A stretch of DNA of 64,000 nucleotides, taken from a phage. The stretch lies in assembly GCA_036253495.1 (NCBI GenBank), contig GCA_036253495.1_4125.1. One strand, given 5' to 3'. The position numbers were made by a program, and so were the translations under genes. Shown piece after piece: positions 1 through 64,000 of the stretch. Position 1 is the stretch's first letter, and the number at the start of each line of letters is the position of its first letter. A model generated the notes under the pieces. That model had not been told where the DNA came from. It made no database searches and was given only the letters and a program-made list of their open reading frames with translations.

Positions 1-1
1 T

Positions 2-1597
2 ACAGGGTTTTATGATGGTGCACTTGGTAACTATGGTTCAATCTGTCAAACTTCTGATGGTTTTGTTTTCACTACCAAAGCAAGATGGTCATCCATGCCG
101 ACCTATGCAGTACAAACATACAAAGTTTCTGGTACACCTTATGATAGTTGGGTTGCTAAAACACGTACTGGTAGTAATTTAAAACGTGTAGAAGTAATGC
201 CAGTTTATGGCTCCCCTGTCGGTGAAAACTTAATAGGTGTTCGTTTCGTAGATAAACGTAAGATACTTGTTGCATGTTCTGGTACTGCTGATGGAATTTC
301 TTATGGTTATGATAGTACAGTTTTTACTGAAATAGGTGAGAATCCAACTTATAGTTATAAAAACTTGGAACAAAATACCACAATGAATGGTTTTGCACCA
401 TCAGGTAATAGACACTATTTAAGTACTGATTACAAATATGCAGGTATGGTAACATTGGTTGATGCCAATGGAAATGTCAGCACTTATGGATCTTCTTTAA
501 TAGAAGGTATCGATAAACCAGCTTATGGAAAATTCGACCCTGTTACAATGGACTTTAACAATGATAGATATGAAATTTCAGGAACTACATTATCAGGTAT
601 AGGTTATAATGCCGTTGCTAAAGCTGGATTGACTGGAATAACTGAACATAAAACTGTTTTTTATTATGTACCTGATACTACATATTCTAAATCTATTGCA
701 GTCACTTCTGCACTAAACGGTACTACCAACGTGTGTTATATTATTTTTTCCGAAATATCATGTAGTGCACTGGGTACAAGTGGTACTATAATTTTACGTG
801 GTATTAGTGTTGATACAGCAAGATATACATCAATCACGAATACATTCCAAATTTCACCAAATGAAATGATCAAACGTTGGGCTGGTATGACTGTTGCTAA
901 GTTTAGTGGTTTTAACTACTTAGGTGTGAACATTTTATATGGCATTGATACCCCAGGTTGGACTCGTTATCCTAACATGATTGCTAAAGTGAAAAATGGT
1001 ATTATTTCAAGTCAACGATATATGGAAACAACTTATATTTCAAACGCACAATTTGATATAGGTACAATTCCAGGGATTGGGTTTGGATATTACCAAATGA
1101 ACAAAAACGATTATCAAACTAAATCAGTTTTTGCTGTATGTGGTACTACTGAAGCAGATATGGATAAACTAATATCTGGTAATGAAACGATATCACAGTA
1201 CTTAGTTGTTGCTTCACAGGATGTGGCACAAGGGTTCAACGTGTACTTTTCACAAGAAGTACCAGTTTTCTTGGGTGGAAAGTTTGCAAAGATACCACCG
1301 ACTATGATAGACTTATCTACCATAAGTACTACACCAGATAATTCAACATTCTACATATATGCGGTTATGGATAGAGGTACATCTACAGCTTCGTATCAGA
1401 TATCACTATATCAATTATCAGAAACTATGACATCAACCTACATTGGTAAGATAGTAACTGATGCTAATGGTATTGCATCAATCGAGTCTGAAAAAGTGTC
1501 CAGATTCTTGCTATACCGCCCAAGTACCTACAATCGTGGTTCTGCTATCCCAGCTAGTTCTGGGTTACCATCACAATCTGGTACTCGTTGGAGTTAA
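2..1597 (+). CDS. putative tail fibre / receptor-binding protein, C-terminal part (5' end lies upstream of the window)
   Basis: Frame is open from position 2 with no in-frame stop before the listed ORF 95..1597; Gly/Thr/Ser/Asn/Tyr-rich fibre-like composition; followed by a hairpin terminator. Confidence 0.45.
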   Translation, partial: TGFYDGALGNYGSICQTSDGFVFTTKARWSSMPTYAVQTYKVSGTPYDSWVAKTRTGSNLKRVEVMPVYGSPVGENLIGVRFVDKRKILVACSGTADGISYGYDSTVFTEIGENPTYSYKNLEQNTTMNGFAPSGNRHYLSTDYKYAGMVTLVDANGNVSTYGSSLIEGIDKPAYGKFDPVTMDFNNDRYEISGTTLSGIGYNAVAKAGLTGITEHKTVFYYVPDTTYSKSIAVTSALNGTTNVCYIIFSEISCSALGTSGTIILRGISVDTARYTSITNTFQISPNEMIKRWAGMTVAKFSGFNYLGVNILYGIDTPGWTRYPNMIAKVKNGIISSQRYMETTYISNAQFDIGTIPGIGFGYYQMNKNDYQTKSVFAVCGTTEADMDKLISGNETISQYLVVASQDVAQGFNVYFSQEVPVFLGGKFAKIPPTMIDLSTISTTPDNSTFYIYAVMDRGTSTASYQISLYQLSETMTSTYIGKIVTDANGIASIESEKVSRFLLYRPSTYNRGSAIPASSGLPSQSGTRWS

Positions 1598-1604
1598 AAA
1601 AATT

Positions 1605-1635
1605 AAGCCTGTCTATTGACAGGCTTTTCTTTTAT
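1605..1635 (+). terminator. rho-independent terminator
   Basis: aagcctgtc-tatt-gacaggctt stem-loop followed by a T-rich run. Confidence 0.6.
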
Positions 1636-1643
1636 CCGTATAA
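1616..1643 (+). promoter_or_regulatory. sigma70-like promoter (TTGACA-16-TATAAT)
   Basis: ttgaca at 1616-1621 and tataat at 1638-1643, upstream of the paralog cluster. Confidence 0.45.
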
Positions 1644-1666
1644 TGCTAAAAAACTAGGAGGAAACT

Positions 1667-2227
1667 ATGGTACAATCACGTTTTAGACCACCGCTGTCAC
1701 CAGCACAGTTACAACGTTTAAAAGAAAAAGAGCAGCACTTTCAGAATACCCTAGTAGTTCGTTTGCTATGCAAAAGTGTAACTCTTAAAGATTTTGTGAA
1801 AACCGATAATGAACGTAAATCACTTATCGAACTTAAGTACAAGTTAAGTAAGCATAAACTATATGGATTACTAGCAGAATACACCCAAAATCCATTCAGT
1901 GATCGTTGGTCTATGGTTCAAAAAAAACTGTGGGGTGGTGATGAAGAATTCACACTACGTGATTTAAAAAATGCAATCATGTTTAAGGTCGATTATACAC
2001 CAGCAGGGATTGAACACAGAACCGAAGAAACTATCATTCAATCAAGAGATTTATCATGTGTTGTTTCTTCAAACTTCGGTGTTCATTATGATATGCTTGA
2101 TGACGATGAGTTAATGATCCTGTTCCATGTGATTATTGGTGCTGAAGATATTAAAGAAAAGTTATCACAAATTGAAGAAGAACAGCGTAAATTCAAAATC
2201 CAAAAGAGAATAACTGATTTATATTAA
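1667..2227 (+). CDS. hypothetical protein, tandem paralog family A copy 1
   Basis: ORF with AGGAGG RBS; shares K(T/S)D-x-(D/E)R and C-terminal LFH/coiled motifs with the next two ORFs. Confidence 0.6.
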   Translation: MVQSRFRPPLSPAQLQRLKEKEQHFQNTLVVRLLCKSVTLKDFVKTDNERKSLIELKYKLSKHKLYGLLAEYTQNPFSDRWSMVQKKLWGGDEEFTLRDLKNAIMFKVDYTPAGIEHRTEETIIQSRDLSCVVSSNFGVHYDMLDDDELMILFHVIIGAEDIKEKLSQIEEEQRKFKIQKRITDLY

Positions 2228-2236
2228 GAGGTTACT

Positions 2237-2737
2237 ATGTTTTTCAAAAAGAAAAATAATGATCACAAAAGAGAAAATGTAGAGTGGTGTACATTAATTC
2301 TTCCAGTACTGATGAAAAGCTATTCTTTAAAAGAAATTATCCGTACTGATGAAGATCGTAGAACTATACTTAAAATTAAAGAAATGTTAAGTTCTCATTC
2401 TCTAATGAAACTAATCACAGACCTAGTTAAAGAACCATACGGTGAACGTTGGTTATATGAACCAGTATTCATATATGGTAATCATATCAACCGTGTAAAA
2501 TTGTTTGATACCGAAACTAAGGTTGATTTTAATGCAGTAACATATTCATCTAAAGATTATGATGAAAAACATACATTTGTTTATATTAACGGAGATGCGA
2601 ATATTCTACCTAAACATGAACAAATGTTTTTGTTTCATTTACTCGTTGCACTTCGTGAGCTTGAAACAAAGTACAAGAAGTTAGAATACGAGCAGCATAA
2701 ACTTAATGAATTTAATAAATTAAAAGGATTATACTAA
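2237..2737 (+). CDS. hypothetical protein, tandem paralog family A copy 2
   Basis: Paralogous to 1667..2227 and 2737..3243 by shared motifs. Confidence 0.6.
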   Translation: MFFKKKNNDHKRENVEWCTLILPVLMKSYSLKEIIRTDEDRRTILKIKEMLSSHSLMKLITDLVKEPYGERWLYEPVFIYGNHINRVKLFDTETKVDFNAVTYSSKDYDEKHTFVYINGDANILPKHEQMFLFHLLVALRELETKYKKLEYEQHKLNEFNKLKGLY

Positions 2738-3243
2738 TGTTCTTCGGTAAACATAAAGTAAAAGATGATGGTATTCTTCAGTACTTAGTTGCGTTGATTT
2801 TAAACAAAAGTACTTTATTAGTACCTAATATTAAATCAGACAAAGATCGCAGAGAAATTATTCAAAACAAATATCTTCTTTCAAAATGTGATCCTGTTAT
2901 CTATGCATTTTGTAAGTACTGTTCAAAAAACTTGTTCAGTATTCATGTAGATTTTGAAAGACAAGAAAGCAGCACACGAAATTCTTGTTTTAAAGTGTAT
3001 ATGATTAATGATTTAAATCGTGGGAATCGAGGGTTCATGTTCTGGATGGACGGACGTGATATACGTGTGCGTATTAAAATGTCAGTTGGGTGGAAGGATT
3101 TTTCAACTTCTGTATCTGATTTTCTTGTACTTCACGCACTATATAACAGTATTACTAACGTGAAAGATATCGACAAGAAAATTCAGGAACAAAAAGAATT
3201 GGATGATGCAAAGAACGAATACTTACAACATTACAGGAGTTAA
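2737..3243 (+). CDS. hypothetical protein, tandem paralog family A copy 3
   Basis: Paralogous motifs; start overlaps the previous stop. Confidence 0.55.
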   Translation: MFFGKHKVKDDGILQYLVALILNKSTLLVPNIKSDKDRREIIQNKYLLSKCDPVIYAFCKYCSKNLFSIHVDFERQESSTRNSCFKVYMINDLNRGNRGFMFWMDGRDIRVRIKMSVGWKDFSTSVSDFLVLHALYNSITNVKDIDKKIQEQKELDDAKNEYLQHYRS

Positions 3244-3246
3244 TAT

Positions 3247-3648
3247 ATGGATCTTGATGATGTGTATAGCACCATAAGACAGATGGATTCGTATAAAAAA
3301 GTATATAGTGGTTACAAGAGTGATAAACAATTTTATGGAATCGGGGAGTATGATGTAATATCATTCGAATACGATGATACTGGTGAAAGTTCCATTAATA
3401 TTGTTTGTCCTCGTGACCGTGAAAATAACTTCATGTACGTTGAAATCAATAATGATGGTTTACACTTTACTAAAATATTAAATGGTGGCAAACAATCTAT
3501 TTCTCTGGATTTATCCGAAGAAGAAAAGTTCTTTCAAGAAGATACTATAATCAATCTAGGTTTTAGTTTATCAGAATACAAAGTTCTTCATAAAGATTTC
3601 ATGAAGTACTATAATGGGTTTCTTAAGGAGCTAACATTACATCTATGA
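3247..3648 (+). CDS. hypothetical protein
   Basis: ORF tightly packed with neighbours; 3' end overlaps the next start (ATGA). Confidence 0.5.
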   Translation: MDLDDVYSTIRQMDSYKKVYSGYKSDKQFYGIGEYDVISFEYDDTGESSINIVCPRDRENNFMYVEINNDGLHFTKILNGGKQSISLDLSEEEKFFQEDTIINLGFSLSEYKVLHKDFMKYYNGFLKELTLHL

Positions 3649-4886
3649 ATAATAACAAATTTCTTGAACAAACAATTGTGAAGCACTTAGCAGGTTCACA
3701 AGCGTATGGAACCAGTACACCTGAAAGTGATACGGATTATCGTGGTATTTTTCTTGCTAACAAAGAGTTCATTCTGACACCTTTTTATAATGTAAAAGAA
3801 GTTTCTGATTCAAGAGAAGAAGATACTAAATTCTATGAACTAAACCAGTACTTAAGACTATACACAGAGGCTAACCCAAATATCCTTGAATCACTATGGG
3901 TTGATCCTGAACACATCGTAGAAAGTACTGAAATCTATGATTATCTACGTACATTCAATCAACAATTACTTAGTTCTAAGATCGCATTCTCTTATACCGG
4001 TTATGCATATAATCAGGTTAAACGTATGTCCAATCACCACGGGTGGATGGATAAAGAGCGTATTGCTGAAAAACGTCTAAATGAAATCTTAGAAGATTTT
4101 CCTGTAGATGAAACTTTAGCATGGATGTATGAAAACTTCCCACACTATTTGGTAGAACGTTTAGATACTTCTAAACTACATCCATTTAATGCTAAGAAAA
4201 TAGATTTTGAAAAATACATGCGTGATACTTCATTGCAGTTAGTTTCGACTCATCCGTTGAAACAGTATCATTTTGTACGTTTAGTACATAATTACAGTAC
4301 TGATAAAGTACTAGACCGTGATTTCAACTTATTGGATTATAACAATGGGTACGAATTAATTCATTACGGTGAAAATATCTTTGGTGTTATTATCAATCCT
4401 AATGAAAGTACAATTAACGCTGATGGTTCTTTACGTTATTTCAACAAAGAACGCAGTACTGAAGAATTGAAAGTGCGACCTGAACTCATTGTTAAATTCA
4501 ATGAAAAAGAATACAGTGAGAACAGTGAGAACCGTAAAAGTTATCACAAATGGAAAGAGAATCGTAATGCTAAACGTGCAATTCTTGAATCCAAACACGG
4601 CTACGATTGCAAACATGCTATGCATACGATCAGACTTTTGAATACAGCCGAAGAAGCATTACAAAGCGGTATTATCCTTGTTAAACGTCCTGATGCTGAT
4701 ATGCTAATGGATATCCGCAACGGTAAATGGAAGTATGAAGAAGTCATGGATTATTTCAATGAAAAGGTTGACTATATCCGCAATGTGGTGTATCCTAAGT
4801 CAGTTCTACCAAAGAAACCAAACATTCAACTAGCTGCAAAAGTTCTAATCGATATTCGAGAAATGCAGTGGTATGGTAAAAAATAA
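3645..4886 (+). CDS. Pol-beta superfamily nucleotidyltransferase domain protein
   Basis: N-terminal G-S-x9-S-D-T-D motif (LAGSQAYGTSTPESDTDYRGIF), typical of the Pol-beta/MNT nucleotidyltransferase fold; 413 aa. Confidence 0.55.
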   Translation: MNNNKFLEQTIVKHLAGSQAYGTSTPESDTDYRGIFLANKEFILTPFYNVKEVSDSREEDTKFYELNQYLRLYTEANPNILESLWVDPEHIVESTEIYDYLRTFNQQLLSSKIAFSYTGYAYNQVKRMSNHHGWMDKERIAEKRLNEILEDFPVDETLAWMYENFPHYLVERLDTSKLHPFNAKKIDFEKYMRDTSLQLVSTHPLKQYHFVRLVHNYSTDKVLDRDFNLLDYNNGYELIHYGENIFGVIINPNESTINADGSLRYFNKERSTEELKVRPELIVKFNEKEYSENSENRKSYHKWKENRNAKRAILESKHGYDCKHAMHTIRLLNTAEEALQSGIILVKRPDADMLMDIRNGKWKYEEVMDYFNEKVDYIRNVVYPKSVLPKKPNIQLAAKVLIDIREMQWYGKK

Positions 4887-4895
4887 GAGGATTAT

Positions 4896-5321
4896 ATGCT
4901 GAATTCAACAATTATTGATGCACTACGTGTACTGAATCGCGAAGTTAGCCGTATCCATAAAAGTACTGATCGTTATAAAGTAATGCATGAAATTAAACTA
5001 GAATTAGAAGCTATCAATAAGGGTGAATGGTTCCTTGAACCAGAATACCGTACACGTGGACCAACTGACGTTGAGAAAGCAATTGCAAAATTCATTTCTG
5101 GACGTTATGGTGATGTATCAGAGGCAGATGTACTGATGAATTTACATTTAACCTCCTTAGAAATTGAAGAAAAATTCAAATTTGATTCACTGGACTGGGT
5201 AGAAATGATCATGGAACTTGAAGATGAATTTAAGGTTGAGATCGAAGATAAGTATGAATCTGGAGATACCAGAATCGTGCATCTCGTTGAACATGTACAA
5301 ACAATGATCGATAAACGCTAA
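4896..5321 (+). CDS. acyl-carrier-protein-like (PP-binding-like) domain protein
   Basis: C-terminal half carries FDSLDWVEMIMELEDEFKVEI, resembling the ACP DSL(D)xVElvMalEeeF motif with the Ser that is phosphopantetheinylated in ACPs. Confidence 0.45.
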   Translation: MLNSTIIDALRVLNREVSRIHKSTDRYKVMHEIKLELEAINKGEWFLEPEYRTRGPTDVEKAIAKFISGRYGDVSEADVLMNLHLTSLEIEEKFKFDSLDWVEMIMELEDEFKVEIEDKYESGDTRIVHLVEHVQTMIDKR

Positions 5322-5366
5322 TTTTAAGCACTCTAAATAATATCATCATCTATAGGAGATATTATT

Positions 5367-5741
5367 ATGAGTGTACTAGATATTATTGTTTCAAAAGTAC
5401 TGATACCGTTCTGGAAACCAATTGCGTTTGTTCTCCTGATGGCATCATGTACTTTTGGTGGCTGGAAGGCTAATACTTTTTATACTGGGTATAAAGAAAG
5501 TATTGAATTAAAAATAGAGAAGAAAGTAGATGCGGCTTTAAGTAAAATTGAAAGCCAAAATACCAAAAACTATGTAGAAACTAAACAGATAATGCAAAAT
5601 AATGCAAAGGTAATAGAAACTAAAGTACCAGTTATTATTGAGCGTGAAGTGTATAGAAATGTATGTTTAGATGAAGAAGGGGTAAAACTTTTGAATGATC
5701 TAAAACAAAATTCACTTGCAGCTAGAGAGAAATTTAAATGA
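5367..5741 (+). CDS. putative i-spanin (inner-membrane spanin subunit)
   Basis: N-terminal TM segment followed by a charged coiled-coil-like region; immediately precedes and overlaps a lipoprotein gene. Confidence 0.5.
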   Translation: MSVLDIIVSKVLIPFWKPIAFVLLMASCTFGGWKANTFYTGYKESIELKIEKKVDAALSKIESQNTKNYVETKQIMQNNAKVIETKVPVIIEREVYRNVCLDEEGVKLLNDLKQNSLAAREKFK

Positions 5742-6052
5742 AATACATATTAACATTCTTGATTACTTTTATGTTTATCACTGGGTGTTCTAATAAGGTT
5801 CCAGTTCAAGCGTCACCAATAATCACCCAGGAAATCTTATTAGAACGATGCGAAGAAGATACACCAATTCCTAAAAAAATTGTTGTTGACTCACATGGTA
5901 ATAGAGGATATGCTGGTGATGAAATTCTTAACGTTCTGACGCGTTGGGATTCCATGTACAATGAATGTGCACTGAGATATGATGCACTAATTGATACAAT
6001 TCGCAAACTCCAAGACCAAAATATTCGTGTTAACATAAAAGTTAAGGAATAG
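5738..6052 (+). CDS. putative o-spanin (outer-membrane lipoprotein spanin subunit)
   Basis: Signal peptide ending in lipobox FITGC; small periplasmic protein; 4-nt overlap with the upstream i-spanin-like ORF. Confidence 0.55.
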   Translation: MKYILTFLITFMFITGCSNKVPVQASPIITQEILLERCEEDTPIPKKIVVDSHGNRGYAGDEILNVLTRWDSMYNECALRYDALIDTIRKLQDQNIRVNIKVKE

Positions 6053-6053
6053 T

Positions 6054-6665
6054 ATGTCTAAATATCATGTTTATTATGTAACCAAATTGAGTTTACTAGA
6101 TGAACTCAATCATACTAGTACCAAAATGAAACGTTATACTTATAATGGTATTACTTTCAGATACTTTCCACAAAAAGTACTAACATTCGTTAAGAATTGT
6201 AAGTGCGTTGCTTGTGGCATCGAGGCTACAGAAGTTCGAATCGAACGTTCTAACTGTAGTGATCCGGTATATGGTAAACCGCATTTAAATGTGTATGCAG
6301 TATGTGGTCTTTATGAAGTTATGATGACTGTAGATCATAATCATCTTGCATCTAAAGGTGGTGCTGATTTGGAGTCAAACTTCAATACTATGTGTGCGAG
6401 ATGTAATCAGTTGCGTTCAAATAAAACTGAAACAGTTGATGAATTCCTTGAGAAAGTCAAAAGCCGAAATCTACTTGAAGAACATATGAATCGTTATTTC
6501 AATAAGATTGAGAAGGAAAGTAAACGTCCTACACCAGAAATGCTCGAAGAACGTAGATTGCGTCAAGAGCTATGGGATAACGATCATCTGTGGCATGTTC
6601 GTGAGTACGGGCGACACATGAAAGCATTAAAAAAGGCACAAAAGCTGTTGGATAAACATGAGTAA
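6054..6665 (+). CDS. HNH endonuclease (homing-endonuclease-like)
   Basis: CxxC...VDHNH...N...CxxCN motif set typical of HNH nucleases. Confidence 0.7.
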   Translation: MSKYHVYYVTKLSLLDELNHTSTKMKRYTYNGITFRYFPQKVLTFVKNCKCVACGIEATEVRIERSNCSDPVYGKPHLNVYAVCGLYEVMMTVDHNHLASKGGADLESNFNTMCARCNQLRSNKTETVDEFLEKVKSRNLLEEHMNRYFNKIEKESKRPTPEMLEERRLRQELWDNDHLWHVREYGRHMKALKKAQKLLDKHE

Positions 6666-6677
6666 TATGTTATAATA

Positions 6678-6706
6678 GGGACTTGAGAAATCAAGTCCTT
6701 TTTTAA
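6678..6706 (+). terminator. rho-independent terminator
   Basis: gggacttga-gaaa-tcaagtcc hairpin followed by TTTTTT. Confidence 0.6.
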
Positions 6707-6718
6707 TGGAGAAAATAA

Positions 6719-7075
6719 ATGAAATCAAAAATCTTTTTACCACAGTTAATGTGGCATCTTGCAGAGTTAGATGAAGATGATGTGTATACTGACTATGGTA
6801 CATGGGATGACAGTACTGAAACCTTTGGTCCAGATGTGCAGTACAAAATCATTTACAATGAAAGTAAAGGGCATAGACGATTTACTGAAGAATTTGATCT
6901 TGTTTTTCTTGACATGAACGAGAACAAGTATTATCATTGTACGTATGAACGAGGTTTAACAGAATATCGACCACAACGACCATTCGAGTATGAAACGGAT
7001 GGTGTTAAGTGCAATGAAGTTTCTGTTACCAGAGAAGAAATTATCACTTATAGAACTTTGTGGAAATATGTGTAA
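6719..7075 (+). CDS. hypothetical protein
   Basis: ORF following the terminator; no recognisable motifs. Confidence 0.5.
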   Translation: MKSKIFLPQLMWHLAELDEDDVYTDYGTWDDSTETFGPDVQYKIIYNESKGHRRFTEEFDLVFLDMNENKYYHCTYERGLTEYRPQRPFEYETDGVKCNEVSVTREEIITYRTLWKYV

Positions 7076-7474
7076 TGCTTAAAGATTTAGATTTTTCAAA
7101 CTTAGAAATTGTTAGTGCTGTGAAAAATATCTCTGACATGGGAGACGAAAAGACAGTACTGTTAACTATTACATTTGTCAAAGAAGAAGATAGTTATTTA
7201 CATCTTACAGGTATTGAAGAACTAATTCATAAAACTAATCTACAAGATAATGGGAAGTTTATTAAGCTTCAGGCTTCCTATACGAAAAAAAACGTCAAAT
7301 TTTGTAGACCTAAATAGTGTAGTCAAGGTGGTATTCAATCACCCTGAACAAAAGTACAGAAATGTGTCACGCAATGAGACAGATGCCAGTACTCTACAGC
7401 TTCTTCAGGATATTGAGTTCATTGAAACAGTATTTGAACGAAGCAGCAAAGAATTGAAAAAAGTTTATATGTAA
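7075..7474 (+). CDS. hypothetical protein split across two frames at an A8 run (7285-7292)
   Basis: ORF 7060..7317 (probable ATG at 7075, TAATG overlap) and ORF 7250..7474 overlap in adjacent frames exactly at aaaaaaaa; one fewer A gives a single ~133-aa ORF. Confidence 0.35.
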
Positions 7475-7475
7475 T

Positions 7476-7504
7476 TGGGACAATACTTTATATTGTGCTA
7501 TAAT
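7476..7504 (+). promoter_or_regulatory. promoter with extended -10 (TGGGAC-17-TATAAT, TGcTATAAT)
   Basis: Same architecture as the sites at 18991 and 37855; lies directly upstream of an ORF-free region. Confidence 0.5.
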
Positions 7505-7510
7505 TATATT

Positions 7511-8050
7511 GTAATGGAAAATGTCAGTGGACGTTTTAACAACGGACAAGAAGAACCTACTTCTCTTGAAAATGTAAAGGATAGATGAGCCTTCCCACTG
7601 AGGCGATGAGCAAAAGAAACCCGTTAGTACCATCCAAGTGCATTCATACAAACGCGAAATAAGACACGGATCACACGGCGACACGGCTCAATAAAGAACT
7701 CCGATAAGCATACAGAGAGTTCCTCGATAGATGTATAAGGATCGCACCTTACCAGATTTGCTAAGGGAGTTTTACTTAAAACAAGCGGTCAATTTTTCTA
7801 CGGGAAAGTTGCACCCAAAATTTGAGTAAAACGAGTACTGAATTGATCGAATAGTTCCAGTACTTTAGTGCAGGGGATGAAAATACCTGCGACCGTTGCA
7901 TATGACTGCGATAGAGAGAAACAGAGCAACCCGCTTTCGTTCTCCAAAAATTGGACACCCTTGATCCGTCCAAAATATGGAGAAATTCGCAATTCGATAA
8001 ATTCCGATGCCATCAGCGTCAAAATCAAGAACCTTAATTGGTTCTTTTTT
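7511..8050 (+). ncRNA. candidate structured non-coding RNA (~540 nt), unclassified
   Basis: Bounded by the promoter at 7476-7504 and the terminator at 8027-8050; only short mutually overlapping ORFs on both strands; GC about 41-48% against a visibly AT-richer background; local hairpins such as gcagg-ggatgaaaata-cctgc. Confidence 0.3.
8027..8050 (+). terminator. rho-independent terminator
   Basis: aagaacc-ttaatt-ggttctt hairpin followed by TTTTTT. Confidence 0.5.
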
Positions 8051-8194
8051 AATATCATTCCCCTGCGGGGGGATGAAAATGTCCTCAACAAATCCCGTCA
8101 ATCTTTAAAAGTACAATACAATATTAATTAATATGAATGAGTGAGTTATCGTAGATAACGAAACGAATTCTTGAGTTACGAGAGAACGAAGTGA

Positions 8195-8611
8195 ATGAGT
8201 AACGCAACGAATATTAAAAATTCATCTGATTTAACCAAAGAATTGTTTAAAAAGTTTTTTGAGTATCAAATCAATGAAGAGCACGGAATTAAACAGAATT
8301 ACATAAGTACAATAAAAACTAATAATATCCGTACTGAAATCTATGATAGTGTAATTGAATTTATTAATGCATTGAGTACTGAAAGACCTATAGTAGTTTT
8401 GTTTTTTAAACGAGATTATCCAGTACAAGTCAACAGGAATGTTCATTTCATTACAGAAAATGATTTAAGTACTTACACAACGAGTTCTATTAGGAATTGT
8501 ATACTGATAGTATGTGATGACTCCGAGTATTTTAGTAAAGTTGTATGGGATAGAAGACGTAATTCAGTAATAAGAGATATGAATCCCGAATTTACATTTC
8601 TGATCAAATAA
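8195..8611 (+). CDS. hypothetical protein
   Basis: ORF; no motif recognised. Confidence 0.5.
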   Translation: MSNATNIKNSSDLTKELFKKFFEYQINEEHGIKQNYISTIKTNNIRTEIYDSVIEFINALSTERPIVVLFFKRDYPVQVNRNVHFITENDLSTYTTSSIRNCILIVCDDSEYFSKVVWDRRRNSVIRDMNPEFTFLIK

Positions 8612-8643
8612 ATAGACATAGAATGACTCCCTGGAGAGATTTT

Positions 8644-9084
8644 ATGGAAAATATTAACGACTTGCGACATGTTATGGACTTCATTGGCTGTACTGAAGAA
8701 GACAGTGCTTATGATGAAGTACTATTGACATTTATTGAAAACAGCATTATACTACCAGCAATTGCACATAGCTGGCATTTACAAAGTAAACACTACACAA
8801 AACATCTACAATTAGATGAGTTGTATAAAGAGTTACCAGAATATGTCGATGCGTTCATTGAAGGCATTATGAACACTCGTGGTGCTTTACAAATTGGTAC
8901 TGGACACAGTTATAAGTTCACACCAATTGAACAGTGTATTCCGATTCTTGAAGAATACTGTGAACAATGTAAGTACGTTCATGCTATGCTTGAAGAAGCT
9001 GAAGACTATGGCAGTACTAATACCCTTGAAGATATAATGAGTTTCATTGAGGGTACTTTATATAAACTTAAGTATCTTGAATAA
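8644..9084 (+). CDS. hypothetical protein
   Basis: ORF 8623..9084; the in-frame ATG at 8644 has a GGAGAG RBS and is the more likely start. Confidence 0.5.
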   Translation: MENINDLRHVMDFIGCTEEDSAYDEVLLTFIENSIILPAIAHSWHLQSKHYTKHLQLDELYKELPEYVDAFIEGIMNTRGALQIGTGHSYKFTPIEQCIPILEEYCEQCKYVHAMLEEAEDYGSTNTLEDIMSFIEGTLYKLKYLE

Positions 9085-9093
9085 TATAAACAT

Positions 9094-9123
9094 GGAGAGT
9101 CATTTTGACTCTCCTTTTCTTTT
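9094..9123 (+). terminator. rho-independent terminator
   Basis: ggagagtca-tttt-gactctcc hairpin followed by a T-run. Confidence 0.6.
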
Positions 9124-9145
9124 ACTATAAAAAAAGAGGTTGACT

Positions 9146-9499
9146 ATGAGTGATTATCGCATAACAGCAGGTCTTATTGCACGTTTAGTAGATCCAGTAC
9201 CACGAGAAGATTGGGAATCTATCACTGACCGTCTGTTTCAAGCAGATGTAAACCTTCATATTTCTTATGATGGTATGCTAGTATATAGTACTGATAAAGA
9301 TGTTACAATGTACGAGTTTGATATTCTCATTGGAGAACCAAGTGACAGTACAGAATTCAGTACTAAATGTGAACGAGAAGGTCTTTGCATTGATACTTCT
9401 TCTATTAAGCCTTATGTATCTTTATGGTATGATGGTGCTGATAGTCCAATGTCAACTACTGAAATCGGTGATTTCCTGAATGCAAATCAAAAAAATTAA
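9146..9499 (+). CDS. hypothetical protein
   Basis: ATG at 9146 preceded by AAGAGG; the listed ORF begins at an upstream TTG. Confidence 0.5.
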   Translation: MSDYRITAGLIARLVDPVPREDWESITDRLFQADVNLHISYDGMLVYSTDKDVTMYEFDILIGEPSDSTEFSTKCEREGLCIDTSSIKPYVSLWYDGADSPMSTTEIGDFLNANQKN

Positions 9500-9872
9500 A
9501 TTCCATCAGCATTGCTCAATTCATGAATGTGATGACTGTGGTATGTGTATGAGTGATATTTTTACAGTTTCCTGTAAAGGATTCAAATTCACACATGGTG
9601 AACCTGCGTATTGTTATGGTACTGAAGAAGGTGATATTGAAGTAGTACTGAAAGAGTTGTTCCAGTACTTGCAAAGTGCAGGGCATGATGTTACAATGCC
9701 CACATATTATGAAGATGAATATGACACTCATGTGGAAGAAAACATTTACTATAATCAATTCGTTTATGGTAATGGTTTTATCACATACCTTCACGAGAAT
9801 GGTATTGAGGTAAAAACTAAGTACACAAGTGACGATTATGATGATGATAATTCTATGGAGATTGAAGATTGA
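9480..9872 (+). CDS. hypothetical Cys/His-rich protein (possible metal-binding)
   Basis: N-terminal HxHCxxHECDDCGMC cluster; start codon uncertain. Confidence 0.45.
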   Translation: MQIKKIKFHQHCSIHECDDCGMCMSDIFTVSCKGFKFTHGEPAYCYGTEEGDIEVVLKELFQYLQSAGHDVTMPTYYEDEYDTHVEENIYYNQFVYGNGFITYLHENGIEVKTKYTSDDYDDDNSMEIED

Positions 9873-10438
9873 AAGCAAAAGACTTAGCAGCACTGTTGAT
9901 GCAGAATCCTGAAATGGAAGTGTATCATGAGCACATGCACATTGATGATATGTGTGAGGTTTACTATTCTGCTGAAAATGTCACTGGTATTGAAATTACT
10001 CCAAGTGGTGTATTCATCAGTACTGAACGTGTTGATTTCAATTCCCAGCAAGAAATCAAAACTCCACATAATAAACCTCGCATTGGTGCTATTGACCTAG
10101 TATTTCATCAGGACCGTTTGGTAGAATATGATGAAGACGATGGTACTACCAGAACTGATGTTGAGAATGTTGTTTTTCGTTTTTATAATGCATACGAAGA
10201 CCCAACTACTGGGGAAGACTTCTTCCGTGAGCTATTCGAGGATGGTCAAGTTTATGGTCAGGATGGAACAGTTTTTGTTCTGGACCCTAACTATGAGCCA
10301 GATCACAATACATGGCAATTCTATACACCACAAGATGTAATGGAAGTTAAAGTACTGACTTCTGTTGACGATGCGTGGAATCCAGTATATACTTCAATGA
10401 CCTTTGAAGAAGCACGTAATTTCTTTGTAAACAAATAA
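9869..10438 (+). CDS. hypothetical acidic protein
   Basis: ORF; TTG/ATG start ambiguous. Confidence 0.45.
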   Translation: MKAKDLAALLMQNPEMEVYHEHMHIDDMCEVYYSAENVTGIEITPSGVFISTERVDFNSQQEIKTPHNKPRIGAIDLVFHQDRLVEYDEDDGTTRTDVENVVFRFYNAYEDPTTGEDFFRELFEDGQVYGQDGTVFVLDPNYEPDHNTWQFYTPQDVMEVKVLTSVDDAWNPVYTSMTFEEARNFFVNK

Positions 10439-10453
10439 TAAGGATTCAAATAT

Positions 10454-10735
10454 ATGAAAATTGTTGGCGTAGCATGGATGTTGATGAATGATGGTACTAA
10501 AGGCTTTGAAGAATATGCAATCCTTGAAAATGTAAATGATTTAAAGCATTTCAAGAAAACCACTGACGATGATACATTCGATATCGTCTATACGTACCAG
10601 CTTATCCCTAATGACACAGACTACGAAGCATTTGAGTATGATTCTGATTTGTTTAACTCTGTAATTATGGATTCAGCAGAGTCCCTTGATGAAAATGCAG
10701 TACTTCTAATGTTGAGTACAGTACCAGCAATGTAG
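10454..10735 (+). CDS. hypothetical protein
   Basis: ORF with RBS-like AAGGA upstream. Confidence 0.45.
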   Translation: MKIVGVAWMLMNDGTKGFEEYAILENVNDLKHFKKTTDDDTFDIVYTYQLIPNDTDYEAFEYDSDLFNSVIMDSAESLDENAVLLMLSTVPAM

Positions 10736-10742
10736 AGGTTTT

Positions 10743-11240
10743 ATGTATACAATTATATTATTGCGTAGTTCATATGGTGAATCTGATTGTGCAACTGATG
10801 GTATAATGAGTTTTGATTACGCACATAGTACATCAGATGCGATTGATACCATTAAAGAGATTGTACGAACTGAACATTACCGTGTACGTTCTGAACCATC
10901 GAATGCATTTGCCGATATTGCAATCACTGCCTTGTATAATGGTAAAGTTTTTAGTACGTACCCACAATATTCTGAAGATATCTATATAGTTGCTGAAGCA
11001 CCAGAATTCAGTACTGAAGAAGAAAAGTACATTTTCAATGTTGGTGATATAATGTTTTCAGAAAGTAAGAAAATCACAAAAAATCATGCTTTCTGTGAAC
11101 GAATTAAAAACGAAGAAAATGTATTAGGTATAAAGTTAAAAACACTATATTCTAATAGCTTACTTGAAGAACAAGAACGTAAACGTCTTACTGAACTAAT
11201 GGAAAAGTATCCTGATATGGTGAAAAATTATGGCACTTAG
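10743..11240 (+). CDS. hypothetical protein
   Basis: ORF; no motif recognised. Confidence 0.5.
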   Translation: MYTIILLRSSYGESDCATDGIMSFDYAHSTSDAIDTIKEIVRTEHYRVRSEPSNAFADIAITALYNGKVFSTYPQYSEDIYIVAEAPEFSTEEEKYIFNVGDIMFSESKKITKNHAFCERIKNEENVLGIKLKTLYSNSLLEEQERKRLTELMEKYPDMVKNYGT

Positions 11241-11565
11241 AGGTAGTAAGAAATATAATGCTTTTGAAACATACGTTTCGAAAGATGGAAAACTACACCG
11301 AGATTTAAAGCCTGAGTGTAAGGTATTACTTGATACAGTGCGTGATGCACCTTATGGTGGTAAACGCCGCAAATTGATTTATGAAATTCTGAAAAGCGGT
11401 GCAGAATTACAGGTTAATGGTAAACATTGTGTCCAAACGAAGAATGATCCTGATATTTTACGTCTTCTTAAAGAAGGTAAGATTGAAATGTTCAATGAAG
11501 GTGTTTCTTATTACGGACAAAGAGTAAAATGTAAACATACTTTTTTGAGAATTAAAAATGGATGA
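11230..11565 (+). CDS. hypothetical protein
   Basis: ORF overlapping the upstream stop. Confidence 0.45.
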   Translation: MALRGSKKYNAFETYVSKDGKLHRDLKPECKVLLDTVRDAPYGGKRRKLIYEILKSGAELQVNGKHCVQTKNDPDILRLLKEGKIEMFNEGVSYYGQRVKCKHTFLRIKNG

Positions 11566-11728
11566 AACAGATATAGAATTACTAATTCAAAATAATCTTA
11601 GTGTAGAAATAGAATCAGAAGATGTAGAACTGTGGAATAGTGATGGTAGTACTTCACCACATAAACGCATTACTGTAAAATTACTATACGGAGGTAGTGT
11701 AATTAGTACAACAGAAACAAGTTTATAA
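11558..11728 (+). CDS. small acidic hypothetical protein (56 aa)
   Basis: Unlisted short ORF filling the gap before tk; ATG overlaps the upstream stop. Confidence 0.25.
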   Translation: MDETDIELLIQNNLSVEIESEDVELWNSDGSTSPHKRITVKLLYGGSVISTTETSL

Positions 11729-11742
11729 ACTAAGGATTGGTT

Positions 11743-12327
11743 ATGGGTAAACTTATTTTCTTTAGTGGGAGTATGTCATCAGGAAAGAGTACACATCTTT
11801 TACAGAACGCATATAACCACAAGAAGAACGGGATGAAAGTCATCTACTTAACGAGTGCATTAGATGATCGTTATGGTACTGGTAAAATAACATCGAGAAT
11901 CGGTATAGAATCTGAAGCTCAAGTTATTCCAAAAGATGACCTAAGCGTTATTCATGACGTAATAAAACTATTACAGGTTGACAATGATTATAATAGTATC
12001 TACGTTGATGAATGTCAGTTTTTAAATCGAAAACAAATTGATTTATTAGCCGATATTGCTGATGAGCATATGGTTGATGTATATTGTTATGGTATTAAAA
12101 CCGATTTTGAATCAAATACATTTGAAGGTTCTCAAAGGTTATTTGAAATAGCAGATGAGATCCATGAATTAAAGAACGTATGTGAAAATCAAAAGTGCGG
12201 AAGAAATGCTATAATGAATGCTCGCATCGTAGATAGTACTGATAAAGTGTTTATTGGTGGTGATGAATCATATAAGAGCCTGTGTAGAAAATGTTATAAA
12301 AACTATATGAGGAATAAAAATGGTTGA
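11743..12327 (+). CDS. tk: thymidine kinase
   Basis: P-loop FFSGSMSSGKST, IYVDECQF Walker B-like segment and C-terminal Cys zinc ribbon; ATG at 11743 after an AAGGA RBS. Confidence 0.85.
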   Translation: MGKLIFFSGSMSSGKSTHLLQNAYNHKKNGMKVIYLTSALDDRYGTGKITSRIGIESEAQVIPKDDLSVIHDVIKLLQVDNDYNSIYVDECQFLNRKQIDLLADIADEHMVDVYCYGIKTDFESNTFEGSQRLFEIADEIHELKNVCENQKCGRNAIMNARIVDSTDKVFIGGDESYKSLCRKCYKNYMRNKNG

Positions 12328-12553
12328 TAAACTACTTAAAAATATTGCAGTACGCTTGTTGGATGGTTTTGTTGATACAGTGAAACTACTATTCAGTACT
12401 GCAATGAGCATTTTAGTAATATTGATGTTCGCATTAGTATTACATTTCGTACCAGTATGGATTGTAATTACTGCAATTGTCGTTCTACTTATCATCATCT
12501 CGTATTTCACATATCGTGAAGAATTGCAAGAGTTGCTTGATAAAGATGACTAA
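12320..12553 (+). CDS. small membrane protein (holin-like candidate)
   Basis: 77 aa with two hydrophobic TM-like segments and a charged C-terminus. Confidence 0.35.
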   Translation: MVDKLLKNIAVRLLDGFVDTVKLLFSTAMSILVILMFALVLHFVPVWIVITAIVVLLIIISYFTYREELQELLDKDD

Positions 12554-12599
12554 AACTTTATATTCCTCACTATGTGGGGAATATTTTTAAGGTAATATT

Positions 12600-13061
12600 A
12601 TGATTAATCGTGAAATATTGCAATGCTTGTATCGTTTGGTTGATGTTTGTAAAGATACTAATCTATTGAAAATGGATTTTTATGAACACAAAGCTAATAT
12701 ATTAGCTGAAATTCTTGGATATACAAATCCTCAATTCCGATACTATGACGGTGCGATGTTTAGTGCATTTGATGGTAATTATTCAGTCCAATGCGTAGCA
12801 CAAGAGTTATTTTATGTGTGGGATGACACAACGAATTGTCAGGTTATGATCGAAGTTAGATATCCAGATGGGAGTAATACACCAATGGGTGAATATAATA
12901 GATTAGATACATTTTATGCATTACAACCATCCACACCTACACCTGTTCCATATCCTAATATTGAATCTGAAATTATCCATTATGAGATGATTCAGAAATG
13001 TAAATCACTCTCAACTTATGATGAGATATATTTTCCATTAGTTTTTATAGGATCTAAATGA
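12600..13061 (+). CDS. hypothetical protein
   Basis: ORF; no motif recognised. Confidence 0.5.
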   Translation: MINREILQCLYRLVDVCKDTNLLKMDFYEHKANILAEILGYTNPQFRYYDGAMFSAFDGNYSVQCVAQELFYVWDDTTNCQVMIEVRYPDGSNTPMGEYNRLDTFYALQPSTPTPVPYPNIESEIIHYEMIQKCKSLSTYDEIYFPLVFIGSK

Positions 13062-13444
13062 TGAGATGGAAAAAGAGACATACTAAACGATTTACTGAGA
13101 TCGTCAAAAAGTATTATAATTCTAAAGATAGTTTTGCATCTATGTTGTATGAAAGTATTACACCTAGACGTTATCCACAATGCTATGTTAATGTAAGAAA
13201 CAAAAGTAAGAACCGATATACAGTAGAGTTATATGGGGAAGGTACTACATTTCTTGGGACTCGTATTTCAGTACCTTCTTACCTGTACTCAAGAGTTAAA
13301 CGCAGTCGTGTTCAGGGTGTACTAGTCGGATATCAAATGTTGTCCATTGATGAAGTTAATGATAAGCTCACACGAAACTTTTCTTACACAGATTTCGAAA
13401 TTCATGATATAATCTTAGATATCTTATCAGATTTGGGGAATTGA
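13058..13444 (+). CDS. hypothetical protein
   Basis: ORF with ATGA overlap to the upstream gene. Confidence 0.5.
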   Translation: MMRWKKRHTKRFTEIVKKYYNSKDSFASMLYESITPRRYPQCYVNVRNKSKNRYTVELYGEGTTFLGTRISVPSYLYSRVKRSRVQGVLVGYQMLSIDEVNDKLTRNFSYTDFEIHDIILDILSDLGN

Positions 13445-13493
13445 CCGTGGTATACGTAGAAGTCTTTATGTTTGATGTTAAAAAAGGAAAAAA

Positions 13494-13628
13494 ATGATGA
13501 AAGGATTAAAGAAATTTGGATCGGATTTTGTTAAGTGTATTCGCTACACTTATGATGCAAATCCAGAAATGACCGCCATTGTCGGTGTGTTTATTACATT
13601 AGTTGTGTTAAGCTTTGTAGTGGTGTAA
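13494..13628 (+). CDS. small membrane protein (44 aa)
   Basis: Unlisted short ORF with AAGGAAA RBS and a hydrophobic C-terminal segment. Confidence 0.25.
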   Translation: MMKGLKKFGSDFVKCIRYTYDANPEMTAIVGVFITLVVLSFVVV

Positions 13629-13631
13629 AAT

Positions 13632-14042
13632 ATGATTGAAATGGAAGGAACTCTGGTGTATGATCCAGACCGTGGCACTATGAAAAAGAAGAAGGACTTC
13701 TGGTTAGTACTGCAACTTCCATTACAGTTGGTTAGATACTACCAGTACTTCATCAGAACTGATCTCCACATTGATGTTAAAGACCCACAATGGGGAGCAC
13801 ACGTCAGTATTGTTCGTGGTGAAGTGCCACCAAATCCAGAGTACTGGAAAAAGTACGATGGTCAAAAAATTAAAATAAAATTCAATCCTGATATTGTTCA
13901 AGTGAAAGATAAAAAGAAACCAGGCTCGTTCTTTATCATAGAGTTCGATGATGAATTCATTGGACACATTCGCAATGAACTAGGATTACAATCAAAGTAC
14001 TTACGTTATCACCTCACAGTAGGGAGAACGTACTACGACTAA
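13632..14042 (+). CDS. 2H phosphoesterase family protein (Acb1-like / LigT-like candidate)
   Basis: Two H-x-S/T motifs (AHVSIV and YHLTVG) about 70 residues apart in a 136-aa protein. Confidence 0.45.
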   Translation: MIEMEGTLVYDPDRGTMKKKKDFWLVLQLPLQLVRYYQYFIRTDLHIDVKDPQWGAHVSIVRGEVPPNPEYWKKYDGQKIKIKFNPDIVQVKDKKKPGSFFIIEFDDEFIGHIRNELGLQSKYLRYHLTVGRTYYD

Positions 14043-14127
14043 CCTATAGGTTTGTCATACAATTGGCTAAATAAAATGGGTATTAATATACCCATAATTA
14101 TAACCAAAAGAAATATCAAGATTTTAC

Positions 14128-14155
14128 TTGATATGAAATTGAAAGATGCTATACT
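14128..14155 (+). promoter_or_regulatory. sigma70-like promoter (TTGATA-16-TATACT)
   Basis: Hexamers with 16-nt spacing upstream of the lysozyme-like gene. Confidence 0.35.
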
Positions 14156-14289
14156 ACTTACATGTACAGAATGAAAGTTACCTTTTCAGTACTGAAAGTA
14201 TTGTAGAAAGTCCGATGAGGCTTTTGCAAATGGCCTCATAAGCCCTCTTTGTAATTGCTCATCATAACACGCAAACAAAGGAGGCGTTT

Positions 14290-15216
14290 TTGACAATAGC
14301 GATACAAACACCTAAAACTAAGACAGCTATAGGCTTATTAGTTTCACTTGTTATCATCGCTGCGTTTGGATTTTATGGTTTTTCTCAACATGATCGTGCA
14401 TCATCATCGGGCGAAAGTCAGGTGCACAATTTAAAACCGCAAGTTACACAAATTCAAAAGCAGGAATTACCTAAAGGGTATACACCTAAAGTAGTTCCAG
14501 GCAGCGAGAAACATTATACTGTTGAATACGGTGATAGTTATCATTCGATAGCTAAGAAGTTTAAACCGCATAATGTGTTGTTTGAAGATTACGTTACAGT
14601 ATTGAAGAATATCAATCTTAATGCTAAACTTCATACATCGCAGGGTATCTTTATCCCAACAAAAGAGGATTTGAAAGACGTACTGTTACCTGATGTGGTA
14701 GTACTTTTCGATTATAATGATCCTGAAATAGTAGCACACATCAAAGAAGCTGAAGGTTCAATTGAATTTCAGTCCAAGAACAAAAGACGTTTACTTGGGG
14801 GAAAAGTTGGAGTTCCTTTCTACAATTCAAAATTTCATCCTTATAAGGATATGAAAGGTAACTACACAATCGCATATGGTCACTACCTCGGTCCACGTGA
14901 ATCAGATGCTATAAAATATAGGAATGGTATCACAGTTACTGAAGCCCATAACTTGTTACTCACTGATATGAAAAGAATCAATGATGAATTGATTCTATTA
15001 TTGAAGAAGAAAAATGCAACATATCTCACAGTTGAACAACAAATAATACTATTTGATATGGCATTTACTTTAGGTATTAATAAGCTCAATACTTTTAATA
15101 AGTTATGGAAAAGTGTTGAAAAAAGGAATGCAAAAAAGTTTAAAAAAGAAATTAAGAATTCACTATGGTATAGACAAGTTGGGAAACGTGGGGAATTATT
15201 AGTTAATAATTTGTAA
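14290..15216 (+). CDS. membrane-anchored LysM plus T4-lysozyme-like (GH24-like) protein
   Basis: TTG start 7 nt after AAGGAGG; N-terminal TM; LysM-like YTVEYGDSYHSIAKKF; C-terminal YKDMKGNYTIAYGH...WYRQ resembles the T4 lysozyme core. Confidence 0.6.
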   Translation: MTIAIQTPKTKTAIGLLVSLVIIAAFGFYGFSQHDRASSSGESQVHNLKPQVTQIQKQELPKGYTPKVVPGSEKHYTVEYGDSYHSIAKKFKPHNVLFEDYVTVLKNINLNAKLHTSQGIFIPTKEDLKDVLLPDVVVLFDYNDPEIVAHIKEAEGSIEFQSKNKRRLLGGKVGVPFYNSKFHPYKDMKGNYTIAYGHYLGPRESDAIKYRNGITVTEAHNLLLTDMKRINDELILLLKKKNATYLTVEQQIILFDMAFTLGINKLNTFNKLWKSVEKRNAKKFKKEIKNSLWYRQVGKRGELLVNNL

Positions 15217-15220
15217 TTAT

Positions 15221-15244
15221 AGGGATGTTTAACATCCCTTTTTA
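15221..15244 (+). terminator. rho-independent terminator
   Basis: agggatg-tttaa-catccct hairpin followed by TTTT. Confidence 0.6.
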
Positions 15245-15260
15245 ATCGGAGTTTTAGATT

Positions 15261-15893
15261 ATGCTATATAATATTGGTATTATGGACGTACCTGGTGATG
15301 GTAACATAAAATCTCCTGATAATAAAATATATAAAACATGGTGTTCAATCTTTGTTAGATGCTATTCGCCAATATCACTAAAAAAACGCCCAACGTATGA
15401 ATTAACCGAAGTATGTGATGAATGGAAACTATATTCAAACTTCAAAAAATGGTATATAAGTAATTATATAGAAGGTTACTTTCTTGATAAAGATATTATT
15501 GATGGTACTTCTAATATTTACTCACCATATACTTGCTCGTTTGTTCCAAACATTATAAATTGTTGTATTTTGGATGGGAATTCAAAAAACTCTAATCTAC
15601 CAATTGGTGTTCATTATAGACCGAAAGGGAAAGATATGGTCAACGAATTTTCGAATCCATATCAAGCAAGACTCTGGAAATATAAAAAACGTGTATCACT
15701 CGGATGTTATCCTACACCATATGATGCACATAAAGCGTGGCAATTTGGTAAGAAAGAATACTTATTAGAATTGATTAACGACTATAGTGATAAAGTTACC
15801 CCTGAAGTTGTTGTCGGTTTACAACGTAGAATTGATATACTAACCGATGATATAAAAAAATGTAGAATTACAAATTCAATCAGTAAAATATAG
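15261..15893 (+). CDS. hypothetical protein, possible AP2-like DNA-binding / homing-endonuclease-like
   Basis: GVHYRPKGK...YQARLW...LGCYPTPYDAHKAW resembles the AP2 domain pattern; no HNH catalytic motif seen. Confidence 0.4.
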   Translation: MLYNIGIMDVPGDGNIKSPDNKIYKTWCSIFVRCYSPISLKKRPTYELTEVCDEWKLYSNFKKWYISNYIEGYFLDKDIIDGTSNIYSPYTCSFVPNIINCCILDGNSKNSNLPIGVHYRPKGKDMVNEFSNPYQARLWKYKKRVSLGCYPTPYDAHKAWQFGKKEYLLELINDYSDKVTPEVVVGLQRRIDILTDDIKKCRITNSISKI

Positions 15894-15898
15894 AGAGG

Positions 15899-16237
15899 TT
15901 GTATATGCTAAATCTAGTTATTCAAGGTAATGTTGATATTACTCCAGCAATCCATGACGCAATTCATCAAGAAGCAAACACTCTAAATAAATTTAGTGAT
16001 TCTTCAGTACTGAATATTGGTGTTCATGTGAAAAAAGAGCATAAGACACAGTACGCAGTAACTTTAACATCAGGTGGTAAGTCTGTTACTGCCGATGATG
16101 CAGATTTATACAAGGCGATTGTCGATTCATTCGAAAAAATGGAAACTGTATTCAGTAAAGACAAAAGCATTAAATTGCACCGCCGAAACCATCCAGACCG
16201 TCCAGTTGTAGTTGATGTAACTGACGAAGAAGAGTAA
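15899..16237 (+). CDS. hypothetical protein
   Basis: ORF followed by a terminator. Confidence 0.5.
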   Translation: MYMLNLVIQGNVDITPAIHDAIHQEANTLNKFSDSSVLNIGVHVKKEHKTQYAVTLTSGGKSVTADDADLYKAIVDSFEKMETVFSKDKSIKLHRRNHPDRPVVVDVTDEEE

Positions 16238-16246
16238 TATAACAAA

Positions 16247-16274
16247 GGGACAGATTAATTCTGTCCCTTTTCTT
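16247..16274 (+). terminator. rho-independent terminator
   Basis: gggacag-attaatt-ctgtccc hairpin followed by TTTTCTT. Confidence 0.6.
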
Positions 16275-16288
16275 ATGGAGTTTTAATT

Positions 16289-16699
16289 ATGAATTATGCT
16301 TGGATGGAAATTGTAAAATCTCTCGTATCAACACATGATGTTGATTTACCAGATAGTCTAGTATTTAATAGATGGTACTATCCATATCCAGAGGACCGTA
16401 GGGTTGGAATTGGATTTTTTATTAATGATAAATCTAATTTGATTGGATTAATTGAAGATCTGAAATCCAACGTAGTGTCGTTCTCAATTGAGTTTAATGA
16501 CGATCACATAAAATACTACACCAGTAAAATGGACGAAGACGATGTTATAATCCCTATGGATATAGATGAAGCTTCATTTTTTCAGTTATCATTGATTTAT
16601 GATCTATCTAACATTACTTATGATAATGTGAAAGACCTTTTTATATTGTACAATAAAATGTATAATTACTTTTTAAGACCTTTTTATATTGTACAATAA
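16289..16699 (+). CDS. hypothetical protein
   Basis: ORF; its 3' end runs into a 43-bp tandem duplication. Confidence 0.5.
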   Translation: MNYAWMEIVKSLVSTHDVDLPDSLVFNRWYYPYPEDRRVGIGFFINDKSNLIGLIEDLKSNVVSFSIEFNDDHIKYYTSKMDEDDVIIPMDIDEASFFQLSLIYDLSNITYDNVKDLFILYNKMYNYFLRPFYIVQ

Positions 16700-16718
16700 A
16701 ATGTATAATTACTTTTTA
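16633..16718. repeat. perfect 43-bp tandem duplication (2 copies)
   Basis: agacctttttatattgtacaataaaatgtataattacttttta at 16633-16675 is repeated exactly at 16676-16718. Confidence 0.9.
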
Positions 16719-16734
16719 TAACAGAGGTATAGTG

Positions 16735-16920
16735 ATGGAATATACAATAGGTGCAATAGTATGTATCGCAGCATTATTAGGTGGCATTGGTGTGATGATT
16801 TACTTTGATGCAGAACCCAGTACTGAAATGGGTACAACCCTGGAACTCAAACCTGGCATTAAGGTGAACGACTCTTACTGTTACGATCCACATAGTAATA
16901 AGTATGTGATTTGTTTATGA
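16735..16920 (+). CDS. small membrane protein
   Basis: ATG at 16735 after AGAGG; one hydrophobic TM-like segment. Confidence 0.4.
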   Translation: MEYTIGAIVCIAALLGGIGVMIYFDAEPSTEMGTTLELKPGIKVNDSYCYDPHSNKYVICL

Positions 16921-17327
16921 AAAAGTTTAATATTAAACCGATATTTGATGCTATCGAAATTAAATTGAAAGACCAACGAAAACCCGATGGTACTGGTTTA
17001 TTCTTTAGTTTAGATAGAACCTACGTTGAAACACATGTATCAAGTTTTGATAGAACTGGTAATCTTTTCATCCGTTCATATAACATGTTTTATAGTGAAG
17101 ATGTTTTTATGATAGATATCACTTTAGATGAAAGTATAGGTTTGATGTACATTGAAGATGTTCAATCAAACGATCAACGAAACGGCACACTTCCTATTGG
17201 TGCTACCGAGGAAGAGTTTATGCAATATCAGTTCATTGATGATACCTTTGGTATTGACTTTGTGACATATCAGAGTATAATGCGTGTATACGAACAGTAT
17301 GAGGATTACGTAATTGGACGTTACTAA
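16917..17327 (+). CDS. hypothetical protein, tandem paralog family B copy 1
   Basis: Shares the C-terminal QYxFIDDTFGID(F/Y) motif with the next ORF. Confidence 0.5.
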   Translation: MKKFNIKPIFDAIEIKLKDQRKPDGTGLFFSLDRTYVETHVSSFDRTGNLFIRSYNMFYSEDVFMIDITLDESIGLMYIEDVQSNDQRNGTLPIGATEEEFMQYQFIDDTFGIDFVTYQSIMRVYEQYEDYVIGRY

Positions 17328-17736
17328 AATACCCAAATTCAACGAAACGTTAAAGTACTTTTCTGAACAAGAGTTCAGTACTGAAAGACGTGGTTTAGTC
17401 ACATACAACCAATATCGCGTAATGTATACTAACCAGTTACAAGGAACAGTACGTATTAAAATCCGTAATGCATATGATGATGGTGATGAATTATTAATTA
17501 TACTAAGAAAAAGTAAGATAGAACTACAATACCATAGATTTGATACTTCCGATGAGTTTGCATGGAATGTGTTAGAAAAAAAAGCAGGTTCATTGCCTGT
17601 AGTTGATGATGGACCTGAAGTACTGGCCCAGTATATGTTCATTGATGACACATTTGGTATTGACTATTCTTCATTTCAGTATATACTATCTATACATAAA
17701 CAATATGAATCCCGCTTGCGTGACAGATTAATTTAA
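17314..17736 (+). CDS. hypothetical protein, tandem paralog family B copy 2
   Basis: Paralog of 16917..17327; probable TTG start after GAGGA. Confidence 0.45.
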   Translation: MDVTKIPKFNETLKYFSEQEFSTERRGLVTYNQYRVMYTNQLQGTVRIKIRNAYDDGDELLIILRKSKIELQYHRFDTSDEFAWNVLEKKAGSLPVVDDGPEVLAQYMFIDDTFGIDYSSFQYILSIHKQYESRLRDRLI

Positions 17737-17872
17737 TTGGAGGCTTTATGATTGCAATGTTAGAAGAAGATTGGGGTGTTTCTGAACAAGGAACCGACGA
17801 ATATCAAGTTCCAGAATACAAGCCAAAAGGCTTCTGGGAAAGTCTGCGTGATTGGTTGATGGGAGAATAAGA

Positions 17873-18985
17873 ATGAAAAAATACCTTGTTGGTGGATACT
17901 GCCGCGACCGTCTAATGGGCATTCGTGCAAAGGACAAAGATTATGTCATTGTTGGTGCAACTGAATCTGATATAAAATACTTAGAAAGTATTGGATATAA
18001 ACAGGTTGGTAAAGATTTTCCAGTTTATCTAAGCCCAGAAGGTAACGAACACGCATTAGCCCGTACTGAACGAAAAACTGGTACTGGATACGGTGGCTTC
18101 GAAGTGGATACAAAAGGTGTAACACTGGAACAAGATTTGTATCGTCGTGATCTTACAATTAATGCAATCGCGTATGATCCAGTACTGCAAATTCACATCG
18201 ACCCATACGGTGGTAAAGCTGATATCAAGAATAAAGTACTACGCCATGTATCCGAGCACTTCAAAGAAGATCCATTGCGTGTATTACGTCTAGCTCGCTT
18301 TGCTACGCGTTATTCTGATTTCTCTATACACGAGACTACTGAAGCACTTGCAATCGATATGGTAGCGTCTGGTGAGCTAAATCACCTTGTTCCAGACCGT
18401 GTTTATGTTGAATTTGAAAAGGCATTGTCAGAAGAGAAGCCAGCTAAGTTCCTTAAAACACTAAGTAAGTTGGGTTACTATGAAAAAGCATTTAATGCTA
18501 CATTAACCAAAAAGTCATTGGAACTCATTGATCATATCTCTGATAATTGTACTGAAGCATATAAGCCATATTTCTTATGGTCTGTGCTTCTTGAGAAAGA
18601 AGAAGTTGGCGAGGATTCAGTACTGAATGGTGCTATTAAAATGCCCGTTAAGTACGTTAAATTCAGTAATTACATCAAACGTTTCCGTGATGATATCAAG
18701 GCATTCCGTAAAAAGACCCCAAATGAAATGGGACAATTATTACTGGATATGAATATCAAGAATAACGGCGGTGAAGAATTCCTTTACAAAGTACTGGAAT
18801 ATTTTATTCTACGTAAAGAGATTGATTTAGACCTTGAAGATTTAATCATTAAGGTATATGATCGTTACACTGATGTAGTACTTCCAGATATTCAACAACT
18901 GGTAAAAGACGGTGAGTTAGAAGCATCTGAAATCCGTGATTTTGTTTCAGATTTACGTTGTGAAGCAATTCAACAAATGTTTTAA
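17873..18985 (+). CDS. tRNA nucleotidyltransferase (CCA-adding enzyme) / poly(A) polymerase head-domain family
   Basis: LVGGYCRDRLMG...DKDY head-domain motif and RRDLTINAIAYD; ATG at 17873 after GGGAGA. Confidence 0.75.
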   Translation: MKKYLVGGYCRDRLMGIRAKDKDYVIVGATESDIKYLESIGYKQVGKDFPVYLSPEGNEHALARTERKTGTGYGGFEVDTKGVTLEQDLYRRDLTINAIAYDPVLQIHIDPYGGKADIKNKVLRHVSEHFKEDPLRVLRLARFATRYSDFSIHETTEALAIDMVASGELNHLVPDRVYVEFEKALSEEKPAKFLKTLSKLGYYEKAFNATLTKKSLELIDHISDNCTEAYKPYFLWSVLLEKEEVGEDSVLNGAIKMPVKYVKFSNYIKRFRDDIKAFRKKTPNEMGQLLLDMNIKNNGGEEFLYKVLEYFILRKEIDLDLEDLIIKVYDRYTDVVLPDIQQLVKDGELEASEIRDFVSDLRCEAIQQMF

Positions 18986-18990
18986 AACTC

Positions 18991-19019
18991 TGGGACAATA
19001 GAACGACTTCTGATATAAT
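18991..19019 (+). promoter_or_regulatory. promoter with extended -10 (TGGGAC-17-TATAAT, TGaTATAAT)
   Basis: Same architecture as the sites at 7476 and 37855; upstream of the Nudix gene. Confidence 0.5.
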
Positions 19020-19058
19020 AATTGTATCTGGGCATCATTGCTATTAAGAGATAAGATT

Positions 19059-19488
19059 ATGCGTTATAGTTGTGGCATTATATTTTATCGTGATGGTCAG
19101 ATACTTGTTGGACACACAACACGGACAGAAGCATTGGGATTTACCAAAAGGTAAAACCGAGGGCAATGAAACATTTGCTGAAGCTGCTGTTCGTGAGTGC
19201 TATGAAGAAACAGGATTTGAGATTGATGAAAAGGATCTTCTCTTATTAGGTGATGTATCATACAGGAAAGGGAAAAGATTAGTTTTATTTTTCTATACAG
19301 CTAAATACAAACCCGAACCGGATGAACTGAAGTGTAACAGTACTTATACCAATCGATATGGTAAAAGCCATCCAGAATTGGATAAATTCATGTACATTGA
19401 TGTTCAAGATTGTCAAAAGTATTTGACCGAACGAATGTGTAACAGTATAATTAAAGCTGTTAAATTGTTTCAAAAAAATAAAGGATAG
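19059..19488 (+). CDS. Nudix hydrolase, reading frame interrupted by an apparent 1-nt insertion near 19122
   Basis: Frame 0 from the ATG at 19059 gives MRYSCGIIFYRDGQILVGHTT... then stops at 19152; the Nudix box GKTEGNETFAEAAVRECYEETGFEI continues in the +1 frame. Confidence 0.55.
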
Positions 19489-19492
19489 TTAT

Positions 19493-19741
19493 ATGAAAGT
19501 GAAAATTTATGGTCGCACGACTGGTTGTAATTTCTGTGATACAGCAAAAGCAATTTGTGAGAACAATTCATTTGAAATGGATTTTATCGATGTGGTTTCT
19601 GAAGGTATTGATGGTGCTAAACTATCAGAAATTTGCGGTGAGCCAGTTCGTCAAGTTCCACAAATTTTCGTAAATGATGAGTATGTTCCTGGTGGATGTA
19701 CTGGTTTTGTTAACGGGCTAAAAGAAGGTCGCTGGAACTAA
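19493..19741 (+). CDS. nrdC: glutaredoxin/thioredoxin-like protein (T4 NrdC-like)
   Basis: 82 aa with an N-terminal C-N-F-C redox motif (GCNFCDTAK). Confidence 0.6.
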   Translation: MKVKIYGRTTGCNFCDTAKAICENNSFEMDFIDVVSEGIDGAKLSEICGEPVRQVPQIFVNDEYVPGGCTGFVNGLKEGRWN

Positions 19742-19980
19742 TGAATATCGATAAGGTATCATCACGAGCACGTGCATTGGCTGACAGTTTGGGAGTTAAA
19801 TTTGAAACTCCAGATATCAACCAATCAAAACAAAAAGCTCAAAAGAAAATTCATGAAATGAAAGAATACACATCAAGACGTGAAGAATACGATGCTGCTA
19901 TTTCTCACATTATTGAAGTGTTTAGTAAAGATGATATTTTAGCATTTATTGCTTCACATGAGGTTGTAAAAAACCCCTAA
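19741..19980 (+). CDS. hypothetical protein
   Basis: ORF with ATGA-type overlap to the upstream gene. Confidence 0.45.
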   Translation: MNIDKVSSRARALADSLGVKFETPDINQSKQKAQKKIHEMKEYTSRREEYDAAISHIIEVFSKDDILAFIASHEVVKNP

Positions 19981-20030
19981 ATAATATTGAAGAACAACAA
20001 GTTCTTCTTAACAATTTGGGAGATACTATT

Positions 20031-20273
20031 ATGCTCAGTTTTCGTGAACAATTAGCAAAAGGTCAATTTCAGACTAAAGCTCAAACAAATATTCCTAAAA
20101 AATCTGCATTCTTAGGAACAATTACGGAAGATGGTTATTGTGACTTCAATCCACCAGAAGATAGCTGGTATATTGAAAAAGACACAAAACGTAGTAATAG
20201 ACTTCACAAAAGTACAATAGCAAGAAAGCATCGAAAAGAATTGAAGAAAATTCGTTTCGGTGAAGAAGAATAA
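20031..20273 (+). CDS. hypothetical protein
   Basis: ATG at 20031 after GGGAGA; the listed ORF starts at an upstream TTG. Confidence 0.45.
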   Translation: MLSFREQLAKGQFQTKAQTNIPKKSAFLGTITEDGYCDFNPPEDSWYIEKDTKRSNRLHKSTIARKHRKELKKIRFGEEE

Positions 20274-20287
20274 CCTAATAATATAAA

Positions 20288-20317
20288 GGACTTGAGATTA
20301 TCGAGTCCTTTTCTTTT
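20288..20317 (+). terminator. rho-independent terminator
   Basis: ggacttgag-atta-tcgagtcc hairpin (one wobble) followed by a T-run. Confidence 0.5.
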
Positions 20318-20328
20318 CGGAGCACTAA

Positions 20329-20808
20329 ATGATACATGAACATAGCGGCAATCTGTTTGATTTATTCAGTACTGTTACTGATGATCAAACCGCGTTGCAT
20401 ATAATCGCTCATGGTTGTAATGCACAGGGTAAGATGGGTTCGGGTTTTGCAAAAGAATTAAGAAAGCGTCACCAATTGGCATATGATGTGTATCATACAC
20501 GTTATACCAATCAGAATGGTTTGAAATTGGGTGAAGTTGTCTATGCAGCACCAAATAATAACTTAATTATTGCAAACTGCATTACACAAGAGTATTATGG
20601 TAATGATGGTAAGAAGTATGTAAGTTATGATGCGATTGACCTTGCATTTAACTCGATGAATGAATTCATTAAAAATGAACCACAAGAGATCCATGTACAC
20701 TTCCCGAAAATTGGAGCCGATTTAGGCGGTGGTAACTGGAACGTTATCAAAGAAATCATTGACCACAGGCTGGTTAATGCTGAAAAACATTTATATATTC
20801 TCAAATAA
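20329..20808 (+). CDS. macro-domain-like protein (ADP-ribose binding/processing candidate)
   Basis: ALHIIAHGCNAQGKMGSGFA resembles the macro-domain AIVNAAN..L.GGGGV..AI loop, with a later Gly-rich FPKIGADLGGGNW segment. Confidence 0.4.
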   Translation: MIHEHSGNLFDLFSTVTDDQTALHIIAHGCNAQGKMGSGFAKELRKRHQLAYDVYHTRYTNQNGLKLGEVVYAAPNNNLIIANCITQEYYGNDGKKYVSYDAIDLAFNSMNEFIKNEPQEIHVHFPKIGADLGGGNWNVIKEIIDHRLVNAEKHLYILK

Positions 20809-20828
20809 ACAAAAAGGACTTGACAAAA

Positions 20829-21137
20829 ATGACTATTACCGTTAAACTACTAAACATCAACAACGTTGGCCCAGTACTAGCAGTTCTACAAACCGATGCT
20901 CCAGAAGCAGTAGTAGTTAACTACCCAGCACAGCTAGGTACTGACGAAAAAGGTGAAATCATTCTACGTGATTATCTAGAATTTATTAGTTCAGAAAAAG
21001 GTGTTATTTTCTTCAAATCTAACATCATCAGTATCAGTGATGCAAACCCTGCACTGGTTGATGCTTATGTTGAAGCAATTAAGACTCTAGAAGATAAGCC
21101 AGCGTTGATTGTCCCTGACAACAAAATCATCCTATAA
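20829..21137 (+). CDS. hypothetical protein
   Basis: ATG at 20829 after AAAGGA. Confidence 0.45.
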   Translation: MTITVKLLNINNVGPVLAVLQTDAPEAVVVNYPAQLGTDEKGEIILRDYLEFISSEKGVIFFKSNIISISDANPALVDAYVEAIKTLEDKPALIVPDNKIIL

Positions 21138-21149
21138 TAGAGGTATAAA

Positions 21150-21527
21150 ATGGCTGCTAATGAAGTGAAAGCAAAAACTATTCAAGCTATCGTAGTACTG
21201 AAAGGTAAAACCCCATCACCAAAAGAATTGGTTATGGCTGGCATGACTATGCTACATCAGTACAACCCAGCATCCCCTAACTATGTTCAAGAATATGAAG
21301 CCAAACAGTTTAAAGCTCATTGGGATTCATGGATTAAAGACAATGAACTGGAACAAGTTGTCTATGAAGCAGATGACATGGATGAAATGATGCAGATTGA
21401 ATATCTTGCGAATCAGCAGTCAGTACCACTAAGTATGTTTGGTAATGGGGAAGAGGTTCTAGTACTCGGCCCCTTCACTAAAAAAGATATTGAACACATT
21501 GTCACTAACTGTACAAAGATAAGTTAA
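21150..21527 (+). CDS. hypothetical protein
   Basis: ORF; no motif recognised. Confidence 0.5.
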   Translation: MAANEVKAKTIQAIVVLKGKTPSPKELVMAGMTMLHQYNPASPNYVQEYEAKQFKAHWDSWIKDNELEQVVYEADDMDEMMQIEYLANQQSVPLSMFGNGEEVLVLGPFTKKDIEHIVTNCTKIS

Positions 21528-21739
21528 TGAGCGATCATCTTTTAACAGGTGTTTATAATCATAAATTAATAGTCGGAAATACTCATTACTGGATTGAGCC
21601 AAATCAAGACTATATAATATACTATCATGATGGGAAACATATATATTCAGTTAGTATATTTGGTTTCCTTGATATGATAGATACTGAACACTTTGTTAAC
21701 TTAGTTTATTTGCGTTGTTGGTACGATAGACTAAGCTAA
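21527..21739 (+). CDS. hypothetical protein
   Basis: Short ORF with ATGA-type overlap. Confidence 0.4.
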   Translation: MSDHLLTGVYNHKLIVGNTHYWIEPNQDYIIYYHDGKHIYSVSIFGFLDMIDTEHFVNLVYLRCWYDRLS

Positions 21740-21753
21740 ATCAATAGCACCTC

Positions 21754-21770
21754 TAAATAATGTATATAAA
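21754..21770 (+). promoter_or_regulatory. late-promoter-like motif (TAAATAAT / TATATAAA)
   Basis: Resembles the T4 late consensus TATAAATA; about 25 nt upstream of the gene at 21791. Confidence 0.3.
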
Positions 21771-21790
21771 CATTAAAGAGGTGCTTTTTT

Positions 21791-22582
21791 ATGTCATATG
21801 ACTATATGGGTGGAAATCCAGATGCCCCAAATTACGATCACCGTGAAAAATTAAAAGATGTGATTACACAAATGTTGGGTGCTGGTGCTGTTGAAGTTGA
21901 AATTACTGATGGACAATTAGAAATCGCAATCGATAATGCGGTATCAAACTACAGAGCATGGAGTTCTGCATCAAAAGAAGAAGCTTTTTTAAGCATGAAA
22001 TTCTATGATTCTCAATCAGTTTACATGCTACCAACTGAAGTGGAAATTGTTAAGAAAATTTATCGTTATGGTAATGGTTATTTGAGTTCTGGTAGTGGTA
22101 ACTCAGTTGATCCATTTTCAATTGCATTTACAAACACATATCTACTAACGTCTGCTCGCAACGCTGGTGGTTATGATTTAACAACCTATGACTTCAGCTT
22201 CCAGTTTCAGGAATTAGTAGGTCGTATGTTTGGACGTGAGATTATTTTCCAGTTTAACCCTATGACTAAGAAACTGGTTATTGACCGTGATATTCGCGGC
22301 ACAGAAGAAGTACTGGTTCATGTGTATCATAACATCCCAGAACCACTACTATTCCAACGTCAAATGAGTTATCCGTGGCTTCGTGATTGGGCTTTATCGG
22401 AAGCGATGATTATGTTAGGTCGCAACCGTGCTAAGTTTGCTTCTTTGCCTGGACCACAAGGAACATTTTCAATGGATGGTGATACACTTCGTAATGAAGG
22501 TATGCAACTCCAGGAACAACTTAAAGAACAGTTGAAGAGATACAAAGATGGTGGTGAACCACTTGGTATGATTATTGGTTAA
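21791..22582 (+). CDS. hypothetical protein (possibly structural)
   Basis: ORF with a late-like motif upstream and a terminator downstream. Confidence 0.5.
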   Translation: MSYDYMGGNPDAPNYDHREKLKDVITQMLGAGAVEVEITDGQLEIAIDNAVSNYRAWSSASKEEAFLSMKFYDSQSVYMLPTEVEIVKKIYRYGNGYLSSGSGNSVDPFSIAFTNTYLLTSARNAGGYDLTTYDFSFQFQELVGRMFGREIIFQFNPMTKKLVIDRDIRGTEEVLVHVYHNIPEPLLFQRQMSYPWLRDWALSEAMIMLGRNRAKFASLPGPQGTFSMDGDTLRNEGMQLQEQLKEQLKRYKDGGEPLGMIIG

Positions 22583-22591
22583 AATAAAAAA

Positions 22592-22616
22592 AGACTCCAT
22601 GTTGGGGTCTTTTTTC
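22592..22616 (+). terminator. rho-independent terminator
   Basis: agactcc-atgtt-ggggtct hairpin followed by TTTTT. Confidence 0.5.
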
Positions 22617-22631
22617 ATATACGGTGATATA

Positions 22632-22889
22632 ATGACAATTGAATATGCAAAATTCAGATGTGGAAAATTAAGCGACAATTATTTCGAATCAGAACAGTAC
22701 TGGCGATTTATCAAAAATGCATTAGTAGATGTATTCACCAGGGATGTAATTAACGCATGGGCAAGTATATGCAGGGATGATAATGGAAAAACATTTTATG
22801 TTGTATATGTGTCAGTATACAACGGTAATGAAACTATTATTGATATAGTTAGAAGCTTAGTTGGTGATGAATATATGAAGGAAGTGTAA
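22632..22889 (+). CDS. hypothetical protein
   Basis: Listed ORF 22575..22889 spans the upstream terminator; the in-frame ATG at 22632 is the more plausible start, but no clear RBS. Confidence 0.3.
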   Translation: MTIEYAKFRCGKLSDNYFESEQYWRFIKNALVDVFTRDVINAWASICRDDNGKTFYVVYVSVYNGNETIIDIVRSLVGDEYMKEV

Positions 22890-22891
22890 CT

Positions 22892-23518
22892 ATGGAAAGA
22901 AAAATCGTAGCCATCAATGGCTCAATAGGAAGTGGTAAAGATACATACGCTAAAACATTCATCGATAATGGATATACCCGTATGTCGTTTGCAAAGAACC
23001 TGAAAGATTCAGTTGCAGCTATTTTTGGCTGGGACAGGGAAATGCTTGAAGGAACTACTAAAGAAGGTCGTGCTATTCGTGAACAACCGGATCAGTACTG
23101 GTGTAATAAATTAGGACGTGATGATGTTTCACCACGTTGGGTACTGCAAAATTACGGTACTAATGTAGTTCGTCGTTATTTGCATAATGACATTTGGGTA
23201 TTCAGTTTAGAACGTTCTATGATGGAAATAGAAGGTAACATTATCATTACTGATTGTCGTTTTCCAAATGAATTGAAAATGATTCGTGAAAATAACGGTA
23301 TCATCATTGAAGTTCAACGTAATTTACCATTCTGGTATGGTCTAGCAGCATCATACAATAAAGGTGATATCCAAATGAAACCAGTTGAACTGGAATCAGT
23401 ACATGAATCTGAATGGGCATGGATTGGTATTAACAACCCACATTATATTATCAAGAATAATGGAACTATAAAAGACCTAGAAAACAAAGCACTGGATATT
23501 ATTTATACGAAAAACTGA
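22892..23518 (+). CDS. deoxynucleoside monophosphate kinase (T4 gp1-like)
   Basis: P-loop INGSIGSGKDT and overall pattern resemble the T4 gene 1 dNMP kinase. Confidence 0.55.
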   Translation: MERKIVAINGSIGSGKDTYAKTFIDNGYTRMSFAKNLKDSVAAIFGWDREMLEGTTKEGRAIREQPDQYWCNKLGRDDVSPRWVLQNYGTNVVRRYLHNDIWVFSLERSMMEIEGNIIITDCRFPNELKMIRENNGIIIEVQRNLPFWYGLAASYNKGDIQMKPVELESVHESEWAWIGINNPHYIIKNNGTIKDLENKALDIIYTKN

Positions 23519-23612
23519 TAAAAAATCAATTAGCTCAAGTCAATTAAATCCACCAATAAATAAGACTATACGAAATATATTCGAATAACCAATTATTTTT
23601 GGAGGATTTAAT

Positions 23613-26276
23613 ATGGCAGGAGAACTCCTATCGCCTGGCGTTTCCATTTCAGTTACTGATGAAAGTATGAGCACTGCTTCCGCACCTGGAACAGTACCAC
23701 TATTCATCATTGCTACCGCAGAAGATAAATTAGTACCAGGTAGCAACACAATCGCTGCTGGAACCACAAAAGCAAATGCTGGTAAGTTGCAACTTCTAAC
23801 TTCTCAGAAAAGTTCACTAGACACTTACGGCACACCGATTTTTCAATCAAGTAATGGTTCAGTTGTTCAAGGTGACGAACTAAACGAATACGGCCTACAT
23901 GCTGCTTATTCTTACCTTGGTATTACTAACCGTGCTTATGTTGTACGTGCAGATATCGACTTAGCACAACTATCACCTTCTGCTACTGCTCCAACTGGTC
24001 CAGTACCAAACGGTACATTGTGGCTAGATGTTGCTCAATCACAAGTTGAAGCATATGTTTCTAAAGTGGATTCACCAACCAGTTTCTATGACTGGCAACT
24101 AAAACCAGTAACTATTGTTAGTGCTGAAGAAGTTAGTGATGTTAGCCTAGTTGGTATTAACGTTGACGATCTAGTACTACGTTATAAGCCAAGCAATGGT
24201 CAAATGCTAATGTACAAACGTGCAGCATCTGGTCTAGTTCAAGTTGAAACTTACCTTTCACCAATCAACAAAGTACCAGTAGGTAATACAGTTGAGAAAG
24301 GTAATATCTGGATTCGTGATGGTTACACTCAAAATGGTGCTAATTACTTCGGTACTCGTTTTGTTATTAAACGTTATGCATCCCTAACTCAAGTTTGGAA
24401 TCAAGTACAAGCATTCACTGGTAACAGTTTCCAAGAAATTGAATCCAAAAGTGGTGTTCTAAATAACAGCTTCATCGCTACTCGTTTTGACTGGGATAGT
24501 AAGAGTTTCTCTTTCTATATTCAAAGTGCAAAACTACCAGCACTAAGTGCTCCAGCGATTCCAGTTGGTGAAACTGTAGTTGTTCAAGCAGACCAAGATT
24601 CTTACTTGACTTTCTCTTATTTGACCAAAACTGTTAAAGTACTAGCAGTTGCACTAGGTGGTGTTATTAACACTCAAACTATTCTTGACAATCTAAATGC
24701 TTCATCTGAACTAATCAATGATGGCTTTAAATTTAAAAGAGAAAGTAATGGTGGCCTAGTAATTAATAGTTCTAAAGGTTATAGTTTCAAAACTGCACAA
24801 AGTGGTAGTGTACTATTTGATGAAGATGAATTTGCAAAACTAACTGTTGATAGTAATAACTATGCTTTGATTAACGTTAACAATTTCCGTGTTGATAGTA
24901 ACGTTCCACGTAGTATCGCTAAAGAAGGTACTCTATGGTATGATTTCAGTAATTCTGATAATCTAAATGTTACCATGTATCTAGCTGATGTTGCTAATGA
25001 CAAATGGGTTGAAGTTGACGAAGCTAACAAATATGTGCAAGTTGACGAACCTGCTGCTGACCGTACAATCTGGGTTTCTCCTAAATCACAAGGTATTGAT
25101 GGCTACGATTTCTATCGTAATGTTAATGGTGAGTGGGTTAAACTTGACAGTACTGATCAAAGTACACTAAACGGTATGATCTTCAAGGACTTTAACTTCC
25201 CTGAACAAGTTCCAGCGGCTGCTCTATACCAAAACGGTATGCTCGCAATCGACCTTGGAAATACTGAAGGTGTGGTTAAGAAAATGATCGATGGATTTTG
25301 GCATGTTGTCAGTGGTGTTGGTCTTGATGGGAATGGCTTGTTTGGTCGTGCTGCTCAACGCCAATTGGTTGTAGAAGCACTAAATGCAGTTATCGTTGGA
25401 AACGATGATATCCGTTCTGAATTCATTGACTTTAACCTAATTTCTGTTCCTGGTTATGTTGAATGTTTAGATGAGTGTGTGACCCTAAACACCGACCGTA
25501 AAGAAACTGCTTTCATCGTAACTGATGTTCCAGCACGTTTGAACCCAACTGGTAACGGTAATGCTGTTCAACAATGGGCAACTAACGCAAATAACGCACC
25601 AAGTAATGGTGATGTTGGTCGTACTACTGCATATGATTATGCTGCTCAATATATGGGCTGGTGCTTAAGTACTAACGTTGATGGTGAAGAAGTTGCAGTT
25701 CCTGGCAGTACTATTGCAATGCGTACCTATGCATACAGCGACAGCGTAAGTTATGTATGGTATCCACCTGCTGGTACTACTCGTGGTGTTGTAACAAACG
25801 CTGCATCTGTAGGCTTCATCAATGATGAAGGTGAATATCAGCCAGTAGTTTATAACCAAGGTCAACGTGATGTAATGTACACCAACAACATTAACCCAAT
25901 TGCAATGCGTCCAAATCGTGGTTTGCTAGTATATGGTGATAAAACACTATCTCCTAACCAAACTTCCGCATTAAGCCGTGTTAACGTTGCACGTTTAGTA
26001 GTGTATATTCGTCGTCAACTAGAAATTATTTCTGAACCATTCCTATTCCGTTTGAATACTCCAAGTACTCGTCAGGAATTCAGTGGTGTAGTTAATAGCT
26101 TCCTAGCTGAAATCGTTCAACAACAAGGTCTATATAACTTCGCAGTTGTTTGTGATGAAAGTAACAACACCTCCGAGCGTATTGACCGTAACGAACTTTG
26201 GATGGATATCGCAATCCAACCTACTAAGTCTATCAACTTCATTTACGTACCGATTCGTATTGAAAAGACTCAATAA
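23613..26276 (+). CDS. contractile tail sheath protein
   Basis: N-terminal LLSPGV motif and C-terminal YGDKTLSP...VVCDESNNTSERIDRNEL...IQPTKSINFIYV resemble the T4 gp18 sheath; 887 aa. Confidence 0.85.
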   Translation: MAGELLSPGVSISVTDESMSTASAPGTVPLFIIATAEDKLVPGSNTIAAGTTKANAGKLQLLTSQKSSLDTYGTPIFQSSNGSVVQGDELNEYGLHAAYSYLGITNRAYVVRADIDLAQLSPSATAPTGPVPNGTLWLDVAQSQVEAYVSKVDSPTSFYDWQLKPVTIVSAEEVSDVSLVGINVDDLVLRYKPSNGQMLMYKRAASGLVQVETYLSPINKVPVGNTVEKGNIWIRDGYTQNGANYFGTRFVIKRYASLTQVWNQVQAFTGNSFQEIESKSGVLNNSFIATRFDWDSKSFSFYIQSAKLPALSAPAIPVGETVVVQADQDSYLTFSYLTKTVKVLAVALGGVINTQTILDNLNASSELINDGFKFKRESNGGLVINSSKGYSFKTAQSGSVLFDEDEFAKLTVDSNNYALINVNNFRVDSNVPRSIAKEGTLWYDFSNSDNLNVTMYLADVANDKWVEVDEANKYVQVDEPAADRTIWVSPKSQGIDGYDFYRNVNGEWVKLDSTDQSTLNGMIFKDFNFPEQVPAAALYQNGMLAIDLGNTEGVVKKMIDGFWHVVSGVGLDGNGLFGRAAQRQLVVEALNAVIVGNDDIRSEFIDFNLISVPGYVECLDECVTLNTDRKETAFIVTDVPARLNPTGNGNAVQQWATNANNAPSNGDVGRTTAYDYAAQYMGWCLSTNVDGEEVAVPGSTIAMRTYAYSDSVSYVWYPPAGTTRGVVTNAASVGFINDEGEYQPVVYNQGQRDVMYTNNINPIAMRPNRGLLVYGDKTLSPNQTSALSRVNVARLVVYIRRQLEIISEPFLFRLNTPSTRQEFSGVVNSFLAEIVQQQGLYNFAVVCDESNNTSERIDRNELWMDIAIQPTKSINFIYVPIRIEKTQ

Positions 26277-26284
26277 CACACTAA

Positions 26285-26308
26285 GGGAACCATATGGTTC
26301 CCTTTTTT
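26285..26308 (+). terminator. rho-independent terminator
   Basis: gggaacc-atat-ggttccc hairpin followed by TTTTTT. Confidence 0.65.
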
Positions 26309-26354
26309 ATTGTTTAAATTAAATACCATATATTCAGTAAGGTGAGAGGGATAT

Positions 26355-26525
26355 ATGGACGAAATAATTAAAAGTATCCTGCAAGAATTGGCCTTTAATT
26401 CAGAATCACAAGAAGAAGCCCAAAATCTTATAGAAGCCTTAATGGAAGTATTAAAAGATGTGGGTATTGTGAGTGATTTTTCTGCTTATACAAATGGCAG
26501 ATGGTCAGTTCGGTGTAAGGTTTAA
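26355..26525 (+). CDS. small acidic hypothetical protein (56 aa)
   Basis: Unlisted short ORF with a GAGAGGG RBS, between sheath and tube genes. Confidence 0.25.
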   Translation: MDEIIKSILQELAFNSESQEEAQNLIEALMEVLKDVGIVSDFSAYTNGRWSVRCKV

Positions 26526-26626
26526 GCTATATACTGGTGAATTCCAGTACACATATTGTATTAATATGGATTGGTTCCCTATAGATAAAACATATCATTA
26601 AGTACTACATAAAGTATGTTAATTTT

Positions 26627-26634
26627 TATAAATA
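26627..26634 (+). promoter_or_regulatory. T4-type late promoter motif TATAAATA
   Basis: Exact TATAAATA about 38 nt upstream of the tube-like gene start. Confidence 0.35.
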
Positions 26635-26671
26635 ATATAAAGATCTCATTTCCTAATAGGAGAATTAATTA

Positions 26672-27355
26672 ATGGCTACTATGCTAGATCGATATGGCGT
26701 TCCGCTTGCTGGTGGTGGTCGTATTTCAATGAAACAACCAAAAGCAAAATATAAATTCCGTGTAATTTTCTTTGGTTTTGGTGCCAATGATGATGGCAAC
26801 ATGATTACACTAGATACAAACACTGTTGGTGCAGTATCTGTATCGCATGAAAACGTAACTGTTCATAGTTATAACAGTTCCGCACACTATAAAGGCAAAT
26901 ATACTTGGGATGCGATTGAAGTTGCTTTCCGTGATTCAGTTGGTAATGCTTCAGCAAAAGCACTTTACAACCAAATGCGTAAAGAATTCAACTACTATAG
27001 TCAAGAATCTCGTATGACTGATTCCCAGTTTAAATTTGAAATGTGGATTCAAGAACTAGATGGTTCTAACAGCGAAAATGCAACAAACCTTTTTGAAGGT
27101 ACTCTAAGTACTTGGGTTTGTCAGGGTTGCTTTATTGAATCCAGCAACTTTGGTGATTGGGATTATTCTTCAAGCGAAGCACAAGTTATTACAATGAGTG
27201 TTCAACCAGATGGTTGTGCTAAGTTGGGTCCAAACGGTGAAGCATTCGGTGATGAAGTTACTGGTTTCGGTAATCCAAGTACTGCATCTTCTATTAGTGG
27301 TGCACAAACCAACATTAGTAGTACTACACTACCTGATACAAACTTCTTTGATTAA
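26672..27355 (+). CDS. putative tail tube protein (paralog A)
   Basis: Directly downstream of the sheath gene; N-terminus GVPLAGGGR..KQPKAKYKFRVI is shared with the next ORF. Confidence 0.45.
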   Translation: MATMLDRYGVPLAGGGRISMKQPKAKYKFRVIFFGFGANDDGNMITLDTNTVGAVSVSHENVTVHSYNSSAHYKGKYTWDAIEVAFRDSVGNASAKALYNQMRKEFNYYSQESRMTDSQFKFEMWIQELDGSNSENATNLFEGTLSTWVCQGCFIESSNFGDWDYSSSEAQVITMSVQPDGCAKLGPNGEAFGDEVTGFGNPSTASSISGAQTNISSTTLPDTNFFD

Positions 27356-27371
27356 TTAAAGATACTTCTAA

Positions 27372-27401
27372 AGCCTCGAAACTATTTCGGGGCTTTTTTT
27401 A
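27372..27401 (+). terminator. rho-independent terminator
   Basis: agcctcgaaa-ctat-ttcggggct hairpin followed by TTTTTTT. Confidence 0.6.
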
Positions 27402-27442
27402 TGCTAAATAAAGTATAATACCTTAAATTAAAAGAGGTTGCT

Positions 27443-28219
27443 ATGGCAAAAAACATGATTAGTAAATATGGCGTTCCATTACCATCAGGAAGAAATAAAA
27501 CAATGCTACAACCTAAAGCGAAGTATAAATTTAGAGTTATTGTTTATAATTTCGGTACTGATATTGATGAGCGTGATCACATCGCATTAGATGTTGATAA
27601 AGTTGATAGACCAACAGTAACATTCAGTACTCATAAATTGAACCATTTTACTACCAATACTACATATATTGGTAATCATAACTGGGAACCCATCACACTA
27701 ACAATTCGTGATTCAATTGGCAATGAAAGTGCTAAAGCATTGTCTAGACAGTTACAAAAACAATTAGATTTTCAAAGACGTATTACCTCCAGAAGTGAAC
27801 AAGACTATGGTTCGTATAAATTTGGTATGGTTATTCAAATGCTAAATGGACGTAACACAGATGATAGTATTGAAGATTTGGCAAGAAATACTGCTGTTTC
27901 TGCTGCTACCGCTGTGACAAATAATGGTGGGTTAGTTAATGCAGTAGATCAGTTCATTGGTGGCTCAAACTATAACAGTGCTGGTGTAATGGAATACTTT
28001 GTTCTTACAGGGTGTATCATCACCAATATTAGTTACGATACATTGGAATATAGCTCTAGTGCACCAGTAACTATGGATATTACAATTAAGCCTGATAATT
28101 GTATTCAATTTGATAATATTGAAGAAATGTATAGTACACGCATTAATTCATTACTACCAGAAAAAGTTAATCAAGGACTAGATATCATTGACCGTGTATT
28201 CGGTAATATAGGATTTTAA
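27443..28219 (+). CDS. putative tail tube protein (paralog B)
   Basis: N-terminus YGVPLPSGRNKTMLQPKAKYKFRVIVY is paralogous to the preceding ORF. Confidence 0.45.
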   Translation: MAKNMISKYGVPLPSGRNKTMLQPKAKYKFRVIVYNFGTDIDERDHIALDVDKVDRPTVTFSTHKLNHFTTNTTYIGNHNWEPITLTIRDSIGNESAKALSRQLQKQLDFQRRITSRSEQDYGSYKFGMVIQMLNGRNTDDSIEDLARNTAVSAATAVTNNGGLVNAVDQFIGGSNYNSAGVMEYFVLTGCIITNISYDTLEYSSSAPVTMDITIKPDNCIQFDNIEEMYSTRINSLLPEKVNQGLDIIDRVFGNIGF

Positions 28220-28229
28220 GGAGAGTACT

Positions 28230-30343
<2,114 letters not shown>

Positions 30344-30371
30344 CTTAAACGACCATTAATGGAGTTATTAA

Positions 30372-30902
30372 ATGAACAAACTACAACAAATTCTAACAGA
30401 AAATAAACCTGTATATGAATATCGTGTCAAATTTGCATTTGAACCTAGTACTGAACAATTGAGTAAAGTTACCCAACGTCTAGTAGATCGCTATGATGCT
30501 TTCGAAGTTGGTGCTCTGAAGAAAACTATTTTCATGGAAAAACCACTAGACTTTTATGAACTAGATTGTGGTGAAATCTGGATGTTTGATTTCAAATGCA
30601 ATCGTGGCGTACAGTCTAATGTACTAATGTATGAAATTGGAAACCTTCTATCTGTTACTGAAGCACTTATTCGTGTTCGCAGTAAAGATGAACCACGTCA
30701 GATTGAAATGTCCATCAGTGAAGATGACGTTGATTTTGACGAAATTCGTGTTATCGGGAAAGATTTCGGTGATGCAGTAGATAGTACTGGTATTTCTGGT
30801 CAAGAACGTGCTGATAAAGCAGTTGAAGACGCAAAAGAAGAGATTAAACGTGATAATAAATACTCTCAATATATGAGTGCTGGTTTTGGTAAAAAGGAAT
30901 AA
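30372..30902 (+). CDS. hypothetical protein
   Basis: ORF; no motif recognised. Confidence 0.5.
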   Translation: MNKLQQILTENKPVYEYRVKFAFEPSTEQLSKVTQRLVDRYDAFEVGALKKTIFMEKPLDFYELDCGEIWMFDFKCNRGVQSNVLMYEIGNLLSVTEALIRVRSKDEPRQIEMSISEDDVDFDEIRVIGKDFGDAVDSTGISGQERADKAVEDAKEEIKRDNKYSQYMSAGFGKKE

Positions 30903-30905
30903 ACG

Positions 30906-31457
30906 ATGAGTATACTTAATGAAATGTTTGAGTATGAGGACAATGAACTGAATGAAGCTCGTCCTTATAGTCGTTCTCAAAGTGCTATTGATAGTGCTAA
31001 AGGGAAAGTAAAAGGTATGTTCGGTAGTGGGCAGATTGAGCAAGGTGCACAGGAAGTTGGTGCAGAAGCTAACCGCCTATGGGCTGAATTTAAACGATAT
31101 ATTGGTAAAAAATATGGTAAAGCACAAAGCTCTGTTCCATATGCTGATGTTGCACAATTCTTCAAAGGTAATCAATTGGATGTGAAATTCCTCGGTAATA
31201 ATCAACGCCGTTCTTTTACACCAAAAGATGTTGGTAACGCTCTATTACAGGCTGCTCGTGAATACATGAACACATATCGTGATCAAGAAGAGCCAGCACC
31301 AGCTAAACCACAAAGTGAACCAGCAGCAGCACCACAAGCTTCAAATGAACCACCACAACCAGCGGCGAATCCATCTACCCAATCACAAGGTATTGCTGGT
31401 ATTCTACAAGGTCTAAGTCCTGCTGAACGTGAGCAACTACTTCGAATGATTTCGTAA
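30906..31457 (+). CDS. hypothetical protein
   Basis: ORF with a Pro/Ala/Gln-rich C-terminus. Confidence 0.5.
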   Translation: MSILNEMFEYEDNELNEARPYSRSQSAIDSAKGKVKGMFGSGQIEQGAQEVGAEANRLWAEFKRYIGKKYGKAQSSVPYADVAQFFKGNQLDVKFLGNNQRRSFTPKDVGNALLQAAREYMNTYRDQEEPAPAKPQSEPAAAPQASNEPPQPAANPSTQSQGIAGILQGLSPAEREQLLRMIS

Positions 31458-31469
31458 GGGGATAATACA

Positions 31470-32942
31470 ATGCTTAAATTATTCAGTACTGAAAGTACGG
31501 TAGTTCCTAATGGGTATATCTATACTTCCCATACTGGAGCAAAATATGTCTTCTTAGAAGGTATGTGGTTCAATGATAGTAATATGATGATGGTTGATCC
31601 ACAAAAATATCCAAATATGTATGCTTGTGCTCGACAACAAATTGTTGAGCACAACAATAAATCAAACACTGCATTTAAAATTGGCGAAAACTATCTTCAC
31701 AATGGAAAAGAGTGTACGTTCATCGGTGAAAGCCGCTTCCATAGTGATGACGGTACTATTCTTTCTGAAAGTGAAGTTATTACAGAACTAATGGGTGATG
31801 AACAACGTGTATATCAAGTTTCCAAAGAAACTCTACAAAAAGAGTGGAGTACTTTGAAATTTTATATTCTACCCCCACATGCACAAGATATTTCTATCCC
31901 AGCAGGTATGGTAGTTCAAGGATATAAGTTTATTCCTAACAGTCATCGCTTTGTTGAACTAAAAAGCGGTCGCCCTGTAAGCCCAGAAATGACACGTAAG
32001 CTAAGTGAAGAAGGTCTTCGCATTGCTCGCCAATTATCTACAAACAATAAGCTAATCCCATTGAAATCTGTATTGATTCAAGGTAATGTTCGTTCTGAAT
32101 GGAACGGTAAAGAATTTTGCGATAATGACGGTAATGTGGTAGTATCTGAACAAGGCTCGAAAGCTATTTTCCAAGCATATTCACAGTTCGTTAAGGCAAA
32201 TCCTGAAGATTTTCCTTCTTTAACTGGTGCTAGTACTGGTGAAGAACAACGTTTTGGTTCTGTACCGAAGCCAGAAAAAGTTACCGAAGCTGAAGATGAA
32301 CCAGCAGTTGGTGTACCAGATGGATACCGTTTTACTTCTGGTAAAAACAAAACTTATGCTAAACAACGTGGTGCTTGGTTTGATGTTGAAACTAAAAAAC
32401 AACTAAATTCAGGTGCTGCACAAAGTATTGAGCGTGCTGCACAACAAGCTATTCTTAAACATAACGAATCCGGTGCAATGAAAATCGGAACAAAAGTTAC
32501 TTCTAAGAAAGGCAAAGAATATGTATACGTTGGTGGTGATCGATTCATTGGTCCAGATGGTAAAATGATTCCAAAAAGTGCTGCACAAGCTATTCTGGAT
32601 CGTTTTGAATCTTCTAAATCAGAGAATGAACCTAAACCAACTGACGCACCACAAGAAGAACCAAAAGCACAAGAAGAACCTAAACCTGAAGCACAGGCTG
32701 AACCGAAAGAAGAACCAAAGGAAGAGCCTAAACCAGAACCGACCCCTGAACCAGAAGTTGAGCAAGGGAATGGTATGGAAGCACTTGCATCACAAATTAA
32801 ATCTTCTCCTTATGCGAAAAAGATTACAGTACTGCTAACCCGTGGTGATAAGGTTTCTTTACTAGCCGCTGACATTCTATTAGCTGGTAATAAAGATGAA
32901 GTAGTGCAGATTTTAAAATCATTAAATAATAATGATGAATAA
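31470..32942 (+). CDS. hypothetical protein with EPK/PEP low-complexity linker
   Basis: 490-aa ORF with a (E/K)EPK(P)E repeat region near the C-terminus. Confidence 0.5.
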   Translation: MLKLFSTESTVVPNGYIYTSHTGAKYVFLEGMWFNDSNMMMVDPQKYPNMYACARQQIVEHNNKSNTAFKIGENYLHNGKECTFIGESRFHSDDGTILSESEVITELMGDEQRVYQVSKETLQKEWSTLKFYILPPHAQDISIPAGMVVQGYKFIPNSHRFVELKSGRPVSPEMTRKLSEEGLRIARQLSTNNKLIPLKSVLIQGNVRSEWNGKEFCDNDGNVVVSEQGSKAIFQAYSQFVKANPEDFPSLTGASTGEEQRFGSVPKPEKVTEAEDEPAVGVPDGYRFTSGKNKTYAKQRGAWFDVETKKQLNSGAAQSIERAAQQAILKHNESGAMKIGTKVTSKKGKEYVYVGGDRFIGPDGKMIPKSAAQAILDRFESSKSENEPKPTDAPQEEPKAQEEPKPEAQAEPKEEPKEEPKPEPTPEPEVEQGNGMEALASQIKSSPYAKKITVLLTRGDKVSLLAADILLAGNKDEVVQILKSLNNNDE

Positions 32943-32955
32943 CTAAAAGGATTTA

Positions 32956-33903
32956 TTGAAAATGGCAAAAAAAATTAATGAAGCACAGGTTAAAATTGAT
33001 ATTGCTGGTCTAGAATCTGATGATCTAGAAGCACTATCCCGTATGCTTGCACTAGCTGGTCAAGCTGAAAAGCAATCATCCGTAGCACCTACTGTTTCTC
33101 CAATCGCTCCACTTGACTTCGGTTCTTTTGGTGGTTCAGCGGAAGAACCAGAAGTTGTTGCTCCAGAAATGGGTGCTGATGTAGCACCTGTTCCAGAAAT
33201 TGGTGAAGAAGACCCATTAGCACAAGCTGTTGATGATCTATCTGGTTCAGTAACTGATTTCGGTGCTGATGCAGAAGGTGAAGCTGACATTCCAGTTATC
33301 GATGTTGAAGCTCCTGGTGAAGAAGATGAACTTTCTCTTGACATGAGTGGTCAACCTAAGCTAGAATCTACTCTATCAGATGAAGACGAAGAAGTTATTG
33401 AAGAAGAATTCGATTTCGGTCGTATGATGTCTCTAGCTGGTCTTCCTGTTACTGAAGCAGTAGATGAAGATGAAGAAGAAATTGAAGAAGAAGTTACTGA
33501 ATCTCAAATCCTTCCTGACCTAAGTCTAGAAGAAGAGAGTCCAGCACTTGACACAACTGATTTTGGTCCTTTCCGTTCTGAATACGATGCTGTTCAAGAT
33601 GGTCAAGCTAAAACCAATGGTGTTGAAGGTGATAACTTCATCGTAGTTCCTAAAGGAAACCAATTCTACTGGAGACGTGTTGTTCAAGAAGAACTTGACA
33701 ATGTTCCAAATCCAGAAGAATATGATAATGAAGGCAATGTACATCGTGTACATGAATTCAAGCCAAAAGCACCTGGTACTGCTCTAGGTGATAACCCACT
33801 TAATGTTTACGAAGCTGAAGAAGAGTCTGAAGAAGACGAATCTGTAGAAGACATTTTTGAAAGTCTCCAAAGTAAGTACAATAAGTTTCTAGGAGATAAG
33901 TAA
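32956..33903 (+). CDS. highly acidic protein (scaffold/internal-protein-like)
   Basis: 315 aa, very Asp/Glu-rich. Confidence 0.5.
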   Translation: MKMAKKINEAQVKIDIAGLESDDLEALSRMLALAGQAEKQSSVAPTVSPIAPLDFGSFGGSAEEPEVVAPEMGADVAPVPEIGEEDPLAQAVDDLSGSVTDFGADAEGEADIPVIDVEAPGEEDELSLDMSGQPKLESTLSDEDEEVIEEEFDFGRMMSLAGLPVTEAVDEDEEEIEEEVTESQILPDLSLEEESPALDTTDFGPFRSEYDAVQDGQAKTNGVEGDNFIVVPKGNQFYWRRVVQEELDNVPNPEEYDNEGNVHRVHEFKPKAPGTALGDNPLNVYEAEEESEEDESVEDIFESLQSKYNKFLGDK

Positions 33904-33904
33904 T

Positions 33905-34306
33905 ATGTCATACAACTATCGTGAACTAGTGGAATCACTAGATGCGATTATGGCAGAAGAAGAAGTTCCTCAAGAAGAAAATGGTATCGTTGTCCAAGAA
34001 GATTCGGACAACGTTATCGTTGATTTACTAAAGGAAATCACTACATCTTTAGTTGCTTTAGTTGATAAAGCAAAAGAAGAAGGTTCTGACCATAAAGAAA
34101 TCGCAGAAAAACTTAAAAAAGCATGTGACATTTTGGCAGATGTGGAATATAATGATGACTTAGAAGCAAAAGACAGTACTAAAGAAATTGAAGAAGATTT
34201 CGGTACTGAAGATATGGCTCCTAAAGTTGACAGTGAAGGTCATCGTAGCTATAAAGTTAAAGATGCTCCTTCTTATGCTGCCAGACAAGGTTTTGTGGGG
34301 ATGTAA
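33905..34306 (+). CDS. hypothetical acidic protein
   Basis: ORF; acidic. Confidence 0.45.
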   Translation: MSYNYRELVESLDAIMAEEEVPQEENGIVVQEDSDNVIVDLLKEITTSLVALVDKAKEEGSDHKEIAEKLKKACDILADVEYNDDLEAKDSTKEIEEDFGTEDMAPKVDSEGHRSYKVKDAPSYAARQGFVGM

Positions 34307-34308
34307 TT

Positions 34309-34653
34309 ATGATACCACAACCCACTAACAGCACTGAATTTCAAAATGAAGTACTTATAAAAGTTAAAGAAGTACATGAATCGGACGCTGAAATCACTGA
34401 CAGAATGCTTCTGATGTCTATTTTTGAAAACTTCAGAACTGGTGGTGGTTTGAGGCTTAGTAAGTATGGATTTATGATTTGTGAAGAAAATAATCTTTAT
34501 GAATTTACAAAAATCCCCTTGCTAAGAGAGTTCAAAAGCTCTATAATATTTACATCGCTTGATAGAATATGTAGAAGTCCTTATTATGTTGATGGCTACT
34601 ACATATATCTCTCCGATGCAATGGTAGTTACTGAATTAACATTGTGTCGGTGA
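34309..34653 (+). CDS. hypothetical protein
   Basis: ORF; no motif recognised. Confidence 0.45.
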   Translation: MIPQPTNSTEFQNEVLIKVKEVHESDAEITDRMLLMSIFENFRTGGGLRLSKYGFMICEENNLYEFTKIPLLREFKSSIIFTSLDRICRSPYYVDGYYIYLSDAMVVTELTLCR

Positions 34654-34717
34654 TGATTTCAAGCAGTTATTTTCGATGCATATGTAGAACGCTTCGAAAA
34701 TAAAAATGAAAAAGATG

Positions 34718-34745
34718 TTGACAGTACAGATTAACGTGATATAAT
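34718..34745 (+). promoter_or_regulatory. consensus sigma70 promoter with extended -10 (TTGACA-16-TGaTATAAT)
   Basis: ttgaca at 34718-34723 and gtgatataat ending at 34745. Confidence 0.55.
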
Positions 34746-34810
34746 GAACGTCACGAAGCAAGATTTCAAAATCACAAGATGTGAGATTGAAAAAGAAAGA
34801 AAAAAAGTTG

Positions 34811-34838
34811 TTGACAAGCCTGAACGATGTGATATAAT
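34811..34838 (+). promoter_or_regulatory. consensus sigma70 promoter with extended -10 (TTGACA-16-TGaTATAAT)
   Basis: Second near-identical copy about 93 bp downstream of the first. Confidence 0.55.
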
Positions 34839-34900
34839 GACCACATCAAGACGGCAAACAAGATTGACCTTTTTAAACACACGGATGATTCACTGAAGAT

Positions 34901-34940
34901 AAGGAACTGATAAGTTAAAATACTTTTAACACAGTTCCTT
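34901..34940 (+). promoter_or_regulatory. leader hairpin (possible attenuator or short-transcript 3' end)
   Basis: aaggaactg ... cagttcctt 9-bp stem with a 22-nt loop, followed by tacttttg. Confidence 0.3.
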
Positions 34941-35005
34941 TACTTTTGCCAACGGATTGGTTATAATATAAACCTAGTTTTTTATCCAACAAAAGGAAAA
35001 TACAC

Positions 35006-36331
35006 ATGAGCGAACAACAAGATATCCTGAACGTAAAACTGACTCCTAAGAAAGCAAAAATGGCTATGGCTCTGGCAGATAAAATTCAGGATAGTCTGAT
35101 GATTTGGGGTAGCCCTGGTATCGGTAAGTCTGCGATTGCACGTCAATACGCTGACGAGAACTATCCTCTTCGTAAGGATAACTTGGCTAAAATCGAGTTC
35201 ATGAAACAACAAATTGAAGTTGATACTGAAAATGCTGATGCACTTCGCCGCGAACTGGCAGCGTTTGAAGCAAAACTGATTGACCAAGACACTAACTTCA
35301 TCGACTTCCGTTTGTCACAGATTGAACCAAGTGACCTACGTGGTATCCCAGTCCCTGAAAAAGTGTTCCTGGATATGGATGGCAAACAACTGATTGAATC
35401 TGAACTGGAAACAGCTAAAGATTACATTGCTGAAACAGCAGTTGTATGGGCAGCACCTAAAGTACTGAAACTGTCTCCAGATTGGAAAGGTGTTATCCTG
35501 TTTGACGAAATTAACTCTGCTATGCCGATTGTACAGGCAGCGTCTTATCAGCTAATCCTCGACCGTTGTGTTGGTGAGATGAAGCTACCTAAGACTGCAC
35601 TGATTCTCGCAGCAGGTAACCGTGAAACTGATGGCGGCGTAACGTTCTCTCTGGCAACGCCACTACGTGACCGTATGACCCACATCGAAATGGTTCCTTA
35701 CCATCAAGATTGGATTGACGATTACGCGATTGCTAAGCGTTTGAACCCAGGTACTGTTGCGTTCATCAACAACACTGGTGCTAAGTACTTCAACACCCTT
35801 AGCCCACAAGATCCTTCTCACAGTGGTGGTACTTCTCCACGTTCATGGGAAGCAGTAGCACGCTACGAAGACCTGAAGAAAGGCAACAACATTGATAAAG
35901 AAGTGTTCCGTGCTCTAATCGCTGGTCGTGTTGGTGAAGGTGTAGCAACTGAATATATCGAATACGTAGAAAACGTATCTAAACTACCAGATACTATGTC
36001 CATCCTACAGGGTGAGATTAAAGAGATTGATGCAACGCTGGATATTTCTGCGAACTACTTCATCTCTCTGAATCTGGTTTATAAAATTATCGACCTGTAC
36101 AATGAGAAGCAAGAACAACGTCTTCCAGTTGAAGAGTGGGGCAAGCTGTGCAACAACTTCATCACCTTCCTGGACCGTAACTTCTCCGAAACTCAGGCAG
36201 AACTGGCAGTACTAGCAATTCGTACCATCACTCAACATAAGGTAGCGATTGCGTACAAAGATGTTCCAGCGTTCAAAGACTTCGTTATGAAGTACTCTGA
36301 CCTAGTACGCAAAGCACGTTCTCTTGGTTAA
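35006..36331 (+). CDS. MoxR-type AAA+ ATPase (AAA_5-like)
   Basis: Walker A GSPGIGKS, Walker B VILFDEINSA, sensor-like ILAAGNRE. Confidence 0.75.
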   Translation: MSEQQDILNVKLTPKKAKMAMALADKIQDSLMIWGSPGIGKSAIARQYADENYPLRKDNLAKIEFMKQQIEVDTENADALRRELAAFEAKLIDQDTNFIDFRLSQIEPSDLRGIPVPEKVFLDMDGKQLIESELETAKDYIAETAVVWAAPKVLKLSPDWKGVILFDEINSAMPIVQAASYQLILDRCVGEMKLPKTALILAAGNRETDGGVTFSLATPLRDRMTHIEMVPYHQDWIDDYAIAKRLNPGTVAFINNTGAKYFNTLSPQDPSHSGGTSPRSWEAVARYEDLKKGNNIDKEVFRALIAGRVGEGVATEYIEYVENVSKLPDTMSILQGEIKEIDATLDISANYFISLNLVYKIIDLYNEKQEQRLPVEEWGKLCNNFITFLDRNFSETQAELAVLAIRTITQHKVAIAYKDVPAFKDFVMKYSDLVRKARSLG

Positions 36332-36353
36332 TAACTAAAAGAATGTTTGACAA

Positions 36354-36381
36354 GAAGGATGCCACATGGTATCCTTCTTTT
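36354..36381 (+). terminator. possible intergenic hairpin/terminator
   Basis: gaaggat-(10 nt)-atccttc followed by TTTTAT. Confidence 0.35.
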
Positions 36382-36405
36382 ATCTTAACTAAACGAGGAA
36401 ATATC

Positions 36406-37809
36406 ATGTCCGATAAGAAATTTAGCGACGTAACACCACAACTCCAGAAAGAATGCCAAGACCGTTTGATTCTTGCTCGTACTTCTCTGATGTTAACTGC
36501 TCCATTCTTTGGTGTACTGGCTTCACGTCTGCGTCCAGTTGCAAACAATACATGGTGTCGTACCTTAGCAGTAGATGGTAAACATTTATTCTATAACGTA
36601 GAATTTATCATGGGTATTCAAGACCCAAGCAAGAAAGAAGCATACGAAGAAGCAATTCGTGAGAAGCATCCTGAAGTAACTGAAGAACAATTGAAAGAAA
36701 TGACCGAAGGTTTGACTGATGAAAACCTGATTGCAGTTATCTGTCATGAAATTCTTCACTGTGCATACGATCACTTCCTTCGTCGTGGTATGCGTGACCC
36801 ACAACGCTACAACCGTGCAGCAGACTACGCAATCAACCAAATTATTGTTCGTGAAAAAATTGGTAAGATTCAAAGTCAATGGTTGTATGATAAGAAGTAT
36901 GATGGTATGACCGCCGAAGAGATTTATATTCTTCTAGAAGAAGAAGATAAACAAGATCAAGATGAAGGTGAAGGACAACCACAATCTGGTAGTGGTGAAG
37001 GTGAAGGTAAATCACGCGGTACTTTTGGTGATATCCAAAATGGTAAAGGCAAAGGCACTACCATTGACCAACACGATGTACCACAAGATGGTGAAGGTGG
37101 TGCATCTGAAGCACAAAAACGTGAATACATGGACGATTTCAAAACAGCAATGATGAATGCTGCTCGTGCAGGTGGTACTCCTGCTGAAATCGCTCGTATG
37201 ATCAATAACTTTAAAGAACCAAAAATTGACTGGCGTTCTAAACTTCAACGTACTCTTCGTAGCTGGTTGAAGTCTGATGCGACCTATCAAAGCCCAAGCC
37301 GCCGTTCATGGGGTGCTGGTTTTGGTTCCAATGGTTCATTCTACGGGAATCCAATCTTCCCAGGTATGAAACCAGATGACGATATTGATATTGCAATTGC
37401 ACTCGATGCATCAGGCTCTATCAGTGAAGATATGCTTCGTGATTTCATCAGTGAAGTACTAGGCATCACTAAACAATTCAAGCAGTTTAAAATTCGTATC
37501 ATGACATTTGATACTGAAGTTTATACTGTGATGGATTATAAAACTGGTGAAGAACGTAAGATTCTTGAATATCCAGTTAAAGGTGGTGGCGGTACTGACT
37601 TTGAAGCAGTTTGGGTTCACATGAAGCATGACAATTATAAGCCTAAACAGCTTATCATGTTTACCGATGGTGAACCGTGGCAGTCATGGGGTGATCCTAA
37701 CTACTGTAAAACACTGTTTGTGATTCACAGTAACCCGAACAAAGTAGCACCATTTGGTGAAACTGTTCACTACGAATATGAAGCGGACAAAAAACGCCAA
37801 CGTTCGTAA
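36406..37809 (+). CDS. VWA-domain protein with N-terminal HExxH metallopeptidase-like domain (MoxR partner)
   Basis: HEILHCAYDH motif; VWA MIDAS-like DIDIAIALDASGSIS and later GGGTDF, MFTDGEPW; ATG at 36406 after GAGGA. Confidence 0.7.
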   Translation: MSDKKFSDVTPQLQKECQDRLILARTSLMLTAPFFGVLASRLRPVANNTWCRTLAVDGKHLFYNVEFIMGIQDPSKKEAYEEAIREKHPEVTEEQLKEMTEGLTDENLIAVICHEILHCAYDHFLRRGMRDPQRYNRAADYAINQIIVREKIGKIQSQWLYDKKYDGMTAEEIYILLEEEDKQDQDEGEGQPQSGSGEGEGKSRGTFGDIQNGKGKGTTIDQHDVPQDGEGGASEAQKREYMDDFKTAMMNAARAGGTPAEIARMINNFKEPKIDWRSKLQRTLRSWLKSDATYQSPSRRSWGAGFGSNGSFYGNPIFPGMKPDDDIDIAIALDASGSISEDMLRDFISEVLGITKQFKQFKIRIMTFDTEVYTVMDYKTGEERKILEYPVKGGGGTDFEAVWVHMKHDNYKPKQLIMFTDGEPWQSWGDPNYCKTLFVIHSNPNKVAPFGETVHYEYEADKKRQRS

Positions 37810-37820
37810 AAATAAATATA

Positions 37821-37848
37821 GAGAACGATTCGTCGTTCTCTTTTATTT
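37821..37848 (+). terminator. rho-independent terminator
   Basis: gagaacga-ttcg-tcgttctc hairpin followed by TTTTATTTT. Confidence 0.6.
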
Positions 37849-37854
37849 TATAAT

Positions 37855-37883
37855 TGGGACAACCCAATTAACTATGATATAAT
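37855..37883 (+). promoter_or_regulatory. promoter with extended -10 (TGGGAC-17-TATAAT, TGaTATAAT)
   Basis: Third member of the TGGGAC promoter family. Confidence 0.5.
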
Positions 37884-37916
37884 GGAAATTGTAATAACAT
37901 ACATGGAGAGTAATAT

Positions 37917-38159
37917 ATGAGTACTGAAAACAATGCACAAGACGAAGTAATCCTAGACCTAGTTGACCTAATCAACGCTGCTCGTATTATGGAATCTGCG
38001 GTTGCACGTAATGCGTTTCAAGTTGATGAACTAGTGAACGTAGCACCAATTGTTTCCAAGTTCGTTAAATTTGCTGATAAAGCACTTGCTGATATCAAAG
38101 AACGTGAAGAAGCTGCTGCTCAAGCACAAGATACCGCTGGTACAGAAGGGGAAGAATAA
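37917..38159 (+). CDS. hypothetical acidic protein
   Basis: ORF downstream of the promoter. Confidence 0.5.
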   Translation: MSTENNAQDEVILDLVDLINAARIMESAVARNAFQVDELVNVAPIVSKFVKFADKALADIKEREEAAAQAQDTAGTEGEE

Positions 38160-38815
38160 TGGCTGCTATTCGTCACACAGGTGTAATTCGTAATACTGGT
38201 TCTCGTGTTTTCGTTGTTTGGCGTTCACTTCCAGATGATCATGATCATTGTCTAGTTGTGTATCGTGACTCACTTCCAGAAGCATATGTATCTGCTGTAA
38301 CCGATTTAGTTATGGGTCGTGGACAAGCTTCTGTTGAACTTTGGGAAGTTATGCATCAAGTAGGTTATCTCGATGGTCGTAAAATGCTAGATGTTCTTCA
38401 CAATCTACAATATCTACGTAAAGTCCGTACTTGTGATATTGACATGCACACTGGCGGTAACAACAAGATTTCACTTGATGTACTGAATGATGCAATCGAC
38501 GGTAATGAAAGTAAAAAACATGAAGATGGTAAAGTAAAAGATTACAACCCATTCAATCCACAAGTTCAAGATACAAAAGTCGAAGATGAAACTATTGTTG
38601 ATGAACTACTAAAAACTGCTGCAAAATATGATCAACTAGCTAAAGAGCATTATGAGCGTGCTTATAACCTAGAACCTTCTCTTCGTCCCAACGAAACGAA
38701 TGTGAAAACTGATTCTGATAAGAAAGTTTTTTACATTGAACTTCCAGAAGGTATTTCTCAAACCAAAGCAATTGAGAAACTAAAACTTGTTTTTGCAGAG
38801 CGTAAGAATGGCTAA
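38159..38815 (+). CDS. hypothetical protein
   Basis: ORF with ATGG overlap. Confidence 0.5.
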   Translation: MAAIRHTGVIRNTGSRVFVVWRSLPDDHDHCLVVYRDSLPEAYVSAVTDLVMGRGQASVELWEVMHQVGYLDGRKMLDVLHNLQYLRKVRTCDIDMHTGGNNKISLDVLNDAIDGNESKKHEDGKVKDYNPFNPQVQDTKVEDETIVDELLKTAAKYDQLAKEHYERAYNLEPSLRPNETNVKTDSDKKVFYIELPEGISQTKAIEKLKLVFAERKNG

Positions 38816-39113
38816 AGTTACTAGAGAAGATATCATTCTCAAAATAACTGAAGAAAGACAGAAACAAATAGATAATCCAAATACATTATCTGATACACTT
38901 AAAACAAAGAATGATTGGGCTTCCTTATGTGCCTATTATCTCTTCGAAGGGGCAACTCGCCCCGATAAGCATGTATCATTCGATGAATTTAGAGAGTCCT
39001 TAATCAAAGCTGGTGCTGTCATTTTGGCAGCCCTTGAAACCAGTTTCGCATTAGAGGATGAGAAATTACAAGAATTAATGTCTGCTTTGGAACATAAGAA
39101 TGACGATAAATGA
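38808..39113 (+). CDS. hypothetical protein
   Basis: ATG at 38808 overlaps the upstream stop; the listed ORF starts at an upstream alternative codon. Confidence 0.45.
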   Translation: MAKVTREDIILKITEERQKQIDNPNTLSDTLKTKNDWASLCAYYLFEGATRPDKHVSFDEFRESLIKAGAVILAALETSFALEDEKLQELMSALEHKNDDK

Positions 39114-39690
39114 ACTTGATGAAGCAATCAAGGGATTAACTAATACATTTTATAGCGGTGGTGCACAAGGTGCAGACCGCTTTTTCACTTTATATGCTAT
39201 GGAAAATGGTTTTAATGTAATTAACTTTTCATTCAAAAATCATAATCATAGTGTTGATGAAAGTACTATATTAGAAATCCCATCTTATATTTTGAATGAT
39301 AGTTCTATTCTACATCAACTAAACATGGCATGTTATTCATTACAACGCCGTGTACCTAAACCTGGCTCGTATGTTTATAATCTATTAGCTCGTAATAGAT
39401 ATCAAATTTTAAACACAGAGAGAGTTTATTGTATGGCATCACTGGTTTCACCTACTCAAGTTAGTGGTGGTACTGCATGGGCTGTACAAATGTATATTGA
39501 CAGTACTGATAATCCTGAAATATACTGCTATGACATTAATGACAGAAAAGTATATTCATATAATCCAGTACTAAAAGAATTCGAAGAAACCGCATCAGTA
39601 CCTAAGCCACATGGAAATTGGACGGGAATAGGCTCAAGAAATGCACAAGAAAAGCATATGATGCACTTTACAACATTTTTTCAAGGATGA
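39100..39690 (+). CDS. Rossmann-like SLOG/DprA-like domain protein (function unknown)
   Basis: FYSGGAQGADRF resembles the Gly-rich GGxxGxD loop of DprA/SLOG-type Rossmann folds; weak call. Confidence 0.3.
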   Translation: MTINELDEAIKGLTNTFYSGGAQGADRFFTLYAMENGFNVINFSFKNHNHSVDESTILEIPSYILNDSSILHQLNMACYSLQRRVPKPGSYVYNLLARNRYQILNTERVYCMASLVSPTQVSGGTAWAVQMYIDSTDNPEIYCYDINDRKVYSYNPVLKEFEETASVPKPHGNWTGIGSRNAQEKHMMHFTTFFQG

Positions 39691-39693
39691 ACA

Positions 39694-40623
39694 ATGAAAC
39701 AACTACAAGAACTATATCAAAAAATTCTGGATGAAGGCGTAGAAAGTACTGATCGTACAGGTGTAGGTACTATCAAACTAATCGGTCAACAAATGCGTTT
39801 TGACCTTCAACAAGGCTTTCCAGCAGTGACAACCAAACGTTTAGCTTGGAAAGCAATGACTTCAGAATTATTATGGTTCATTGAAGGTTCTCATGATGAG
39901 CGTCGCTTGTGTGAAATTCTACACGGCACTCGTGATTGGGAAAAGAAAACAATTTGGACAGATAACTACCTTAATCAAGGTGTAGCTCTAGGATATTCCA
40001 ATGGTGAGCTTGGACCAGTTTATGGTAAACAATGGCGTGAATGGGAAGATTACAAATTCAGTACCAGTACTGAAGAAATTCAAGAATTGAAAGATAAAGG
40101 TTATAAAGTTATTGATTATACTGGTGCTCATGGTGTTGTTATGCGTCGAGTTACTGACCAGCTAAAACAAGTTATTGAGGGTATTAAAGCCGACCCATAT
40201 GGTCGCCGTCACATTCTAAGTGCCTGGAACGTTGGTGAGCTTGATGATATGACTTTACCACCCTGCCATAGCTTCGTACAGTTTTGTGTCGTACAGGGTA
40301 AGCTAAGCTGTATTCTGCATCAACGTTCAGCAGATCTATTTTTGGGCGTACCCTTTAATATTAGTAGCTATTCACTACTAACACATATGATTGCACAAAT
40401 CACTGGGCTTGACGTTGGTGAGTTTATTTGGAATGGTGGTGATTGTCACATTTACAAAAACCACGTAGAACAAGTTAAAGAACAACTTCAACGTGAACCG
40501 CGTGATTTACCAGAATTATGGCTAGATCCTTCAATTACCGATATTGAAGATTTTACAATGGATTCTTTCAAACTTTTGAATTACAATCCAATGCCAACAA
40601 TCAAAGCACCAATGGCTGTATAA
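39694..40623 (+). CDS. thyA: thymidylate synthase
   Basis: DRTGVGT, active-site LPPCH and C-terminal GDCHIY motifs; 309 aa with a phage-type insertion. Confidence 0.9.
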   Translation: MKQLQELYQKILDEGVESTDRTGVGTIKLIGQQMRFDLQQGFPAVTTKRLAWKAMTSELLWFIEGSHDERRLCEILHGTRDWEKKTIWTDNYLNQGVALGYSNGELGPVYGKQWREWEDYKFSTSTEEIQELKDKGYKVIDYTGAHGVVMRRVTDQLKQVIEGIKADPYGRRHILSAWNVGELDDMTLPPCHSFVQFCVVQGKLSCILHQRSADLFLGVPFNISSYSLLTHMIAQITGLDVGEFIWNGGDCHIYKNHVEQVKEQLQREPRDLPELWLDPSITDIEDFTMDSFKLLNYNPMPTIKAPMAV

Positions 40624-40630
40624 TAGAAAA

Positions 40631-40656
40631 GGGAGACATTTGTCTCCCTTTTTTTA
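40631..40656. terminator. bidirectional rho-independent terminator
   Basis: gggagaca-tt-tgtctccc hairpin with T-runs; sits between convergent genes. Confidence 0.65.
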
Positions 40657-42627
40657 TTTCACGGTTACTAATGTTCTTCCTGCAAAACGAACATCAGGAG
40701 AAGAAGGAATACTATAAACTACACCAGTTAATGTAAACTTAACACTATCAACATCAACTTTAACAAATTCATCAGTTGCTACTTGTTCTTGAATTTCAGC
40801 ATTAACTATATCAGTTTCTGGAACTGTCAGTCTGTAATATGCACCATCAAGTACCCAATTATCAACAGTGAATAATGTAGTTCTTACTGTACCAGAACCA
40901 ATCGGAACCCATTTACCATCAACTTTCTGCATTGATGTTCTATTCTGTTCAGAGTACGCAATCATACCATCAACACCTTCACTGTCATTGACAGTTGTTA
41001 GTACTGGTAATTGGATACCATAACGGTTAATACGTGTACGCAACACATTACTGTCATATACAGATAAATCCGCATAACCACGAACATCCATACGCAATTC
41101 ACCGTTTAGTAGTTTCATATTAATATCGTTGGTAACGTGTGCAAATCTAAATGAATTACCACTGGTTAGCAGGATTCCATTAAAATTATTATTAGCATTG
41201 TTAAAATTAGTTTCTTTATTAAACGTGGACACCGAGTTAACTGTTAATAAATTAGTTGAACTACCAGTTCCTAATATAGTATCCCCTTTAACGTTCAAAT
41301 TACCATTAGTTGTAACATTTGAAACCGCCGTAACATCACCCGTTAAAGTACTAATACCATCAACTTCTAAGTTTCCATGTAATTTGGTTACACCATTTTG
41401 CATTTCAACTTGTACTTTGTTCATAGAACTAAATGACAAAATATTATTTTCACCACTAATGCCTACGTTTGTGTTGGAAGCATTAGCAAAACGTAATGTT
41501 GGTGCAGATGCGGGAGTAGTAGTGCTTTGATATAAATTCAAAGAACCATTTGTTACTCGCACACGTTCAACACCTGCTGTGGTTAAACCAATAGCGGCAT
41601 CGGCTGGGTGGAAAATACCAGTTTTTGTGTCAGTCCATTTACTTGGATCGTTTCCTGGGTTAGTATTTGGGTCATATGGAGCGTTATTAAAGCCTATAGC
41701 TGGCTCTGTAGCACTACCATAAGTTACCCCTAGTCTTCCTTTGCCTATCAGTCCATCATCAACCATAGAGTCACCAGTGCGGCGTAAGCCCTCTAATACG
41801 AGGTTATCTAAGGTAGTTTGAACTGTACCTGCGTTGGTACTAAATTGACGTTGACTACCAACCATGATAGTGTTATCATACAGTACTGAAGAAGCTGAAA
41901 TACTAGCTCTTGACTGACGTAGGCGAATGTTTTTAGTTTCAGTGATGATAATCCAGTCACTATCAGCTAATGCAGTCTGGCCTTGTGGTGTCAAAGATGT
42001 ATCAAAAGGTGTAGTGATTGATTCGTCTTGTGCCAAATTCACAAGACCTTCATGACCACTTGCTGGGATTGCAGTTGTTACAATACGAGCAAACGCATAA
42101 CTTACCAATTTTTTAGTTGGTTCAATTGGGTTTTGATCTATATAATATAGAATTTCAATCCAATCACCTTGACCAGTTGGGTTCACTGGTGTGAATTTAA
42201 CTGGGCTGGTTGTAGGGGTATTTTGTGTATAGTGCTCTTGTGCGGCATCCATAATACCACGAACTACATAATAATCACCATTCAAAGAAACTGATGGTGC
42301 AGGTAATGCAGCATAGGATGCTGGTGGGTTTGTATCATCTTCAATTGCATCATATGTACCAAGGAATTGCAATCCACTTGTTACAGAATCTGGTAATTGA
42401 GATGACAATAGTTTACCATTTGCATCTAGGTTTGCAAAACGTCTATACGCAACTGAACCATCTTCAAATTCGAGAACACCTTCGAATGCTTTCCATTCAG
42501 TGTTGTATCGAATCATACCTGTACGCATTTGGTCTGCTGTTACTATCGTTGGGGCTTTTGGTAGTTCAAGGAAAGCTTTGCTATCTATGATAACACCACC
42601 ATCACCACGAATTCTATTAATTGACAT
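40654..42627 (-). CDS. putative tail fibre protein
   Basis: 657 aa, Thr/Asn/Gly/Ser-rich with repetitive beta-like segments; adjacent to other fibre genes. Confidence 0.5.
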   Translation of the reverse strand: MSINRIRGDGGVIIDSKAFLELPKAPTIVTADQMRTGMIRYNTEWKAFEGVLEFEDGSVAYRRFANLDANGKLLSSQLPDSVTSGLQFLGTYDAIEDDTNPPASYAALPAPSVSLNGDYYVVRGIMDAAQEHYTQNTPTTSPVKFTPVNPTGQGDWIEILYYIDQNPIEPTKKLVSYAFARIVTTAIPASGHEGLVNLAQDESITTPFDTSLTPQGQTALADSDWIIITETKNIRLRQSRASISASSVLYDNTIMVGSQRQFSTNAGTVQTTLDNLVLEGLRRTGDSMVDDGLIGKGRLGVTYGSATEPAIGFNNAPYDPNTNPGNDPSKWTDTKTGIFHPADAAIGLTTAGVERVRVTNGSLNLYQSTTTPASAPTLRFANASNTNVGISGENNILSFSSMNKVQVEMQNGVTKLHGNLEVDGISTLTGDVTAVSNVTTNGNLNVKGDTILGTGSSTNLLTVNSVSTFNKETNFNNANNNFNGILLTSGNSFRFAHVTNDINMKLLNGELRMDVRGYADLSVYDSNVLRTRINRYGIQLPVLTTVNDSEGVDGMIAYSEQNRTSMQKVDGKWVPIGSGTVRTTLFTVDNWVLDGAYYRLTVPETDIVNAEIQEQVATDEFVKVDVDSVKFTLTGVVYSIPSSPDVRFAGRTLVTVK

Positions 42628-42708
42628 TATTGACTATCCTCATACAATTATATCAAGTATTTATTTTAAGAAAAAGAAAAGGCCAACCATAGTTGACCTT
42701 AGTGTTTA

Positions 42709-43497
42709 TTAATTACGTACTGGGATCTTAGATTGATCTGGATATACAAAAGTTGCTGCTTTTTGTGCATCAAAAATAGTAGTTGCTGCATCAATTGCAG
42801 TTTGTTGTGCAATTGCGTCATTAAAGTATCCGTCGATTTGTGCCAATAGACCATTGAAAATTTCAACCATCTCATCACCATCAACTGTTACAATCTCACC
42901 ACTATCTAGATAGATATTAATAGTTTGGGAACCATTAATAGCTTGTGTATAATAGTTGTTTAACATCTGACGACCATTAACATCACTAGGGAATGTTACA
43001 TCAACTGTTCCGTCAGCATTTTTATAATGATAACCACTATTAATTAAATTATCTCGTTCATATGCGGTTCTTTGCTTCAAATCAGCTTTAACATCAGCCA
43101 AATCCATATCAATGTAGGTTTGTGTTTTTACTGCGGTTAATGCTGCATATGGTGCTACTTCGGTTTCGTTAAATGTAACTACTGCATCACCTTCAATTTT
43201 GCGATATTCAAGGTATTCACCCTTTGAATTTCTATCGCCAACAGATACATATTCTAACCACCAGAAGCCTTCTCTCTTGCGAATTTCATCAGCAGCTTTT
43301 GGTATTTCTGCATTTGGATTTAGTTTAATACCATAGAATGGACGAACATCGTCGTATGTATAAAAATACTCACCACTAGGATCATTGGGTGGTTGTGGAC
43401 TACGTGATTGACCTTTAACACCTCTAGGATTAGAAATTATTTTACCTAGTTTGTAATCTGCCGCTGAACTACCACTCACATATGTAAATTGAGCCAT
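42709..43497 (-). CDS. hypothetical protein (possible fibre assembly/accessory)
   Basis: ORF between fibre genes. Confidence 0.45.
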   Translation of the reverse strand: MAQFTYVSGSSAADYKLGKIISNPRGVKGQSRSPQPPNDPSGEYFYTYDDVRPFYGIKLNPNAEIPKAADEIRKREGFWWLEYVSVGDRNSKGEYLEYRKIEGDAVVTFNETEVAPYAALTAVKTQTYIDMDLADVKADLKQRTAYERDNLINSGYHYKNADGTVDVTFPSDVNGRQMLNNYYTQAINGSQTINIYLDSGEIVTVDGDEMVEIFNGLLAQIDGYFNDAIAQQTAIDAATTIFDAQKAATFVYPDQSKIPVRN

Positions 43498-43536
43498 AAT
43501 ATTTCCTCATTTAAAATTAAATTATTTACAATACAG

Positions 43537-43556
43537 TGCGGGGAAAACCCCGCACC
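43537..43556 (-). terminator. intergenic hairpin (possible terminator/attenuator)
   Basis: gtgcgggg-aaaa-ccccgcac stem-loop between the giant fibre gene and the next gene. Confidence 0.35.
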
Positions 43557-43563
43557 ATTTATA

Positions 43564-46500
43564 TTAAGCAGTACGTTGTGCAATAAACATATCTACTACT
43601 GGGCTGTATCCATCATAAATCAACTGAATGATACTAACTGTATTTTGTGTTTTGTTAATCTCACCACCTACTACTGCATAAGTACCATCAGTGATAAGTT
43701 CACGTCCACCAGTTGCATCTTGTTGTACGTAGATATAGTAAGAACCAGCCTTACCACTTCCAATCAATCCGTTAATTGGACCTAGTGTAGTTGATGCTTG
43801 GTCTAGTGTAATATAGTACACATTAGACTCACCATCAGGTGACCATGTTCCTTCACTTGGAGCAGCAACAGATGCCTGTACTTTAGCAGCAGGTGTAACA
43901 GCATACTTTTTAGTAGTTACACTTTCAGTTACTAAATCAGCAATATCTGTATGTAGTGTGCCTTCAATAGTCACATCTTTAGCAAATGTTGCATTTTCAG
44001 CAAATGAAGATGTACCAGTAACTGTGATTGCATCAGCAGACGCAGAACCTAGTGTTACAGCACCTTTAAGGTTAGTAGCACCAGTAATTTCTGCACCACC
44101 CGCAACTACATTGAAGCCACCCGCAGTGATTTCGATACCACCAGTACTAACAGTTAGTTTCTTACCGATAGTAACAACATCAGATAGTGTAGTTGCACCA
44201 GTAACTGCTAGAGTAGTGTTAATCTTAGCACTTGCCATAGTTGCTAGGCCAGAAGTTGTAATAGTTGCAGTAGTTACTGCACCAGACGCACTAACGTTTG
44301 CACCAGACACATCACCAGTTGTAGTGATTGCACCATCACCAGCGTTGATTGTAGCACCATTAGTTGCAATACCACCTTTCAAAGTACTCAAACCTTCAGC
44401 AGTGATTGTTGAACCAACTGTTAGGGTTGTACCAGCAGCGATAAAGGTTGTAGAAGTTAGAGATTTAACTTCGACTGCACTTGCAGATTGGTCCAGTGTA
44501 CCAATAATCTTACCACTAACAGTAAAGTCGCCAGTAGTTACTGCGTTACCATTAACAGTTAGGCTGTTAGCTGTTGAACCTTGTGCACCGAATGTTGCAG
44601 CACGTGCGTGCATATCTTCATCAGTAGTAATATCCTCAACTGCGTGAATTGTGGTATTAGAAGTTAATGAGTTCAGGGAAATATCCTGACCAGCCAAATC
44701 TACTGAACCGTTAATATTACCAGCAACAAATAGGTTACTACCAATATAAGTATCACCAACAAATTGGATAGTTTCCGGTCTTGAACTAACTTTAGGACCG
44801 ATGATAATACCTTTCGCAGAAATATCAGCTTTAGGCATAGTCACAGTAGACGCATCAGAGATGTTAACAGATGCACCATTAACAACCAAAGCACCACCAA
44901 CAGTCAAACCAGTAGTTACCGCTGCACTACCAAATGTACCTTTACCAGTTGTGGTAATTGTAGTACCAGTAATGTCACCAGCAGCAGTGATTGCGGTATT
45001 TGCACTAACAGCCAAACCACCAGTTAGAGTGCTTAGACCAGTAACTTCTAGTGTTTCTCTGGATTTCAAGCTTTTCGCATCAACTGGAGTAGTAGATAGA
45101 TCCAATGTTCCAGGGTTTAGTGTTCCATTAATGGTAACATCACCAGAAACTGTTAGTGAACTGAGAGCAGCTTCACCAGCGGTTAGTTTTCCAGTTAGAT
45201 TTGTAGTACCAGTAACAGCCAAAGCACCACCAGCACTTAGAGCACCAGTAACTTCCGCACTACTTAATGTAGCTTTACCACTTGTTGAAAGAGTAGTAGT
45301 GTTAGTACCACCATTTAGAGTTGAAACACCAGTAACAGTTAGTGTAGTACCAGCAGTTACAGAACCGAGTGCAGTTAAGTTAGCACTTGCATCAACACCT
45401 TCAACGTTTAGAACAGCAGAACCTAAGTTTAGGCTACCTTCAGGTGTAAATGCACCTTTAACAGTTAGGTCACCAGTAACAACTGCATCACCTGAAACAT
45501 CAACACTTGCTAGTGTTGCTTTACCAGAAGTTTGAAGAGTTGCGGATTGAACTTCACCAGTAGTTTTGATTAATGCAGAACCTGCATCAACACCACCAGT
45601 TAGAGTACTTAGTCCAGTAACGCCTAATGTTTCACCAATTGTCAAATAACCACCAACAGTTGCATCATTATCAACAGCTACACCAACACCAGTAGCACTT
45701 ACTTGGATTGATTTAGAAGTAATTTTACCACCAACATCAACAGTACCATCAAAAGTTGCAGCACCTACAGTATGTAGGGTTGAACTTAGTGTAGTTGCAC
45801 CAGAAATTGTTGGAGCACCAGTAATTGTACCAGTGGTTAGAATTAAGTCAGTACCAACTGTAGTACTTGTAGTACTTGCTAATGAGTTAGTTTCCAAATC
45901 AGCATTTGTGATAGTCAAGTTACCATCGATAGTAACGTCATTATCAACTTGTAGTGATTTAACAGTCAAATCAGTTGCACTAAAATCAACGGAAGTTGCA
46001 GTGAAAGCACCTTCAACGTGCAAATCACCAGTAACATCTGTTGGTTTAGCTAGTGTTATTTTATCTCCAGCACTTGTGTATGAACCAGCACTTACTGAAC
46101 CATCAACCACTGCCGCAGCAGCAACTTTCAAGTTTCCAGAAGCAACAGTCAAGCCACCTTTAGCAGTAATACCACCGACGTTTACAGTTACTGCGTTACC
46201 AAATGTTGAAGCACCAGTAACTTCAAGTGCACCAGTAACGGTCGCTTTACCACCGACTGTTGCATCACCAGTAACATTCAATTTACCAGCGGTTGCTTCA
46301 GTACTTGTTAGTTTTGGTAGAATACTTGGTTCAGTATTTTCAGTAACAGTAATAACACCAGAAGAAGTTAGTGATTTAACAGTTAGATCTGCCGCAGCAG
46401 CATTAATTGCACCATCAACAGTTAAGCTTCCACCAATGGTTGCACCTTCAGTTGTTGTTAATGATTTAGAACTGATATCAACTGGGCTTAAATCTAATCC

Positions 46501-49107
46501 ACCTTCAGGTGTAAATGTACCTTTAACAGTTAGGTCACCATGTACAACTGTATCATTTTCTAAATTAATACCATCGGTATTAACAATAGAAGGAGTAGTT
46601 ACAGAAACAGCAGAAACAGCAGCCAATGTACTTTCACCAGTAACATTTAATGTAGAAATGTTTGCTGTAGTTACTGTTGCTGTACCAGTTGTACTGTTAG
46701 TTGTAGTAATATCAGTACTTTGTAATTTTGGTAGAATGTTAGTTCCAGTAGCATCATTACTAATCACAGGACCAGCACTAGTTAAAGATTTAACACTTAC
46801 ATCTGCTGCACTTAAATCTACAGTACCATCAACAGTTAGGTTTCCACCTACATGTGCACTTTCAGATACATCAAGTGTTTTAACAGTTACATCAGCCGCA
46901 CTTAGGTCAATAACACCAGCCGTTAAAGTTCCAGTAACATTCAAATCACCACCAACTGATGCATTATGATCTACACTTAGACCAGTTCCGGTTCCGGTAA
47001 TTTGTGCGGAAGCTGCGGTCACTTTAGTAGTTGCTGTGATATTTGGGGCAGTGATAGTACCGTCAGATTCAATTGAACCAGTTTCTAATGCATCAGAACC
47101 AACACCAGTAACTTTACCAGTAACTTCAACTTTCAAGCCACTAAAGAGTGCGTTTCCACCAACACTTAGATTAGTCCCCACTGCAACTTCTTCAGTTGTG
47201 GTTACAGAATTAGGTAGAATGTCTAGACCATCAACGTTTGCTTTAATTGCAGCACCAGATAGTGTACCAGTAACGTTCAAATCTTTAACAGTGGTTGTTT
47301 GACCAACAACTTCAAATAAACCATCAACTACCGTGTTACCAACCAATGTGGTAGTACCGTCAACTGTTAGGTTTCCAGATGCAGTTACGTCAACACCTTT
47401 AACATTACCAGATGCAGTTACATCTTTAGGAGTAATGTCTTGACCAGCTAGTGTAATACCAGTTGTAGTTCCAGTAACAGTCAAATCAGTTATAGTTGTG
47501 CCTTTTAGAACGGAATCCCCATCAACTGTTAGTGTACCAGAAGCATCTAGATTAACACCACTAATATTACCAGAAGCAGTTACATCTTTAGGTGTAATAT
47601 CTTGACCAGAAATGTCAGGAACAAAACCAGTAACTGTACCAGTGAAATTAACGTCTTTGAATTGAGCCTTACCATCCACATCTAGAGTTAATGTATTTGG
47701 ATCTTGTACCGCATTACCAGTTATTTTCAAATAATCAAATAGGTTCAAACCTTTTGCTGTAATACCGTAGGTTGCTGCTGATACATCACCAAATGTAGCA
47801 GTTTTCAGTACTGTTAGATTTGCTGGAGTCATTAACTCGGACTGTACTTCGTTTTGTAGAATTACAGTTGGGCGTAAACCAGGAGCAGTATATGTAAAGT
47901 TAACTTTAGCATTCGTGTCTGCTACGTTTCCACCTAAAGTGACAGATTTTAAATTAGCATTCGCAGTTGAACCAACAATATTAGATTCTAGGTTTAATGC
48001 ACCTTTTAGTGTAGTTAGTTTTTCAACAACTAAATTATCCGCAGTAATATCACTTAGTACAAAGTTACCTGATAGTGTTCCAGTAATATCCAAATCACCA
48101 ACAGTAGTTTTACCAGTAATATTAGTAGTTCCATCAACTTGTAGGTCAGTTAATTGTGTTTTACCTTTAGTTACACGTAGAATTGGTGTGGTTGGATCTT
48201 GTATTGAGTTACCAGAAAGTGTTAGGTAATCAAATAGGTTCAAACCTTTTGCGGTAATACCATTGGTTGCTGCTGATACATCACCAAATGTAGCAGTTTT
48301 AAGTACTGTTAGATTTGCTGGAGTCATTAGCTCGGACTGTACTTCGTTTTGCAGAATTACAGTTGGGCGTAATCCTGGAGCAGTGTATGCAAAGCCTAGG
48401 CGTGCAGTCGAGTCCGCTGCATTAGAACCCAAAGATACAGCTTTTAGGTTTGCTACAGTATTAGTACCAATGATGTTTGATTCTAGGGTTACAGCACCTT
48501 TTAATGTAGATAGTTTTTCAACAACTAAATTATCGGTATTAACATCCCCTAATGTGAAATCACCATCTAATTTACCAGTTACAGTTAGATTCTCAACGGT
48601 TGCACCAGTTGCAGTAATATCAGTTGCTGATACAGTTGCAATGGTTGCTTCATTAGCAGTTAATTTATCAAAGCTTGCAGTGGTTGCTGCCGCAGCAGTG
48701 AGGTTACCATTTAATGTTGTTGTACCATTAACTTCTAATGCAGAAGTGGTGGTATCTTGAAAAATTGCTTTTCCTGATGTTTGTGTAATATCTTTGGCAA
48801 AAGTAGAAGTGCCATTAAAAGTAGCATTGGAATTAATAGTTGCTGTATCGGAACCAGCAGTAGTATTACCAATAACTGTATTGCCAAGTACATCCATTCC
48901 ACCCTTAAGTGACGCTTTGCCTGTAACATCGAGTGTTGTGTTGATTGTTGCTTGATCTACTGTAATTGCAGTGAAGGTAGCATCAGCGAAACTAACGGTC
49001 CCCTTAATGGTTACGTTTTTATCGAAGACCGCATTACCTTTAACTGATAATTCTTTACCAACATTAGTATTACCAGTTACTGCTAGATCTGTTTTTATCG
49101 AGTACAT
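43564..49107 (-). CDS. giant tail fibre protein (1847 aa, repetitive)
   Basis: Very long Thr/Gly/Ala/Val/Ser-rich ORF with short beta-repeat motifs and an internal duplicated domain. Confidence 0.7.
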   Translation of the reverse strand: MYSIKTDLAVTGNTNVGKELSVKGNAVFDKNVTIKGTVSFADATFTAITVDQATINTTLDVTGKASLKGGMDVLGNTVIGNTTAGSDTATINSNATFNGTSTFAKDITQTSGKAIFQDTTTSALEVNGTTTLNGNLTAAAATTASFDKLTANEATIATVSATDITATGATVENLTVTGKLDGDFTLGDVNTDNLVVEKLSTLKGAVTLESNIIGTNTVANLKAVSLGSNAADSTARLGFAYTAPGLRPTVILQNEVQSELMTPANLTVLKTATFGDVSAATNGITAKGLNLFDYLTLSGNSIQDPTTPILRVTKGKTQLTDLQVDGTTNITGKTTVGDLDITGTLSGNFVLSDITADNLVVEKLTTLKGALNLESNIVGSTANANLKSVTLGGNVADTNAKVNFTYTAPGLRPTVILQNEVQSELMTPANLTVLKTATFGDVSAATYGITAKGLNLFDYLKITGNAVQDPNTLTLDVDGKAQFKDVNFTGTVTGFVPDISGQDITPKDVTASGNISGVNLDASGTLTVDGDSVLKGTTITDLTVTGTTTGITLAGQDITPKDVTASGNVKGVDVTASGNLTVDGTTTLVGNTVVDGLFEVVGQTTTVKDLNVTGTLSGAAIKANVDGLDILPNSVTTTEEVAVGTNLSVGGNALFSGLKVEVTGKVTGVGSDALETGSIESDGTITAPNITATTKVTAASAQITGTGTGLSVDHNASVGGDLNVTGTLTAGVIDLSAADVTVKTLDVSESAHVGGNLTVDGTVDLSAADVSVKSLTSAGPVISNDATGTNILPKLQSTDITTTNSTTGTATVTTANISTLNVTGESTLAAVSAVSVTTPSIVNTDGINLENDTVVHGDLTVKGTFTPEGGLDLSPVDISSKSLTTTEGATIGGSLTVDGAINAAAADLTVKSLTSSGVITVTENTEPSILPKLTSTEATAGKLNVTGDATVGGKATVTGALEVTGASTFGNAVTVNVGGITAKGGLTVASGNLKVAAAAVVDGSVSAGSYTSAGDKITLAKPTDVTGDLHVEGAFTATSVDFSATDLTVKSLQVDNDVTIDGNLTITNADLETNSLASTTSTTVGTDLILTTGTITGAPTISGATTLSSTLHTVGAATFDGTVDVGGKITSKSIQVSATGVGVAVDNDATVGGYLTIGETLGVTGLSTLTGGVDAGSALIKTTGEVQSATLQTSGKATLASVDVSGDAVVTGDLTVKGAFTPEGSLNLGSAVLNVEGVDASANLTALGSVTAGTTLTVTGVSTLNGGTNTTTLSTSGKATLSSAEVTGALSAGGALAVTGTTNLTGKLTAGEAALSSLTVSGDVTINGTLNPGTLDLSTTPVDAKSLKSRETLEVTGLSTLTGGLAVSANTAITAAGDITGTTITTTGKGTFGSAAVTTGLTVGGALVVNGASVNISDASTVTMPKADISAKGIIIGPKVSSRPETIQFVGDTYIGSNLFVAGNINGSVDLAGQDISLNSLTSNTTIHAVEDITTDEDMHARAATFGAQGSTANSLTVNGNAVTTGDFTVSGKIIGTLDQSASAVEVKSLTSTTFIAAGTTLTVGSTITAEGLSTLKGGIATNGATINAGDGAITTTGDVSGANVSASGAVTTATITTSGLATMASAKINTTLAVTGATTLSDVVTIGKKLTVSTGGIEITAGGFNVVAGGAEITGATNLKGAVTLGSASADAITVTGTSSFAENATFAKDVTIEGTLHTDIADLVTESVTTKKYAVTPAAKVQASVAAPSEGTWSPDGESNVYYITLDQASTTLGPINGLIGSGKAGSYYIYVQQDATGGRELITDGTYAVVGGEINKTQNTVSIIQLIYDGYSPVVDMFIAQRTA
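47699..48690. repeat. internal tandem duplication (~495-bp unit) within the giant fibre gene
   Basis: Sequence from 47699 (ggatcttgtacc...) recurs from 48194 (ggatcttgtattg...) with high identity over more than 200 bp, then diverges. Confidence 0.7.
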
Positions 49108-49221
49108 TCATTTCCCTCCATTTGGGTAAAATTAAAATACTTATTAACTGTGTTAATATGTAATTATTTATTTGTATATATGAAAAAGCCAGGCACTAAG
49201 ACATCATACCTGGCATAAATC

Positions 49222-50124
49222 TTATTTCCCAGCGATAACAATCTTACCACTGAATTGTTCATCAGATACAAACGTAACATTACCATCTGTATCAATTTGT
49301 GTATCCACGAATACCAAATCAAACGGTGCAGATGCTGTTGAACCAGGTACATCATTACCATAGATTGCCACGTACAAAGAATCAGGACTTTGTTTATGTG
49401 TATCAGCAGTGACAGTGTAAGTAAATTTATCAGCAGCAGCAATCCAGTCTGCTTTGTTAATCAATTTTCCGTATGGGGTAGTCATAGCGGTTGCTCCTAT
49501 AATATTAACTTTAACCTCAGTAATACCATCTGGGAGGCCAAGCATTTTAATTGTAATATCCCCAAATCCAGACACTGTAATTTCGGAATTAACCACACTA
49601 CGAATATTTGGATTACCGTCTGTTGGTGTATCTTCCATTTGAACTAAAATGTCACGACCACGGTCATGTTGTGATTCAGGAATGGTATATGTATATTCAT
49701 CGACTGTTCCAGGAATAAGAACAAATGCTGCAACTGGGACAGAGAATGAAGTTACATAAGGACTATCGGTTACTGGACCACCACCATTAAATGGTTTCCA
49801 AATCCCAAGGTCTTTAATATATATTTGAACGATGTTGGTTGCATCAACCATAAAATAAACATCACCATCAGTTCCTAGTGTATCAGCAGGAGCGATATCA
49901 CCACGCAAAATACCACTTGCACCACTACCACCATGAGCATTAAAATATGCTAAGGTTACTAGGTGTGTGTTTGCGGTTGGGTCACCAGCAGAAACCGGAA
50001 GAAGTCTTGTTCCAGAATAATCTTGGATTTGCACAATATCACCATTTGTTGTGAATTGTGCACCATTTTTACCTAGAATAAATTTCTTCTTCAAAGTTCC
50101 TTCTAAATTAGAAAAAACTGCCAT
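49222..50124 (-). CDS. putative receptor-binding protein sharing an N-terminal anchor domain with the tailspike
   Basis: N-terminus MAVFSNLEGTLKKKFILGKNGA is near-identical to that of the adjacent 723-aa protein. Confidence 0.5.
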   Translation of the reverse strand: MAVFSNLEGTLKKKFILGKNGAQFTTNGDIVQIQDYSGTRLLPVSAGDPTANTHLVTLAYFNAHGGSGASGILRGDIAPADTLGTDGDVYFMVDATNIVQIYIKDLGIWKPFNGGGPVTDSPYVTSFSVPVAAFVLIPGTVDEYTYTIPESQHDRGRDILVQMEDTPTDGNPNIRSVVNSEITVSGFGDITIKMLGLPDGITEVKVNIIGATAMTTPYGKLINKADWIAAADKFTYTVTADTHKQSPDSLYVAIYGNDVPGSTASAPFDLVFVDTQIDTDGNVTFVSDEQFSGKIVIAGK

Positions 50125-50141
50125 TTTGAAATATCTCCTTA

Positions 50142-52313
50142 TTATGGAAGTGTAATGTATGTAATTGGGGATTCGGCTAACAATGGAGTCCCATCAGGGA
50201 AAGCAGTTTTTATTTCATCTGCTATATCAATGCAAAATACCGAGTTGACCACGTATGTAGCTCGTGTTATATGAGTGTGGAGATCAGTTCCATTTTCACC
50301 AGCACCAGGAATTACAATTCTTGTACCTGCTGCTTTAGCATATTGGTTTGTACCCCATGCAGTGTTATGTGTTCTAATAGTTTTAGCACCAACTACTGCT
50401 GCTTTAAGCTGTTCATATTTTCCTACGAATGCACCAGCTACTGTTACTACATATTTACCCCCAGATTGTTTGTGTAAAATTGTTCCTTTGGGGAAATATC
50501 TACCACCTGGGAATTCATCATAAGGTAGATAATATTGCTCCGTGACTGGTATCAGTACTGGGCCACGGTGACCAGTTCCATCTATTTCAGTTGTTACCGT
50601 GAAGTTATTACCAGATTGATCTATTCTATCAACATACATTCGTGAGAATGAATAATTTGATATATTAGCGTCATCTTGAACTATATTACCAATCCAACTG
50701 GTATATGTATAATTAGTTCTGGTATAAACGCCACCACCTTCACCATCTTGATATTGACCAATTACATCTAAATTTTTTGTATAAATTTTACTGAATTTTG
50801 ATGATGATGGTAATCCACGCCAATATAATTTTTCACAAGTTATATTGTGCATATCAGTTTCGTTAGTCCATGCGTTTGCACCGGATGTGTATATTTCTAT
50901 ACTAGATTCAGGAATGAAAACGTTTTGAACTTTAAAATCTTTTGGTGGACCTGCATACCATGCATATTGGTGTGTTGCATCAGCAGGGTTAACACCCCAT
51001 GTAAATTTAATCATTCTGTTTGTTGGTGCAGTTGCTGGATCATCCAAATAGCGACCAGTTAATCCGTCAACAACAAAATCTTGACATCCATAAGTGATGA
51101 TACCTGCGGCAGTTAAGCCAGTTCCAGTTGATATTGTGGTTGATGGATATGTCTCATTATCTATTATATTAAAATTCTTACCGACTTCAACGTGTATACA
51201 TTGACGACAGTTATATACTCTATTTCGAGCAATAGTGAAGTTTTTAACATATTGACTATCTGGGATATCAACTCCATATGGACCTTTACCAGCAACACCG
51301 ATACCGATACCCCAGTTTGATAGTGGGATTGGAGCGTTAGTACCATCAACGTTTTCAATATGGTTTCCTTCAATGATTAGACCATCAGTGAAGTGTCTTG
51401 AAACTACGTTTAATTCAATACCATCACCATAGATATCGTGAATATGGTTATATGCATAGCGAGCATATTTTACTATTTCACCACTACCACCTTGCTGTAG
51501 AACACCAAAGTTAACATCGTACATTTCATTGAAACAAAAGTCGAGAATACCCTCTGAAGTTAAATCACGCATAAAGAATGCACAGGTGAATGTTGTACCA
51601 TAAAAGCGGTTGAAATAGAACTTACCATTACCACCAGAAAACTGAATATAACTACGAGCAATGTTTGCCCCTTGTATTTTACAGTTGGTTGCTGATATCA
51701 TTGTTTTACCAGTGCCAGTTAATGTGCCACCATACCATTCAATATTTTCAAAATATATTGCTTTGGATAAACGATAAACACCTTTACCTTGTATTTGGAT
51801 ATCATGAGCTTTAGCGTAATCAGCACAAGCTTGAACTGCGTCAGTATCATCAGCAATACCATCACCGATAGCACCAAATTCTTCAGGTGTTATATAATAC
51901 AAAGCTTGTTGTAGTGTTCCACCAGAAACCAAACCAATATAATCAGAACCATTAGTACTGGATAATACTTTAGTATTAACATACATTGATTTTATCCATG
52001 CACCATTCTTCTTAGCGAAAATATCTAGGATACCACCACTTTCTTGGTCTAATTGCAAATAAGTATAATTATTCTTACCAAGACTATTATCTGGGATTTC
52101 ATTCCCAAATAATACGGTTGGGTGGTCAGCGAGATACTTTGCAGTAATCGCTGAATTATCATTAATCGGTTCACCAACTTGTACGGGCAATAAGATGCTT
52201 CCGAAACTATCTGTAATAGACAGGGAATTGTTAGCATAATTAATTAATGCCCCATTTTTACCAAGTATAAACTTGGTTTTCATTGTCCCTTCAAAGTTAG
52301 AAAAAACTGCCAT
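50142..52313 (-). CDS. tailspike with pectate-lyase-like beta-helix (putative polysaccharide depolymerase)
   Basis: ITPEEFGAIGDGIADDTDAVQ resembles the Pectate_lyase_3-type motif; shares the N-terminal anchor MAVFSNFEGTMKTKFILGKNGA. Confidence 0.6.
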   Translation of the reverse strand: MAVFSNFEGTMKTKFILGKNGALINYANNSLSITDSFGSILLPVQVGEPINDNSAITAKYLADHPTVLFGNEIPDNSLGKNNYTYLQLDQESGGILDIFAKKNGAWIKSMYVNTKVLSSTNGSDYIGLVSGGTLQQALYYITPEEFGAIGDGIADDTDAVQACADYAKAHDIQIQGKGVYRLSKAIYFENIEWYGGTLTGTGKTMISATNCKIQGANIARSYIQFSGGNGKFYFNRFYGTTFTCAFFMRDLTSEGILDFCFNEMYDVNFGVLQQGGSGEIVKYARYAYNHIHDIYGDGIELNVVSRHFTDGLIIEGNHIENVDGTNAPIPLSNWGIGIGVAGKGPYGVDIPDSQYVKNFTIARNRVYNCRQCIHVEVGKNFNIIDNETYPSTTISTGTGLTAAGIITYGCQDFVVDGLTGRYLDDPATAPTNRMIKFTWGVNPADATHQYAWYAGPPKDFKVQNVFIPESSIEIYTSGANAWTNETDMHNITCEKLYWRGLPSSSKFSKIYTKNLDVIGQYQDGEGGGVYTRTNYTYTSWIGNIVQDDANISNYSFSRMYVDRIDQSGNNFTVTTEIDGTGHRGPVLIPVTEQYYLPYDEFPGGRYFPKGTILHKQSGGKYVVTVAGAFVGKYEQLKAAVVGAKTIRTHNTAWGTNQYAKAAGTRIVIPGAGENGTDLHTHITRATYVVNSVFCIDIADEIKTAFPDGTPLLAESPITYITLP

Positions 52314-52326
52314 TAATCAATCCCCC

Positions 52327-53454
52327 TTAGATGTTGTTTTCAATTGGTTGGATTGGTGCTTGCCATGCTAGAGTACAAATTACTTTCATTTGACCATAAT
52401 TACTGTTATTAACTGATTCATTAAAAACACAAGCAATGATTTCATCTTCTGCTGACGGTTCATGGTTTGTTTCATTAACGATAAAGCGTAGTGCACGGTT
52501 GATATCAAAATAATCAACTGGTGCAATAATAGTACCACCGATATCTTCTTGTGCTTCCCCACCTACACGAATGTGCATTTCAGTTACAGGGTCAATATAA
52601 GCTTGGGTGATATCAACTTCAATATTAGTTACTACATAACCTGCTGGGCATGTACCGATTACCAATACTGCGTTGGTCCATGAATGATCAATCGTGTTTA
52701 CAACGATAATTGAATCTTTACCATTCTGACCCTGATCACCTTGCTTACCTTCTGGACCAGGTTCACCATCTTTACCACGGAACTCAATACCTTCACTCCA
52801 TTCTTTTGTTGGAGGGGTGGTTTGCTTATTAATATCTACGTAATATAGTTTTCCATCAGTCGTGTTATAGAAGCAATAATCTTCTGGTAAGTTATCAATA
52901 CTTGGGAAAGCAGGACCATCACTGTCAATATGGAAACGACCACGTGGACCTTGTTCACCACGGAAATCAATACCATTACTCCATGAACCAGCTTTTTGAT
53001 TATAAAAATACACTTTACCATCGGAAGTATTATAGAAAGTATATTGGTCAAATAGACCAGTGGTTGGGAAAACAGGACCAGAAGAATCAATTTTAAATGA
53101 TTTACCTGGTGCACCAGTATCACCTTTACCAAATTCTACTGTGTTCCAAGTACTTGGTGCTACACCAGCATCATTTGTTTTAAAATATAGTTTTGCAGTT
53201 CCATTTGCTAGACTTAAATAACACCAACCTTCTGGTTTATCAACTGCAAATGTACCGTCTGGTATTTCCATACCAACATCATCAGGATAGAAATTTTTAC
53301 CATTAGTACCGTCATGTCCAACGACTAGACCCAAATCTTGTATTGTATTATCAGCGAATGTTACAATCAAATGACCAGCAGAGTTAATTACTAAACTCTT
53401 AATACCAGAATTGTTACATGAACCGCCAGACCCATTGTTGAATGAAATTGTCAT
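52327..53454 (-). CDS. tail fibre protein with collagen-like Gly-X-Y repeats
   Basis: GKGDTGAPGK, GEQGPRGR and GKDGEPGPEGKQGDQGQNGKD triplet runs separated by repeated modules. Confidence 0.55.
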   Translation of the reverse strand: MTISFNNGSGGSCNNSGIKSLVINSAGHLIVTFADNTIQDLGLVVGHDGTNGKNFYPDDVGMEIPDGTFAVDKPEGWCYLSLANGTAKLYFKTNDAGVAPSTWNTVEFGKGDTGAPGKSFKIDSSGPVFPTTGLFDQYTFYNTSDGKVYFYNQKAGSWSNGIDFRGEQGPRGRFHIDSDGPAFPSIDNLPEDYCFYNTTDGKLYYVDINKQTTPPTKEWSEGIEFRGKDGEPGPEGKQGDQGQNGKDSIIVVNTIDHSWTNAVLVIGTCPAGYVVTNIEVDITQAYIDPVTEMHIRVGGEAQEDIGGTIIAPVDYFDINRALRFIVNETNHEPSAEDEIIACVFNESVNNSNYGQMKVICTLAWQAPIQPIENNI

Positions 53455-53563
53455 AATTATTCCCTTTATGAATTGTTATCATATAGGAATATTTATCTGT
53501 TCAATGCAGCAACGAAGACCAATAATAAATAAATGAAAGTTCACTACACAAAAGGGCTTAACA

Positions 53564-54061
53564 ATGGCTTTAAGATCAAAGAATTTTCTTTTCAAACGCA
53601 AAGGAAAAGATGGAGCTATTCAGGATTTTCCAGATTCTGATAGTTGGTATCCATCAAATGACGATTATCACTGGAACGAAGTGACATTACCAATGGCAAG
53701 CGGTGGCTACTATGGTAGTACAACTGGTCTACATACAATTTCCTTCACATTACGTGAATTTATTGGAAGAATTTATGTGTTAGCAACATTAGCTAGTAAC
53801 CCAACTGATGATGATTGGTTCCCGATTAAATTTACCGAATCATGTAATTATTATCTGGAATTTACTGATACCAGAATTTACAACCCAAATAATGGCGATA
53901 GTATGCTTGAGCATGGTACAACTGGCACATTTGCAGAAACACTAACTGGTAATTTTACATATTTGAAAGTTGGTATCGACCGTAATTACATTAGTCAGAA
54001 TCCAACTGATATTCAAAAGAGTATGGCTGGAAAAATTGAAGAAATTTTAATAAACTTTTAA
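53564..54061 (+). CDS. hypothetical protein (likely structural)
   Basis: ORF in the structural region. Confidence 0.5.
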   Translation: MALRSKNFLFKRKGKDGAIQDFPDSDSWYPSNDDYHWNEVTLPMASGGYYGSTTGLHTISFTLREFIGRIYVLATLASNPTDDDWFPIKFTESCNYYLEFTDTRIYNPNNGDSMLEHGTTGTFAETLTGNFTYLKVGIDRNYISQNPTDIQKSMAGKIEEILINF

Positions 54062-54064
54062 GGA

Positions 54065-54679
54065 TTGGAAATGAAATTAGAAACAGAACAACCAAAACTG
54101 TTCGTTAAGGGTCATGTACTAATTACTGACGTTACTGATCCTGCGAATGAAAAAATTGTGCTCGATAAATCGAACGCAATTCACCCAGAAAACATGAGTA
54201 CTGCAATCGCTAACGCACTAGCATATAACCAAGATAGTTCTGGTATCCCAGTTGGTTCAATATCAGAAATGCGTTTTGGTAACGGTGGTACTGTAGTATT
54301 GAGTACTGGACGTGTAACATACAAAAAACCACGTGTAACTTCATTTGGTGGTCTATATTCACAAACATATTTGAAGAAAATAAACCCACGAATCTCAAGT
54401 AGCATTGATTCACAATATAATAACATCACAACTGTTCATATTCCAGGTCAAGCATACACAGATATCGTTTGTATTTGTACTTTGGGACTAGGTGAACCAG
54501 TAGACCAGAATACAAGTTCAAGTACTAACATGGACGGTACTTACGTGTTTGACGAATTGGGTTTATATACTGATGGTGATAATGGTATGCCGTTATCTCA
54601 TATTATTTTCCACCCAGTAGAGAAAAGTGCGAACCGTGTTTTACAAATAAAATATACTGTTCGTGTACAACTACAGTAA
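54065..54679 (+). CDS. hypothetical protein (likely structural)
   Basis: ORF packed against its neighbours. Confidence 0.5.
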   Translation: MEMKLETEQPKLFVKGHVLITDVTDPANEKIVLDKSNAIHPENMSTAIANALAYNQDSSGIPVGSISEMRFGNGGTVVLSTGRVTYKKPRVTSFGGLYSQTYLKKINPRISSSIDSQYNNITTVHIPGQAYTDIVCICTLGLGEPVDQNTSSSTNMDGTYVFDELGLYTDGDNGMPLSHIIFHPVEKSANRVLQIKYTVRVQLQ

Positions 54680-54689
54680 GGAGTGGTAA

Positions 54690-55787
54690 ATGAATAATTA
54701 TACTATATATCGCAGTGATGGAAGCGTTTATGCTTCCATTCCAAACAACGTTATCCTTGGTCCTAACCAACCAGGTACTAACCCAGTTCCTATTAACTTA
54801 GTTGGACGTAATAAGGTTGGTTATGGTCAAGCATGGAACGAAAACTTTCTACACTTAGTTGAGCATTTTAGTGGTCCATCTGCACCACGTGGTAGTGTTA
54901 AAGGACAAATTTGGTATAAAAACACTGGTAACATTGGTGAACTACTTATTTCTCTAGTAGATAACGCTCGTCAACCAATAGATACTGCTTCTGAAGCAGA
55001 TTGGGCATCAATCCCAATGATCACAATTTTCAACACCATCCCAGATGGCGAAAGTAGTGTTATGGGTCGTATGGTTTTGACAAATAACGGTGATTCACTC
55101 CGTGTTTTGATGAAAAACAAAGAATGGCGTGAAATTCAAACATCTCGTCCTGAAAACAAAGAATATTCATCACTATTGGATATAAACTATGATTTAGGTA
55201 AAAAATATATTGAATTTACCCAAACTGAAAGTACTAAGACACTTGCATATTTCAACTTAGGTGGTGGTTCTAAGGTAGATCCAGACAACTGGACATCATT
55301 TAGTAATGGTAATGGTGTTTTCCAATTCGGAAGTAACTATTTCTATGATTTGAAGATTATGATTCGTGAAGTACAGGATAGTACTGGTGAAGTTGTTTCT
55401 TTACCATTCAACTCCAAGACATTTATCATTAAAGGTCAATTCTATATTGACAATGAAGGTGCTTTTGTGCCAGGTTCTATACCATGTAGTGAGATTCCAG
55501 ACCCACGTCGAATTACAAGTCTGGAAGTTATTAAAGATGTTATTACCAGTTCACAACCAACTTGGGATGTTAATATGGTAGTTAATGGTGTGGACCCAAC
55601 AATTCCAAATCCAGGTGGAATGACGAAGACTGATTATGAAGCATGGGTTATCAACTCACTCAATACTAATAAACATTTAGGTTTCCGTGTTGATGGTTCA
55701 ATTTCCGGTTTAGGAACTGGTCAAAGTGTTAAGCTTCAGGCTTCAGTACTGCTTAATATAACTGGTATTCCTATTATTGGTGTGTAA
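54690..55787 (+). CDS. hypothetical protein (likely structural)
   Basis: ORF followed by a terminator. Confidence 0.5.
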   Translation: MNNYTIYRSDGSVYASIPNNVILGPNQPGTNPVPINLVGRNKVGYGQAWNENFLHLVEHFSGPSAPRGSVKGQIWYKNTGNIGELLISLVDNARQPIDTASEADWASIPMITIFNTIPDGESSVMGRMVLTNNGDSLRVLMKNKEWREIQTSRPENKEYSSLLDINYDLGKKYIEFTQTESTKTLAYFNLGGGSKVDPDNWTSFSNGNGVFQFGSNYFYDLKIMIREVQDSTGEVVSLPFNSKTFIIKGQFYIDNEGAFVPGSIPCSEIPDPRRITSLEVIKDVITSSQPTWDVNMVVNGVDPTIPNPGGMTKTDYEAWVINSLNTNKHLGFRVDGSISGLGTGQSVKLQASVLLNITGIPIIGV

Positions 55788-55799
55788 TACAAAAGAAAA

Positions 55800-55821
55800 A
55801 GGAGCCATTGGCTCCTTTTTT
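55800..55821. terminator. bidirectional rho-independent terminator
   Basis: ggagcc-att-ggctcc hairpin followed by TTTTTTT; near-identical core to the terminator at 61534. Confidence 0.6.
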
Positions 55822-56285
55822 TAATATCTATATGGTAGACTATTGACAAATTGTGTACCAGCGTTTATACTTTCCCATAAAGAATAAAAATCTTTCATCA
55901 AATTAACATTTAATAATGTATTTTTAGCTCCAGGGTGAAGAGGTTTAGGCCATGAGCCAATTTTAACCCAAGCATATCCAGAGCTTTCCTTATTGAGAAT
56001 AGGAACAAACTCATTTTCAACAACAACAACGAAAGAATAATATTTGAACTTACCATTCTTAGTACAAAATACATCAAAGGGTATAATATCAATTATATCA
56101 GGTAACGAATCTCCCAATTCTTCTCGTATTTCACGATGCAAAGCTTGCAAAGGGGATTCGTTGTATTCGAGTTTTCCACCAACAAAAGCCCAGTTGTTTG
56201 AATAGGTACTGCTTTCAGATCTAAGATTGAGCATCATATGACCAGTACTTTTAGATAAAAATATTGCTCCTACTGCCTCATTCAT
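55821..56285 (-). CDS. Nudix hydrolase
   Basis: Nudix box GGKLEYNESPLQALHREIREELGD. Confidence 0.65.
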   Translation of the reverse strand: MNEAVGAIFLSKSTGHMMLNLRSESSTYSNNWAFVGGKLEYNESPLQALHREIREELGDSLPDIIDIIPFDVFCTKNGKFKYYSFVVVVENEFVPILNKESSGYAWVKIGSWPKPLHPGAKNTLLNVNLMKDFYSLWESINAGTQFVNSLPYRY

Positions 56286-56294
56286 ACATCCTCC

Positions 56295-57638
56295 TTATTT
56301 GTCAGTGAATGATATCTTCCAATATCCCTGACGGTATTGCGACATAATACTCTTATGCCATTTGAATTTTTCATTGTATCTATAATAGTGACTATCTTGA
56401 CGATTGTAAACATAATTAAGTACTGAAGACGGTTCAATTAGTTCAGCACCTTCATTCGTTATTTTGAACAAATAATTTGGTGGAATAACTGTGTCTTTGT
56501 AAATTAAATCTCTTGCACTATTATTTACATAATATTGTTCAGGTATAGCTGAATACAATTCTGCATCTTTGGATATCAACGCTATGATAGAGTAATCGAC
56601 AACATAATTACTACTATCCAATTGAACAACAATCTTGTTTGCCTTATCTTCGTGTCCCATTGATATTATAGTTCCACGCAAAGGATTACTTTCTTCGATT
56701 GCTTGTTGGAATTTAATACCGAGTTTCTTATCTTTGTATTCAGGCTCTAAGTACTGAATATATTTCTCCCAAGAATATATACCACCGTTGGATGTTCTCT
56801 CACTCATACTTTGACTTACCAATGTAAGGACATAAGTATCTGCGTTTTTATCCGATGCTTCTGTTATTTCTTCAACTTTGATGCATAAATTTTTAGGAGT
56901 GAATACATCAGTAATTATATCCTGATAGTTTCCTATTTCAAAATCCAATTCATCACGACCACTTTCTATATTAGTTGTTATCTGTTGTATAAGCTTTGGC
57001 TTTTCAACGATAGCAGGTAATGATAACCATATAGTTGTTTCAAATGTAAGAACCATAATATCAAGTTCAGTATCAGTTCCTTGTGGAAATCCACGAGTAC
57101 TGAATTGACAGTCAATTAATTCCACATCACTTTGTGCCGTCCAGTCTAATGGGTTATCAGATAGTTGCAATTGAACACTTGGAGCAAACAATGTACTGAT
57201 TTGCTCATATAATTCCATTTTTGTTTGCAGTTGTGTAACCCATATGTTTAAATCAAATGTAAATGTCCAAGGTACAGGGTTATGTCTTGTTATTTTATAC
57301 TGCTTATCCAACTCAGGAGTGAATTCATTTGGTGCAGGGGACTTATTTGTCCCCATAATAATAGTTTCGTTCGCATTTGAACGAATACTTTTACGATCCA
57401 ATTTCAATTGATTCACACTAATAGTCATGATCGGTGCAGTAGGCATTACGTTCTCACTGTTACCATTGATAACAGCAGCAGCCAAACGTGAAATATCTGC
57501 ATATCTACATGGAACTTGCTTGTATCTTGGTTTACCTTCGTCATCAACTCCATTTTGTACTTGAAACCCACCAAAAATCCTGATAAGATGTTTCAGTACT
57601 CGACGAAATTGACCATCATAGTAGTATTCTACTTTCAT
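56295..57638 (-). CDS. hypothetical protein (likely virion structural)
   Basis: 447-aa ORF in an operon-like arrangement with the next gene. Confidence 0.5.
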   Translation of the reverse strand: MKVEYYYDGQFRRVLKHLIRIFGGFQVQNGVDDEGKPRYKQVPCRYADISRLAAAVINGNSENVMPTAPIMTISVNQLKLDRKSIRSNANETIIMGTNKSPAPNEFTPELDKQYKITRHNPVPWTFTFDLNIWVTQLQTKMELYEQISTLFAPSVQLQLSDNPLDWTAQSDVELIDCQFSTRGFPQGTDTELDIMVLTFETTIWLSLPAIVEKPKLIQQITTNIESGRDELDFEIGNYQDIITDVFTPKNLCIKVEEITEASDKNADTYVLTLVSQSMSERTSNGGIYSWEKYIQYLEPEYKDKKLGIKFQQAIEESNPLRGTIISMGHEDKANKIVVQLDSSNYVVDYSIIALISKDAELYSAIPEQYYVNNSARDLIYKDTVIPPNYLFKITNEGAELIEPSSVLNYVYNRQDSHYYRYNEKFKWHKSIMSQYRQGYWKISFTDK

Positions 57639-59143
57639 TCTTTATCCCCTTTTGCACGGTATAGAGTGTTTGGTTTTGCCGCGTCGTGTAATGGGACACG
57701 ATTAGGACTGTTAACGAACTCGGTTAGGGCTAAATCTGCACCTTCCCACGGTTTACGTCCACCATAATCAAAGATTACCCAAGACTTTTTAACTTCACTG
57801 TATTCCCAAAGAGTTACAGGGTTGTAATCCGTGCGATAGAAGTATTCACCATCAGTTGGATCAGATGGGAACGTGTCCCCTTCTTGCACAGTACCGCGAG
57901 CAGGTGGAATTTTAGGTCTTGAATCTTGTTGCGAGTCTATGTTACCATATACACTGTTAGAACTGAAAGGTAAGTTAACATGTGTATCTGGTGGAACTTG
58001 CCATGTACCATCTAAGTACTGGTACATTGTTGGTTTTTCATATTGAATGTAAAAATCCTCAGCATTTTTCGGTGGAACGTCACCAGTTGAGTATTCAACG
58101 TCACAATTAAGCCACTTTTTGAGAGATTTGTCATATTGATACAGGGAATATCCAGTAACATCTGAATCATTCTCTTTATAGAAGAAATCACCGTCAGATG
58201 GTTTACGTGGAAACGTTGTTCCATACGGAACTGAAACATTTTCCCAAGAATTGTTGACTTTCTCTTTCAGTACTGGTAAAGTTTTCTTCAAGAAGTACAT
58301 TTTGTTAGCTGGTTCTTCTGGGAAGTCATATCCATTAAGAACAAACTTTGACAAATCGGTTGTATCTGGTCTATCATCGTATATATGTTCATTTGTGAAG
58401 TGGATGTAAGGGACTTCATCATCAGCTTGCATTATAATACGGTTCATGATATCCATTTCGTTATCATAACTGCTGTTTGGTGAAGAACCATTGGAACCAC
58501 TGTTACCATTACCATTATTTGGGTCATCTGGGTTGTCTGGATAATCATTATTAGTAAGTAAGTCCGCGTACTCAGGTGAATCGGTAATAGGTTTGACACG
58601 AATTTTGTAAATGTGATGTTGCCATGTTGCAGAGTAACCTTCAGATGTTCTAAAACCGTCCTGAACTACGTAAAAACGGTTTAAACCTGAATCTTTACCA
58701 ACAACATCGAAATCACGAAGGTTTGGAAGTTCAATTACATCACCAGGCATAATTTTTCTTCCCAATCGCTGCATCATTGTGTTATAATGAACTGTAATGT
58801 CCATTGTGTTGAAGTTAAAGAACAACCCAGGAATTTTTAAATCAGGTGTTGCTTCTTGTACTTGATAAACACAACTAAGTGTGATAGCCTCTAGATTGTA
58901 ACTACGATTTGAGGTTTCACCAAAAATTAGGTCACCAATACTTGACGCAGCGGAACCATCAGTGATATAATCACCACCGTAAGAATAGTCGTTAGGAGTT
59001 GTTGATGGTTTAGCACCGACAAAGGCATAAAGCCACATGTCTACGCCACCAATATTGTATTGTTCAGCAATGGCAGAATCTATGAATTTATAATCATTGG
59101 TTCTACCTTTTTTCCACATTCTGTATGCCATTTTGTTCTCCAA
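57635..59143 (-). CDS. hypothetical protein (likely virion structural)
   Basis: 502-aa ORF; 4-nt overlap with the downstream gene. Confidence 0.5.
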   Translation of the reverse strand: MENKMAYRMWKKGRTNDYKFIDSAIAEQYNIGGVDMWLYAFVGAKPSTTPNDYSYGGDYITDGSAASSIGDLIFGETSNRSYNLEAITLSCVYQVQEATPDLKIPGLFFNFNTMDITVHYNTMMQRLGRKIMPGDVIELPNLRDFDVVGKDSGLNRFYVVQDGFRTSEGYSATWQHHIYKIRVKPITDSPEYADLLTNNDYPDNPDDPNNGNGNSGSNGSSPNSSYDNEMDIMNRIIMQADDEVPYIHFTNEHIYDDRPDTTDLSKFVLNGYDFPEEPANKMYFLKKTLPVLKEKVNNSWENVSVPYGTTFPRKPSDGDFFYKENDSDVTGYSLYQYDKSLKKWLNCDVEYSTGDVPPKNAEDFYIQYEKPTMYQYLDGTWQVPPDTHVNLPFSSNSVYGNIDSQQDSRPKIPPARGTVQEGDTFPSDPTDGEYFYRTDYNPVTLWEYSEVKKSWVIFDYGGRKPWEGADLALTEFVNSPNRVPLHDAAKPNTLYRAKGDKE

Positions 59144-59173
59144 AATAAATCGGTATATCTGTATTTACTAGGT

Positions 59174-59200
59174 AGACAAACTGAAAGAATGTGATATAAT
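59174..59200 (+). promoter_or_regulatory. sigma70-like promoter with extended -10 (TAGACA-15/16-TGaTATAAT)
   Basis: gtgatataat ending at 59200, upstream of the ClpA-like gene. Confidence 0.45.
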
Positions 59201-59239
59201 GATTTTAATGACAGTGAGAAGAATCACATAGGAGAGAAC

Positions 59240-61525
59240 ATGAATTTAACACAGCTATTCAAAAGCAGCGACGACCTTGCAACCTCTATGGGTCATACTT
59301 TCTTGACAATCGATCACATCAGTGCTACAGTGCTGACAGTGGATAGCATTATTGATGTATTTGGGACAATGAACGTTGACGCAACGAAAGTGCGTGATCG
59401 CTTGATTGAATATCTGAAAAATACCAATGTTCCACACGCACCACGCAGCACTATGGGGGAAGAAGTTAATCGCACTACACTAATCGTCAATCGTGTAATG
59501 CAAGAACTATCTAAGAAATCTGTCATCGAACAACTCAAACGTGACGATTTCTCAATTGATGCATTCTTTGTACTGTTTGAATGTTTGTCATTCCCAAACA
59601 CTGCATTAGAAGCAGCATTGTTGGAAGAGGGTGTAACTCGTACTGAAGCGGCCCGTACTCTTCAGAAATATGTAGAATCTCTTGATTCTGAAATTAACCT
59701 ACAAAGCATCGCTGATGAACCTACTGGGGAGAAAAAGGTGGCTCAACAACAACCTGCATCAAAACAGAAATCAATCGAAGATTACACGACCAACCTAACA
59801 CAGTTGGCTAAAGATGGTAAACTGGACCCAATGATTGGTCGTCAAAAAGAACTGGATGCACTAATTGAAACTCTGGCTCGTAAAACTAAGAAGAATGCTA
59901 TTCTGACTGGTGAAGCTGGTGTTGGTAAAACTCAGATTGTTGACGGTCTAGCACAAGCCATTGTTGATGGTAATGTACCAGAACATCTACAAAACATTGA
60001 GATTTTATCTCTTAACGTTGGTGCACTAACTGCTGGTACTAAGTATCGTGGTGAATTCGAAGAACGTATTGATAATCTTCTCAAAGAACTGAAGAAACGT
60101 GAAAATACAATCGTGTTCATTGACGAAATCCATATCATGGTAGGTGCAGGTTCTGCAAGCAACGGTTCAATGGATATGAGTAACATGTTGAAACCAGCAC
60201 TATCTCGTGGTGAGATTCGTGTAATCGGTGCAACTACTTATGATGAATATCGTAAAAACATCGAGAAAGATAGTGCATTGACTCGTCGTTTCATGAAAAT
60301 TGACGTAGTTGAGCCAACTATTGAAGAAACTCGTGCGATTGTAAATGGTCTGCAAGGTACATATGAGAAATTCCATAACGTAACTTTCAGTACTGAAGCA
60401 ATGGATGCGATTGTGTCTTTGAGTGATAAGTTCCTGAAGAACAAACACTTCCCAGACAAAGCAATCGACCTTATGGATGCAGCAGCAGCTAAGAAACGTT
60501 CACGCGACGAATCTGATAATGTGATTTCACTACGCACAATTCAAGAAGTTGTTGCGGGAATTGCAAACTTGGATATCAACGTAGTAGCTTGTACTGAAAC
60601 TGAACGTATGAAGTCACTACCAGCAGCACTTCGTAGTCGTGTATTCGGTCAAGAAGAAGCAGTGGAGAAATTGGTTGATAACGTAATGGTTGCACGTGCA
60701 GGACTTCGTGAGAAAGCAAGTGTTCAGGGTGCATTCATGTTTGTCGGTCCGTCTGGTACTGGTAAAACTGAAATCACTAAAGCACTAGCCGATGCAATGG
60801 GTTCTGAACTGATTCGCTTCGATATGTCTGAATTTTCACAAGAACATACCGTTGCAAAACTAATTGGTTCACCTCCTGGCTATGTTGGTCACGATACTGG
60901 TAATGGTCTGCTACTCGACAAAATTGAGCAATTCCCGAATGCAGTTCTACTGCTGGACGAAATTGAAAAAGCACACCCTAAAGTACTGCTAACCTTCCTA
61001 CAGGTTCTGGATGAAGGCCACCTAACTGGTTCACAGGGTAAAACTGTATACTTTAACAACGTAACAGTTATTATGACAACCAACTTGGGTGCAGCAGATG
61101 CAAATAAACGTAGTCTGGGTTTGAGTGGTGGTGAAACAGCACAGGAGAAGGCAGTGAAAGCTTTCCTACCACCTGAATTCCTAAACCGTATCGATAGCAT
61201 CGTGAAGTTTAATGAGCTATCCGGTGAAGCTATCCAGAGCGTTATTGATAAGTTCATGGCTGGTCTAAATGAGCAAATCAAAGAGCGTGGCGTGAAAGTT
61301 ACACTGACTAAAGCGGCTCGTGAATGGTTAGAAGCAAATGGTGTTCAGCCTGGAATGGGTGCACGTCCAATGAAACGTACAATCGAGCAGAACATCCGTG
61401 TTCCTCTGGCTAAAGAAATGCTATGCGGCTCACTGGTAAATGGTGGTAACGTAACATTTGATGTGATTAACGGAAAGTTGGGTATCAAACCAAAACGTCA
61501 AGTTAAAACCCCATCTGTAGTGTAA
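59240..61525 (+). CDS. ClpA/ClpB-family two-domain AAA+ unfoldase
   Basis: D1 Walker A GEAGVGKT with Walker B VFIDEIH; D2 Walker A GPSGTGKT with LLLDEIEKAH; Clp N-domain-like N-terminus. Confidence 0.8.
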   Translation: MNLTQLFKSSDDLATSMGHTFLTIDHISATVLTVDSIIDVFGTMNVDATKVRDRLIEYLKNTNVPHAPRSTMGEEVNRTTLIVNRVMQELSKKSVIEQLKRDDFSIDAFFVLFECLSFPNTALEAALLEEGVTRTEAARTLQKYVESLDSEINLQSIADEPTGEKKVAQQQPASKQKSIEDYTTNLTQLAKDGKLDPMIGRQKELDALIETLARKTKKNAILTGEAGVGKTQIVDGLAQAIVDGNVPEHLQNIEILSLNVGALTAGTKYRGEFEERIDNLLKELKKRENTIVFIDEIHIMVGAGSASNGSMDMSNMLKPALSRGEIRVIGATTYDEYRKNIEKDSALTRRFMKIDVVEPTIEETRAIVNGLQGTYEKFHNVTFSTEAMDAIVSLSDKFLKNKHFPDKAIDLMDAAAAKKRSRDESDNVISLRTIQEVVAGIANLDINVVACTETERMKSLPAALRSRVFGQEEAVEKLVDNVMVARAGLREKASVQGAFMFVGPSGTGKTEITKALADAMGSELIRFDMSEFSQEHTVAKLIGSPPGYVGHDTGNGLLLDKIEQFPNAVLLLDEIEKAHPKVLLTFLQVLDEGHLTGSQGKTVYFNNVTVIMTTNLGAADANKRSLGLSGGETAQEKAVKAFLPPEFLNRIDSIVKFNELSGEAIQSVIDKFMAGLNEQIKERGVKVTLTKAAREWLEANGVQPGMGARPMKRTIEQNIRVPLAKEMLCGSLVNGGNVTFDVINGKLGIKPKRQVKTPSVV

Positions 61526-61533
61526 AAAGAAAA

Positions 61534-61559
61534 GGAGAGCCATTGGCTCTCCTTTTTTT
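61534..61559. terminator. bidirectional rho-independent terminator
   Basis: ggagagcc-att-ggctctcc hairpin followed by TTTTTTT. Confidence 0.65.
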
Positions 61560-61560
61560 G

Positions 61561-63951
61561 TTATTGAATATTCAATAGATTTTCGATATCAGTTCCAGTA
61601 ATTGACAATCCATTTCTGAATGTATCTAATGGAATTGGTGGATAGAAGTTTTGATATTGAGTAAACTTATCAATGCTCCCCAAGTTCAATCCATTAAAGC
61701 TATAAGACGTTCCTTTAGTAAAATTATGTTCCGCACTATACATGACACCACGTAATAGACGGTCAGTGTTTCTTACCTGAACCTTCTCATATCCAACCAC
61801 AATAATATCATCATTCTGTGCCGCAGCACCTGACAGTACTGAATCAGTAATGATATATGGGCTTATTGAACGAGGTTTAGCAACATAAGTGATTGCCTCA
61901 TCTTCAACGGTTGTAATGTTAATTACACTACATCCTACTTCTTTGATGAACGTGTTATTGACCACAGGTTGTGCATACTGCCACACGCGATCATAACTTA
62001 GTACTGGTTGAATAACATCAACATCGTATTCAAATACAGTGATTTCAATACCATCAGTCATTTTAGCTCGTACTAGTTCACCCAGGACACCTTTACCAGA
62101 GATTGGCTGATTGTAACCATTATCAATTGTAATACCATCAACTTCAAAAATCTCATTGGAAACTAACCACAAATCAATTTCATCAGGTGTGATACCATCA
62201 TTGAATTTACCACCATATAATGTTTCGTCATAGAATACTTCATAGTTCAATGCATGTATACTGTAATGACGATTATTTTCATATAGTTTAAGTCCATTGT
62301 CATCAAACTCAGGGTCTTGGAAAGTGCGGATTCTAACTAAGTTCATTGATAATGTATAAAAACGCTCATTACTTTCACGCTTAGTTATACTATCAAACAT
62401 TAACACTACACCATTACTATCAACCAACTCTACGTTACCATTACCCAATACACGTACTGTGTATAGTTTTGGTTTTTTAGAGGATTGGATTTTACTAGCA
62501 CTTAATATAGTTACCCAGTTACCGTCTTGGAATCGTACATAATCTTCACCATCTGGCGTGAAAATCATAACCTTATCACCATCTTTCAAACCTTCATCGT
62601 GAACTTTGATTTCAGTAATTGTTTTAATTTCTGAAATTGGGAAGAAGTATTTTTCAGATTCTTTGAACACATCTTTACCCATATTCTCAATAACAATATC
62701 ATATGATGGAATACTTACAACTGCTTCTGACATATTGTAAGGGTTTTGTACGATCATACCCTCAATCTGGAATCTACTTGTGTCTTTTAATTGCTCTTGA
62801 GCAACTTCATCGAAACCGTAACCATCAACAGTGAAACGTAATTGTGCCATTGTTCTTCCTGATGGGTTTAGTTCAGAAATGTCGATGATATAAGGATCAA
62901 TCTCACTATCTTTAACTTCCCATTTAATGGATTTGGTTTGTGATTCCAATGCCAAGTTATCGAATGCATTCATATCATTGAAATATTTTGCAGTATTGAT
63001 ACTTTCCAGTACTTCAACATATGCAGAATACATTGGATTATTCTGGTCTTGTGGTAAATCATTTAAATCAATTTCAGCCAATACAACTGATTCTCCGGTT
63101 GTTATGAATAAGTCTTCCATGAAATCAGATATGCTGTAACTTTCAGGAATCGGTAGATATTCACCTGCCGCATTCACAACATACACATATTTCCTTGGCA
63201 TCATAACAAAAGCATACTTATCAACTGCACGATTACTTAAGATTTCTCTAGCAACATAATAATGATCTAGAATATTCTTATTAAATGTTTGTCGCATTGC
63301 AGATAACACATGAACGGTATCAGAATAATAACGGTCATTTAATGTGGTATCATACTTGTAGCAATAAACACCATATTCTATCTCTAGTATATTACGAACT
63401 TGGTCTTCATTAGTAAACTCAGGGTGATTTTTCTTGATCATATCGACATATTTTTCATATAGTTCAATACTAATCTCAAAATAACCATAGTTGTAATCAC
63501 TACTTGCACTGAACCCAAAAGGTAGGCGAGTATTAGGATTATCATTATAGTTCGTACCCTTAAATGGACAACCAATCTCATTAGAAACCATGTCATCAGA
63601 TATATTCTTAAACATTTTCACACGAGTTGCTAATGTATTGTATTGAATATATTTCTTAACGTCTTCTAAAATGTTACTGTTGTTTGTATCAGTAGTTACC
63701 TGCTCCAAATCAGCAGTAAATTGGTCAGTCATTGCAATATCAGTTGAATGGGCTTTATACCATGCATCAATTCCTTTAATGACACCATTACTAATATCCA
63801 AATCTGAATATTTGGTAGTCATTTCAATACCAATCTGTGAAATTAAGGTATTATTATCATATTCAGGGAATGTATAAACATATCTCTGTAATTCATAATC
63901 ATTTCCTATATCCGAAGCATTAGATTGATACTTACTATTGGTTGATTTCAA
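61561..63951 (-). CDS. hypothetical large protein (possibly structural)
   Basis: 796-aa ORF; no motif recognised. Confidence 0.5.
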   Translation of the reverse strand: MKSTNSKYQSNASDIGNDYELQRYVYTFPEYDNNTLISQIGIEMTTKYSDLDISNGVIKGIDAWYKAHSTDIAMTDQFTADLEQVTTDTNNSNILEDVKKYIQYNTLATRVKMFKNISDDMVSNEIGCPFKGTNYNDNPNTRLPFGFSASSDYNYGYFEISIELYEKYVDMIKKNHPEFTNEDQVRNILEIEYGVYCYKYDTTLNDRYYSDTVHVLSAMRQTFNKNILDHYYVAREILSNRAVDKYAFVMMPRKYVYVVNAAGEYLPIPESYSISDFMEDLFITTGESVVLAEIDLNDLPQDQNNPMYSAYVEVLESINTAKYFNDMNAFDNLALESQTKSIKWEVKDSEIDPYIIDISELNPSGRTMAQLRFTVDGYGFDEVAQEQLKDTSRFQIEGMIVQNPYNMSEAVVSIPSYDIVIENMGKDVFKESEKYFFPISEIKTITEIKVHDEGLKDGDKVMIFTPDGEDYVRFQDGNWVTILSASKIQSSKKPKLYTVRVLGNGNVELVDSNGVVLMFDSITKRESNERFYTLSMNLVRIRTFQDPEFDDNGLKLYENNRHYSIHALNYEVFYDETLYGGKFNDGITPDEIDLWLVSNEIFEVDGITIDNGYNQPISGKGVLGELVRAKMTDGIEITVFEYDVDVIQPVLSYDRVWQYAQPVVNNTFIKEVGCSVINITTVEDEAITYVAKPRSISPYIITDSVLSGAAAQNDDIIVVGYEKVQVRNTDRLLRGVMYSAEHNFTKGTSYSFNGLNLGSIDKFTQYQNFYPPIPLDTFRNGLSITGTDIENLLNIQ

Positions 63952-64000
63952 CTCATCAATTGTATAATTACTATCATACGGGTCACATTGAATATTATCA

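What the first reader, a model, noticed from the sequence alone, without database searches (positions are those of the whole stretch)
20329..20808. Macro-domain-like protein in the early region
The HGCNAQGKMGSGFA loop and a later Gly-rich segment resemble the ADP-ribose-binding macro fold. Together with the Nudix genes and the 2H phosphoesterase this suggests a set of genes handling ADP-ribose or nucleotide signals, possibly countering ADP-ribosylation-based or NAD-depleting host defences.
Basis: partly seen in the sequence, partly recalled or inferred. Interest (0 to 1): 0.4.

Follow-up and report, generated by a model that had tools for sequence, protein, structure and literature searches.

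The report
Phage macrodomain, likely anti-DarT ADP-ribose remover
This gene of a giant E. coli phage encodes an ordinary, already-annotated macrodomain enzyme that most likely strips ADP-ribose off phage DNA to defeat the bacterial DarTG defence, as its relatives in phages T4 and PhiKZ were recently shown to do.

Summary
ORF 20329..20808 (+) encodes a 159-aa single-domain macrodomain. The AlphaFold2 model has pLDDT 94.9. Foldseek gives TM 0.83 to BT1257, followed by Poa1p, SCO6735, DarG and TARG1.

The window comes from an Asteriusvirus jumbo phage (97% identical to Escherichia phage A4). There the same gene is already annotated "macro domain-containing protein".

The protein belongs to the ALC1/TARG1-like class. 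It has the "Gln-type" active site of SCO6735, BT1257 and T4 Tk.4: HGCN, NxxTQ and PKIGA-LGGGNW. SCO6735 hydrolyses thymidine-linked ADP-ribose on DNA. T4 Tk.4 (AdfM) and PhiKZ gp104 (AdfM) protect their phages from DarTG2.

The best reading is therefore an AdfM-like anti-DarT2 DNA de-ADP-ribosylase. This is inferred, not shown.

One deviation stands out. The phosphate-loop glycine whose Gly-to-Glu mutation cripples SCO6735 is Asp131 here, and this is specific to the jumbo-phage clade.

The Nudix genes and a 2H (Swiss-Army-Knife type) gene exist. They are not in an operon with the macro gene, and no functional link is shown. "Early region" cannot be verified.

Verdict: ordinary, a new member of a known family, low interest.

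The parts
20285..20318 (+). Hairpin (11-bp stem, 5-nt loop) followed by a T-run. It is an intrinsic-terminator-like element directly upstream of the macro gene's ribosome-binding site.
   Evidence: Terminator scan. It is conserved in phages A4 and 121Q, and in 121Q the stem keeps pairing through compensatory changes. A hairpin with the same stem sequence lies at 6677..6700.
20319..20322 (+). Ribosome-binding site GGAG, 6 nt before the ATG.
   Evidence: Read directly from the sequence. Invariant in A4 and 121Q.
20329..20808 (+). Coding sequence of a 159-aa single-domain macrodomain protein. It belongs to the ALC1/TARG1-like class, Gln-type subclass, and is AdfM/SCO6735-like.
20410..20448 (+). 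Loop 1 (residues 28-40, HGCNAQGKMGSGF). It contains His28 and Asn31, which match SCO6735 His24 and Asn27, and the G-x-G that lines the ADP-ribose cleft.
   Evidence: Alignments to SCO6735 and BT1257. H28 and N31 are nearly invariant in 263 homologs. The roles of these residues are taken from PMC9411070.
20587..20589 (+). Codon for Gln87. This is the position of the catalytic Lys of DarG (K80), TARG1 (K84) and PhiKZ AdfM (K78), and of the essential Gln85 of SCO6735.
   Evidence: Profile alignment to DarG and multiple alignment A3. Gln is present in 263 of 263 homologs. The SCO6735 Q85A mutant is inactive (PMC9411070).
20704..20739 (+). Phosphate-binding loop (residues 126-137, PKIGADLGGGNW). 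Asp131 (codon 20719..20721) occupies the position of SCO6735 Gly128 and TARG1 Gly123.
   Evidence: The SCO6735 G128E mutant loses most of its activity (PMC9411070).

Best explanation
The gene encodes a small, free-standing macrodomain hydrolase of the ALC1/TARG1-like class. It binds the ADP-ribose moiety in a cleft formed by loop 1 (HGCN...MGSG), a mobile loop that starts at Gln87, and the phosphate-binding loop (PKIGADLGGGNW). By analogy with SCO6735, Asn31 locks Gln87 in place. Gln87 then positions the distal ribose so that a water-mediated reaction cleaves the N-glycosidic bond between ADP-ribose and a thymine base, releasing free ADP-ribose and restoring the base. In an infected cell that carries a DarTG2 toxin-antitoxin defence system, the protein would remove the ADP-ribose that DarT2 puts on single-stranded phage DNA, so that replication and packaging can go on. 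That makes it an AdfM-type anti-defence factor. Shown here: the fold, the class, the active-site signature, and homology to T4 AdfM. Inferred: catalytic activity, DNA as the substrate, and the anti-DarT2 role.
For: Fold: the AlphaFold2 model has pLDDT 94.9 and pTM 0.90. Foldseek top hits are BT1257 (TM 0.83), Poa1p, SCO6735, T. aquaticus and M. tuberculosis DarG, and TARG1, all at probability 1.00. The top viral hits are phage macro proteins, including tk.4 of Acinetobacter phage 133 at TM 0.84.

Sequence: phmmer gives BT1257 1.4e-15 and SCO6735 2.3e-10. The family profile gives BT1257 2.9e-26, SCO6735 3.5e-19 and DarG 2.4e-14.

Defence and annotation libraries: the only PADLOC hit is DarG at 35.4 bits, nearly the same as T4 Tk.4's 36.0 bits. 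The only NCBIfam hit is antitoxin_DarG. PHROG 335 is the best family for this protein, for T4 Tk.4 and for PhiKZ gp104.

Active site: it shares HGCN, MGSG, NxxTQ and P[KR]IGA-G-GNW with T4 Tk.4. Gln87 is invariant in 263 homologs.

Function of relatives: SCO6735, which has Gln85 in place of the Lys, hydrolyses DarT-made thymidine-ADP-ribose DNA faster than DarG does and rescues DarT toxicity (PMC9411070). A T4 tk.4 knockout becomes sensitive to DarTG2 (10.1101/2025.11.20.689424). PhiKZ gp104 removes DarT2 marks from DNA in vitro and in vivo (PMC13309987). The host genus, Escherichia, carries the DarTG systems used in those T4 experiments.
Against: There is no experiment on this protein or on any Asteriusvirus homolog. 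Identity to T4 Tk.4 is only about 30% and the two genes are not syntenic. Asp131 sits where the Gly-to-Glu mutation of SCO6735 (G128E) strongly reduces activity, supposedly by repelling DNA. That could mean a weaker or a different substrate. The SCO6735 DNA-positioning lysines K34 and K89 align with Ser38 and Gly91. Macrodomains of this class are promiscuous, acting on protein-Glu-ADPr, U-ADPr RNA and O-acetyl-ADPr. The Iyer et al. survey argued that phage macro domains mostly act on small ADP-ribose derivatives (PMC9503650). The neighbours are RNA and translation genes rather than DNA-replication genes.
Confidence: 0.5

Rival explanations
1. It processes small ADP-ribose metabolites. It would be a Poa1p-like ADP-ribose-1''-phosphate phosphatase or an O-acetyl-ADP-ribose deacetylase that clears by-products of NAD-dependent RNA repair (the Tpt1/KptA plus 2H pathway) run by the phage.
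For: Poa1p, the yeast Appr-1''-p phosphatase, is among the top structural and sequence matches. GenBank and PHROG call the family 'phosphatase' or 'Appr-1-p processing'. The window carries RNA-repair and tRNA genes: 2H-SAK (13632..14042), RlaP nucleotidyltransferase (3645..4883), a CCA-adding enzyme (17852..18985), a PTH2-like ORF and HPF. Iyer et al. favour small-molecule substrates for phage macro domains.
Against: No KptA/Tpt1 or other ADP-ribosyltransferase was found among the 55 window ORFs scanned with Pfam. Of the three Poa1p residues probed by the deposited mutants, only His23 is kept (H28). S30 aligns with K35 and F152 aligns with G133. Similarity is clearly higher to BT1257 and SCO6735 than to Poa1p (95 and 72 bits against 57 bits). 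The 2H gene is 6.3 kb away and not co-transcribed in any obvious way. The closest characterised phage homolog has a DarTG2 phenotype.
Confidence: 0.2
2. It is a de-ADP-ribosylase for protein or RNA targets. It would reverse marks laid by other host toxin ARTs or balance the phage's own ADP-ribosyltransferases, rather than act on DarT2-modified DNA.
For: SCO6735 and TARG1 also remove Glu-linked protein ADP-ribose and uracil-linked RNA ADP-ribose. A negatively charged Asp131 in the phosphate loop would be less unfavourable for a protein substrate than for DNA; this is an inference from the G128E rationale. The genomic neighbours are RNA and translation genes.
Against: No ART gene was seen in the window. 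No such target is known for any phage member of this family. The only phenotypes reported for phage homologs concern DarTG2.
Confidence: 0.17
3. It is a non-catalytic or weakly catalytic ADP-ribose binder. It would sequester ADP-ribose-derived immune signals (Thoeris gcADPR or His-ADPR), or block DarT by direct binding.
For: Asp131 replaces a glycine whose mutation to Glu is the classic binding or activity knock-out in this class. Catalytically dead SCO6735 still inhibits DarT by interaction. Macro domains are used as His-ADPR sensors in type II Thoeris.
Against: The catalytic signature (H28, N31, Q87) is under strict conservation: Q87 is present in 263 of 263 homologs. That is expected for an enzyme. 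PhiKZ AdfM is active with Ala at the equivalent position, so the glycine is not obligatory. Every non-Gly variant at position 131 keeps Gly at 133, which suggests compensation rather than decay. No phage macro sponge is known.
Confidence: 0.08

Closest known systems
T4 Tk.4 = AdfM (anti-DarT factor macro), phage T4
   Same: Both are free-standing phage macrodomains of about 155-159 aa. Both have PHROG 335 as best family and DarG as the only PADLOC hit, with equal scores. They share the signature HGCN, MGSG, NxxTQ and P[KR]IGA-G-GNW, with Gln at the catalytic-Lys position. BT1257 is the best PDB match for both.
   Different: Identity is only about 29-32%. T4 keeps Gly where this protein has Asp131. 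T4's loop after the Gln is 4 residues shorter. The genomic neighbourhoods differ: T4 tk.4 lies between vs and tk.3. The anti-DarTG2 role is shown genetically for T4 only.
SCO6735 (Streptomyces coelicolor) and BT1257 (Bacteroides thetaiotaomicron): Gln-type subclass of ALC1-like macrodomains
   Same: These are the best solved-structure matches by sequence and by fold. His, Asn and Gln are conserved: SCO6735 H24, N27 and Q85 match H28, N31 and Q87. The loop after the Gln is long, 12 residues against 13-14.
   Different: They are cellular proteins, and SCO6735 is DNA-damage inducible. G128 aligns with D131, K34 with S38 and K89 with G91. Thymidine-ADPr DNA hydrolysis is demonstrated only for SCO6735.
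PhiKZ gp104 = AdfM (chimallivirus) and the DarG antitoxin macrodomain
   Same: They share the macro fold and class and the same PHROG. PhiKZ gp104 is also encoded by a jumbo phage.
   Different: They use a catalytic Lys (K78 in PhiKZ gp104, K80 in DarG) where this protein has Gln87. DarG also has a C-terminal DarT-binding domain and an adjacent darT gene, both absent here. Identity is only 15-19%.
Poa1p (yeast ADP-ribose-1''-phosphate phosphatase)
   Same: It is a homologous macro fold, with TM 0.73-0.77 and profile E=1.8e-14. The HxCN motif is shared.
   Different: Poa1p has Ser at the Gln87 position. Poa1p S30 and F152 are not conserved here. Poa1p also carries a large insertion before the phosphate loop.

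Membership tests
Macro domain superfamily (Pfam PF01661 clan) | Three-layer alpha/beta/alpha macro fold | tested here: met
   The AlphaFold2 model has pLDDT 94.9. Foldseek probability is 1.00 and TM reaches 0.83-0.85 to solved and predicted macrodomains. The top 30 PDB hits and the top 24 viral hits contain no other fold.
Macro domain superfamily (Pfam PF01661 clan) | Score above the curated Pfam threshold for PF01661 | tested here: not met
   The score is 17.8 bits against a cut-off of 22 (E=0.0032), although the match covers the full model length, positions 2-116 of 118. Many homologs 45-69% identical do carry PF01661. This therefore reflects model sensitivity and is not evidence against membership.
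Macro domain superfamily (Pfam PF01661 clan) | Binding of ADP-ribose | not testable with these tools
   This needs ITC, a thermal-shift assay or a co-crystal structure.
ALC1/TARG1-like class, SCO6735/BT1257 (Gln-type) subclass | Gln at the position of the DarG/TARG1 catalytic Lys, held in place by a conserved Asn in loop 1 | tested here: met
   Q87 and N31 align with SCO6735 Q85 and N27. Q87 is present in 263 of 263 homologs and N31 in 261 of 263 (one other residue, one gap).
ALC1/TARG1-like class, SCO6735/BT1257 (Gln-type) subclass | Extended 'mobile loop' after the Gln, about 5 residues longer than in DarG and TARG1 | tested here: inconclusive
   There are 12 residues between Q87 and Y100. 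The same stretch has 13-14 residues in SCO6735 and BT1257, 8 in TARG1 and T4 Tk.4, and 12 in DarG in the MAFFT alignment. The loop length is intermediate, and a structure-based alignment could not be run.
ALC1/TARG1-like class, SCO6735/BT1257 (Gln-type) subclass | Conserved Gly-x-Gly in the phosphate-binding loop (SCO6735 G126 and G128; G128E is inactivating) | tested here: not met
   G129 is kept, but the second Gly is Asp131. The column is Gly in 129 of 143 distant representatives and Asp in 44 of the 77 homologs at least 50% identical to this protein. Active PhiKZ AdfM has Ala at this position.
ALC1/TARG1-like class, SCO6735/BT1257 (Gln-type) subclass | Hydrolysis of thymidine-linked ADP-ribose on single-stranded DNA | not testable with these tools
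   This requires an enzyme assay.
AdfM (phage anti-DarT factor, macro) | Phage-encoded stand-alone macrodomain homologous to T4 Tk.4 or PhiKZ gp104 | tested here: met
   BLASTP against T4 Tk.4 gives 32% identity and E=9e-14 in the pairwise comparison. tblastn gives 3e-6 against the whole phage collection. All three proteins have the same best PHROG.
AdfM (phage anti-DarT factor, macro) | Protection of the phage from DarTG2, or rescue of DarT2 toxicity | not testable with these tools
   No report on an Asteriusvirus was found. The only paper that mentions both Asteriusvirus and DarTG does not discuss the macro gene.
DarG antitoxin (NCBIfam NF048014) | Full-length architecture (macro domain plus C-terminal DarT-binding domain), score above cut-off, adjacent darT gene, and catalytic Lys | tested here: not met
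   The score is 26.8 bits against a cut-off of 250, and only the macro part of the model (positions 19-139 of 338) is matched. The protein has 159 aa and a single domain. The neighbouring genes are not DarT. Gln87 replaces the Lys.
Poa1p-like ADP-ribose-1''-phosphate phosphatase | Poa1p residues probed by the deposited mutants (H23, S30, F152), and co-occurrence with a Tpt1/KptA pathway | tested here: inconclusive
   H23 matches H28 and is kept. S30 aligns with K35 and F152 with G133, so neither is kept. No Tpt1/KptA was found among the 55 window ORFs scanned. The rest of the roughly 350-kb genome was not examined.

The most novel reading that the evidence does not exclude
The jumbo-phage clade that includes this protein has replaced the 'untouchable' phosphate-loop glycine (SCO6735 G128, TARG1 G123) with Asp, always together with a following LGGG. 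This may mark a change of substrate or of mechanism within the TARG1/DarG class. Examples would be an Asp-assisted catalytic solution, or a preference for a non-DNA ADP-ribosylated target or an ADP-ribose-derived immune signal. In that case these phages would counter a defence other than DarTG2.
Probability: 0.12. Interest if true: 0.45.

Novelty: new member of a known kind. Interest (0 to 1): 0.2.

Why it matters
If the assignment holds, Asteriusvirus jumbo phages, some of which are considered for therapy against E. coli and Klebsiella, carry a built-in counter to DarTG2 toxin-antitoxin defence. That helps predict host range. The assignment also extends the 'Gln-type' thymidine-ADP-ribose hydrolases from Streptomyces and T4 to a very large phage family: about 10,000 clusters at 50% identity at E<=1e-10. 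By itself the finding is a routine annotation. About 56% of jumbo phages encode a macro domain (PMC9503650), and the gene is already labelled as such in GenBank.

Tried and rejected
1. Pfam alone would have left the call ambiguous: Macro scores 17.8 bits, below threshold, with a spurious Peptidase_M16_C hit of similar strength. Structure and profile searches settled it.

2. DarG membership is rejected: the score is far below cut-off, there is no C-terminal domain, no darT neighbour and no catalytic Lys.

3. I looked for DarT association in the genomic context of a distant homolog (P0118, on a 428-kb contig). It is a stand-alone gene among unrelated genes, which is uninformative.

4. I tried to show that the Asp131 variants form one clade with a quick neighbour-joining tree. 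The last common ancestor of the Asp/Glu variants spans 114 of 119 sequences, so the tree is uninformative. Only the correlation with identity to the window protein stands.

5. The motif AAGGACTTGA flanking the gene looked like a possible promoter. It is the stem of terminator-type hairpins (20285, 6677), and the third exact copy (20814) overlaps the next gene's ribosome-binding region.

6. The sigma-70 promoter scan gave no enrichment over shuffles (22 found, 23.7 expected), so expression timing cannot be inferred.

7. Direct Pfam detection of the 2H gene failed even at E<=10. The gene was recovered only through its homologs.

8. The plasmid search found only distant cellular homologs, some of them fused to or annotated as SLOG. 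It was not pursued.

Full report
OBSERVATION. A GGAG ribosome-binding site lies 6 nt upstream. The quoted loop HGCNAQGKMGSGFA is residues 28-41. The 'later Gly-rich segment' is PKIGADLGGGNW, residues 126-137.

ORIGIN OF THE WINDOW. A 5-kb stretch around the gene is 97% identical to Escherichia phage A4 and about 82-84% identical to 121Q and many other Asteriusvirus jumbo phages of 350-385 kb. In A4 (A4_541) and in RefSeq 121Q (gp544) the same gene is already annotated 'macro domain-containing protein' or 'Appr-1-p processing domain protein'. Other records call it 'phosphatase'. The macro call is therefore not new.

IS IT A MACRO DOMAIN? Pfam's Macro model matches end to end but below threshold (17.8 bits against 22). 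All other evidence is decisive.
- PHROG 335 matches at E=1.8e-45.
- phmmer against PDB sequences gives BT1257 (2FG1/2AFC) at 1.4e-15, the S. coelicolor macrodomain SCO6735 (5E3B) at 2.3e-10, and yeast Poa1p at 5e-4.
- A profile of 48 homologs (A1) gives BT1257 2.9e-26, SCO6735 3.5e-19, Poa1p 1.8e-14, T. aquaticus DarG 2.4e-14, M. tuberculosis DarG 3e-13 and TARG1 4e-10.
- The AlphaFold2 model built on that alignment has pLDDT 94.9 and pTM 0.90.
- Foldseek against the PDB returns BT1257 (TM 0.83), Poa1p, SCO6735, DarG and TARG1, then the coronavirus and alphavirus macrodomains, all at probability 1.00.
- Foldseek against predicted viral structures returns phage macro proteins, including tk.4 of Acinetobacter phage 133 (TM 0.84).

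WHICH KIND OF MACRO DOMAIN? The matches place the protein in the ALC1/TARG1-like class. In the profile alignment to DarG, the family's 'NaiTQ' lies over DarG's 'NFPTK', so Gln87 occupies the position of the catalytic Lys. A 12-sequence alignment (A3) shows a clean split at this position.
- Gln: this protein and its homologs, T4 Tk.4, BT1257 and SCO6735.
- Lys: DarG (K80), PhiKZ gp104 (K78) and TARG1 (K84). I verified my recalled TARG1 sequence against the PDB at 100% identity.
- Ser: Poa1p.
Gln87 is present in 263 of 263 homologs examined, and His28 and Asn31 in nearly all of them. The family signature HGCN...MGSG...NxxTQ...P[KR]IGA-LGGGNW is shared with T4 Tk.4.

WHAT THE RELATIVES DO (literature).
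- SCO6735 lacks the TARG1 Lys/Asp dyad. Its Gln85 is essential, Asn27 locks Gln85 in position, Lys34 and Lys89 position the DNA, and G128E strongly reduces activity. The enzyme removes DarT-made ADP-ribose from thymidine in single-stranded DNA faster than DarG or TARG1. It also rescues DarT toxicity in E. coli and in S. coelicolor (PMC9411070).
- SCO6735, DarG and TARG1 also reverse uracil-linked RNA ADP-ribosylation (PMC13036486). They prefer oligonucleotide substrates (PMC12879935).
- In T4, a transposon screen found tk.4 as the single gene needed on a DarTG2 host. A clean knockout is DarTG2-sensitive, and the gene was named adfM (bioRxiv 10.1101/2025.11.20.689424).
- Independently, PhiKZ gp104, also named AdfM, removes DarT2 marks from DNA in vitro and protects chimalliviruses from DarTG2 (PMC13309987).
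- The window protein, T4 Tk.4 and PhiKZ gp104 all have PHROG 335 as their best family.
- In PADLOC, DarG is the only hit for both the window protein (35.4 bits) and T4 Tk.4 (36.0 bits).
- The only NCBIfam hit is antitoxin_DarG. It covers the macro part only and lies far below cut-off.

MOST LIKELY MECHANISM. The protein is an AdfM-like enzyme. It binds the ADP-ribose on DarT2-modified thymines of single-stranded phage DNA. It then hydrolyses the N-glycosidic bond by the SCO6735-type Gln-assisted, water-mediated route, which restores replication and packaging. The fold, class, signature residues and homology are shown here. The activity, the substrate and the biological role are inferred. I put this at about 0.5.

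A DEVIATION WORTH RECORDING. Mapping the SCO6735 residues through the alignments gives the following.
- H24 matches H28, N27 matches N31, Q85 matches Q87, and G126 matches G129.
- K34 aligns with S38 and K89 aligns with G91, although K35, K95 and K96 are nearby.
- G128 aligns with Asp131. This is the glycine whose Gly-to-Glu change is the standard knock-out in SCO6735.
Among 143 distant family representatives this column is Gly in 129 and Asp in 3. Among the 77 homologs at least 50% identical to the window protein it is Asp in 44, Gly in 21, Ala in 7, Glu in 3 and Tyr in 1. Every non-Gly variant keeps Gly at position 133, whereas the Gly-131 proteins have Gly or Ala there. Active PhiKZ AdfM has Ala at the equivalent position. 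I read this as a tolerated, probably compensated, clade-specific change. A shift of substrate or mechanism is not excluded, and this is the 'novel case'. The coordinates of the model could not be inspected, so the orientation of Asp131 is unknown.

The macro gene lies in a long co-directional block.
- Upstream: RlaP RNA-repair nucleotidyltransferase (3645..4883), thymidine kinase (11737..12327), a small 2H phosphoesterase (13632..14042), lysozyme, an HNH endonuclease, HPF (15899..16237), a CCA-adding enzyme (17852..18985), Nudix (19072..19488), glutaredoxin (19493..19741) and two small ORFs.
- Downstream: two small ORFs, a weak PTH2-like ORF (21150..21527), and then the neck and tail genes.
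- The 2H gene has the motifs GAHVSIVRG and RYHLTVGR. It gives no Pfam hit itself, but its 87%- and 58%-identical homologs hit PF22547 (2H-SAK) at 26.8 and 35.6 bits against a cut-off of 27.
- A second Nudix gene (55821..56285, - strand) sits inside the tail module.
- No Tpt1/KptA, ART or NADAR gene was found among the 55 ORFs scanned.
- A hairpin plus T-run (20285..20318) lies immediately before the macro gene's ribosome-binding site. It is conserved in 121Q with compensatory stem changes. The macro gene is thus at least partly insulated from the Nudix/glutaredoxin unit.
- Promoter-like sites are no more frequent than in shuffled sequence.
'Early region' therefore cannot be confirmed. For comparison, PhiKZ AdfM is reported to be expressed late. 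The idea of a coordinated ADP-ribose-handling gene set remains a hypothesis. Its best form is the RNA-repair rival, in which a macro domain clears Appr-1''-p. I rate that at about 0.2.

HOW COMMON IS IT? tblastn finds homologs in 2,021 of 50,697 phage records. These include T-even phages, KVP40, Felix O1-like and rV5-like phages, PaP1-like Pseudomonas phages and others. The exhaustive profile search finds 17,984 cluster representatives at E<=1e-3 and 9,969 at E<=1e-10. A published survey reports macro domains in 56% of jumbo phages (PMC9503650). No paper on an Asteriusvirus discusses this gene in relation to DarTG.

VERDICT. The protein is a typical, already-annotated member of a very large phage macrodomain family whose characterised members are DarT2 antagonists. 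Its novelty is that of a new, untested member of a known kind, with one clade-specific active-site-loop substitution that deserves a mutational test. Interest is low, at 0.2.

Noticed in passing
window 20285..20318 (+), and 6677..6700: A terminator-type hairpin with the stem AAAGGACT.../...AGTCCTTT followed by a T-run lies directly upstream of the macro gene. It is conserved in 121Q with compensatory stem changes. A second hairpin with the same stem sequence lies at 6677..6700, which suggests a reused terminator family in this phage.
   Followed up: partly
window 13632..14042 (+): A 136-aa ORF has two HxS/T motifs (GAHVSIVRG and RYHLTVGR). It gives no Pfam hit, even at E<=10, but its homologs carry PF22547 (Swiss-Army-Knife 2H phosphoesterase). 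This minimal 2H enzyme is annotated 'hypothetical' in A4 and 121Q.
   Followed up: partly
window 3645..4883 (+): A 413-aa protein has an RlaP domain (PF10127, 'RNA repair pathway DNA polymerase beta family', E=1.8e-16). Together with the 2H-SAK gene, the CCA-adding enzyme (17852..18985), HPF (15899..16237) and a weak PTH2-like ORF (21150..21527), it points to an RNA or tRNA repair and translation-maintenance theme in this part of the genome.
   Followed up: partly
window 15261..15893 (+): An HNH endonuclease ORF (PHROG 953, E=6e-59) sits between the lysozyme gene and the HPF gene. In phages A4 and 121Q those two genes are adjacent. This looks like a homing-endonuclease insertion specific to this phage.
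   Followed up: partly
window 39100..39687 (+): A 196-aa ORF next to thymidylate synthase has a weak, sub-threshold hit to a SLOG family (PF10686 YAcAr, E=7.5e-4, 19.7 bits against a cut-off of 28.2). SLOG domains are linked to NAD and ADP-ribose biology, and some cellular homologs of the macro protein on Bacillus plasmids are annotated as SLOG family proteins.
   Followed up: no
window 55821..56285 (-): A second Nudix hydrolase gene (154 aa) is embedded in the tail and baseplate structural module, on the opposite strand from the macro gene. It may be a virion-associated or late-expressed Nudix.
   Followed up: no
window 19741..19980 (+): In the A4 record the 'glutaredoxin' label is on the 240-bp CDS that corresponds to ORF 19741..19980, which has only a weak Grx hit. 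The true glutaredoxin (19493..19741, PF00462 E=4e-9) is labelled hypothetical there. 121Q annotates them the right way round.
   Followed up: partly

What the first reader, a model, noticed from the sequence alone, without database searches (positions are those of the whole stretch)
34680..37809. MoxR-type AAA+ ATPase plus VWA/HExxH partner behind two tandem consensus promoters and a leader hairpin
Two near-identical TTGACA-16-TGaTATAAT promoters lie 93 bp apart (34718 and 34811), followed by a 9-bp-stem hairpin (34901-34940), then the ATPase gene and its VWA partner carrying an HEILH metallopeptidase-like motif. MoxR/VWA pairs act as chaperone-like remodelling modules and recur in phages without a defined role. 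The tandem promoters plus hairpin suggest strong, possibly attenuated expression or short leader transcripts.
Basis: partly seen in the sequence, partly recalled or inferred. Interest (0 to 1): 0.5.

Follow-up and report, generated by a model that had tools for sequence, protein, structure and literature searches.

The report
MoxR-VWA operon behind attenuated tandem promoters
A giant E. coli phage carries an already-described chaperone-like ATPase and protease/adaptor gene pair, and comparison with relatives predicts that strong host-type promoters drive it through a conserved leader holding a terminator and a small GGA-loop hairpin.

Summary
The window is 99.8% identical to Escherichia phage A4, an Asteriusvirus jumbo phage of the RaK2-like group.

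The genes are a divergent MoxR-class AAA+ ATPase and a partner with DUF2201_N (HExxH) and VWA domains. They are homologues of phage N4 gp24/gp25. Iyer et al. 2021 already described this pair for this group of jumbo phages, so the gene pair is not new.

Comparison with relatives adds these points:
- P1 and P2 are a 93-bp tandem duplication of a consensus sigma-70 promoter. Copy number is 1 in RaK2, 2 in Asteriusvirus and 3 in SP27.
- The "leader hairpin" is a terminator-like hairpin with a T-tract. It sits downstream of an extended -10 promoter in all 22 RaK2-like leaders sampled, and its stem covaries.
- In 19 of the 22 it is followed by a 4-5 bp hairpin with an A(U/C/A)GGAU loop. This matches the CsrA-binding motif, a link that is untested.
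- A second terminator-like hairpin lies between the two genes in 13 of 14 lineages.

The best reading is graded, attenuated expression giving more ATPase than partner. No transcript data exist. The finding is of modest interest.

The parts
34718..34745 (+). P1: consensus sigma-70 promoter TTGACA-16-TGaTATAAT with an A-rich upstream tract. Predicted transcription start is about 34752/3.
   Evidence: 12/12 match, TG present. Conserved in Asteriusvirus and, as the only copy, in RaK2 and Muenster.
34811..34838 (+). P2: a paralogous copy of P1, 93 bp downstream. Predicted start is A34845, giving an initial transcribed sequence AUCAAGA like that of the phage's other consensus promoters.
   Evidence: Present in all Asteriusvirus relatives, absent in RaK2 and duplicated again in SP27.
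34764..34792 (+). Small hairpin in the P1-P2 interval (UUUCAA..UCACA AGA UGUGA..UUGAAA), followed by an A-run, so not terminator-like.
   Evidence: -8.9 kcal/mol. Conserved only within Asteriusvirus. Function unknown.
34881..34885 (+). 5' ANGGA motif (ACGGA, in the context ACACGGAUGA), 16 nt upstream of the terminator stem.
   Evidence: By my reading of the table, most of the 22 leaders carry an A-N-GGA at the equivalent place. Resembles the CsrA site consensus. Binding is inferred only.
34901..34948 (+). T1: leader terminator-like hairpin (34901-34940) plus T-tract UACUUUUG (34941-34948). Predicted to end P2 and P1 transcripts at about 104 and 196 nt, or to attenuate read-through.
   Evidence: Present in 22 of 22 RaK2-like leaders with covarying stems. 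Annotated as an ARNold terminator in phage G17. A covariance model of it also picks up the phage's ordinary gene-end terminators.
34949..34960 (+). Mini-hairpin CCAA-CGGA-UUGG: a 4-5 bp stem with an A-NGGA-U apical loop, directly after the T-tract.
   Evidence: Present in 19 of 22 leaders with compensatory stem changes: 80% of cells paired against 56% in shuffles, 0 of 500 shuffles as high. RNAalifold does not predict it. It is not enriched genome-wide. AUGGA in apical loops is the CsrA CLIP-seq motif.
34939..34967 (+). P3: weaker promoter-like site TTTACT-17-TATAAT. Its -35 hexamer is the T-tract of T1 and its spacer holds the mini-hairpin.
   Evidence: 10/12 match, no TG. The -10 hexamer is kept in Asteriusvirus, is TATCAT in RaK2, and has no counterpart in the CBB, pEa50 or SE_PL types. 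Its status is uncertain.
34993..34998 (+). Shine-Dalgarno sequence AAGGAA of the ATPase gene, which is itself an ANGGA.
35006..36331 (+). MoxR-class AAA+ ATPase, 441 aa, homologue of N4 gp24. Walker A GSPGIGKS is at 35108-35131, Walker B ILFDEI at 35495-35512, sensor-1 AAGNRE follows. It carries two insertions specific to the jumbo-phage forms (about residues 53-97 and 116-147).
36352..36386 (+). T2: intercistronic terminator-like hairpin (12-bp stem, -17.4 kcal/mol) followed by UUAUCUU.
   Evidence: A hairpin with a T-tract occupies this position in 13 of 14 lineages, with unrelated stem sequences. Annotated as a terminator in phage Muenster.
36406..37809 (+). Partner protein, 467 aa, homologue of N4 gp25: an N-terminal zincin-like DUF2201_N domain (HEILHCAYDH at 36745-36774), an acidic/Gly-rich disordered linker, and a C-terminal VWA domain with a full MIDAS motif (DASGS at 37405-37419, T397, D421).
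37820..37841 (.). T3: a 9-bp hairpin flanked by T-runs on both strands; ends the operon.
   Evidence: Annotated as a terminator in G17 and Muenster.

Best explanation
This is the two-gene MoxR-VWA remodelling module of RaK2-like jumbo phages, homologous to N4 gp24/gp25.

Proteins: the hexameric AAA+ ATPase is inferred to grip the VWA domain of a partner that also carries a conserved HExxH zincin domain. ATP hydrolysis would then drive remodelling, and probably cleavage, of an unknown phage or host target.

Transcription: the host sigma-70 polymerase reads the module from extended -10 promoters. In Asteriusvirus these have been upgraded to full consensus and tandemly duplicated (P1, P2).

Leader: transcripts first meet a conserved intrinsic terminator, T1, so most are predicted to end as RNAs of about 100 and 195 nt. 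Only a fraction reads on into the ATPase gene.

Between the genes: a second terminator, T2, lowers partner expression relative to the ATPase. This would fit the hexamer-to-one-partner architecture of known MoxR-VWA complexes. T3 closes the unit.

A GGA-loop hairpin just after T1 is a further conserved element of the read-through leader, most plausibly a protein-binding site.

Shown here: the sequence elements, their conservation and covariation, and the domain and fold assignments. Inferred: promoter activity, termination, stoichiometry tuning and the biochemical role.
For: Identity and homology:
- 99.8% identity to phage A4; synteny is kept across RaK2-like phages.
- RaK2 and Muenster records annotate the genes as N4 gp24/gp25 homologues.
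- The pair was described by Iyer et al. 2021.
- The VWA gene follows the ATPase gene in 91 of 104 loci sampled.

ATPase class.

Partner: HExxHxxxxH and the MIDAS residues are invariant in 17 sequences down to 41% identity, and the C-terminal domain has a VWA fold.

Promoters:
- Both match 12/12 with TG.
- About 31 such sites occur in the genome, 30 on the + strand, clustered in regions of small genes, against my composition-based estimate of about 1 by chance.
- The same class was reported as early RpoD-like promoters with UP elements in phage CBB.
- P1 and P2 are paralogous; copy number is 1, 2 or 3 in different relatives.

Leader:
- The other consensus promoters mostly have 16-53 nt leaders without terminators, while this locus has 160 and 253 nt with T1.
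- T1 occurs in 22 of 22 leaders, always downstream of an extended -10 promoter.
- Covariation over both leader helices: 87% of cells paired against 73% in shuffles (0/500), 10 of 15 pairs changed on both sides, slid controls 19-51%.
- RNAalifold independently finds the stem, with 5 compensatory pairs.

T2 is conserved with unrelated stems.

Stoichiometry precedent: the NorQ hexamer takes one NorD VWA finger into its central pore.
Against: - No transcription-start or 3'-end data exist for any RaK2-like phage in the literature searched. Promoter use, timing and termination efficiency are therefore unmeasured.
- The T-tract of T1 in A4 is interrupted (UACUUUUG) and the stem is AT-rich (-12.9 kcal/mol), so termination could be weak.
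- T1 could exist mainly to end the upstream late structural operon.
- P3, if active, would bypass the whole leader.
- Early-type promoters sit awkwardly with the published virion-assembly proposal.
- The ATPase homologue was found in phAPEC6 virion preparations, which could mean a structural role or only high abundance.
- The target and function of the protein pair are unknown in every phage.
Confidence: 0.55

Rival explanations
1. The leader is a CsrA-responsive riboregulator or a CsrA decoy. Host CsrA/RsmA would bind the conserved A-NGGA-U apical loop after T1 together with the 5' ANGGA and, in A4, the AAGGAA Shine-Dalgarno sequence. Binding would tune termination or translation of the ATPase mRNA. 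Alternatively, the abundant transcripts from P1 and P2 could titrate CsrA.
For: - The mini-hairpin occurs in 19 of 22 leaders. Its loop is AUGGA, ACGGA or AAGGA, closed by an A-U pair, with compensatory stem changes.
- CLIP-seq defined CsrA sites as AUGGA/ANGGA in apical loops of hairpins.
- A 5' ANGGA is also conserved, and A4's ACACGGAUGA resembles the SELEX consensus RUACARGGAUGU (my own knowledge).
- All named hosts are Enterobacterales, which have CsrA/RsmA (my own knowledge).
- The motif is specific to this locus, not a genome-wide feature.
Against: - GGA is a short motif and no binding data exist.
- The mini-hairpin lies after the T-tract, so terminated short RNAs would lack it, which weakens the decoy version.
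- CBB-type phages have no GGA in their Shine-Dalgarno sequence.
- RNAalifold does not predict the weak helix.
- Another RNA-binding protein, or a ribosome standby role, would fit equally well.
Confidence: 0.2
2. T1 is simply the terminator of the upstream late structural operon. The promoters happen to sit before it because the intergenic space is compact. P3 or read-through supplies the ATPase mRNA, and the leader has no regulatory meaning.
For: - T1 looks like the phage's ordinary gene-end terminators: the covariance model also hits the one after the major capsid gene.
- In CBB the -35 element overlaps the stop codon of the upstream gene.
- In A4 the order T1 then P3 is the usual terminator-then-promoter order, also seen at T3 and the next promoter.
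Against: - In every lineage the extended -10 promoter is upstream of T1, although 56-79 nt of free space lie between T1 and the start codon.
- CBB, pEa50 and SE_PL types have no promoter-like site after T1.
- Asteriusvirus has duplicated the promoter upstream of T1 rather than strengthening P3.
Confidence: 0.2
3. The hairpin is an RNA processing or stabilising element rather than a terminator. This would resemble the RNase III sites that follow the tandem A1-A2-A3 promoters of T7, or a 5' stem-loop that protects the mRNA.
For: - In Asteriusvirus the structure is a 16-bp bipartite stem with an internal loop.
- The arrangement of tandem strong promoters followed by a structured leader resembles the T7 early region (my own knowledge).
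Against: - In most lineages the stem is only 8-11 bp with a 4-6 nt loop. By my own knowledge that is too short for RNase III.
- The stem is always followed by a T-tract, which is the signature of an intrinsic terminator.
Confidence: 0.07

Closest known systems
Phage N4 gp24 (ATPase) / gp25 (vWFA), and the MoxR-vWA(+metallopeptidase) pair of group 2.2 jumbo phages (Iyer et al. 2021)
   Same: The same two families in the same order. RaK2 and Muenster records cite N4 homology. Both genes are among the 14 core genes of N4-like phages. The metallopeptidase-vWA fusion was noted for exactly this group of jumbo phages.
   Different: - The jumbo versions are about 80 aa longer, with two insertions in the ATPase and an insertion plus an acidic linker in the partner.
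- N4 transcribes these as middle genes with its own polymerase, whereas this locus has host-type promoters.
- No earlier description of the leader was found.
Bacterial MoxR-VWA systems: NorQ/NorD, CbbQ/CbbO, RavA/ViaA
   Same: - NorQ and CbbQ are the best structural matches of the ATPase model.
- The partner has a VWA domain with a full MIDAS motif.
- The gene order is adjacent, ATPase then VWA.
   Different: - Sequence identity is only 12-15%.
- The partner carries a zincin HExxH domain that NorD, CbbO and ViaA lack.
- The target is unknown.
- The ATPase has an extra helical C-terminal domain.
Tandem strong sigma-70 promoters (T7 A1/A2/A3; E. coli rrn P1/P2; T5 early promoters)
   Same: Closely spaced, same-strand, near-consensus promoters with A-rich upstream elements ahead of one transcription unit (own knowledge).
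   Different: - The copies here are recent paralogues whose number varies among relatives (1-3).
- They are followed by a terminator before the first gene.
Leader attenuators and CsrA-bound 5' leaders (for example the pgaA and glgC leaders)
   Same: - A promoter-proximal terminator sits in the 5' leader.
- ANGGA motifs are present, one of them in an apical loop.
   Different: - I looked only briefly, by eye in A4, for an alternative antiterminator pairing and saw none.
- No binding was shown.
- No Rfam family matches the region.
CLCA1-type zincin protease plus VWA proteins
   Same: The same domain pairing of HExxH protease and VWA. The CLCA1 VWA domain is the top solved fold match of the C-terminal domain.
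   Different: CLCA1 is a eukaryotic secreted protein with no AAA+ partner. The resemblance is at domain level only (16% identity).

Membership tests
MoxR-class AAA+ ATPase | AAA+ core with Walker A, Walker B and sensor-1 motifs | tested here: met
   GSPGIGKS, ILFDEI and AAGNRE are present. G38, K41, S42, E168 and N205 are invariant and D167 nearly invariant in 53 homologues.
MoxR-class AAA+ ATPase | Match to the MoxR family models (Pfam AAA_3 / AAA_5) | tested here: inconclusive
   The window protein scores AAA 21.0 bits (cutoff 21.2) and AAA_3 17.7 bits (cutoff 27), with no AAA_5 match. Of 17 aligned homologues, 8 match AAA_3, 7 match AAA_5 and 3 match bpMoxR.
MoxR-class AAA+ ATPase | Closest solved folds are MoxR proteins | tested here: met
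   The top Foldseek PDB hits are NorQ (1e-7, target-normalised TM 0.56-0.62) and CbbQ2. The family profile hits Midasin AAA domains at 4e-16.
MoxR-class AAA+ ATPase | Adjacent VWA-domain partner gene | tested here: met
   The partner gene follows in 91 of 104 loci sampled.
MoxR-class AAA+ ATPase | Hexamer formation and ATPase activity | not testable with these tools
   Requires biochemistry.
DUF2201_N / DUF2201 (COG3864-type predicted metallopeptidase-VWA) | Both Pfam domains score above their gathering thresholds | tested here: met
   DUF2201_N scores 123.8 bits (cutoff 23.2) and DUF2201 73.9 bits (cutoff 26.4).
DUF2201_N / DUF2201 (COG3864-type predicted metallopeptidase-VWA) | Conserved HExxH zinc-binding and catalytic motif | tested here: met
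   H114, E115, H118 and H123 are invariant in 17 sequences at 41-80% identity. Catalysis itself was not tested.
VWA domain with MIDAS | DxSxS...T...D metal-ion-dependent adhesion site and a Rossmann-like VWA fold | tested here: met
   D334, S336, S338, T397 and D421 are invariant. The fold matches CLCA1 and integrin I domains.
HNH endonuclease (the label carried by many database records and PHROG 1314) | HNH (beta-beta-alpha-metal) domain | tested here: not met
   No HNH family appears in the Pfam scan; only DUF2201_N, DUF2201 and VWA do. The label appears and is best treated as a mis-annotation.
Sigma-70 consensus / extended -10 promoter | -35 TTGACA, a 16-18 nt spacer, TGn and -10 TATAAT | tested here: met
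   P1 and P2 both match 12/12 with TG. This class is over-represented and strand-biased in the genome.
Sigma-70 consensus / extended -10 promoter | Initiation by E. coli RNA polymerase holoenzyme at these sites | not testable with these tools
   No transcript data were found.
Intrinsic (Rho-independent) terminator (T1, T2, T3) | Stable stem-loop immediately followed by a U-tract | tested here: met
   T1's U-tract is interrupted in A4 (UACUUUUG) but cleaner in other genera (CUCUUUUG, UUCUUUUU).
Intrinsic (Rho-independent) terminator (T1, T2, T3) | Evolutionary maintenance of the pairing | tested here: met
   T1. T2: the position is conserved with unrelated stems.
Intrinsic (Rho-independent) terminator (T1, T2, T3) | Transcript 3' ends in the U-tract | not testable with these tools
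   Needs Term-seq or Northern blots.
CsrA/RsmA binding site | ANGGA, preferably AUGGA, in the apical loop of a short hairpin, with at least two sites per target | tested here: met
   The sequence and structure criterion is met: the loop is A-NGGA-U in 19 of 22 leaders and a 5' ANGGA is also present (motif definition).
CsrA/RsmA binding site | Binding by CsrA and CsrA-dependent regulation | not testable with these tools
   No data. This is a lead, not a membership claim.

The most novel reading that the evidence does not exclude
The roughly 100-nt region from the promoter through T1 and the GGA-loop hairpin is an undescribed, conserved cis-regulatory leader or small RNA of RaK2-like jumbo phages. 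It would couple expression of the MoxR-VWA module to the host CsrA/RsmA system or to a phage RNA-binding protein. Promoter duplication (1 to 3 copies) would then be a recent way of raising leader-RNA output.
Probability: 0.2. Interest if true: 0.6.

Novelty: new member of a known kind. Interest (0 to 1): 0.38.

Why it matters
The gp24/gp25-type MoxR-VWA pair is one of the few genes shared by N4-like podoviruses, rV5-like myoviruses and RaK2-like jumbo phages. The ATPase alone is found in 823 phage records, yet the pair has no known function.

A conserved, three-terminator expression design and a locus-specific leader RNA element give concrete handles for study. They predict when the two proteins are made and in what ratio. 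They also point to a possible link with host post-transcriptional control.

On the practical side, P1 and P2 are natural full-consensus promoters. The widespread 'HNH endonuclease' label on the partner should be corrected.

Tried and rejected
- Rfam (E-value mode) over 34300-38200 gave only a chance snoRNA-like match.
- A leader peptide: the 50-codon ORF at 34744-34896 starts inside the -10 of P1, and I compared its frame by hand with EcMJ only, where an indel shifts it. The short ORFs near the GGAT motifs differ between phages.
- A replication-origin reading: GC and AT skew show nothing special at the locus.
- The GGA-loop hairpin as a genome-wide motif: 162 occurrences against about 166 in shuffles. 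Covariance-model hits elsewhere are plain terminators without the mini-hairpin.
- The leader motif in distant jumbo phages (ATPase about 30% identical): no convincing matches to the model (best E-values about 0.04-0.5), although several have their own promoter plus hairpin.
- CBB-type TGAAAC promoters in A4: essentially absent.
- PA5oct ncRNA003 as an experimental precedent: it is not adjacent to the ATPase homologue.
- Direct sequence search of the Protein Data Bank with either protein found nothing useful.
- No promoter or transcript data were found in the RaK2 and phAPEC6 papers.


Full report
**Source of the window.** Bases 34300-38000 are 99.8% identical to Escherichia phage A4 (ON286972, 355 kb, genus Asteriusvirus). 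They are 84-88% identical to 121Q, PBECO4, G17 and related phages. In A4 the two genes are annotated 'ATPase' and 'VWA domain-containing protein'. They lie after a run of + strand structural genes. After them come small hypothetical genes, a DprA-like gene and thymidylate synthase.

**Check of the observation.** P1 (34718-34745) and P2 (34811-34838) are both TTGACA-16-TATAAT with a TG extension and A-rich upstream tracts, and they lie 93 bp apart.
- Only three 12/12 sites occur in the 64-kb window.
- I overlaid the A4 record on the window and counted about 31 such sites, 30 of them on the + strand. They cluster in regions of small genes at 15.8-23.6 kb and 314-334 kb, and several share the initial transcribed sequence ACAUCAA with P2.
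- My estimate from base composition is about one site by chance. The overlay is not perfectly colinear with the record, so counts near the joins may be off by one or two.
- The same class, RpoD-like with an UP element and concentrated in putative early regions, was reported for the related phage CBB.
- The hairpin at 34901-34940 folds as 9 + 7 bp, -12.9 kcal/mol.
- The partner carries HEILHCAYDH at 36745-36774.
- Its real start is most likely 36406, which is the annotated start and has a GAGGAAA ribosome-binding site. The 36343 start overlaps an intergenic hairpin.

**The proteins.**
- The ATPase matches PHROG 1297 'ATPase' at 6.5e-106 but only grazes Pfam AAA.
- Homologues at about 32-35% identity and about 360 aa, the size of the N4-like forms, hit AAA_3, AAA_5 and bpMoxR.
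- A family profile finds Midasin AAA domains (4e-16).
- An AlphaFold model (pLDDT 87) has NorQ and CbbQ, both MoxR ATPases that work with VWA partners, as its best solved matches.
- The partner is DUF2201_N (1.3e-35) plus DUF2201/VWA (1.6e-20).
- In 17 homologues down to 41% identity, H114, E115, H118 and H123 and the MIDAS residues D334, S336, S338, T397 and D421 are invariant.
- The C-terminal domain has a VWA fold.
- The common database label 'HNH endonuclease' has no support in the domain scan.

**What is already known about the pair.**
- RaK2 and Muenster records identify the genes as homologues of N4 gp24 and gp25.
- These are two of the 14 core genes of N4-like phages. They are middle genes of unknown function.
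- Iyer et al. 2021 described this MoxR-vWA pair, with the N-terminal metallopeptidase, in group 2.2 jumbo phages. They proposed a role in virion assembly and proteolytic processing, by analogy with the MoxR-vWA system that an Acidianus virus needs for its tail.
- The ATPase family occurs in 823 phage records.
- The phAPEC6 homologue was detected in virion preparations.
- The gene pair is therefore a known kind with an unknown job.

**The promoters in relatives.**
- The intergenic region aligns across Asteriusvirus and Alcyoneusvirus.
- RaK2 and Muenster have P1 only, Asteriusvirus has P1 and P2, and SP27 has a further exact 95-bp copy of the P2 unit.
- The P1 and P2 units are paralogous over about 100 nt (score 65 against 28.7 +/- 4.8 for shuffles).
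- More distant genera keep an extended -10 promoter at the same place with a different -35 element: GGGACA in SE_PL-type phages, and GTGAAAC(G) in CBB, pEa50 and the Yersinia phage. The latter is CBB's published 'divergent RpoD-like' class.

**The leader.**
- The other consensus promoters in the genome mostly have leaders of 16-53 nt with no terminator-like hairpin. This locus has 160 and 253 nt.
- In all 22 RaK2-like leaders I collected, the promoter is followed by an 8-12 bp stem and a T-tract, 56-79 nt before the start codon. The set comprises phage records and metagenomic contigs with ATPase identity of 54-100%.
- Stems differ by compensatory changes, for example AAGGAACUG, AAGGCACUG, AAGACACUG, AAAGCACAGC and AAGGCUCC.
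- On alignment A3, 87% of cells pair against 73% in shuffles (0 of 500 as high). Ten of 15 pairs change on both sides, and slid controls give 19-51%.
- RNAalifold finds the stem on its own, with five compensatory pairs.
- G17's authors annotated it as a terminator.
- A covariance model of it also finds ordinary terminators elsewhere in the phage, such as the one after the major capsid gene.
- I therefore read the 'leader hairpin' as an intrinsic terminator, T1, placed after its own promoter.

**The GGA-loop hairpin.**
- In 19 of the 22 leaders a 4-5 bp hairpin with the loop A-(U/C/A)GGA-U directly follows the T-tract. In A4 it is 34949-34960, CCAACGGAUUGG.
- The arms covary: CCAA/UUGG, GCUU/AAGC, CUCAA/UUGAG, UCAGA/UCUGA and CAAA/UUUG.
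- 80% of cells pair against 56% in shuffles (0 of 500 as high). Measures that count pairs or pair types are not significant, and RNAalifold does not predict this weak helix.
- An ANGGA is also usual 10-20 nt before T1.
- The element is not a genome-wide motif, and Rfam has nothing here.
- AUGGA/ANGGA in apical loops is the CLIP-seq-defined CsrA site. That link is a hypothesis only.

**Inside and after the operon.**
- A hairpin with a T-tract lies between the ATPase and partner genes in 13 of 14 lineages, with unrelated stem sequences. In A4 it is 36352-36379, -17.4 kcal/mol. Muenster annotates it as a terminator.
- T3 (37820-37841) ends the unit and is followed by the next extended -10 promoter.

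**Interpretation.** Host-type promoters drive the module through two partial terminators. The promoters are strengthened and duplicated in Asteriusvirus.
- T1 would set the level of expression and produce short leader RNAs of about 104 and 196 nt.
- T2 would lower the partner relative to the ATPase. This fits the architecture in which one VWA finger enters a MoxR hexamer pore, as in NorQ-NorD.
- P3 (34939-34967) is a weaker site specific to Asteriusvirus and Alcyoneusvirus that would bypass the leader. Its status is uncertain.
- Rival readings are a CsrA-responsive leader, a terminator that serves only the upstream late operon, and an RNA processing site.
- All of these could be resolved by mapping transcript ends, which has not been done for this phage group.

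**Verdict.** The gene pair is already described. The conserved leader terminator, the GGA-loop hairpin and the intercistronic terminator are new observations of modest interest.

Noticed in passing
window 37852-37869: A perfect 7-bp inverted repeat, AATTGGG-ACAA-CCCAATT, lies directly after terminator T3. It overlaps the -35 (GGGACA) of the next extended -10 promoter (37856-37883), ahead of the gene at 37917. It could be an operator or an RNA hairpin.
   Followed up: no
window 36406-37809, and database records of relatives: Many GenBank records and PHROG 1314 label the VWA/HExxH partner 'HNH endonuclease'. The Pfam scan gives only DUF2201_N, DUF2201 and VWA, so this looks like a propagated mis-annotation.
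   Followed up: partly
L004 (phage SP27) 3547-3958; L100 (Vibrio phage 2.275.O) 2249-2501: SP27 carries a third promoter copy, an exact 95-bp duplication of the P2 unit. The Vibrio relative has its own duplication of about 150 bp, covering a promoter-like site plus a hairpin, in the same leader. This suggests that this leader is duplicated recurrently.
   Followed up: partly
window 34309-34653 and 38159-38815: Homologues of the small upstream gene (PHROG 15638) lie upstream of the ATPase gene in 32 of 104 loci. Homologues of the 218-aa downstream gene (PHROG 15894) lie downstream of the VWA gene in 37 of 104 loci, including relatives whose copy is only about 30% identical to it. The conserved module may therefore be larger than two genes.
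   Followed up: partly
window 35006-36331 (ATPase), residues about 53-97 and 116-147: The RaK2-like forms carry two insertions that the ~360-aa homologues (N4-like size) lack. In the model these are a helical hairpin after the Walker A helix and an extended beta-hairpin.
   Followed up: no
window 1616-1644, and A4 record 116258: Perfect TTGACA-17-TATAAT promoters with near-identical flanks appear at two places about 4.2 kb apart in my overlay of the window on ON286972. The overlapping ends also disagreed (219 mismatches). Either this is a repeated promoter-gene unit, or the window and the A4 record differ by an indel.
   Followed up: no
window 34764-34792: A small conserved hairpin lies between P1 and P2 and is followed by an A-run, so it is not a terminator on this strand. 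It is kept in all Asteriusvirus relatives.
   Followed up: no

What the first reader, a model, noticed from the sequence alone, without database searches (positions are those of the whole stretch)
47699..48690. Recent internal domain duplication in the 1847-aa fibre gene
A ~495-bp unit is repeated in tandem within the gene. The copies are near-identical for more than 200 bp (protein segments ...YTAPGLRPTVILQNEVQSELMTPANLTVLKTATFGDVSAAT...) and then diverge. This is evidence of ongoing modular expansion of the fibre, possibly changing length or receptor reach.
Basis: seen in the sequence. Interest (0 to 1): 0.35.

Follow-up and report, generated by a model that had tools for sequence, protein, structure and literature searches.

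The report
Old fibre-domain repeat kept alike by recombination
The long tail-fibre gene of this giant E. coli phage holds two tandem copies of a 165-residue module; the doubling is old and shared with relatives, and the copies look young only because recombination between them keeps re-copying a short core, which is ordinary fibre-gene evolution.

Summary
The repeat is real. The 1847-aa fibre gene (43564-49107, minus strand) holds two tandem 495-bp units, aa 172-336 and 337-502. They are 71% identical in DNA overall. A core of 41 residues is identical in protein and 95% identical in DNA.

It is not a recent duplication. Every Asteriusvirus relative examined has two or three copies at the same place, GAP32 has two and Serratia phage BF has one. 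Outside the core the two copies differ at synonymous sites (dS 0.7-0.95) about as much as this gene differs from its 121Q orthologue (dS 0.9-1.3). Only the core is young (dS 0.32, against 0.85-1.13 in relatives).

The best reading is an old duplication homogenised by gene conversion between the copies. Near-identical genomes carry different conversion patches. The window alone has first-copy letters at five second-copy sites, and three other strains have second-copy letters in the first copy.

Expansion does occur in relatives. The middle copy of CRJP21 is a clean chimera of the kind unequal crossing-over makes.

The module's fold is unknown. It is the first element after the N-terminal ~170 residues (the baseplate anchor in phiTE), and it also occurs in the long tail fibre of phage phiTE.

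This is an ordinary process in an annotated gene, so interest is low.

The parts
43564..49107 (-). Fibre gene, 1847 aa. It is the orthologue of phage A4 gene A4_569 and 121Q gp571, both annotated 'long tail fiber proximal subunit'.
   Evidence: ORF list. It is 97.9% identical in DNA to A4 over its full length, with conserved gene order. It matches phrog_4549 'tail fiber protein' at E = 1.4e-178.
48595..49107 (-). N-terminal ~171 residues (MYSIKTDL...), the presumed baseplate-attachment part that precedes the modules.
   Evidence: This start is conserved in the RaK2-like fibre proteins, and the module begins at about residue 172 in most of them. That it attaches to the baseplate is inferred by analogy with the phiTE long tail fibre, where residues 14-171 were modelled on the baseplate (PMC11972413).
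48100..48594 (-). Module copy 1 (aa 172-336).
   Evidence: Profile match with independent E = 1.4e-73; alignments.
47602..48099 (-). Module copy 2 (aa 337-502).
   Evidence: Profile match with independent E = 5.2e-76. Its 3' end has the 'last-copy' signature (V-DGKA...FTGTVTG...SGQ) shared with the last copy of all relatives and with the single copy of Serratia phage BF.
48220..48387 (-). Homogenised core of copy 1 (aa 241-296).
   Evidence: 54/56 aa and 155/168 nt identical to the core of copy 2. dS is 0.32 over aa 241-299, against 0.69-0.95 in the flanks.
47725..47892 (-). Homogenised core of copy 2 (aa 406-461).
   Evidence: Same comparison. Among codons that encode the same residue in both copies, 9/54 differ in the window against 115/271 in six other Asteriusvirus copy pairs (Fisher p = 3.5e-4).
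47773..47836 (-). Patch in the core of copy 2 where the window alone carries copy-1 letters. It is a candidate recent copy-1 to copy-2 conversion tract.
   Evidence: At 47773, 47775, 47779, 47827 and 47836 the window has T, C, T, A, C, the same as its copy 1. A4 and runs X1-X3 and X5-X8 have A, A, A, G, T; X4 and X12 show this at the first three sites, which are the only ones they cover. Six of the 34 window-versus-A4 differences in the first 5100 nt of the gene fall within 67 nt here.
48478..48552 (-). Second, older homogenised tract in copy 1 (aa 186-210, DNLVVEKLxTLKGA). Its partner in copy 2 lies at 47983-48057.
   Evidence: 62/75 nt identical. The motif is shared by both copies of the window and A4 but differs from both copies of every other phage. 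Synonymous differences dip here as well.

Best explanation
The fibre gene holds an old two-copy tandem array of a ~165-residue module placed directly after the N-terminal ~170 residues, the position of the baseplate anchor in phiTE. The array was inherited from the ancestor of the Asteriusvirus-like jumbo phages. Homologous recombination between the two copies, as gene conversion and possibly unequal crossing-over, repeatedly copies stretches of one copy onto the other. In the window/A4 lineage this has made a core of about 150-170 nt, and a shorter upstream tract, nearly identical, while the rest of each unit has kept diverging. The same recombination, when out of register, adds copies in relatives. 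Shown here: the repeat, its age, the drop in synonymous divergence in the core, conversion patches that differ between strains, and chimeric third copies in relatives. Inferred: the enzymatic mechanism, that each module lengthens the trimeric shaft by very roughly 10 nm, and that the module is beta-helical.
For: Age. Two or three copies occur at the same position in 121Q, fEgEco12 (both fibre genes), Turkey5 (both), CRJP21 and GAP32; Serratia BF has one. In a search of 1.84 billion representative proteins, several further diverged RaK2-like fibres have two copies. Flank dS between the window's copies is 0.95 (5' side) and 0.69 (3' side). Across the gene, dS between the window and 121Q is 0.9-1.3.

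Conversion. Core dS is 0.32 in the window, 0.46 in A4 and 0.85-1.13 in the other Asteriusvirus copy pairs. Synonymous codon differences in the core are 9/54 against 115/271 (p = 3.5e-4). The core tree groups the four window and A4 copies together (92% support).

Still going on. Near-identical genomes differ in patches that match the other copy. The window has five copy-1 letters in copy 2, where A4 and eight other runs do not (X4 and X12 cover only the first three sites). Runs X3, X12 and X14 have copy-2 letters in copy 1 at 48373 and 48385, X3 also at 48376, and X12 and X14 also at 48352.

Orthology signal. The 3' end and a one-codon indel (VTKGKT against V-DGKA) separate first copies from last copies in all phages, the window included.

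Expansion by unequal recombination. CRJP21 copy 2 is like the last copy over its 5' two-thirds and like the first copy over its 3' third. Turkey5-B copy 2 has a different mosaic, so it arose in a separate event.
Against: The tree of the flanks also groups window copy 1 with window copy 2 (97% support). Among the 24 residue positions that separate first from last copies in other phages, window copy 1 matches the first type at only 5 and the last type at 6. Orthology of the 5' two-thirds of the unit is therefore not resolved, and a lineage-specific replacement of a whole copy cannot be excluded. The window-specific patch is discontinuous: 47806 and 47835 inside it still differ between the copies. 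It could be an assembly or polishing error in a repeat. No reads of the window's own sample could be laid. The Logan contigs show no 1- or 3-copy form, but contigs drop rare variants, and the only raw-read runs offered held no phage reads.
Confidence: 0.8

Rival explanations
1. One reading: the whole 495-bp unit was duplicated recently in this phage lineage and the ends have since diverged quickly.
For: The core is 95% identical in DNA. The two window copies group together in both the core tree and the flank tree.
Against: All relatives already have the array at the same site. Synonymous divergence in the flanks is 0.69-0.95, near the level between genus members, and three times that of the core. 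Neutral sites of a young duplicate should be uniformly similar. The first-copy and last-copy 3' signatures and the indel are shared with the relatives.
Confidence: 0.04
2. Copy turnover rather than conversion: in the window/A4 lineage one ancestral copy was lost and the remaining one re-duplicated (or a whole copy was overwritten) well before the split from A4. The copies are then younger than those of the 121Q group but not recent, and a later conversion made the core.
For: In the flank tree the window's copies are sisters (97% support). The 5' flank shows no orthology signal: 57% aa identity between the window's copies against 32-46% to either 121Q copy. The diagnostic sites are mixed. The period is 165 aa here and 170 aa in the other Asteriusvirus fibres.
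Against: The 3' end and the indel keep the first/last signature. Flank dS is close to saturation, so the event would still be old. Patchy conversion also explains the shared lineage-specific blocks such as DNLVVEKL.
Confidence: 0.12
3. No recombination: the core is alike only because purifying selection on the protein is strongest there.
For: The core is the best-conserved part of the module in every phage (76-85% aa identity between first and last copies, against about 40-64% in the flanks).
Against: Selection on the protein does not remove synonymous differences. Among codons encoding identical residues, 17% differ in the window against 42% in relatives (p = 3.5e-4). Strain-specific patches match the other copy.
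Confidence: 0.04

Closest known systems
Escherichia phage A4 gene A4_569 (USL83645.1) and 121Q gp571, both annotated 'long tail fiber proximal subunit' (genus Asteriusvirus)
   Same: Same gene in the same neighbourhood: a colanic-acid-degrading spike and structural proteins upstream, a 262-aa structural protein downstream. A4 is 97.9% identical in DNA and has the same two 165-aa modules. 121Q has two modules at aa 173-509.
   Different: Against A4, the C-terminal ~147 residues are only 80% identical, and the core of copy 2 differs at six clustered sites. Against 121Q, the protein is about 50% identical, the period is 165 rather than 170 aa, and the 121Q copies are not homogenised (core dS 1.03).
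Long tail fibre of Pectobacterium phage phiTE (PDB 9CUY/9MJN chain g, 'Putative tail fiber protein', 793 aa)
   Same: The module profile matches residues 179-339 at E = 3.2e-16. As in the window protein, the module starts right after the ~170-residue N-terminal part. In phiTE that part (residues 14-171) was modelled on the baseplate. The rest was predicted by AlphaFold as an extended trimeric beta-helix (PMC11972413).
   Different: phiTE has one copy and an unrelated N-terminal anchor, and is much shorter. The module itself was not modelled in the map, so no experimental fold exists. That chain g is the protein the paper calls LTF is my inference from its name and from the modelled range.
Internal repeats and recombination motifs of T4-type long tail fibre genes (gp34 and gp37 repeats; conserved-motif recombination in T-even adhesins). 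Cited from my own knowledge; not tested here.
   Same: Fibre genes built of repeated segments, in which recombination between conserved stretches changes length or swaps parts.
   Different: No sequence relationship to T4 gp34 was detected here: Pfam gives no hit to the whole protein. The 'gp34-like' label in the records is an annotation, not a result of this study.
Concerted evolution of tandem duplicates by gene conversion and unequal crossing-over (general population-genetic model; from my own knowledge)
   Same: Copies within a genome are more alike than orthologues over a tract. Synonymous sites are homogenised. Tract boundaries differ between strains. Chimeric extra copies occur.
   Different: Here it acts inside one phage structural gene on two copies only.

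Membership tests
Recent tandem duplication | Uniformly low synonymous divergence across the whole unit | tested here: not met
   dS is 0.95 (5' flank), 0.32 (core) and 0.69 (3' flank).
Recent tandem duplication | Close relatives carry a single copy | tested here: not met
   All seven Asteriusvirus fibre genes other than the window's own and GAP32 have 2-3 copies. Only the distant Serratia BF and a metagenomic relative have one.
Concerted evolution by gene conversion | Within-genome copies are more alike than between-genome orthologues over a bounded tract | tested here: met
   Core DNA identity is 91% between the window's copies and 66-76% to either 121Q copy. The core tree agrees.
Concerted evolution by gene conversion | Homogenisation reaches synonymous sites, and relatives show no such constraint | tested here: met
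   9/54 against 115/271 synonymous codon differences, p = 3.5e-4.
Concerted evolution by gene conversion | Tracts differ between closely related genomes and match the other copy | tested here: met
   A window-specific copy-1-like patch lies in copy 2. Runs X3, X12 and X14 carry copy-2-like letters in copy 1.
Concerted evolution by gene conversion | Regions outside the tracts keep the orthology of each copy | tested here: inconclusive
   The 3' end and the indel keep it. The 5' flank does not.
RaK2-like / Asteriusvirus long tail fibre protein (phrog_4549) | Profile match and conserved gene neighbourhood | tested here: met
   E = 1.4e-178. The gene order is the same in A4 and 121Q.
RaK2-like / Asteriusvirus long tail fibre protein (phrog_4549) | Present in the virion as a baseplate fibre | not testable with these tools
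   Putative fibre proteins of phAPEC6 were detected by mass spectrometry (PMC7247149). I did not map which of them is the orthologue.
phiTE-type long tail fibre module | Significant profile match, placed right after the N-terminal anchor | tested here: met
   E = 3.2e-16 to residues 179-339 of 9CUY chain g. The module starts at residue ~170-180 in most of the 38 representative clusters found.
phiTE-type long tail fibre module | Shared three-dimensional fold | not testable with these tools
   The AlphaFold2 monomer model failed (pLDDT 36). The region is not modelled in 9CUY.
Diversity-generating retroelement (template and variable repeat pair) | Mismatches between the repeats confined to adenines of one copy | tested here: not met
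   Core mismatches between copy 2 and copy 1 are T/G, G/A, A/T, C/A, A/G, T/C, A/T, A/T, A/G, with no one-sided adenine pattern. Both repeats are coding parts of the same protein.

The most novel reading that the evidence does not exclude
The conserved, repeatedly re-homogenised core could be kept as a built-in recombination substrate. A phage population would then always contain minority genomes with one, two or three modules, and so fibres of different reach, as a hedge against hosts with capsules of different thickness. A second reading is also not excluded: the core is a small sugar-binding unit (weak hit to a CBM35 structure, 2W3J, E = 0.086), and copy number would then tune binding strength.
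Probability: 0.08. Interest if true: 0.5.

Novelty: new member of a known kind. Interest (0 to 1): 0.2.

Why it matters
It corrects a tempting misreading. Near-identical stretches inside a phage fibre gene need not mark a young duplication; they can be the footprint of recombination between old copies. It also defines an uncatalogued ~165-residue fibre module. The module has no Pfam family and matches only 38 representative clusters among 1.84 billion proteins. It sits directly after the N-terminal ~170 residues in two unrelated fibre families, and its copy number is 1, 2 or 3. For people who engineer or compare jumbo-phage fibres, this marks a natural site where length can be changed in register. 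Beyond that, it is ordinary fibre-gene evolution.

Tried and rejected
1. Structure of the repeat unit. AlphaFold2 on copy 1 with a 7-sequence alignment gave pLDDT 36 and pTM 0.22, which is unusable, so no fold search was run. The second job was not spent, because the extra sequences found add almost no diversity.

2. Solved structures. The single sequence gave nothing. The profile found only phiTE 9CUY chain g, where the module is not modelled. The CBM35 hit (E = 0.086) is not significant.

3. Pfam. There is no family for the whole protein or for the 16 module copies. A single Bactofilin hit (E = 2.9e-4, one member) is at most a hint of beta-helical repeats.

4. Wider census. IMG/VR gave three loci (121Q, BF and GAP32 again) and the metagenome scan gave four, so the module is rare.

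5. Copy-number variants within a population. The four raw-read runs offered held no phage reads. Logan contigs of 12 runs show no joints, but contigs drop rare variants.

6. Searching the window's own genome was not possible, because no genome is held.

7. A diversity-generating retroelement reading was rejected on the mismatch spectrum.

8. Antisense ORFs on the + strand (47915-48229 and 48263-48760) were treated as by-products of the repetitive, biased coding sequence and were not pursued.

9. A literature search for gene conversion in fibre genes returned nothing specific.
Full report
WHAT IS THERE

The finding lies inside one long ORF on the minus strand, 43564-49107, which encodes 1847 aa. 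The window belongs to an Asteriusvirus-type jumbo coliphage. The gene is 97.9% identical in DNA over its whole length to A4_569 of Escherichia phage A4, annotated 'long tail fiber proximal subunit', and the gene order matches A4 and 121Q. It matches phrog_4549 'tail fiber protein' at E = 1.4e-178 and has no Pfam family.

- Tandem Repeats Finder gives 47732-48709, period 495, 2.0 copies, 74% matches.
- The repeat finder gives a 222-nt pair at 87% identity with spacing 495.
- The protein's self dot-plot has its strongest diagonal at offset 165 aa, scoring 533 against 180 for the next best.
- The units are aa 172-336 (window 48100-48594) and aa 337-502 (47602-48099). Overall they share 102/165 residues and 351/495 nucleotides.
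- The quoted peptide is 41/41 identical in protein and 95% identical in DNA. The wider core, aa 241-296, is 54/56 aa and 155/168 nt identical.
- The longest perfect run is 36 nt (permutation p = 0.002).

IT IS NOT A RECENT DUPLICATION

I compared fibre genes from seven other phages using a profile of the module.

| Copies | Fibre genes |
|---|---|
| 2 | 121Q gp571, fEgEco12 g317 and its neighbouring paralogue g316, the first Turkey5 fibre gene; all Asteriusvirus copies lie in the same position relative to the rest of the protein, with a 170-aa period |
| 3 | CRJP21 gp304, the second Turkey5 fibre gene |
| 2 | GAP32 gp220 (another genus) |
| 1 | Serratia phage BF gp225, a 349-kb metagenomic relative |

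A profile search of 1.84 billion representative proteins found only 38 clusters. Among the RaK2-like fibres that start with MYSIKTDL, several further diverged ones also have two copies. A second class of shorter fibres, with a different N-terminus, has one copy. In almost all of them the module begins at residue ~170-180.

The synonymous sites agree with an old origin. Between the window's two copies, dS is 0.95 in the 5' flank and 0.69 in the 3' flank. Between the window gene and its 121Q orthologue, dS is 0.9-1.3 along the whole gene, and between the window and A4 it is 0-0.04. So the flanks of the two copies are about as old as the divergence within the genus.

WHY THE CORE LOOKS YOUNG

Core dS is 0.32 in the window and 0.46 in A4, against 0.85-1.13 for first-versus-last copies in the other Asteriusvirus fibres. 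Among codons that encode the same residue in both copies, 9 of 54 differ in the window against 115 of 271 in six other pairs (Fisher p = 3.5e-4). Selection on the protein cannot explain that, and relatives show no constraint on these synonymous sites.

A sliding window shows two troughs, at aa 244-292 and, more weakly, at aa 186-210. In the second trough both copies share the lineage-specific DNLVVEKLxTLKGA. The core tree joins all four window and A4 copies (92% support). This is the pattern of concerted evolution by gene conversion.

CONVERSION IS STILL GOING ON

The window and A4 differ at 125 sites in this gene. Of these, 91 lie in the last ~450 nt. Of the 34 in the first 5100 nt, six fall within 67 nt of the core of copy 2. 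At all six the window's copy 2 carries the letter of copy 1.

I laid the Logan contigs of 12 public runs that hold near-identical sequence. At 47773, 47775, 47779, 47827 and 47836, A4 and runs X1-X3 and X5-X8 read A, A, A, G, T. X4 and X12 show this at the first three sites, which are the only ones they cover. Only the window reads T, C, T, A, C, the same as its own copy 1. At two or three of these sites the A4-type letter is also the common one in the last copies of other phages. The window state is therefore most simply a derived copy-1 to copy-2 conversion.

In the other direction, runs X3, X12 and X14 carry copy-2 letters in copy 1. All three do so at 48373 and 48385, X3 also at 48376, and X12 and X14 also at 48352. 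The window, A4 and X1, X2 and X4 do not. The diagnostic sites next to these are too close together for a 31-mer assembly path to have switched copies between them, so at least these variants are real recombinant sequence. That last step is my inference.

CAVEATS

- The flank tree also groups window copy 1 with window copy 2 (97% support).
- At the positions that separate first from last copies in other phages, the window's copy 1 gives a mixed signal.
- What clearly keeps the first/last identity is the 3' end and a one-codon indel. It reads VTKGKT...VDG in copy 1 and V-DGKA...FTGTVTG...SGQ in copy 2. All relatives share this, and the single BF copy has the last-copy form.
- An old overwriting of most of one copy in the A4 lineage therefore remains possible, and I give it about 12%. 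It would change the history but not the verdict on 'recent'.
- The window-specific patch is discontinuous: 47806 and 47835 inside it still differ between the copies. It could be an assembly error, and I could not lay the window's own reads.

EXPANSION IN RELATIVES

At sites where the first and last copies of CRJP21 differ, its middle copy is like the last copy for the 5' two-thirds and like the first copy for the 3' third, with the switch inside the conserved core. That is the product expected when copy 2 of one genome pairs with copy 1 of another. The middle copy of the second Turkey5 fibre gene is mostly like the first copy with patches like the last copy, so it came from a separate event. 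No 1- or 3-copy form appears in the A4 lineage contigs. The raw-read runs offered contained no phage reads, so minority forms could not be looked for.

WHAT THE MODULE IS

Its fold is unknown. The AlphaFold2 monomer model failed (pLDDT 36). The only solved-structure relative is the 793-aa 'Putative tail fiber protein' of Pectobacterium phage phiTE (9CUY chain g), matched at residues 179-339 with E = 3.2e-16. In that study the long tail fibre was modelled for residues 14-171 on the baseplate, and the rest was predicted as an extended trimeric beta-helix of 512 Å in total (PMC11972413).

By position, the module is the first element of the projecting fibre after the N-terminal ~170 residues, which form the baseplate anchor in phiTE. 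If the phiTE ratio of about 0.65 Å per residue applies, each copy adds very roughly 10 nm. That figure is inference. Asteriusvirus particles carry six baseplate fibres (phAPEC6, PMC7247149).

VERDICT

The repeat is real. The duplication is old. The apparent youth of the core comes from gene conversion that is still active among natural strains. Copy number changes by unequal recombination in relatives. This is a well-known mode of evolution in an already annotated gene. The small additions are an uncatalogued fibre module and direct evidence of conversion tracts that vary between strains.

Noticed in passing
window 43564-44007 (aa 1701-1847 of the fibre): The C-terminal tip is only 80% identical in protein to A4 (dS 0.49), while the rest of the gene is 99-100% identical (dS 0.04 or less). 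91 of the 125 differences lie here. It looks like a recombinational swap of the distal end between otherwise near-identical phages.
   Followed up: partly
window 47515-47613 and 47353-47451 (aa 499-531 and 553-585): A second, short tandem repeat (offset 54 aa...GQDITPKDVTASGN..GV...ASG.LTVDG; 24/33 aa and 77/99 nt identical) lies just after the module pair. The GQDITPKDV motif occurs twice only in the window and A4. The other eight fibres have one GQD(L/I) motif there. This may be a duplication truly specific to this lineage.
   Followed up: partly
L006 163-5883 (fEgEco12 g316) and L007 101-6463 (Turkey5): Some relatives carry a second, paralogous long fibre gene directly downstream of the orthologue, with its own 2 or 3 modules. 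The window, A4 and 121Q have only one fibre gene there, followed by the 262-aa structural protein. This is a whole-gene tandem duplication of the fibre.
   Followed up: partly
window 46282-47190 (aa 640-942) and further along the shaft: There are weaker internal periodicities, for example an offset of 138 aa with a recurring ...DLSAADV(T/S)VKSLT...GGNLTVDG... motif, and many 18-nt-phased short repeats of the (A/G)CACCAGTAAC type. The shaft is built from degenerate repeats throughout.
   Followed up: no
public runs X1-X3, X11, X12 (coded): Several runs labelled as one cultured organism, each with about 6 Mb of contigs, hold this jumbo phage's fibre region at 76-560x word depth, within contigs of 22-78 kb in X1, X2 and X12. 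The phage seems to travel with bacterial isolates, or these are lysate sequencings with host carry-over.
   Followed up: no
(tblastn of the module against phage records): The module gives weak but significant hits in rV5-like Vequintavirinae coliphages and in about 15 Campylobacter phage records. It is therefore shared across quite different myophage groups, always as a fibre protein.
   Followed up: no
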